A stretch of 24,000 bases of DNA, taken from contig JAHJQK010000195.1 in NCBI GenBank assembly GCA_018819135.1, positions 1-24,000 of the forward strand. Direction: 5' to 3'. The DNA comes from Pseudomonadota bacterium. GTDB taxonomy: Bacteria; Desulfobacterota; SM23-61. Shown one piece after another: positions 1-24,000 of this stretch (positions are counted from its first letter, which is position 1; every line of letters starts with the position of its first letter). The notes under the pieces are model-generated. The model searched no databases. It worked only from the letters and a program-made list of their open reading frames with translations, and was not told the DNA's origin. The position numbers were made by a program, and so were the translations under genes.

Positions 1-1
1 T

Positions 2-184
2 AAAAACCGGCCGGATAAGGCGAGAATAATCCCTTTTATCAACAAAGTCGATATCCCCGGTGGCCTGGAGAAGGCAAGAAATTTAGCTCGGTCTCTCCTC
101 AAAATTGATCGAGGCAAAATTGAAAGAGTCCTCCTCGGCCAAGCCCAGCACTCTCCCGCCGTGAAGGAAATTGTTCTTTACTGA
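2..184 (+). CDS. 3' end of a gene entering from the left edge; P-loop NTPase-like C-terminus (YqeC/MobB-like guess)
   Basis: Frame 2 is open from the window edge to TGA 182-184. It reads KNRPDKARIIPFINKVDIPGGLEKARNLARSLLKIDRGKIERVLLGQAQHSPAVKEIVLY, and INKVD resembles an NKxD motif. It is absent from the ORF track because it has no in-window start. Confidence 0.4.
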   Translation, partial: KNRPDKARIIPFINKVDIPGGLEKARNLARSLLKIDRGKIERVLLGQAQHSPAVKEIVLY

Positions 185-330
185 TCTTATCTCGCCCCAA
201 TTGGACCGCTTCACCCCTCCCAGCCATCCCCCATCCGAGGAGGAAGGAATTACATTGTTTATCCCCAATTAATTCCCTTGATTTGGCAAGGAGTTTAATG
301 ATAGATTCACCGAAGTTAAAACCCCAACAC

Positions 331-353
331 CCCTCTCCCTCAAAGGGAGAGGG
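331..353. repeat. Perfect 10-bp stem, 3-nt loop palindrome (REP-like hairpin)
   Basis: ccctctccct caa agggagaggg, followed by ccggggtgagggtg; it is intergenic. Confidence 0.5.
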
Positions 354-720
354 CCGGGGTGAGGGTGATTAGAACTTTTTACGATTTGATCAAACTTAGC
401 GTAATTTTCAATTCATGAAAATAATCCTTCTACTGATAGCTGATGGCTGATCGCCGATGGCTTTATTAAACCAGCTTTCTCCTTTTAATTTTTGGAGGAG
501 CAAAAATGTGCGGAAGCATGAAAGCCCCATTTCTCGAAAAGAGGGATGGGGTTTATTATAACCAGTAATAGGTGAATAGAAAGCGCAGTGACTATCTGCC
601 GAGTTTCCGATAGATTCTCACACGTTCTTTCGGGATATGTCGGGAATCTTGGCGACCTGTTATCTACCATTGAGGGTCTGGGATAAGTAGCAGAATCAAG
701 GAAGGAGAGAATAAACCCAA

Positions 721-1176
721 ATGAAAAAAGAAACCCTATACCTTGATACTTCAGTTCCCAGTGCCTATTATGATGAACGAGCTAAGGATCGGAAGGAAGC
801 GACAGTCAGATTTTGGAAAGAGGTTTTACCTAATTATCAGGGGTACATATCAGAAATTACAGTAGAAGAATTGGAAGATACCAAAGATTTAGCTTTGAGA
901 AAAAAACTTAAGAAACTGATCAAAAGTTTTAAGGAGCTAAAGATTAACGAAGAGATTAGAGATTTGGCAAAGGTTTATATAGGAAAAGAGATATTTCCAG
1001 AGAGATATGTAGACGATGCTCTTCATGTAGCTATAGCTTCTTTTTATGAAATATCTTATTTGGTTTCATGGAACTTTGAGCATCTGGTTAAAGTAAAGAC
1101 AAGAAAGTGGGTAAACTCGGTTAATATATTAGAAGGATTTAAGGAGATTGAAATCGTCTCCCCCCAAGAACTTTGA
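721..1176 (+). CDS. PIN-domain protein (VapC-like toxin ribonuclease)
   Basis: YLDTSV acidic N-terminal motif, VDDALHVAIA and WNFEHL motifs, 151 aa, with AAGGAG upstream. Confidence 0.8.
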   Translation: MKKETLYLDTSVPSAYYDERAKDRKEATVRFWKEVLPNYQGYISEITVEELEDTKDLALRKKLKKLIKSFKELKINEEIRDLAKVYIGKEIFPERYVDDALHVAIASFYEISYLVSWNFEHLVKVKTRKWVNSVNILEGFKEIEIVSPQEL

Positions 1177-1186
1177 GGAGGTCCTT

Positions 1187-1366
1187 ATGGAAAAAATAGA
1201 ATTTTTTGACTATCAGAAATTGGCTAAGAAAATGAATATGCCAAATGTTACCTTAAAAAAGATTGAAAAAGAAGTAAAGGAGGAATTCCCTAAGGACAAG
1301 ATGATGTACGAACTCCATGTTCTAAGGGCGGTAAGAAGTAAATACTGGAAGAAAAGGGTTAAGTAA
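1187..1366 (+). CDS. Small protein downstream of the PIN gene (possible cognate partner or antitoxin)
   Basis: ATG at 1187 is preceded by GAGGAGG at 1174-1180, 10 nt after the PIN stop. The 59-aa product is lysine-rich (MEKIEFFDYQKLAKKMNMPNVTLKKIEKE...). The tracked start at 1148 overlaps the PIN gene and is less likely. Confidence 0.5.
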   Translation: MEKIEFFDYQKLAKKMNMPNVTLKKIEKEVKEEFPKDKMMYELHVLRAVRSKYWKKRVK

Positions 1367-1546
1367 GGTGTGTGATTTACAGACAACGTTTCAACTGACT
1401 CAAACGTAAATCAAGCCAATAACCTTGGACTCGAAAGTGCTCTTTTGCGCCATCATACTTAACATCAATCTCTTCCCAGATCGGCAGACTATGTCAGCAT
1501 CCTTTGTTTCTTCAAAGAGTTTTATCCATCCAAGTGGCAAAAAACG

Positions 1547-2170
1547 TTGTTGACTACGTTGAATAATATGATGTCAAGAAATTCCACTTCGATCCAACAA
1601 GGTTATCGGAAAAGAGTTTCATTCAACTTTGTAAAGTCCGTAAGTCAACGTAGTCAACTACGTCCCGCTTTCCACATTCGAGCACAGTATTCAAAACTTG
1701 TGGCTCCAATACGAAAATTCTTGGCCTTTGCAAGGGATCAAGGTTATCCTGTACATATTATCGGGCAGGAAAAGACTGGAGCGTTTGCTGATCATTTGCA
1801 ACTGATTGGGAACAATGCCCCCCTCCAATCGCTGTTTATCCCTGGCAATCAATACATAAAAGAACAGATTCAACATAGGCCCAACAGAGGGGCACCCTAT
1901 GGTAAGGATACGAACTACGGAGCCAAAGTTTTTGTTCGGATTAGTCATTATCATCAAATGGTGCTAAATATTCCTACCGGAGAGTACGTTGAGGATCCTA
2001 CGCTCTCTAATCTCATCGGTGCTGAAAGAATCTTTGCGACATTACCGACAGTTTTGAGTAGCCGGTTTGAGGGAGCCCTTTTACCCATTGAACTGGCTCA
2101 TGACGTTGCATCTCTCTCAACATATCCTTCTGCTCAAATTCTCAAGATTTTTGCAGAAGCAAAGGGATAG
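1547..2170 (+). pseudogene. NurA-like (RNase H-fold) nuclease domain ORF, probably 5'-truncated
   Basis: VHIIGQEKTGAFADHL, KVFVRISHYHQMVLNIP and LPIELAHDVASLS resemble the central and C-terminal NurA motifs. No N-terminal DGS-type catalytic Asp block is present. The frame opens only at 1463 after a TAA, and no ATG with an RBS is present (the tracked start is TTG). Confidence 0.4.
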
Positions 2171-2287
2171 AAGAATTAATAAGGCATGGCGTACAACATA
2201 GCATTTACACTCCACTTTGTTTCGGGGCTTTGCCCATATTCGCTACGCTCCAGCGAACGTCGTAAAAGCTTAACCCGTTGAGTACCG

Positions 2288-3220
2288 ATGATTGGACAAA
2301 AAAGAAAAAGGCGGCAAGATGACATTGTATATTTTCAGGAAAACACGAAGAAAAAAGAGAGGATAGGTAAAATGACATTTATGGATAACAATGAAAGTTC
2401 TCTTGCAAAATTAATTAGTTCAGAGTTGGAATATCTCTTAAAACAAGTAGAAGCGGATATAAAACAAAGGAACTCCACAAAGAAATATTTGTCACACATT
2501 AGGAAGGCATTTGAAGAATCGGATACTGAAACTTTAAACAGGCTATTATTGAGACAATTAAAGGACCGTCTCTTAACTTCTTATCCTACAGCCAAGGAGA
2601 TATTTGAAAAACTTTCAATCGATGTTAAAAGGCGTTCTGAACAGGTTTTTTCCTCTCTCTTTACCCGTTTCCAGGAATATTGTTCTAATAATAAAATTTC
2701 TCTCCACGGTAAACTGCCAAAGCTATTTGTTGATTACTTACTCGAAGTCGAAATGGATGAAAACAAACAGACGGCAAAAATAGGGACTATCTTTTTAAAA
2801 ACTCTGGACTGGGAAAAGATTCGTGTGGCAATAGACCGGGAACGGCATCGAATTTGGGAAAGGGAATTTGATCCGACCAGTTTTCGAGATCATCTATTAA
2901 ATGTTTATTTAGAAATAATCAAGGTTAAACCGAACCCTGTAGGATGGGTGCGATTAGAAGGTGTTTATCAATCACTAAAGAGGGATATCCAGCAAAAAAA
3001 TCCCAATTGGAAAAAAGGGGGGCGTCTTGTACCATATTATAAAGACGAATTCAGTGCAGACCTTTCAAAACTCTGGGAAGCCCAGATAAGTCGAAAAAGT
3101 GGCTCTCCCCATATTGAACTAAGTGGAATTCGTGATCCTCGTTTATCATATAAGGTCGTGTTACCAGATGGACAAATTCAGTCTTATGGGCATATGCGGC
3201 CTAAGAAGGAGGAAACCTAA
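2288..3220 (+). CDS. Hypothetical protein, first gene of the four-gene ATPase-helicase operon
   Basis: 310-aa ORF with an alternative ATG at 2372 that has GAGAGGA upstream. The N-terminal half looks helical and charged, and I recognise no catalytic motif. Its stop overlaps the next start (TAATG at 3218-3222). Confidence 0.75.
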   Translation: MIGQKRKRRQDDIVYFQENTKKKERIGKMTFMDNNESSLAKLISSELEYLLKQVEADIKQRNSTKKYLSHIRKAFEESDTETLNRLLLRQLKDRLLTSYPTAKEIFEKLSIDVKRRSEQVFSSLFTRFQEYCSNNKISLHGKLPKLFVDYLLEVEMDENKQTAKIGTIFLKTLDWEKIRVAIDRERHRIWEREFDPTSFRDHLLNVYLEIIKVKPNPVGWVRLEGVYQSLKRDIQQKNPNWKKGGRLVPYYKDEFSADLSKLWEAQISRKSGSPHIELSGIRDPRLSYKVVLPDGQIQSYGHMRPKKEET

Positions 3221-4407
3221 TGGATAACATTTCAACCTTACTAAAAGACCAAGCATATCGCATAATTAGTGCCCTGCGTAAGGGTACACCCCCTGAAGAG
3301 GGGGTCGATCTATATTCTGTCGGACGGGAACAATTGCTCTCTTACTTTGATGACAAGCTAATTGAGATTAAGAACTATGGTGTTTCTGATGTAAAGCTTG
3401 TAAGTGCTGATTGGGGACATGGGAAAAGTCATTTCCTTGATTTATTGCGGAATTTAGCATTCAAACATAATTTTGTTGTCTCAAAAGTTGTATTACACCA
3501 AAGCGAAACACCTTTCGACAAATTGCCTATTGTTATTCAACGTTTAATGTCAAATATTTCTACGCCGGAAAATCGTGTTAATGGACTAGAAGCATTATTA
3601 AATAATTGGTCAGTTCGTAATAAGTCAAAAGGTGAACAGGAAATTTTCAAAAGCCTCACAGATATGGGTATCTATCCCGATATGCGAATGAAGTTAGTAG
3701 AATATCAAAGACATTATAATTGTCCAACAGGACCCGAGTATCAACAATGTCTTCAAGTGCTGAAATGGTTTCGGGGCGAAGAGACGGCATCAAAAACATT
3801 TAAAAATGTTCGTGAATACTTACATAGCTTTATCCAATTTGTTCATTCTTTGGGATACAGCGGTTTTGTAGTGTTGCTTGATGAAGCTGAGGCAGTTACC
3901 CAGCTTATAGGCATAAAGCGTCGAGACCTCGCCAATGAAAATCTCAGGCAAATAATTGATAATGATCAAGACACACAAGGTTTTTATTTTGTCTTTGCAT
4001 CCACCCCCACATTTTTAAGTGGTGAGGATGAGCGGGGCGCGCAAAGTTACCCTGCGCTCTGGAGGCGTATAAGCGATCCTTTACATGGATTACAACAAGA
4101 TTCTCTTCATAAGGTTATTGTAGACTTGCCAAAACTGACAGAAGAAGAATTTTTCAAATTAGCTCAGAAGATAAAAGCAGTTTGCGAGATTGCAAAGGGG
4201 CAAAATTTAACAATGGTTACTGACAACCATCTCCGATCCTTAGCTCACTATGTTCAGACCCGAACTGATCAAAGGGTCGGCACTATGGTGCGAAGCACTG
4301 TTGCGATTTTAGATGAAACAACCTCTCCAGATTTTGACTTTTTAGCAAGATTTGAATTTATTGTAGAAAAAGCAATGGAGCAAGAAGCGATGGATAGAGC
4401 CAGATAA
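3220..4407 (+). CDS. BrxD-like P-loop ATPase (DUF2791 family), paralogue 1
   Basis: N-terminal ALRKGTPPEEGVDLYSVGRE, then Walker A ADWGHGKSH (GHGKS at 3415-3429) and Walker B VVLLDEAE. It is translationally coupled to the upstream gene. Confidence 0.8.
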   Translation: MDNISTLLKDQAYRIISALRKGTPPEEGVDLYSVGREQLLSYFDDKLIEIKNYGVSDVKLVSADWGHGKSHFLDLLRNLAFKHNFVVSKVVLHQSETPFDKLPIVIQRLMSNISTPENRVNGLEALLNNWSVRNKSKGEQEIFKSLTDMGIYPDMRMKLVEYQRHYNCPTGPEYQQCLQVLKWFRGEETASKTFKNVREYLHSFIQFVHSLGYSGFVVLLDEAEAVTQLIGIKRRDLANENLRQIIDNDQDTQGFYFVFASTPTFLSGEDERGAQSYPALWRRISDPLHGLQQDSLHKVIVDLPKLTEEEFFKLAQKIKAVCEIAKGQNLTMVTDNHLRSLAHYVQTRTDQRVGTMVRSTVAILDETTSPDFDFLARFEFIVEKAMEQEAMDRAR

Positions 4408-4419
4408 AGGAGAATAGTC

Positions 4420-5646
4420 GTGGCTCAAAAAATAGATTTGTTAGGGATAATACAACAAGCCAGGGAAAGAGGATATTTTGATTTTACTGATTTCCCAGGA
4501 CTAACCATGAATTTTGAACAATTTAAGGAACTTTCAAGCTTGCTCGAAAAAAAGAAAATTCCTTTTGGAACTGTAAGCAGTGCGATTAAACTTACCCAGC
4601 AGGAAGCCTTGCTCATAGTCAATTCTCTACGAAAAGGTGTCCCCCCGCCGATAGATGTTACCCATTTTTCTGTTGGACGCAAAAATTTAGAGGATAGGTT
4701 TAGCAAAGACCTACAAGCCGTTGGACAGAGTGCATCGCGAGTTCGTTTTATGAATGCTGATTACGGATATGGTAAGACTCATTCTCTTTATCTCCTGAGA
4801 GAGATTGCTTTTAGGCAAGAATTCATTGTAAGTATAGTGACGCTAAGCCAAAATTCATGTCCCATACATGATTTTATGGCTGTATATGATCGGATTATGT
4901 GGAACCTCAGAACACGAGAGGAGAGGAATAAACCTGCGATAGAAAGTGTGCTTGATAAATGGCTTCAGGCCATTCGTGAAAAGGGTGAAGAAAGAGCGAG
5001 ACAAATCATTAAAGCACTTCCCGATGATTTAAAAAGTGCTCTCCATGCTTATCATGAAAGCGTTAGCCCTGTTAGACCTAATGAAGAGAAAAGGTTATTA
5101 GTTCTAAACTATGTTTCTGGGAAAAGTATTTACTTACGAGACCTACGTCGTATTGAAATCAATAACCGTATAGATAGTTCCAATGCTCTGATCATGCTTG
5201 GATATATGGCCTCGTTATACAGAAATCTAAATTTTCGAGGCATCTGTATTCTTTTCGATGAAGCAGATCCAATTCACTCTTTTGCAAAATTTGAGCATCA
5301 GGATCAAGCTTATAGCAATTTGTTCCAAATTATCCAGCAAAGTCAAACTACACCGTTTTGCTATTTCCTTTATGCCACAACTCCCAGCTTCTTTGATAAT
5401 TATGCACCTTACTGGCATACTCATAAAATAAAAGATGGTGACATCTTTGAGTTGGAAAAATTGGATGTTTTCGAGCTACAAAGATTGTCCTTAACCCTTT
5501 GTAAAATTTATTCCATCGCTAAGGGAGCTAAAGTGCCCAATAATATTGAGCAAAGGCTAAGAAATTTAGCTTCTGATCCATCCTTTAGCGATACCATTGG
5601 GAATTTTGTGCGAAGGTGTATCGCTATTTTAGATGAAGGAAGATGA
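4420..5646 (+). CDS. BrxD-like P-loop ATPase (DUF2791 family), paralogue 2
   Basis: GTG start with AAGGAG at 4407-4412. SLRKGVPPPIDVTHFSVGRK, Walker A ADYGYGKTH and Walker B ILFDEAD. It has an extra ~55-aa N-terminal extension relative to paralogue 1. Confidence 0.8.
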   Translation: MAQKIDLLGIIQQARERGYFDFTDFPGLTMNFEQFKELSSLLEKKKIPFGTVSSAIKLTQQEALLIVNSLRKGVPPPIDVTHFSVGRKNLEDRFSKDLQAVGQSASRVRFMNADYGYGKTHSLYLLREIAFRQEFIVSIVTLSQNSCPIHDFMAVYDRIMWNLRTREERNKPAIESVLDKWLQAIREKGEERARQIIKALPDDLKSALHAYHESVSPVRPNEEKRLLVLNYVSGKSIYLRDLRRIEINNRIDSSNALIMLGYMASLYRNLNFRGICILFDEADPIHSFAKFEHQDQAYSNLFQIIQQSQTTPFCYFLYATTPSFFDNYAPYWHTHKIKDGDIFELEKLDVFELQRLSLTLCKIYSIAKGAKVPNNIEQRLRNLASDPSFSDTIGNFVRRCIAILDEGR

Positions 5647-7777
5647 GCGAATGAAAGACTGGAAAGAAACTTTAAAAGAAGAGGGTTTCGCACCAAAACC
5701 AACCTCACCCGTTCTATTAGATAACGCTATTTCTGCCCTTCTCCATAAGCATCAACAACAATTCACTGATATTCAATCTCAGGCGATACAGCCAATCTAT
5801 GCTGGCGAAAACGCCTTACTGATTTCCAGCACAGCCAGTGGAAAAACAGAAACTGCAGTTATTCCTATTGTTGCAAGGATTTCTGAAAACCGGAAGGATT
5901 CACTTTGTATTTACATAGCACCCACAAAAGCCCTTCTCAATGATCTATATAAGCGCTTAAGCGTTCCTCTTCATCGTCTCGATATACAGTTAGGTATAAG
6001 GCATGGGGATAAGCCGCTTTCCTCAAGTGACAAGGAATTGTCATTCCTCTTAACTACGCCCGAATCCCTGGACATTCTTTTATGTAAGGATTATCCATTT
6101 CTTTCAAAAGTGAAATTTGTTGTCTGTGATGAAATACATCAGGTATTCGGGTCCCCTCGAGGGCTTCAACTGCTTTTCCTTCTAGATCGACTGAAGAAAA
6201 AGGCCGGTCGAGGATTACAACGGGTTGCCCTTTCTGCTACGGTAGGAAATCAAAACATAGTTAGTGAATGGTTTCGTGGAGGAGATAGGCCTGTCAGAAT
6301 ATTCTCTACTGGCACTCAGCGTCCCCTTAATCCAGAGTTTCACTGGTTAGATCAATATAATTCTTTAAGAAATGTTATACAACAATCAAAAGCGAAAAAA
6401 GTTCTTATCTTTGTAAACTCACGACGAATGTGCGATGAATTATTTTTGGAACTGGGTAATTTCTCACATTATCAAGTCTTTGTGCATTATTCGACCTTAG
6501 AAAGGGAACAGAGAGAATATGTGGAATCTCAGTTTAAGGTCTCGGAATTTGCCATTTGTATCGCTACAACAACGTTAGAACTAGGCATAGATATAGGTTC
6601 CATAGAGGTCATAATCCTGTACGAACCTCCTCAAAGCGTTACCAGTTTTCTTCAAAGGATTGGCCGCGGCAGTAGGAGAACTGCGAAAACATGGGTGATT
6701 ATGACACCAAAAAATAATTTAGAGCTACTCCAATTTTATGCATTTACGTCCCTAGCTAGTGAGGGAGAAATAGAAAATACCCCTCCTGGCCAATTCTATA
6801 GCGTTCTTATTCAACAAATCTTCTCCAGTATTGCAGCCAAACATCACCATCGAGTACACAAAACTGAAATTGAAGAAATATGCAACTCTTTCTCCTGGAT
6901 TCAACCTGAAGAAATAAACTTGATAATGCAAAGACTTTCAAGTCAGAGGTATTTGCGGCTTGAGGCCAGATGGTCAAGTTATCAAATGGGTCCTATATTA
7001 GAATCCTTATATAATGAGATGGCAATTTTTTCAAATATATCTAACGGTGAATCCGGTATCCAGGTCTTTCATGAAGGTCGTCGTTTAGCCTCTCTACCAT
7101 TACCAGTCGCTCAAATTCGATTGGGGACAGTTATACTTTTTGCTGGACGTTACTGGGAAATTACATCAGTTGGAGAAGCTCGGATAAGCGTTCGCTTAAC
7201 TAGCCCCGTTTCTTCCCCTATTCGTCCTTCCTACGGTAAGGGTGGTGGCAATTATATGAGTTCAATTGTTGCTCAAAAAATTAAAACAGTTCTATCAGGA
7301 GGAGCGAGTTTATCATATTTCAGACTCGATAGGGCTACAGAAAACCGTTTAAGGGACCTTCAAGTCAGAATAACTTCAGAAAGTTATGAGGGGTGCATTT
7401 TTCAAACGAGACACGCCTCTAAGTATTTCTATTATACTTTTGCTGGTGGTGTAGAAAATAGGATTCTTCAGCTTCTTTTTTCAAGATTCGGGCATTCTTG
7501 TCAGTTGATGAGGAACGCCGAAGGTATTGCTATTTATTCCGATGAACCCCTTGACTTTTGCCTAATTCCCGATGATGACGTTCGAATCAAAGAAATAATT
7601 CATGATCACTGGCAGAGTTTTTTACCATTGGCAAGTACTGGGTCATTCTTTAACCTTCTTCCCATTTCACTAAAGGGGAAAGAAGTTTTATCACAGATTG
7701 ACTATGAGGGAACCGTTTCAAATGTCATTGTCATGAGAAATAGAACTGTTATTTGTATATCTGGCAGGCTATTCTGA
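5633..7777 (+). CDS. Lhr/BrxHI-like SF2 DExH helicase with DEAD-associated-type C-terminal region
   Basis: Q motif FTDIQSQAI, motif I STASGKTE, Ia YIAPTKAL, Ib TTPESL, II DEIH, III SAT, V TTTLELGIDIG and VI QRIGRGSRR. The C-terminal YYTFAGGVENRILQLLF is Lhr-like. An alternative start at 5651 (MKDWKE) has a better-spaced AAGGAAG. Confidence 0.9.
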   Translation: MKEDERMKDWKETLKEEGFAPKPTSPVLLDNAISALLHKHQQQFTDIQSQAIQPIYAGENALLISSTASGKTETAVIPIVARISENRKDSLCIYIAPTKALLNDLYKRLSVPLHRLDIQLGIRHGDKPLSSSDKELSFLLTTPESLDILLCKDYPFLSKVKFVVCDEIHQVFGSPRGLQLLFLLDRLKKKAGRGLQRVALSATVGNQNIVSEWFRGGDRPVRIFSTGTQRPLNPEFHWLDQYNSLRNVIQQSKAKKVLIFVNSRRMCDELFLELGNFSHYQVFVHYSTLEREQREYVESQFKVSEFAICIATTTLELGIDIGSIEVIILYEPPQSVTSFLQRIGRGSRRTAKTWVIMTPKNNLELLQFYAFTSLASEGEIENTPPGQFYSVLIQQIFSSIAAKHHHRVHKTEIEEICNSFSWIQPEEINLIMQRLSSQRYLRLEARWSSYQMGPILESLYNEMAIFSNISNGESGIQVFHEGRRLASLPLPVAQIRLGTVILFAGRYWEITSVGEARISVRLTSPVSSPIRPSYGKGGGNYMSSIVAQKIKTVLSGGASLSYFRLDRATENRLRDLQVRITSESYEGCIFQTRHASKYFYYTFAGGVENRILQLLFSRFGHSCQLMRNAEGIAIYSDEPLDFCLIPDDDVRIKEIIHDHWQSFLPLASTGSFFNLLPISLKGKEVLSQIDYEGTVSNVIVMRNRTVICISGRLF

Positions 7778-7805
7778 AATGAAGGGGCAACAACTCCTTC
7801 TAACA

Positions 7806-7874
7806 CAGAGTTTGTGGCTATAGTGCTGCTGCATTTCCCCTAAAATCTTGCTTCGCAGGACTTCACAAACTCTG
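7806..7874. other. 11-bp perfect inverted repeat with a 47-nt spacer, between the helicase operon and the ParDE-like pair
   Basis: cagagtttgtg (7806-7816) and cacaaactctg (7864-7874). Confidence 0.5.
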
Positions 7875-7902
7875 GAGCCGACATTCTTTCAAAGGAGGTA
7901 AT

Positions 7903-8091
7903 ATGAGTACAGCAAAAGAAGAAGTTCGGAAGATGCTTGACCAGCTTCCAGATGACGCGTCATTCGAGGACATCCAGTACCACATCTATGTCCGAGAGAA
8001 GATCGACCGTGGACTGAAGGACATTGAGGAAGGCCGTGTTCTAAGCCAGGAAGACGTTGAAGAAAGGATGTCCAAATGGATCGGGAGGTAA
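7903..8091 (+). CDS. Antitoxin of a ParE/RelE-type module
   Basis: AGGAGG lies 7 nt upstream. LDQLPDDASFEDIQYHIYVREKIDRGLKDIEEGRVLSQEDVEERM is a typical small antitoxin of this class. It overlaps the toxin gene by 16 nt. Confidence 0.7.
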   Translation: MSTAKEEVRKMLDQLPDDASFEDIQYHIYVREKIDRGLKDIEEGRVLSQEDVEERMSKWIGR

Positions 8092-8384
8092 CGTGGACCG
8101 AATCAGCTTGGAGAGATCTCGAAGAAGTTGCAGATTATATTGCTAAGGATTCTCGCCACTATGCAGCGGCATTTGTTCGTGAAGCACGGGATGCTGCACG
8201 GTCATTGGCTTATCTAGCGGAGCGAGGCCGTACAGTTCCCGAATTCAATGATCCGGGTATCCGCGAGCTTTTTGTGAGGAGTTATCGTCTCATCTATCAG
8301 GTAGCAGAGCAAGTTGTATATATTATCGGATTTATTCATGGTGCACGTGATTTGTGGGCACTTTGGGAGCGAGAAAGACGATAG
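8076..8384 (+). CDS. ParE/RelE-family type II toxin
   Basis: WTESAWRDLEEVADYIAKDS...YRLIYQV...VYIIGFIHGARD is the plasmid-stabilisation ParE/RelE pattern. Confidence 0.8.
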   Translation: MDREVTWTESAWRDLEEVADYIAKDSRHYAAAFVREARDAARSLAYLAERGRTVPEFNDPGIRELFVRSYRLIYQVAEQVVYIIGFIHGARDLWALWERERR

Positions 8385-8396
8385 CGTTCTGAGGAC

Positions 8397-8538
8397 GCAG
8401 CGGCCTATCGGGGCGCCCGTGTTCCCGAGGGCACGGCGCTGACCGCTCCGCGGCACAGCGCCTATCTGCCGGTTTCCCGGCAGATGCCCAAATGTCCCTG
8501 CGGGACACTTCGGGAACCCGGGCGCCCCGTTAGGCGAC
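8397..8538 (+). repeat. Structured GC-rich repeat, copy 1 (attC-like, REP-like or MITE-like)
   Basis: ~93% identical by hand alignment to 10881-11023. Outer arms ggcctatcggggcgcccgtgttcccgag and cttcgggaacccgggcgccccgttaggc are near reverse complements. Internal hairpins are atctgccgg-tttc-ccggcagat, gtccc-tgc-gggac and ggcgctg...cagcgcc. It ends in GTTAGGC and starts 13 nt after the ParE stop. Confidence 0.85.
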
Positions 8539-8577
8539 ATGTTTGGATCGGGAAGTATAGGAAATGGTTAAAAAGAT

Positions 8578-8892
8578 ATGAAGTGGTTTGAAGATGTCTT
8601 CAACAGAAATATCCGTTTGACGGATGAGCGTCTGGAGCATACCGAGCTTGACCATCCCGAAATGTCTGGTCAGATTGATAAAATAGCAGAGACGTTGCAA
8701 AACCCTGAGATCGTTATCAGATCAAGATCGGATTCGGAGGTGGAGCTTTTTTATAGGTATTATTCGGAAACGCCTGTCGGAGACAAATACATGTGTGTTA
8801 TTGTTAAAGGGAGAGGTAAAGACCTTTTTATTATAACTGCATATTTTACTGACACCATGAAGAGAGGTGAAACACTATGGCGGAAGCGATAA
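8578..8892 (+). CDS. Putative small toxin (DUF4258-like / barnase-EndoU-RelE-like family guess)
   Basis: The 104-aa product ends in LFIITAYFTDTMKRGETLW, typical of this small-toxin family. It overlaps a downstream DUF2283-like gene by 16 nt. Confidence 0.5.
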   Translation: MKWFEDVFNRNIRLTDERLEHTELDHPEMSGQIDKIAETLQNPEIVIRSRSDSEVELFYRYYSETPVGDKYMCVIVKGRGKDLFIITAYFTDTMKRGETLWRKR

Positions 8893-9092
8893 AAGTTTGG
8901 TACGACAAAGAGGGAGACTACCTTGAAGTTCTCTTTGAAAGAAAAGCCGGTTATTTCAAAGAGACCGAGAACGATGCAGTGATGGAAAAAGTCGATGAAG
9001 AAGGGAACATGATCGGTTTCTCCATATTGAAAGTCAGCGCGCTAAAGGAGCAGAAACCTCTTTCAATTGAATTGAAAAGACACGTCGGCTAA
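8877..9092 (+). CDS. DUF2283-like small protein (putative antitoxin partner)
   Basis: IKVWYDKEGDYLEVLFE...EEGNMIGFSILKVS matches the DUF2283 pattern. GAGGTG RBS. Confidence 0.65.
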   Translation: MAEAIKVWYDKEGDYLEVLFERKAGYFKETENDAVMEKVDEEGNMIGFSILKVSALKEQKPLSIELKRHVG

Positions 9093-9095
9093 CAC

Positions 9096-9141
9096 AGGCC
9101 AAAAGATCGGCATCCAAATGCTTCGCACTTTTTTTTGGCCT
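9096..9141 (+). terminator. Hairpin after the DUF2283-like gene (possible terminator)
   Basis: aggccaaaa (9096-9104) pairs with ttttggcct (9133-9141) inside a T8 run. The 28-nt loop is long for a canonical intrinsic terminator. Confidence 0.3.
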
Positions 9142-9230
9142 TGAACGATTGCAGACAATTCTTGAACCGCTTCTCTCAACAAAGTAATGGGTGCGCAAAA
9201 TCAGAAAAGCCAGAGGAAAATCAGCAATCA

Positions 9231-9569
9231 ATGGAAAGAACGGCAATGACATTAAGGAAAGCTGTGAAAAGCGAAAATGTCTTGGCAGGACTAATCAGTA
9301 AAGCCATCGAATTCAGAGCAGACGAAATCGAAATCGAATATAAGGATGGCTATGAAGAGGTCTTTGCGATGCGCGATTGGTTGGGGATAAGCGTAGGCAA
9401 AATAGAATCAGGTTCAGAAGAAGCCCGTGCGCTTCGGCAATTGCTGCATAAAGTAAAGGGGAAGACGAAAATAAGAGATGGAGAGGATTATCAAATCAGA
9501 GTCGCTATCCATGAGAGTTTTGGCGAAGACGCTTTTCGCTTATCGTTCAGAAGGCTGAAGTTATCATGA
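9231..9569 (+). CDS. Hypothetical small protein coupled to a wHTH gene
   Basis: ATG at 9231 (alternative 9246). The tracked TTG start at 9135 lies inside the upstream hairpin. Its stop overlaps the next start (ATGA at 9566-9569). No motif recognised. Confidence 0.45.
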   Translation: MERTAMTLRKAVKSENVLAGLISKAIEFRADEIEIEYKDGYEEVFAMRDWLGISVGKIESGSEEARALRQLLHKVKGKTKIRDGEDYQIRVAIHESFGEDAFRLSFRRLKLS

Positions 9570-9814
9570 AGTATACAAAACGCCAAGCAGAATACGTGGC
9601 ATTCATCTGCTATTACACCAAGATTCATGGACGCGCTCCGGCAGAACATGAAATCATGGACTATTTTAGGGTTTCTCCTCCGAGCGTCCACCAGATGATA
9701 TTGAACCTTGAGAAGAATGGGCTCATTTCACGCGTTGCCGGTCAGGCACGGTCTATCCGAATTGTAGTTCCGGAAGATGAATTGCGCGAGTTGAAGAAGA
9801 TAGCAGATTTTTAG
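9566..9814 (+). CDS. LexA-N-terminal-like winged-helix DNA-binding protein
   Basis: TKRQAEYVAFICYYTKIHGRAPAEHEIMDYFRVSPPSVHQMILNLEKNGLISR follows the LexA DNA-binding domain pattern. At 82 aa it has no peptidase domain. Confidence 0.6.
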   Translation: MKYTKRQAEYVAFICYYTKIHGRAPAEHEIMDYFRVSPPSVHQMILNLEKNGLISRVAGQARSIRIVVPEDELRELKKIADF

Positions 9815-9834
9815 ACACAAGGAAAGGTTTACCG

Positions 9835-10188
9835 ATGAGCGACAAGGAAAGCAAGGTTATTGGATTTATTGCCCAAAGGAAAGGCACTTTAGACCTTCTT
9901 TGTGATGGAGATTCTGCTATAGTTGCTGGATCTGAAAAGAAAATAAGAGAATATATCTCTACCTCTATGGGCCGAAGTACCTCCAATTACGAAATCAAGA
10001 AGGCGAGATACGGACATATTCTTCAATGCCTAAAGCTCGGAGCAGCGTATTCGTTTGATGAGGAATCTTATAACCGTTTCTATCCTTTGGCTATACAGGA
10101 GGGAAGGAAATTGGTTGAAATCGGAAAAGACGCCAATAAAGCAACAGGGAAAACTGGTCTTCATTTGCTTCGAGTGAAATGGGTATAA
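9835..10188 (+). CDS. Hypothetical protein
   Basis: 117-aa ORF with AAGGAAAGG upstream; no motif recognised. Confidence 0.5.
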   Translation: MSDKESKVIGFIAQRKGTLDLLCDGDSAIVAGSEKKIREYISTSMGRSTSNYEIKKARYGHILQCLKLGAAYSFDEESYNRFYPLAIQEGRKLVEIGKDANKATGKTGLHLLRVKWV

Positions 10189-10373
10189 AGTTTCCTTTAC
10201 CATGATATGGGAAAAAGGCCTTACGCGCCCAAGAGCTGATCGGAATTGCAGTCAAGTGAAAGAGGAGCGGTTCAAGAACTCTGCGCTTCGCTTGGCCTTC
10301 GGGGTCCAAAACAGTGGCTTTCGCAAAGCCGCAGGCGTTGCCTGCGCCTTAATGAAAATCTTGAGAATAGAAG

Positions 10374-10658
10374 ATGAATATCCGTTTTTATATCGATCCG
10401 GAGACAAGTCTACCTCACATCTATAATCATAGGGTTGTCGAGAGCGAGGTTGAGGATGTTTTGAGCAGCCCGGGTGAGGATCGTCCGGGTCGCGAAGGCT
10501 CCCGAGTCGCCATAGGCCAGACACAAGCAGGACGATATTTACGGGTTATTTACGTTCCTGATCCTGAACCAGCAAGTGTTTTTGTAATCACAGCTTACGA
10601 ATTGAAAGGCAAGCCGTTAATCGCTTATCGACGGCGCAGACATAGGAGGCAAAGATGA
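10374..10658 (+). CDS. Putative small toxin (DUF4258/BrnT-like guess)
   Basis: IRFYIDPETSLPHIYNHRVVESEVEDVL...VFVITAYELKGKPLIAYRRRR. It overlaps the downstream gene by 4 nt (ATGA). Confidence 0.5.
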   Translation: MNIRFYIDPETSLPHIYNHRVVESEVEDVLSSPGEDRPGREGSRVAIGQTQAGRYLRVIYVPDPEPASVFVITAYELKGKPLIAYRRRRHRRQR

Positions 10659-10852
10659 AGCAGAGTAAATTTCCACTAGGGTGGGATGAAGAGAGAGTCC
10701 GCAGAGTTCTAGCGCACTATGAGGAACAGACGGAAGAAGAGGCGGTAGCGGAGGATGAAGCAACTTTTGAGGATCAAACACAAACCGTTATGGAGATTCC
10801 TAACGAGCTGGTGCCTTTTGTCCGGGAACTCATTGCCAAGCATCAAACATAG
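10655..10852 (+). CDS. Putative cognate antitoxin, acidic small protein
   Basis: AGGAGG RBS. WDEERVRRVLAHYEEQTEEEAVAEDEATFED is a pattern I recall as the partner of the upstream toxin family. Confidence 0.5.
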   Translation: MKQSKFPLGWDEERVRRVLAHYEEQTEEEAVAEDEATFEDQTQTVMEIPNELVPFVRELIAKHQT

Positions 10853-10880
10853 GACGACGGCAGAAAACAACTAGCTCCTG

Positions 10881-11023
10881 GCGGCGGCCTATCGGGGCGC
10901 CCGTGTTCCCGAGGGCACGGCGCTGACCACTCCGCGGGACAGCGCCTATCTTTCGGTTTCCCGGCAGATGCCCCAAATGTCCCTTCGGGACACTTCGGGA
11001 ACCCGGGCGCCCCGATAAGTGAA
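10881..11023 (+). repeat. Structured GC-rich repeat, copy 2
   Basis: Same orientation as copy 1. By hand alignment it differs by about ten substitutions and one 1-nt indel. It starts 29 nt after the antitoxin stop and ends in cccgataagtga rather than cccgttaggcga. Confidence 0.85.
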
Positions 11024-11340
11024 ATCGGGGGCAAAGGGTTTAAAATGATGCGTGAAATACAATAAAAAATATCAATTGATTGGAGGTTATAATAATGGGA
11101 TATGACGATCTGCAACAAGATGAGGCACATCATCATGATTGGTTGATTAAGAAAATAGAGGATAGGATTTCAAAACTTATGACTGGGGATGTAGAGCCTT
11201 CGATACCGATTCCTCCAAAAAAATCGTTGGAAACTTCACACATAGTTTCACCACCAGAAAAAACCAGAACAATACTAGCAGAATCAAATATAGTTGCTAA
11301 TGTGGATTGCGTATGTCGTAAGAACAGCAGTAATCCTTGT

Positions 11341-11685
11341 AATGCACCATTTGGCCCGGGTCTTCTGCTATCCGCACCGACTGGCGAGATTATCCAGATC
11401 ATTTTTACCAGCGTTGTCGGAGTGACCGCCTTTGCCATTGGTTTGCAGGGATTCGCCGTGGTTCAATGCACCTGGACCGAGCGCTTTCTGGCTTTGGCTG
11501 CAGGGATTTTACTCATTGAACCGGGTTTCATTACCGATGCCGTAGGCGCCTTTATCATTGCCATCTTTGTTTTTTCTCACCATTTACGCTGGCGGCGGAG
11601 CAAGAAAAGAAACTCCGCGGGTAGACGGGATGAAAAAATGACAAGCGGACCGGATAATCTTTTTTGGGGAAAACCTTATGATTAG
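11341..11685 (+). pseudogene. 3' remnant of a TRAP transporter fused-permease gene, read through from an AT-rich ORF starting at 11080
   Basis: VGVTAFAIGLQGFAVVQCTWTERFLALAAGILLIEPGFITDAVGAFIIAIFVF resembles the extreme C-terminus of TRAP 4TM/12TM fusion permeases. Composition switches from AT-rich to GC-rich at about 11340. The upstream part (11080-11340) has no recognisable similarity. Confidence 0.4.
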
Positions 11686-11770
11686 CTAGGATAGGATTAA
11701 GACGGGATGATGGAAGAAACTTCAAAGATTGCCGTTTCATTTCTACAGGTCAAAAAATCAATCTGTACCC

Positions 11771-12043
11771 TTAGTATCTTCTCCCCCGAAAACCGGGGCG
11801 AACTCTGGCCTCTTTGACCAGCAACTCTTTTTCCATAAAACCTTTTTTATTTAGCATGGAGATGGCTTTTTGTGCTTCCCTGCGGGTCGACATTTCCACA
11901 AAAGCAAATCCCCGCGGCTGGCCGCTTTGATGGTCCTTTAAGATCTTAACCGATACGACGTCTCCGGCTTGGGAAAAATGAGTTTTAAGGTCCGGTTCGG
12001 TGGTCTGGAAAGGGAGGTTGCCCACATAAATTTTTGTATTCAT
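11771..12043 (-). CDS. RRM-domain RNA-binding protein
   Basis: RNP-2 IYVGNL, RNP-1 RGFAFVEM, a glycine/arginine tail, and a GAGGAGGG RBS. Confidence 0.9.
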   Translation of the reverse strand: MNTKIYVGNLPFQTTEPDLKTHFSQAGDVVSVKILKDHQSGQPRGFAFVEMSTRREAQKAISMLNKKGFMEKELLVKEARVRPGFRGRRY

Positions 12044-12288
12044 TTTCCCTCCTCATTGATTGTAACAATCGAGGCAAAGAAGAGCTTTTTCGGGAGGAGG
12101 GGAAACCTCCAGCCACAGCTCTTTTCCACAACGGGCGCAGGTTGCCTTAAAGGATTTGGGGGGCGCTTTCCTTTTGGAACTCCTCCGGTAAAAATTTCTC
12201 CTTACCCGTGCCATTTATACCCCCTCATCAAGATTTTTATTTGGGCCCCACGCCAACCCTGATCACCGCCGATGGGCGCGCAGAGAGA

Positions 12289-12318
12289 GACCCCAGGATT
12301 TCATACTCTCCCGGGGTC
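12289..12318 (-). terminator. Possible terminator hairpin downstream of csp
   Basis: On the minus strand, GACCCCGG...CUGGGGUC forms an 8-bp stem with one G-U pair, followed by a weak UCUCUCU tract, 22 nt after the csp stop. Confidence 0.3.
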
Positions 12319-12339
12319 TTACGGTCCGATTTCAGATCT

Positions 12340-12540
12340 TCAGCATTTCACCACATCGATAGCTTGCAGGCCTTTCTTACCCGGAGCGATTTCGAACTCA
12401 ACCTCGTCCCCTTCATGAAGAGCCTTGAAACCGTCTTGTTTAATGGATGAGAAGTGCACGAATAAATCATCGCCACCATCATGAGAAATAAAACCAAATC
12501 CCTTTTGCTCATTGAACCATTTGACTCGACCTCTGGCCAT
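12340..12540 (-). CDS. CspA-family cold-shock protein
   Basis: [15 protein letters not shown] (RNP1) and DLFVHFSSI (RNP2), 66 aa, with a GGAAGGAGGTG RBS. Confidence 0.95.
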
Positions 12541-12599
12541 TGCTTTTCACCTCCTTCCCTTTTACACTGATAAGGTGCAATAGCCCGGGCCGGGGCAAT

Positions 12600-12632
12600 A
12601 AAAAAACCGCATAAGCATCAAGAGCTCTGCGG
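12600..12632 (-). terminator. Intrinsic-terminator-like hairpin inside the csp leader (candidate attenuator)
   Basis: The minus-strand RNA is CCGCAGAGC-UCUUGAU-GCUUAUGCGG: 9 bp with one bulge, one G-U pair and a 7-nt loop, followed by U7. It lies between the predicted promoter and the csp start. Confidence 0.55.
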
Positions 12633-12676
12633 CTTTCTCTATTCCAAACCAAAACTCTTTGCAACTTATAATATAA

Positions 12677-12705
12677 ATATTAGCTCTTTTCTTAGAGGGT
12701 GTCAA
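12677..12705 (-). promoter_or_regulatory. Sigma70-type promoter of csp
   Basis: On the minus strand, TTGACA (12705-12700), a 17-nt spacer and TAATAT (12682-12677). Confidence 0.6.
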
Positions 12706-12859
12706 GGAATAAAACAGAAAAATGTCCCGCTCCACAGCCGATGAAATTCCTCGCTTCTTCCTGGCCTCCTGGAAGTAAAGAGCCAGCAGTATCTTGAAGG
12801 CCCGGTCAGGTAAACAGACCGGGCCTTTTGGAGAAAATCGACCGCCAAGGGAGATCGGG

Positions 12860-13708
12860 ATGTTCATCTACACCTTGAAACGTCTTCTTTTAGCTTTGGC
12901 TGTGGCTTTGGTTGTTTCCGCCCTTAGCTTCGGCCTCCTCTACCTTTCGGGCGATCCGGCGACAGCAATCGGGGGTGAAGCGGCCACCGATACCGACATC
13001 GAATTCATTCGCAAGACCTATGGTTTTGACCAGCCGGTGACGGTTCAGTATCTGACCTGGATGGGCAAAGCCTTTGAGGAAGCAATGGCCGAGGCGCGGG
13101 CCGGCCGAGGAACTGCCGAAGAAAAACCCCTGGTGTTGGCTGACTTTACTGACAATCCTGGATCAGGGGGGTATGGCGATGGCATTAGGCTCCTGCGGGC
13201 GATGATCGAAGCAGACCTTCCCAACGCAGCGTTTGCCTGCGTGCCCCATCCGCAGGCGGTCCAGAAGTGCATTGCCGCCGGAGTCGGCTCAGGAGTGACC
13301 ATGGATTTGGGGGCCAGGATCGATCCCAGAAGCTACGGCCCACCCCTCAGGGTCAGCGGAATTGTGGAACACGTGAGCGATGGGGTCTTCACCTGCCAGG
13401 GACCGATGAATAAGGGAGTTCGGTTCTCCATGGGGCCCACGGCCGTTTTCCGCCACGGCGGGGTTCGAGTTCTGATAACCACCAATAATTTGCAGGTTTA
13501 TGACCTTCAGGTTTTCTTGAGCCAGAAGATCGACCCCCAGACCTGCGAAGTAGTAGCGGTTAAATCCTGGCACCATTTCCGGGCCGCCTTCGAGCCCATT
13601 GCTCGTAAAGTGATGCTGGTGGACAGTGGGGGGCTGGTTTCCATGGACCTCAAGCGCTTCAACTACCGGAAAGTTCGCCGCCCTATCTATCCCCTCGACC
13701 TGGATTGA
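12860..13708 (+). CDS. In-frame chimera: DppB/OppB-type permease N-terminus fused to an MlrC (M81 peptidase family) C-terminal domain; possibly a pseudogene
   Basis: MFIYTLKRLLLALAVALVVSALSFGLLYLSGDPA...IEFIRKTYGFDQPVTVQYLTWMGKA is the start of a Dpp/Opp permease. From FEEAMAEARAG...LADFTDNPGSGGYGDG...VAVKSWHHFRAAFEPIA...RRPIYPLD it is MlrC-C-like. The MlrC N-terminal domain and the rest of the permease are missing. Confidence 0.6.
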   Translation: MFIYTLKRLLLALAVALVVSALSFGLLYLSGDPATAIGGEAATDTDIEFIRKTYGFDQPVTVQYLTWMGKAFEEAMAEARAGRGTAEEKPLVLADFTDNPGSGGYGDGIRLLRAMIEADLPNAAFACVPHPQAVQKCIAAGVGSGVTMDLGARIDPRSYGPPLRVSGIVEHVSDGVFTCQGPMNKGVRFSMGPTAVFRHGGVRVLITTNNLQVYDLQVFLSQKIDPQTCEVVAVKSWHHFRAAFEPIARKVMLVDSGGLVSMDLKRFNYRKVRRPIYPLDLD

Positions 13709-13870
13709 TCGCTATAGGAGGGGATAATTAAGTCCCTTCCTTTTAACCCGGAGATAATCACCGGAAAAAAGTATCTTTCAAAATATCCACCCACCCTCCG
13801 ATCTTTCTCTTGGTTAATTCCCTCCTAAAAAGGAATCTTGAAAGTGTTATCCGGTCAGGAATTTGATCTC

Positions 13871-13899
13871 TTGACCCTGCCCCTAAAATTTCCTACAAT
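13871..13899 (+). promoter_or_regulatory. Sigma70-type promoter upstream of the AOR gene
   Basis: TTGACC (13871-13876), a 17-nt spacer and TACAAT (13894-13899), about 140 nt upstream of the start codon. Confidence 0.45.
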
Positions 13900-14040
13900 T
13901 CCTCCCATAATTCATCCTCTCAGGATAATTTTTTTATTCATTGTAATGTTTTTTCCTCTGCGTTTTAAAAGGCAAGTGGAGGAGAACGGCAACACTGATA
14001 AATTTTCCCATAGTTCAACAAATTTTACGAAAGGGGTTTC

Positions 14041-15873
14041 ATGATGGCTAAGGGAGGTTTTTTTGGAAAAATCCTTAGAGTGAATTTGTCCGAGAAAAAG
14101 GTGACTACTTCGGCTTTGCCGGATGAATTCATAAAAGATTACCTCGGTGGACGGGGGGTTGGGGCTCGGATTCTGTATGAGGAGAACCCGCCTCGGGTTG
14201 ACCCCTATTCGCCGGAGAACCGTTTCATCTTATTTACTTCTCCTATTATGGGAACGAGCGCCCCCTGTTGTGTAAAATATTCGCTAATAACCAAGTCTCC
14301 CCTTTCGGGTACTATTCTAATGAGTCTGGCAGGTGGCTTTTATGGGCCGGTTTTTAAAAGAAGCGGGTATGACGGCATCGTCATTTCCGGGAAAGCGCCA
14401 GAGCCGGTTTATCTTAAAATCGTAGATCAGCAAGTGGAGATGTTGGACGCCCGGGGTCTGTGGGGAAAAGACACCGTTGAAACGCAAGAGATTCTCCAAT
14501 CGAAATTGGGCCGGGAAGCCAGAGTAGCCTGTATCGGCCCTGCAGGAGAAAACCTGGTTCGGTATGCCAGTATTTTCTCTGAGAGTCATGCCCTGGGGCG
14601 GGGTGGCGGCGGGGCGGTTATGGGGTCAAAAAACTTGAAGGCCATTATCGTCCAGGGAACCCAAAAGGTACCTCTGGCCGATGAGGGGGCCTTCGAAGGA
14701 TACATCAAAAACACAATTTTGCCAAAATTCAGGGCTTCGGAGAAGGCCAAAAAATTTGGAGCGTATGGAACCCCCGGCGTTCTGGCCGTTGTAAATACTC
14801 AAGGGATCCTGCCTACCAGGAATTACCAGCAAGGAACTTTTGAGGGAGCCGCGGCCATTGATGGGGAAGCAGTGAAACAAGCTGCCATCAGACACGCATC
14901 TTGTTTTCGGTGTCCAGTTGCCTGCAGGTCTTATACCCGGGTGGAGACGGGAGAATATGCTGGTAGCGAAACCGAAGGTCCAGAGTATGAAACTCTGTTT
15001 AGCCTGGGAAGCAATCTGGGAAATTCCAGTCTACCTTCTATCATCGCGGCCAATAAACTTTGTACGCGATATGGCTTGGATACCATTTCCACCGGGAATG
15101 TAATAGGGTTTGTTATGGAATGTTTTGAAAGGGGCATTCTTTCCCTTAAAGAGACTGGGGGCATGGAATTGAGATTCGGGAATCATCAGGTTTTGGGACC
15201 TATGATTCAGAAGATCGCCTTCCGCGAAGGCTGGGGAGATATCCTGGCTGAAGGGGTAAAGCGCGCCGCGGCCAAATGGGGCCGGGGAGCTCAGGATTAT
15301 GCTATAGAAGTAAAAGGGTTGGAGATGTCTGGTTATGACCCCAGGGGAGCCATGGGGATGGCCATCGAATATGCCACGGCTCCCCGTGGAGGCTGTCATC
15401 AACGGGGCCTCATCGTTCAGGAGACCTTGGGCGTACCACCATTGGTCGATCGGTTTAGCCAGGAAGGCAAAGGAGCGCTGGTCAAGAGTAAACAGGATGA
15501 AGTGGCGGTCCAGGATGCCCTCGGTTTTTGTGTCTTTGTCAGCCGGGGGGATCCCATGGGGCTCGAAGAGTTTGCCGAGATGTTTTCCCGCGCCACGGGG
15601 ATTCCGGCGACCGTGGCCGATCTACTCAAAGCCGGAGAGCGGATTTTTAATATCGAGCGCTGGTATAATCTAAAGGAAGGTTTTACGGGAAAGGATGATT
15701 ATCTGCCCAAGCGTTTCCTGGAACAGCCCCTGACCGATGGGCCTTCTAAGGGGCGGGTGGTAGACCTGGAAAAGCTGCTGGGTGATTACTACCAGCAGAG
15801 AGGGTGGAACAGAGAGGGAGAAATCAAACCAGAAAAATTGGAGGAGCTGGGATTAAAAGATTTGGCCAAGTGA
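14041..15873 (+). CDS. aor: Tungsten-containing aldehyde:ferredoxin oxidoreductase (AOR family)
   Basis: FGKILRVNLSEKK...YLGGRGVGARILYEE N-terminus, CFRCPVAC plus GFCVF cluster cysteines, the GLDTISTG pterin motif, and 610 aa. Confidence 0.95.
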   Translation: MMAKGGFFGKILRVNLSEKKVTTSALPDEFIKDYLGGRGVGARILYEENPPRVDPYSPENRFILFTSPIMGTSAPCCVKYSLITKSPLSGTILMSLAGGFYGPVFKRSGYDGIVISGKAPEPVYLKIVDQQVEMLDARGLWGKDTVETQEILQSKLGREARVACIGPAGENLVRYASIFSESHALGRGGGGAVMGSKNLKAIIVQGTQKVPLADEGAFEGYIKNTILPKFRASEKAKKFGAYGTPGVLAVVNTQGILPTRNYQQGTFEGAAAIDGEAVKQAAIRHASCFRCPVACRSYTRVETGEYAGSETEGPEYETLFSLGSNLGNSSLPSIIAANKLCTRYGLDTISTGNVIGFVMECFERGILSLKETGGMELRFGNHQVLGPMIQKIAFREGWGDILAEGVKRAAAKWGRGAQDYAIEVKGLEMSGYDPRGAMGMAIEYATAPRGGCHQRGLIVQETLGVPPLVDRFSQEGKGALVKSKQDEVAVQDALGFCVFVSRGDPMGLEEFAEMFSRATGIPATVADLLKAGERIFNIERWYNLKEGFTGKDDYLPKRFLEQPLTDGPSKGRVVDLEKLLGDYYQQRGWNREGEIKPEKLEELGLKDLAK

Positions 15874-15894
15874 CCGTTATGCCCCTTGCACCTT

Positions 15895-16545
15895 TTATTT
15901 CTTCTGATTATTCCAGATCTGGATAATTTCTTGGGAGGTGGTGACGATGCCAAAATACTTATCCAGGGTCCTGAGGGTAAAGCGGTGTTCCTCCTCGTCC
16001 ACTCCGCCACAGCAGTCTTCGGCGACGATGACATAGTAGTCATGCATCAAAGCTCCCCGGGCCGTGCAGGCCACGCAGAGAGTGGTATCCACCCCGACCA
16101 CGATCACGGATTTTTTCTGCCTGGTTCGTAGAATGAGATCCAGGTCGGTGTTTACAAAGGCTCCATAGCGGTGCTTGCTGACCACATAGTCCTCTTTGGC
16201 CGGAGCTACTCCGTACCAGTCTGCACCCCAGGTATCCGGCAGGCAATAAGGATGGGATGGTTTCCCTTCATCCACCCAGCCTGTTTTTTTAACCCGATTC
16301 CGTTGAACCCAGGCGTCCGAGTTGGTCCACTGGCTATGGAGCATCTGGGTGAAAAGAACAGGCACCTTAAATCGATGGGCGCTCTCGATGATCTTTTCCA
16401 TCGGAGTTACAACCTTTTGAATCAAGGATAGATTCAGGCCCATTTTGCCGAAAGCGCCGTCTTCATGACAGAAGTCATTTTGCATATCCACAATCACTAA
16501 GGCCGTGTGTCCATAATGAATTCTTTCTTCCAGGGTTTTTAACAT
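15895..16545 (-). CDS. Isochorismatase-family cysteine hydrolase
   Basis: TALVIVDMQNDF and VIVVGVDTTLCVACTARGA (Asp and Cys of the catalytic triad), with an AGGAGG RBS. Confidence 0.9.
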   Translation of the reverse strand: MLKTLEERIHYGHTALVIVDMQNDFCHEDGAFGKMGLNLSLIQKVVTPMEKIIESAHRFKVPVLFTQMLHSQWTNSDAWVQRNRVKKTGWVDEGKPSHPYCLPDTWGADWYGVAPAKEDYVVSKHRYGAFVNTDLDLILRTRQKKSVIVVGVDTTLCVACTARGALMHDYYVIVAEDCCGGVDEEEHRFTLRTLDKYFGIVTTSQEIIQIWNNQKK

Positions 16546-16572
16546 GTCTGCTCCTCCTTGATTCCTGCCCTA

Positions 16573-16599
16573 CCCTTGCTCTCGCCGGGGGAGCAAGGG
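16573..16599. other. Perfect 9-bp stem hairpin, 28 nt upstream of the isochorismatase-family start
   Basis: cccttgctc tcgccgggg gagcaaggg. Confidence 0.4.
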
Positions 16600-16734
16600 C
16601 AAGTGGGAAGAGAAATTTTAAAGCAGATGGCGCGGCCGGTCTCAGGCGGCAGAAAAAATCACCGGGACTCTCAAAAACTATTACAAATCCGCGGAGAAGG
16701 CAAGTTTAAAGATGAAGATGATAGAAAAAAAGAC

Positions 16735-16761
16735 TTGACAAAATAATTTACATTATATAAA
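16735..16761 (+). promoter_or_regulatory. Possible promoter for the Liv-type ABC operon
   Basis: TTGACA at 16735-16740 and TATAAA at 16756-16761, but the spacer is only 15 nt. It lies 240 nt upstream of the SBP start. Confidence 0.3.
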
Positions 16762-17000
16762 GAGTTACTTAGATGAATTCCCGCCTTGTCCCCGGGGGAT
16801 AAAAATAGTTTGACGTTTCCGGGAATAGAAGAAAGTCCTCCGACTTTGAACCGCTCAAAGCTTACAGAAGCAGAAAAAATTTCACTGGTCCACATTTTTG
16901 GGCCAGAGGTTATTTTGTTTCCACCGTAGGTACGCAGTAAGAGGAAGATAAGCTTTAAGAGGGGTATATGACTATTATATGAATGAAAGGAGGAGCTGAA

Positions 17001-18290
17001 ATGCGTAAGATCAACTTTTTTACGGGCTTATTATTAAGCATTCTTGCCGCTGGGGTGTGGCTTGGGACAGCAGTTCTCCCCGTGGCTGCTGCCCCCTCCG
17101 GGGCACCAGCCGAGTTGAAGGTGGCCTTCGTCGATTTCCTCTCGGGACCGGCCGCCATCTTCGGCACTTCCGGAAGATACGCCACGGAATGGCTGGTGGA
17201 CAAGTGGAACAAAGAGGGTGGCATCCAAGGCGTCCCTGTCAAATTGGTGATCTTGGACGAGAATGGGGGCCCGGCAAAGATGGTGACCGAGTTTAGGCGC
17301 CTGGTGATGGAAGAGAAGGTGAACGCCGTCCTCGGGTACACCTCCAGTGCCAACTCCCTGGCCATCGCCCCCGTGGCCGAGGAATTGAAAACCCTCACCT
17401 TGATCCACGTGGCCGGGACCAACCGCCTGACCGAGGATCATAAACTGCACTATACCTTCAGGACCTCGAACCACCAGGCGGCAGACAGCGTGCTGCTCGC
17501 CAGGTACGTGTTGAAACTCAAGCCAAACCTCAAGAGCATCGCCGGGGTCAATGAGGACTACGCCTGGGGCCGAGACTCGTGGGACGCCTTCACGGGCGCG
17601 ATTAAGACGCTGAAACCTGGCGTCCAGGTCAAGGCGGAGCTCTGGACCAAGTTCCAGGCCGGGGAGTATTCGGCCGAGATCTCCAAGTTGCTGGCGGCCA
17701 GGGCCGATGTAGTCCATTCCAGCTTCTGGGCCGGCGGCCTGGTGACATTCATCAAACAAGCGAATGCCCGCGGCCTAATGAAGCAGAACTCGGTGGCTTT
17801 AAGTACCGGTGCGCAGGTCCTCCAGTTCGTCGGCAAGGACATGCCGGACGGCATAATCGTATGCCCCCGGGCCACGGGAGCGTATTTCCTCGATCCTGAC
17901 CCGGCAAAGGACCCCATGCAGAAGGAGTTCGTGGATGGGTATCGTCCCAAGGTCGGGCGCTACCCCGATTACGTCTCTTACCGTGCCTATCAGGCAGCTG
18001 CAGGCATGAAAGTCGCGTACGAGAAAGCTATTGCCCAGGCGGGCCGCTGGCCCACGACCGAAGAGGTCATCAAAGCTTTGGAAGGGTTAACCTGGAAAGC
18101 TCCGGGTGGGGACATTCATATGCGAGCCGAGGACCACCAGGCGATCCACGATGGGCTGGTGGGGATTACCAAGATGTCCAAAAAGCATGGCTTTGCTTTG
18201 ATGGAAAAACGCGATCGGTTTGCGGGCGAGCAGATCATGCCGCCGGCCGGAATGAAGACGCCCGACTGGGTGAAGACCCTTAAAAAGTAA
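17001..18290 (+). CDS. ABC transporter periplasmic substrate-binding protein (LivK / branched-chain amino acid-type family)
   Basis: ATG at 17001 with AAAGGAGG at 16986-16993; the tracked start at 16983 contains that RBS. Signal peptide MRKINFFTGLLLSILAAGVWLGTAVLPVAAA. LKVAFVDFLSGPAAIFG...GIQGVPVKLVILDENG is typical of the family. Confidence 0.9.
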   Translation: MRKINFFTGLLLSILAAGVWLGTAVLPVAAAPSGAPAELKVAFVDFLSGPAAIFGTSGRYATEWLVDKWNKEGGIQGVPVKLVILDENGGPAKMVTEFRRLVMEEKVNAVLGYTSSANSLAIAPVAEELKTLTLIHVAGTNRLTEDHKLHYTFRTSNHQAADSVLLARYVLKLKPNLKSIAGVNEDYAWGRDSWDAFTGAIKTLKPGVQVKAELWTKFQAGEYSAEISKLLAARADVVHSSFWAGGLVTFIKQANARGLMKQNSVALSTGAQVLQFVGKDMPDGIIVCPRATGAYFLDPDPAKDPMQKEFVDGYRPKVGRYPDYVSYRAYQAAAGMKVAYEKAIAQAGRWPTTEEVIKALEGLTWKAPGGDIHMRAEDHQAIHDGLVGITKMSKKHGFALMEKRDRFAGEQIMPPAGMKTPDWVKTLKK

Positions 18291-18405
18291 CCCCCATCCT
18301 GTCTGCCGGCGAGGGCGCGAGGGAGAGGAAGGTGTCCCCCAAGCGCTCTCTCCTAGAGCGGTAAACTGCAACTGAACCTGAGATGAGGAAGGAGCTCGTG
18401 CGAGC

Positions 18406-19308
18406 ATGGATATTGGTCTGCTTACCATCATCATCTTCGACGGCCTGAACTACGCGGCCACTTTGTTTTTGATCTCCGTTGGCCTTACCCTCGTGTACGG
18501 GGTACTGCGTATCCTGAACATCTCCCATGGCGCCATCTACGGGCTTGGCGCATACATGGCCACCTGGCTCACCATCCTGTTCCTGGACAAGGGGCTTCCG
18601 GTCTATCTGAGCTACTTCATGCTCCTTATGGGTGCGGTTATCATCGGGCTCATTACTGGACCGACCATCGAACGGCTCTGCCTGCGGCGAATCTACGGAA
18701 GCGACATGCATATCCAACTGCTTCTGACCTTCTCCATCCTCCTGATCCTGGACGACGCGATGAAGCTGATCTGGGGGGTGGAGCCGATGTTCATGAGCGG
18801 GCCCTACACTCTTTTGGGACAGTTCTCGGTAGGTGGGATCATTTACCCCAGGTACACCTTTCTCCTCATAGGCGTCTCGGCGTCGTTTGGCGTCTTCTTA
18901 GTCTGGCTTGTCCGGGGCACCCGGTACGGAAAGCTCGTGATTTCGGTGATCCAGGACCGCGAGATCAGCGTGGCCATGGGGATCAACGTCGGCCTCATCT
19001 ATACCGCGGCGTTCACCATGGGCGCCCTGAGCGCGGCCATCGGCGGGGCGTTTATCGCGCCGACGATCTCGGTGGCCCCCGGCTTCGCCGCCGAGGTGGT
19101 GGTGATGGCCTTCGCGGTCGTCGCTATCGGGGGCATGGGCAACCTGGAGGGTGCGGCCCTGGGTTCGCTCATCGTGGGTCTCGCCCGGGCCCTGGCCATC
19201 CATCTGGTCGCGGAGCTGGAGCTGGCGGTGATCTACCTGATCATGGTCCTCGTCCTGGCGTTTCGACCCCAGGGGCTTTTCGGAGCGGTGGAAGAGAGGA
19301 GGATCTAA
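18406..19308 (+). CDS. livH: Branched-chain amino acid-type ABC permease (LivH-like)
   Basis: Polytopic membrane protein with N-terminal GLNYAATLFLISVGLTLVYGVLRILNISHGAIYGLGAY. It is operonic with the neighbouring genes. Confidence 0.9.
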   Translation: MDIGLLTIIIFDGLNYAATLFLISVGLTLVYGVLRILNISHGAIYGLGAYMATWLTILFLDKGLPVYLSYFMLLMGAVIIGLITGPTIERLCLRRIYGSDMHIQLLLTFSILLILDDAMKLIWGVEPMFMSGPYTLLGQFSVGGIIYPRYTFLLIGVSASFGVFLVWLVRGTRYGKLVISVIQDREISVAMGINVGLIYTAAFTMGALSAAIGGAFIAPTISVAPGFAAEVVVMAFAVVAIGGMGNLEGAALGSLIVGLARALAIHLVAELELAVIYLIMVLVLAFRPQGLFGAVEERRI

Positions 19309-19309
19309 G

Positions 19310-20269
19310 ATGAGACCGAATCTGCGTGTCCTCTCGATTGTCTCCGCCTTACTGATCCTGGTGCCCCTGGTGGTGCCGAGCTGGGTCGTTTTCATCCTGA
19401 CCAAGGCCCTCTTCATATTCATAGCCGTACTCGGCGTGGCCCTGTTTCTGCGGGGGGGACAGATAACCTTCGGCCATGCCCTCTTCTTCGCCACGGGCAC
19501 CTATACCGTCGGGTTCAGCGTCAAGTGGTTTGAGTTGCGAGAGACGCTGGTGCTGGTGCCCATGGGGGCTCTCACGGGATTGATCATGGCCGCCCTCGTC
19601 GGACTCATTATGGCCAGATACAGGGGCGTATTCTTCGCCATGCTCAACCTTGCCTTTTCCATGATCCTGTACGCCATCCTGCTCAAGCTCTACTGGGTGA
19701 CCGGAGGGACCGACGGGATTTCGGTCGGAACGGCCACCTTCCTGGGACTTCCGCTCCCTGCGGGCACCTACCCGTTTTACTACTTTACCCTGGTCATTGC
19801 CGGACTCATCACCTACGTCGTGTACCGCTTCCTGGCCTCCCCGCTCGGCTATTTCCTCAGGGCCATCGCGGACAACGAGATCCGCATCGAGTACTCGGGA
19901 GAATCCGTCCGACGGGTTATCTACCTGACCTACATCCTCGCCGGCGGGCTCGGCGGGGTTTCGGGCGTCCTGGCGGCCTTCACGGTCGGCCATGTCGTCC
20001 CTGAGGACGCCTTCTGGATCCAGTCCGCGCAGTTCGTCTTCATCGCCCTGCTCGGAGGCTTCGAGGGCATACTCGGCTCTTTGATGGGCGCCGTAGCCTT
20101 TGAGTTCATCCAGACCTATTCATCAAAGTACTTCCCCTATGCCTGGCAATTGACGCTGGGCGGCATCATGTTGCTGGTTATCCTGTTCCGACCCGGTGGG
20201 CTGTGGGCGATCTACGAGTCTTTGGTGAGCCGGTTTAGCTCGAAAGCGGAAGGGAGCACCCATGGTTGA
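19310..20269 (+). CDS. livM: Branched-chain amino acid-type ABC permease (LivM-like)
   Basis: Polytopic membrane protein with GQITFGHALFFATGTYT and RAIADNEIRIEYSG motifs. It starts 2 nt after the livH-like stop. Confidence 0.9.
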   Translation: MRPNLRVLSIVSALLILVPLVVPSWVVFILTKALFIFIAVLGVALFLRGGQITFGHALFFATGTYTVGFSVKWFELRETLVLVPMGALTGLIMAALVGLIMARYRGVFFAMLNLAFSMILYAILLKLYWVTGGTDGISVGTATFLGLPLPAGTYPFYYFTLVIAGLITYVVYRFLASPLGYFLRAIADNEIRIEYSGESVRRVIYLTYILAGGLGGVSGVLAAFTVGHVVPEDAFWIQSAQFVFIALLGGFEGILGSLMGAVAFEFIQTYSSKYFPYAWQLTLGGIMLLVILFRPGGLWAIYESLVSRFSSKAEGSTHG

Positions 20270-21017
20270 GACGCCCCTGATTTTGCAAACCGTAGACCTG
20301 ACCAAACATTTTGGGATGATCAAGGCCGCCGAGAGAATCAGCGTCGAGGTAAACCAAGGCCAACTGGTCGGTATCGTGGGGGCCAACGGCTCGGGTAAGA
20401 CCACGTTCCTCAACCTTATCACCGGCTACCTAAAGCCCGAGCGGGGCCGCATTCTGTTCATGGGGCGAGATACGACGGGCCTGCCTCCCCGCGTGATTAC
20501 CAGGCTTGGCGTAGCCCGCTCATTTCAGGTTCCTCAGCTCTACACCCACATGAATGTTCTGGAGTGCGTGCTGCTATCCCTGGCCGCCGAGTCAGGAAAC
20601 GGGGGCAGTTTCTGGCAACCCCTCTTTGAAGAGTCCCGACGAGCCGAAGCGCTGGAGACTCTAGGGCGCTTCGGCCTTAGCGCCTATGCCCATCGTCCTA
20701 CAAGCGAGCTGCCCGAGGGAGGCAGAAAGCTCCTGGATATCGCCCTCTCCTTTGCCCTGAAACCCAAGCTCCTGTTGATGGATGAGCCGACCAGCGGGGT
20801 CAGCATCGAGGATAAATTCGAGGTGATGGATACCCTGGTGAAAGTCCTACAGGAAAGCAATGTCACCACCATATTCGTGGAGCACGATATGGAGGTAGTC
20901 CAGCGCTACGGGTGGCGTGTTCTGGTGTTTGACGAAGGCCAGGTGATCGCCGACGGCAAGCCCGATAACGTCCTGGCCGATCCCGAGGTCAGAAAGACCG
21001 TACTAGGTAGGGTGTAA
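20262..21017 (+). CDS. livG: ABC transporter ATP-binding protein (LivG-like)
   Basis: Walker A GANGSGKTT and Walker B LLLMDEPTSG. The signature region LPEGGRK is a variant. It overlaps the upstream gene by 8 nt. Confidence 0.9.
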   Translation: MVETPLILQTVDLTKHFGMIKAAERISVEVNQGQLVGIVGANGSGKTTFLNLITGYLKPERGRILFMGRDTTGLPPRVITRLGVARSFQVPQLYTHMNVLECVLLSLAAESGNGGSFWQPLFEESRRAEALETLGRFGLSAYAHRPTSELPEGGRKLLDIALSFALKPKLLLMDEPTSGVSIEDKFEVMDTLVKVLQESNVTTIFVEHDMEVVQRYGWRVLVFDEGQVIADGKPDNVLADPEVRKTVLGRV

Positions 21018-21018
21018 T

Positions 21019-21684
21019 ATGCTGCGGGTTAACGATGTTCGAGTCACCATCAAAGGGTTCATCATCCTGAGGGGGGTCAGCTTAAACATCCCCTCCGGCG
21101 GCCTCATCGGCCTCGTGGGCCGAAACGGGGCGGGTAAAACCACCACGCTCAAGAGTATCATGGGGCTCGTACCCGTCTCAGCCGGTGCCATTTCCTTCGA
21201 TGGCCGGGACCTGGCCAAAGTCCCGGGGTACCGGCGGGCCCATCTGGGCTTCGGGTACATGCCCGAGGACCGCCGCCTGATCGGTGCGCTGACGGTACAG
21301 GACAATATCCTGACGCCAGCCTGGGCCAGCAACCTGGAAGGTGCCAATGAGCGACTGGACTACATTTACCAGCTGATGCCCGGCACCCAGACATTGGCGA
21401 ACCGCAAAGCCACCCAGCTGAGCGGCGGGCAGCAGAAGATGGTCGCTCTGGCCCGGGCGCTCATGAGCGGCACCAAGCTTCTGCTCCTGGACGAGCCCTT
21501 CGAGGGGTTGGCTCCGCTCATCGGCGGGAAGCTCGGGAAGACGATTCAGGATATCCAGCGCGGAGGGCTATCGGTGTTGATCGCCGAATCTGACGATAAG
21601 CGGATCAGCTTCGTGGAAGAAATCTACACCATTGAGCGGGGTGAAGTCGTCCAGACCGGTGATTCGAAAGCCAGAGAACCCTAA
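21019..21684 (+). CDS. livF: ABC transporter ATP-binding protein (LivF-like)
   Basis: Walker A GRNGAGKTT, signature LSGGQQKM and Walker B LLLLDEPFEG. Confidence 0.9.
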   Translation: MLRVNDVRVTIKGFIILRGVSLNIPSGGLIGLVGRNGAGKTTTLKSIMGLVPVSAGAISFDGRDLAKVPGYRRAHLGFGYMPEDRRLIGALTVQDNILTPAWASNLEGANERLDYIYQLMPGTQTLANRKATQLSGGQQKMVALARALMSGTKLLLLDEPFEGLAPLIGGKLGKTIQDIQRGGLSVLIAESDDKRISFVEEIYTIERGEVVQTGDSKAREP

Positions 21685-21814
21685 TGGCATTTTAGTCCTT
21701 CCCAGTCCATCTTGACTCCGGAGCTTTTCCTTTCTAAGGCTGCCAGGCCTGCCGTTCAGACGATCCCGTGGAGTCAGCAGCTCTTCCTCGGCCACAGCAA
21801 ACTAAAATTGAAAG

Positions 21815-22190
21815 TAGGGGCGGAAGCGAAGATCGATCCCAGAACCTACGGGCCTTCCCTCATTTTTGATGGAGTGGTTGAGAATATCAGCGACGGAGCT
21901 TACACCTGCGAAGGGCCTATGAACAAGGGCGTCCGTTTCTCCCTGGGGCCGACGGCTGTTTTGCGGCAGGGTGGAGTGCGGGTGGTGGTGGCTACTCATA
22001 ACCACCAGGTGTACGATTTGCAGGTCTTCCGTACCCAGAACATCGAGCCCCGGGAGTGCTCCGTTCTTGCGGTCAAATCCTGGCACCATTTCCGGGCCGC
22101 CTTCGAACCCATTTCCAGCGGGGTGCTTCTGGCGGACAGCGGTGGCTTAGCTTCCATGGACCTCAACCGAATTAGTCAAGAAATATCCGG
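21815..22190 (+). pseudogene. Second MlrC C-terminal-domain fragment, truncated at both ends (inside tracked ORF 21712-22230)
   Basis: KIDPRTYGPSLIFDGVVENISDGAYTCEGPMNKGVRFSLGPTAV...LAVKSWHHFRAAFEPIS parallels 13309-13660. A 39-nt block at 22075-22113 matches 13562-13600 with one mismatch. Similarity is lost at both ends of the ORF. Confidence 0.55.
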
Positions 22191-22376
22191 ATCGTTTTCC
22201 CGGCTTCATTGCCTCCCTACCCATGAATGATCCGGAAGGACTTCTGGCTGAGGCCGAAAGGGCAATCAAGGACCTGGGGGCTAGCAATAAGGCTCCCCGT
22301 GGTAAAATGCTTCGCTTGGAAATGTATAGAATAACCTAAGGGGCTACAAGTTGTTAAAATTTCGAAGGAGTATACC

Positions 22377-23579
22377 TTGGACGAAAAAACCGGGATAATA
22401 AAGAAGATTGATTACCGGGGTCTGATCCTTCTGGGTATGGGCCACATGATGACGGATTTGAATACCAGCGCCCTGCTTGCGTTACTCCCTTTCCTAAAAG
22501 ACGCTTTAGGACTTTCTTATGCCATGGCTGGAACGATCATTTTGTTTTCCAACCTGACCTCTTCGGTTATCCAGCCGCTTTTCGGCTATATCACCGACCG
22601 AAAATTCTTCCTCTGGTTCCTGCCGCTGGGTGTTTTTTTGGCAGCTCTGGGGATCGCCCTCTTGGGCTGGGCTTCCAGTTACGAACGAATTGTATTCTTG
22701 GTAATTCTTAGTGGGGTGGGAGTGGCCATCTACCATCCCGAAGGCTGGCGCATTGCCAATTTTTTTGCCGGGGAGAAGAAAGCCACCGGCATGTCCATCT
22801 TCGGGGTGGGAGGGAACTTGGGTTTTGCCTTCGGTCCGCTGATGGCCATTGTCTTTGTGAAAGCTCTGGGGCTTAAGGGAAGTGCCTTTTTTTTAATTCC
22901 AGGCATGGCCATGGCCGGGGTGTTTCTCTTCAGTCGTTTCTGGCGCGTGAGCAGACCCTCCGTTCGTCCTTCGCCTGCCTTGACCCCGACGGATGTCGCT
23001 ACGAGGTCGGCCCTCTACCCGATGTCTCTGCTGCTGGGGATGGTCATGCTGTGTTCCTGGGCGCGCATCGGGTTGATGACCTTCATCCCTTTTTATTACA
23101 TCAACTATATGAAGGGAGACCCGATGCAGGCCGGGAATCTCCTCTTTGCTTTTCTAATGGCCGGAACGTTCGGTACGCTCGCCGGAGGGCCGCTGGCGGA
23201 TCGTTTTGGTCATAAAAAAATTGTCCTTTTCAGCCTGGGCCTTACCACTCCCTTTTTAGTCCTTTTCCTCTTAAGCTCCGGCTTCTGGTCGTTTATCTTT
23301 TTTATCGTGGCCGGTTTCATCTTAATCTTTTCTTTCACGGTGTCCATGGTCATGGGCCAATTCTTCATGCCCAAAAGCCTGGGGATGGTTTCAGGCTTGA
23401 TAGTCGGCTTGGCCATCGGCACCGGGGGGATTGGAGCGGCTGTATTGGGGCTCTTTGCCGACCGTTGGGGTGTACCCCTGACCCTGTGGGTCATCGCTCT
23501 CATCCCCTGGGCAGCATTCATTCTGGGTGCGCTTATACCTTATCCTTCCCAGCGCGGCAGAGCCGTAACCAAACCATAG
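22377..23579 (+). CDS. MFS transporter (Fsr / fosmidomycin-resistance-like subfamily guess)
   Basis: TTG start 7 nt after GAAGGAG. GHMMTDLNTSALLALLPFLKDALGLSYAMAGTIILFSNLTSSVIQPLFGYITDR is Fsr-like, with about 12 hydrophobic segments. Confidence 0.85.
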   Translation: MDEKTGIIKKIDYRGLILLGMGHMMTDLNTSALLALLPFLKDALGLSYAMAGTIILFSNLTSSVIQPLFGYITDRKFFLWFLPLGVFLAALGIALLGWASSYERIVFLVILSGVGVAIYHPEGWRIANFFAGEKKATGMSIFGVGGNLGFAFGPLMAIVFVKALGLKGSAFFLIPGMAMAGVFLFSRFWRVSRPSVRPSPALTPTDVATRSALYPMSLLLGMVMLCSWARIGLMTFIPFYYINYMKGDPMQAGNLLFAFLMAGTFGTLAGGPLADRFGHKKIVLFSLGLTTPFLVLFLLSSGFWSFIFFIVAGFILIFSFTVSMVMGQFFMPKSLGMVSGLIVGLAIGTGGIGAAVLGLFADRWGVPLTLWVIALIPWAAFILGALIPYPSQRGRAVTKP

Positions 23580-23655
23580 AAACTTACAAAAGGGTCGAGG
23601 ACATAGTTCCGATGGTTCCGTTATTTCGATCCCTGCCCACTCCAGCCTCTTCGCC

Positions 23656-24000
23656 TTAGGATGAGGGGAGCATTGTTAGATTATATTCTTTCCCGTCAAT
23701 AATGAGGGAAAAGCGGCTTCTTTTTTCATCATGCTGGATGAAGGGTACCAGAAGTTGATAGGCGCCGCGGGAAAAGCGGGCTTCAAACATTCCGTTCCGA
23801 ACCAGGCAATAGGGGATATGATCTGCTCCGATGCGCAGGGTTTCAGGAATGAGTTGTTCTCGACTTTCATCGTTCAATATTAACCAAACCGACTCCAACC
23901 TACCTTGTTTGGAAGTGACGAATTCAAGGGTTTTGACCACGAAAGGAGCATCTTCCACCTCTACCGGGCATATTTCCCGGCCAATCCGCACAATGATCCG
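23656..24000 (-). CDS. Hypothetical protein, possibly 5'-incomplete at the window edge
   Basis: The frame stays open to position 24000. The tracked start at 23991 is a GTG. No motif recognised. It is convergent with the MFS gene. Confidence 0.45.
   Translation of the reverse strand, partial: RIIVRIGREICPVEVEDAPFVVKTLEFVTSKQGRLESVWLILNDESREQLIPETLRIGADHIPYCLVRNGMFEARFSRGAYQLLVPFIQHDEKRSRFSLIIDGKEYNLTMLPSS

What the first reader, a model, noticed from the sequence alone, without database searches (positions are those of the whole stretch)
2288..7777. Stand-alone four-gene operon: orphan protein + two divergent BrxD-like ATPases + Lhr/BrxHI-like helicase, with no BREX core genes
Seen in sequence: four same-strand ORFs have coupled junctions. 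There is a TAATG stop/start overlap at 3218-3222, and a 12-nt gap with AAGGAG and a GTG start at 4420. The helicase start either overlaps by 14 nt (5633) or follows the stop by 4 nt (5651). ORF2 and ORF3 both show LRKG-PP...SVGR, then Walker A AD(W/Y)G(H/Y)GK(S/T)H and Walker B (L/F)DEA(E/D), which is the BrxD/DUF2791 layout as I recognise it. ORF4 has every SF2 motif (FTDIQ, STASGKTE, YIAPTKAL, TTPESL, DEIH, SAT, TTTLELGIDIG, QRIGRGSRR) plus an Lhr-style C-terminal region. Established knowledge: BrxD and the Lhr-like helicase BrxHI are accessory genes of type 2 BREX (Pgl). That system also contains the PglX methyltransferase, PglZ, PglW and PglY. None of those, and no methyltransferase of any kind, is in this 24-kb window. 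Inference: the ATPase-helicase pair has been combined with a duplicated ATPase and a novel 5' gene into an autonomous module. Its setting in an AT-rich, toxin-antitoxin-dense island is the usual context of anti-phage systems. No obvious effector is encoded, so the mechanism is open.
Basis: partly seen in the sequence, partly recalled or inferred. Interest (0 to 1): 0.9.

Follow-up and report, generated by a model that had tools for sequence, protein, structure and literature searches.

The report
Unnamed Shango-like four-gene defence cassette
This is a real, widely conserved four-gene cassette (a protein with no solved-structure match, two paralogous BrxD-like ATPases and an Lhr-like helicase) that sits in anti-phage defence islands, is related to but distinct from Shango and the BrxD-BrxHI pair of type 2 BREX, and appears not to have been named or tested.

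Summary
Four co-directional, translationally coupled genes occupy 2372-7777. Two details need correcting: ORF1 starts at ATG 2372, not 2288, and the helicase probably starts at 5651.

ORF2 and ORF3 are paralogous PF10923 (DUF2791/BrxD-type) AAA+ ATPases with intact Walker motifs. The ORF2 model has an ORC/Cdc6-like fold. ORF4 is an Lhr/BrxHI/SngC-type SF2 helicase. ORF1 founds a family of about 280-aa proteins with no Pfam, PADLOC or PDB match.

The order ORF1-ATPase1-ATPase2-helicase recurs without exception in every related locus with enough DNA. These loci span about ten bacterial lineages and two plasmids of cultured strains. DNA homology breaks sharply at 2283 and about 7803. All four genes are under purifying selection.

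The closest known systems are Shango (TerB protein + ATPase + helicase) and BREX-2 BrxD-BrxHI. The cassette fails the membership tests for both and forms a separate branch.

Some variants fuse a probable HEPN or a NERD domain to ATPase 1. About half of the loci adjoin BREX-like or methyltransferase/SNF2 systems, so autonomy is likely but unproven.

Verdict: a probable new Shango-like defence system. Its function is inferred and its mechanism is unknown.

The parts
2283..2371 (+). Conserved non-coding leader (probable promoter / 5' UTR) at the left edge of the conserved unit
   Evidence: blastn homology to 8 independent loci starts at 2283-2288. The alignment shows indels that are not multiples of three, and a conserved GAGAGGAT Shine-Dalgarno before ATG 2372. 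No convincing sigma-70 consensus was found.
2372..3220 (+). ORF1 (282 aa; the mechanical ORF begins at 2288). Founding member of an unannotated family of about 280-aa proteins. Proposed adaptor or sensor.
   Evidence: 125 homologues, mostly 276-285 aa. A profile search found 213 representatives at E<=1e-3. No consistent Pfam family matched in 32 members, and there was no PADLOC or NCBIfam hit. The AF2 model has pLDDT 91. There was no PDB or BFVD fold match at E<0.1. Invariant residues include R160, W162, R164, Y222, D225, E226, D230, R254, D255 and R257. dN/dS is 0.14-0.29.
3220..4407 (+). ORF2, ATPase 1 (395 aa). A DUF2791/BrxD-type AAA+ ATPase with an ORC/Cdc6-like fold.
   Evidence: PF10923 8e-52. 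PADLOC BrxD 8e-38 and SngB 6.5e-33. NCBIfam BREX_BrxD scores 127 bits against a cut-off of 350. The AF2 model has pLDDT 87, and Foldseek matches ORC4/ORC1, archaeal Cdc6/Orc1, TnsC, DnaA and BrxC. Walker A and B are conserved in 39 of 40 orthologues.
4420..5646 (+). ORF3, ATPase 2 (408 aa, GTG start). A paralogue of ORF2 with an extra N-terminal stretch of about 57 aa.
   Evidence: PF10923 2e-41. It is 30% identical to ORF2, E 5e-44. It forms its own orthologous clade in every locus. Walker A and B are conserved in 26 of 26 orthologues.
5651..7777 (+). ORF4, an Lhr/BrxHI/SngC-type SF2 helicase (708 aa from 5651, or 714 aa from the alternative ATG at 5633).
   Evidence: DEAD 2e-31, Helicase_C 4e-22, WH_Lhr weak. 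PADLOC BrxHI 6e-95, SngC 1.4e-84, DpdJ 1.6e-33. The best PDB sequence hits are Lhr 5v9x and 7lhl. The catalytic core of every SF2 motif is invariant in 23 orthologues, with substitutions only at peripheral positions.
2283..7803 (+). The whole conserved, horizontally mobile unit (leader plus four genes).
   Evidence: DNA homology (77-87% identity) to L010/L018, L021, L022, L025/L055-57, L027 and L028 begins at 2283-2384 and, where the contig allows, ends at 7729-7817. Flanks are unrelated.

Best explanation
The operon is a self-contained anti-phage / anti-mobile-element module of the same general kind as Shango and the BrxD-BrxHI pair of type 2 BREX.

Proposed mechanism (inferred, not shown):
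1. The two paralogous ORC/Cdc6-like AAA+ ATPases form a hetero-oligomer.
2. Together with ORF1, which acts as adaptor or nucleic-acid sensor, this complex recognises invader DNA or replication intermediates.
3. It then loads or activates the Lhr-like helicase on that DNA.
4. Unwinding or translocation either blocks phage replication directly or exposes the DNA to nucleases. These nucleases could be host enzymes or belong to neighbouring restriction-like systems.
5. In related copies, ATPase 1 carries an N-terminal HEPN or NERD domain that would serve as a built-in nuclease effector.

What is shown: the gene content, the catalytic motifs, the folds, the conserved synteny, the mobility and the defence-island context.

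What is inferred: the defence function, complex formation, helicase loading and the role of ORF1.

ORF2 and ORF3 as retained paralogues:
- They are 30% identical paralogues.
- Both are retained as distinct orthologous clades with intact Walker A and B motifs in all loci.
- This is the pattern expected for a heteromeric ATPase, as in the archaeal Cdc6/Orc1 heterodimer 2qby, which is among the fold matches.

Conservation of the unit:
- The four-gene order is invariant in every locus with enough DNA. This includes Desulfomonile tiedjei plasmid pDESTI.01, which has no BREX genes.
- Unit boundaries are sharp at 2283 and about 7803, with unrelated flanks.
- dN/dS is 0.13-0.29 for all four genes.

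Defence-island context:
- Adjacent genes include type III-like RM, DUF499/DUF1156/SNF2 systems, PARIS-like AAA_15+DUF4276, TIR-KAP, NERD, PglZ, Eco57I-type methyltransferases and a CBASS AGS_C protein.
- 86 neighbouring ORFs hit 205 PADLOC families at E<=1e-10.

Relatives and variants:
- Shango has the same partner-ATPase-helicase order and is experimentally anti-phage (papers 10.1101/2022.11.11.516204 and 10.1101/2022.05.11.491447).
- SngC, BrxHI, DpdJ and DruE form an immune-specific SF2 clade (PMC12278908). They include ORF4's three best PADLOC hits.
- BrxD has been proposed as a BrxHI loader (PMC12839542).
- HEPN-type variants carry a conserved Rx4H motif, and Pfam HEPN_Swt1 matches 4 of 9 of them with a best E of 1e-5.
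- NERD-type variants have PF08378 on record.
Against: - There is no experimental evidence for any member of this cassette.
- No effector domain is recognisable in this copy.
- ORF1 has no detectable homologue of known function, so its role is a guess.
- In 11 of 21 distinct contexts the cassette is directly next to methyltransferase, SNF2 or PglZ genes. It could therefore depend on a partner system.
- In this window the contig ends 2.3 kb upstream, so an upstream partner cannot be excluded.
- The mechanisms of Shango and of BrxD-BrxHI are themselves unknown, so the analogy carries little mechanistic weight.
- Lhr proper is a DNA-repair helicase.
Confidence: 0.6

Rival explanations
1. The cassette is not autonomous. 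It is an accessory helicase/ATPase module that works only with a modification-based system of the BREX, DUF499/DUF1156 'BREX-related' or type III RM kind, as BrxD-BrxHI does in type 2 BREX. On this reading the copy in this window is either orphaned or served by a partner outside the visible sequence.
For: - The cassette sits immediately after BrxC-PglX-PglZ-BrxD-BrxHI on the Aulosira laxa plasmid.
- It lies between the DUF1156 methyltransferase and the SNF2 helicase in L006 and L059.
- It is adjacent to PLD-SNF2 and/or Eco57I-type methyltransferases in L014, L017, L034, L062 and L064, and to a PglZ-domain protein in L045.
- It is adjacent to a type III-like RM system in L004.
- In total this is 11 of 21 distinct contexts.
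- The contig starts only 2.3 kb upstream of the operon.
Against: - Some copies have no methyltransferase nearby: D. tiedjei plasmid, L018 next to mfd, L049 next to a P-type ATPase, L055/L057, and 16 kb downstream in this window.
- The partner systems are heterogeneous (BREX-2, DUF1156 systems, type III RM). That fits island co-location better than one obligate partner.
- PARIS, a known autonomous system, is embedded in the same way in L059 (PMC12839542).
- Canonical Shango is likewise embedded in a type I RM locus in L072.
- The Aulosira BREX locus already has its own BrxD-BrxHI.
Confidence: 0.2
2. It is simply a divergent Shango. ORF1 would be a functionally equivalent replacement of SngA, and one extra ATPase copy would have arisen by duplication, with no new biology.
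For: - The gene order is the same: partner, ATPase, helicase.
- ORF2/ORF3 hit SngB at 6.5e-33 and 7e-24, and ORF4 hits SngC at 1.4e-84.
Against: - The ORF1 profile against SngA gives hhalign probability 0.5%.
- No TerB_N, TerB_C or TerB Pfam hit was found in 32 family members.
- ORF1 is about 280 aa, whereas SngA is 770-840 aa.
- Cassette helicases and ATPases fall outside the BrxHI+SngC and BrxD+SngB groups.
- The ATPase duplication is ancient and universally retained.
Confidence: 0.1
3. It is a housekeeping or element-encoded DNA-repair or replication module (Lhr-type repair helicase plus initiator-like ATPases) that serves the island, plasmid or host rather than immunity.
For: - The best solved-structure sequence matches of ORF4 are Lhr repair helicases.
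- The ORF2 fold resembles the replication initiators ORC/Cdc6, DnaA and TnsC.
- Two copies lie on plasmids.
Against: - The distribution is patchy and horizontally transferred across about ten bacterial lineages, with unrelated flanks.
- Neighbours are consistently defence genes.
- Fusions to a probable HEPN or a NERD nuclease domain are typical of conflict systems.
- No hits were found in 50,697 phage records.
- Only 2 of 72,556 plasmids carry it, so it is not a common plasmid maintenance function.
Confidence: 0.07

Closest known systems
Shango (SngA-SngB-SngC; Millman et al. 2022, Johnson et al. 2022)
   Same: - It is a stand-alone operon with the same order: partner protein, DUF2791-type ATPase, Lhr-like DEAD/DEAH helicase.
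- ORF2/ORF3 and ORF4 hit the SngB and SngC models.
- It is found in defence islands and embedded in RM loci.
- It has no recognised nuclease effector and its mechanism is unknown.
   Different: - The first gene is unrelated. ORF1 is about 280 aa with no solved-structure match and no TerB-N/TerB-C domains, and hhalign against SngA gives probability 0.5%.
- There are two anciently diverged ATPase paralogues instead of one.
- The helicase and ATPases lie outside the Sng/Brx clades.
- Variants carry a probable HEPN or a NERD domain fused to ATPase 1.
- No experimental validation exists.
BrxD-BrxHI dyad of type 2 BREX (Pgl)
   Same: - It belongs to the same protein families: PF10923 ATPase plus Lhr-like helicase with wHTH and C-terminal region.
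- The genes are tightly linked and co-directional.
- BrxD is classed as an ORC/Cdc6 AAA+ ATPase and proposed as a helicase loader (PMC12839542).
- The ORF2 model matches ORC/Cdc6 folds and BrxC 9zdx.
   Different: - The window has no PglX, PglZ, BrxC/PglY or PglW.
- Scores are far below genuine orthologues. On the BrxD model, ORF2 and ORF3 score 129 and 106 bits against 552 for a true BrxD. On BrxHI, ORF4 scores 317 bits against 848-929.
- The NCBIfam BrxD cut-off of 350 is not reached.
- The cassette coexists with a complete BrxD-BrxHI pair on the Aulosira plasmid, so the two are not interchangeable.
- It has an extra ORF1 and a second ATPase.
Auxiliary modules embedded in BREX and DUF499/DUF1156 'BREX-related' loci (for example PARIS; PMC12839542)
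   Same: The cassette occupies the same kind of position, between the core genes of DUF1156/SNF2 systems and next to a PARIS-like pair (L059) or a TIR-KAP gene (L006).
   Different: That survey does not describe the cassette: there were no text hits for Shango, and BrxD/BrxHI are treated as specific to type 2 BREX. Its components are a helicase and AAA+ ATPases rather than an OLD-ABC ATPase plus nuclease.
Hachiman (HamA nuclease + HamB Ski2-like helicase)
   Same: It is a helicase-centred immune system in which the helicase is the sensor. ORF4 hits HamB models weakly, at about 1e-20.
   Different: The helicase clade is different, there is no HamA-like nuclease, and AAA+ ATPases are present. 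The resemblance is conceptual only (PMC12278908).

Membership tests
Type 2 BREX (Pgl) | PglX methyltransferase in the locus | tested here: not met
   No DNA methyltransferase domain was found in the 32 window ORFs scanned with Pfam, including all of the long ones. The contig ends 2.3 kb upstream, so only that side is open.
Type 2 BREX (Pgl) | PglZ, BrxC/PglY and PglW in the locus | tested here: not met
   None were detected in the window. For comparison, genuine BrxC, PglX and PglZ on the Aulosira plasmid score 1057-1930 bits.
Type 2 BREX (Pgl) | BrxD orthologue (NCBIfam NF033438 equivalog, cut-off 350 bits) | tested here: not met
   ORF2 scores 127 bits and ORF3 103 bits. A bona fide BrxD scores 552 bits on the PADLOC BrxD model, against 129 and 106 here.
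Type 2 BREX (Pgl) | BrxHI orthologue | tested here: inconclusive
   ORF4 hits the BrxHI model at 317 bits and 6e-95, but a genuine BrxHI scores 848-929. The NJ tree puts cassette helicases outside the BrxHI+SngC group. ORF4 is a homologue, probably not an orthologue.
Shango (SngABC) | SngA: protein with TerB-N / TerB-C (TerB-like) domains | tested here: not met
   No PADLOC or Pfam hit for ORF1, and no TerB family among 32 family members. hhalign of the ORF1 profile against two SngA sequences gives probability 0.5%. ORF1 is 282 aa against 769-842 aa for SngA.
Shango (SngABC) | SngB: a single DUF2791-type ATPase | tested here: inconclusive
   ORF2 and ORF3 hit SngB at 6.5e-33 and 7e-24. However, there are two paralogues, and both fall outside the BrxD+SngB group.
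Shango (SngABC) | SngC: Lhr-like DEAD/DEAH helicase encoded last in the operon | tested here: inconclusive
   ORF4 hits SngC at 1.4e-84 and is the last gene. It clusters apart from SngC.
Shango (SngABC) | Demonstrated anti-phage activity | not testable with these tools
   This requires cloning and plaque assays. Shango itself was validated in P. aeruginosa and E. coli.
PF10923 BrxC_BrxD (DUF2791) P-loop ATPases | Pfam score above the gathering threshold (22.2 bits), with Walker A and Walker B motifs | tested here: met
   ORF2 scores 176.9 bits and ORF3 142.9 bits. GxGK[ST]H and the D-E motif are conserved across orthologues.
ORC/Cdc6-type (initiator clade) AAA+ ATPases | AAA+ core plus helical lid, with the fold closest to ORC/Cdc6 | tested here: met
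   The AF2 model has pLDDT 87 and pTM 0.87. Foldseek against PDB returns ORC4, ORC1 and ORC5, archaeal Cdc6/Orc1 (2qby, 1w5s, 2v1u), TnsC and DnaA, with probability 1.0 and E from 4e-4 to 2e-2. HslU is also at the top. No C-terminal winged helix was examined.
Lhr-like / immune SF2 helicase clade (SngC, BrxHI, DpdJ, DruE) | Complete SF2 motif set, with Lhr and the immune helicases as closest relatives | tested here: met
   The catalytic core of every SF2 motif is invariant in 23 orthologues, with substitutions only at peripheral positions. The top PADLOC hits are BrxHI, SngC and DpdJ. The top PDB sequence hits are Lhr 5v9x and 7lhl. The WH_Lhr Pfam hit is only weak, E 0.005 and below threshold.

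The most novel reading that the evidence does not exclude
The cassette is a previously undescribed family of prokaryotic immune systems. A heteromeric pair of ORC/Cdc6-like ATPases and a protein with no solved-structure match (ORF1) would act as a dedicated loader and sensor that places an Lhr-like helicase on invader DNA. This would be an immune counterpart of replicative helicase loading. Nuclease effectors (HEPN, NERD) would be optional and exchangeable add-ons on ATPase 1. Solving it would also explain how Shango and BrxD-BrxHI work.
Probability: 0.25. Interest if true: 0.8.

Novelty: new variant of a known kind. Interest (0 to 1): 0.6.

Why it matters
- The DUF2791-ATPase / Lhr-like-helicase pair occurs in two validated defence systems, Shango and type 2 BREX. 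The mechanism of neither is understood.
- This third lineage is compact: the ATPase is duplicated, the partner protein is different, and some copies carry fused nucleases. It offers a comparative handle on what the pair does and what the variable first gene contributes.
- It also adds a candidate system that is common in uncultured anaerobic and sediment lineages (Chloroflexota, Desulfobacterota, Nitrospirota). These are poorly covered by current defence catalogues.
- Two cultured strains carry it on plasmids: Desulfomonile tiedjei DSM 6799 and Aulosira laxa NIES-50. This makes it experimentally accessible.

Tried and rejected
- ORF1 profile against PDB sequences: only noise.
- Pfam scan of 32 ORF1 family members: no consistent family. 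Only HTH hits appeared, in the N-terminal extension of some members.
- A weak PD-(D/E)xK reading of ORF1 was considered, based on MutH hits at probability 0.02-0.03 and the conserved D/E/K residues. It was rejected as unsupported.
- The upstream 199-aa ORF (1547-2170) was considered as a fifth gene. It was rejected because DNA homology to other loci starts only at 2283.
- The sigma-70 promoter and terminator scan showed no enrichment.
- No tRNA gene marks an integration site.
- No phage record carries the ATPase.
- Literature searches for BrxD-like, DUF2791 and PF10923, and for the D. tiedjei accessions, found no description of the cassette.
- The 2012 Ter-domain paper by Anantharaman et al. 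could not be retrieved. Statements about it rest on the citations and on my own recollection.
- The pooled PADLOC scan of neighbours gives family counts only, not per-locus calls.

Full report
**1. The observation**

The window holds four co-directional ORFs: 2288-3220, 3220-4407, 4420-5646 and 5633-7777. I read each junction directly.
- TAATG lies at 3218-3222, preceded by AAGGAGG.
- A TAA stop is followed by AAGGAG and a GTG at 4420.
- In-frame ATGs lie at 5633 and 5651, around the ORF3 stop at 5644-5646.

The quoted Walker and SF2 motifs are present.

Two details change.
- Most ORF1 homologues are 276-285 aa. The stretch 2288-2371 aligns to five other loci with indels that are not multiples of three, while ATG 2372 and its GAGAGGAT Shine-Dalgarno are conserved. 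ORF1 is therefore 2372-3220, 282 aa.
- The helicase more likely starts at 5651, which has a GAAGGAAG Shine-Dalgarno. Another assembly's gene call uses the equivalent position (L002).

**2. What the proteins are**

ORF2 and ORF3
- They match Pfam PF10923 (BrxC_BrxD, formerly DUF2791) at 8e-52 and 2e-41.
- In PADLOC they match BrxD and SngB.
- They score only 127 and 103 bits on NCBI's BrxD equivalog model, whose cut-off is 350.
- They are paralogues, 30% identical with E 5e-44.
- An AlphaFold model of ORF2 (pLDDT 87, pTM 0.87) matches AAA+ ATPases. The full-length matches are dominated by ORC subunits and archaeal Cdc6/Orc1, and also include TnsC, DnaA, RdrA and the BREX ATPase BrxC.
- This agrees with the published classification of BrxD as an ORC/Cdc6-type ATPase (PMC12839542).

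ORF4
- It has DEAD and Helicase_C domains and a weak WH_Lhr hit.
- Its best PADLOC hits are BrxHI (6e-95), SngC (1.4e-84) and DpdJ.
- Its best solved-structure relatives are mycobacterial Lhr.
- SngC, BrxHI, DpdJ and DruE have been reported to form an immune-specific SF2 clade (PMC12278908).

ORF1
- It has no hit in Pfam, PADLOC or NCBIfam.
- It nevertheless has 125 close homologues, and 213 cluster representatives by profile search.
- Its AlphaFold model is confident (pLDDT 91). It shows a long helical hairpin, a small beta-meander, a helical region, and a C-terminal helix-plus-four-strand unit.
- It has no match in PDB or BFVD below E 0.1.
- About 22 columns are invariant across 32 members, including RxWxR, YYKDEFxxDLS and IRDPR.
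- Some members carry an extra N-terminal helix-turn-helix segment.

**3. It is a conserved, mobile unit**

I collected 72 loci from genomes, metagenomes and plasmids.
- In every locus with enough downstream DNA, an ORF1 homologue is followed by an ORF2-type ATPase, an ORF3-type ATPase and an ORF4-type helicase. I found no exception.
- The two ATPase types are separate orthologous clades everywhere. The duplication is therefore ancient and both copies are kept.
- Walker A and B motifs are intact in 39 of 40 and in 26 of 26 sequences. The catalytic core of every SF2 motif is invariant in 23 helicases, with substitutions only at peripheral positions.
- dN/dS is 0.13-0.29 for all four genes.
- DNA homology to eight independent loci starts at 2283-2288 and ends at 7783-7817, with unrelated flanks. 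The unit is thus 2283 to about 7803, and the upstream 199-aa ORF is not part of it.
- Hosts named in records include Nitrospira, Dehalococcoidia, Anaerolineae, Desulfobacteraceae, Bacillota, Zixibacteria, Sumerlaeota and Marinimicrobia MAGs.
- A more divergent subtype occurs on plasmids of two cultured strains, Aulosira laxa NIES-50 and Desulfomonile tiedjei DSM 6799. The D. tiedjei first gene is linked to the ORF1 family by hhalign at probability 94.5% and E 8e-8.
- Only these 2 of 72,556 plasmids, and none of 50,697 phage records, carry it.

**4. Context**

In the window, the cassette lies in a low-GC stretch of 38-45%.
- This stretch holds PIN, ParE, PBECR2/DUF2283 and DUF4258 genes.
- It lies next to higher-GC chromosomal genes for AFOR, isochorismatase, a Liv-type ABC transporter and an MFS transporter.

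Elsewhere the neighbours are overwhelmingly defence genes.
- A type III-like RM system with DUF87.
- DUF1156 methyltransferase, TIR-KAP, SNF2-PLD and NERD.
- DUF499, a PARIS-like AAA_15+DUF4276 pair, DUF1156 and SNF2.
- PLD-SNF2 and Eco57I-type methyltransferases.
- A PglZ-domain protein.
- A CBASS AGS_C protein and IS elements.
- 86 neighbouring ORFs hit 205 PADLOC families at 1e-10.

In 11 of 21 distinct contexts a methyltransferase, SNF2 or PglZ gene lies within one or two genes.
- In L006 and L059 the cassette sits between the methyltransferase and the helicase of a DUF1156 system. This is the same kind of embedded position that PARIS occupies (PMC12839542).
- On the Aulosira plasmid it follows a BREX locus that already has its own BrxD and BrxHI.
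- Copies with no such neighbour also exist: D. tiedjei, L018, L049 and L055/L057.

**5. Comparison with known systems**

Type 2 BREX
- It needs PglX, PglZ, PglY/BrxC and usually PglW. None is present here.
- ORF2, ORF3 and ORF4 score three- to five-fold lower than the genuine Aulosira BrxD and BrxHI on the same models.

Shango
- It is defined as a TerB-like protein, an ATPase and a DEAD/DEAH helicase in that order.
- I retrieved five canonical examples from plasmids.
- The ORF1 profile shows no relationship to SngA: hhalign probability is 0.5%.
- ORF1 is about one third of SngA's length.

Trees
- In distance trees the cassette helicases form one group, sister to BrxHI+SngC.
- BrxD and SngB group together, apart from the cassette ATPases.

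The cassette is therefore a third lineage of the DUF2791-ATPase / Lhr-like-helicase module. It is not a member of either named system. I found no description of it in the searchable literature. The 2026 BREX survey treats BrxD and BrxHI as specific to type 2 BREX and does not mention Shango.

**6. Variants that bear on mechanism**

- In nine of the fetched loci, and in about 17 of the 120 listed ATPase-1 homologues, ATPase 1 carries an N-terminal extension of 180-200 aa.
- This extension has a conserved Rx4H motif (QLRHPAAH / EIRPQLAH).
- It gives sub-threshold but repeated Pfam HEPN hits: HEPN_Swt1 in 4 of 9 with a best E of 1e-5, plus HEPN_SAV2148 and HEPN.
- Two further homologues carry a NERD domain, and one of them sits in an otherwise standard four-gene locus.
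- ORF1 is retained in all of these. The fused nucleases are therefore additions, not replacements for ORF1.
- This suggests a core sensing and motor machine to which effectors can be attached. It leaves open what the effector is in the plain version found here.

**7. Most likely function and mechanism**

I consider a stand-alone defence module the best explanation, at confidence about 0.6. The evidence is the synteny, the mobility, the purifying selection, the defence-island context and the kinship to two validated systems.

The mechanism I propose is inferred from fold analogy and from published speculation about BrxD. It is not shown by any data here.
1. The two ATPases form an ORC/Cdc6-like hetero-oligomer.
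2. With ORF1 as adaptor or sensor, they load or activate the helicase on invader DNA.
3. The helicase then blocks replication directly or hands the DNA to nucleases.

Rivals:
- An accessory role dependent on BREX-like or RM-like partners (0.2).
- A merely divergent Shango (0.1).
- A repair or replication function (0.07).

**8. Verdict**

- It is a new variant of a known kind rather than something categorically new.
- Its function is untested.
- Interest: 0.6.

Noticed in passing
window 8397-8540 and 10881-11025: A 145-bp direct repeat (92.4% identity) brackets the cluster of small toxin-antitoxin-like genes at 8578-10852 (PBECR2, DUF2283, LexA-like HTH, DUF4258). A second assembly's contig (L002) ends its homology exactly at 8397. 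This may be an insertion with duplicated ends.
   Followed up: no
L014, L016, L017, L040, L047, L049, L050, L052, L063 (ATPase-1 genes, e.g. L049:6993-8705): ATPase 1 carries an N-terminal extension of 180-200 aa. It has a conserved Rx4H motif and repeated sub-threshold Pfam HEPN hits, so it is probably a fused HEPN RNase.
   Followed up: partly
L068:1361-3208 (protein P0346); also P0341: ATPase 1 is fused to a NERD (PF08378) domain in an otherwise standard four-gene cassette.
   Followed up: partly
L014:5204-6307, L017:9713-10813, L040:279-1382, L063:10001-11095: These ORF1 homologues are 364-367 aa and carry an extra N-terminal helix-turn-helix segment of about 85 aa. It co-occurs with one of the two HEPN-type ATPase-1 forms.
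   Followed up: partly
L059:1328-19138 and L006:3900-19230: The cassette is inserted between the DUF1156 methyltransferase and the SNF2(-PLD) helicase of a DUF499/DUF1156 'BREX-related' system. It lies beside a PARIS-like AAA_15+DUF4276 pair (L059) or a TIR-KAP NTPase (L006).
   Followed up: partly
L009:4762-18720 plus L008:8620-14014 (Aulosira laxa NIES-50 plasmid3, AP018310.1): A BREX locus (BrxC, PglX, PglZ, BrxD, BrxHI; no PglW checked) is followed 173 bp later by a divergent copy of the four-gene cassette. Both kinds of ATPase-helicase module therefore sit side by side.
   Followed up: yes
L058:4130-6690 (GCA_000405345.1): In one genome the ATPase-1 gene is interrupted by an IS21-family element (rve + IstB). 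This is an inactivated copy of the cassette.
   Followed up: no
L015:6242-9817 and the P0087 contig: An SF1 helicase-like protein of about 1190 aa (AAA_30, AAA_19, UvrD_C_2) lies directly beside the cassette in two unrelated contexts. It may be another recurrent partner or a separate defence gene.
   Followed up: no
L072:1-8446 (Cetobacterium somerae plasmid p7): Canonical Shango (TerB_N, ATPase, helicase) follows directly after type I RM genes (M subunit, a PDDEXK nuclease gene, S subunit), which lie on its upstream side. This shows that Shango too can sit right beside an RM locus.
   Followed up: no
window 12794-13708 and 21712-22230: Two separate ORFs carry MlrC_C fragments, and the first is fused to a BPD_transp_1_N segment. 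They look like rearranged or pseudogenised chromosomal genes near the island edge. GC content rises from about 40% to about 60% between 12 and 17 kb.
   Followed up: no
window 1547-2170: A 199-207-aa ORF lies just upstream of the cassette and has no Pfam, PADLOC or NCBIfam hit. It is conserved only in assemblies of the same organism (L003) and lies outside the conserved unit.
   Followed up: partly
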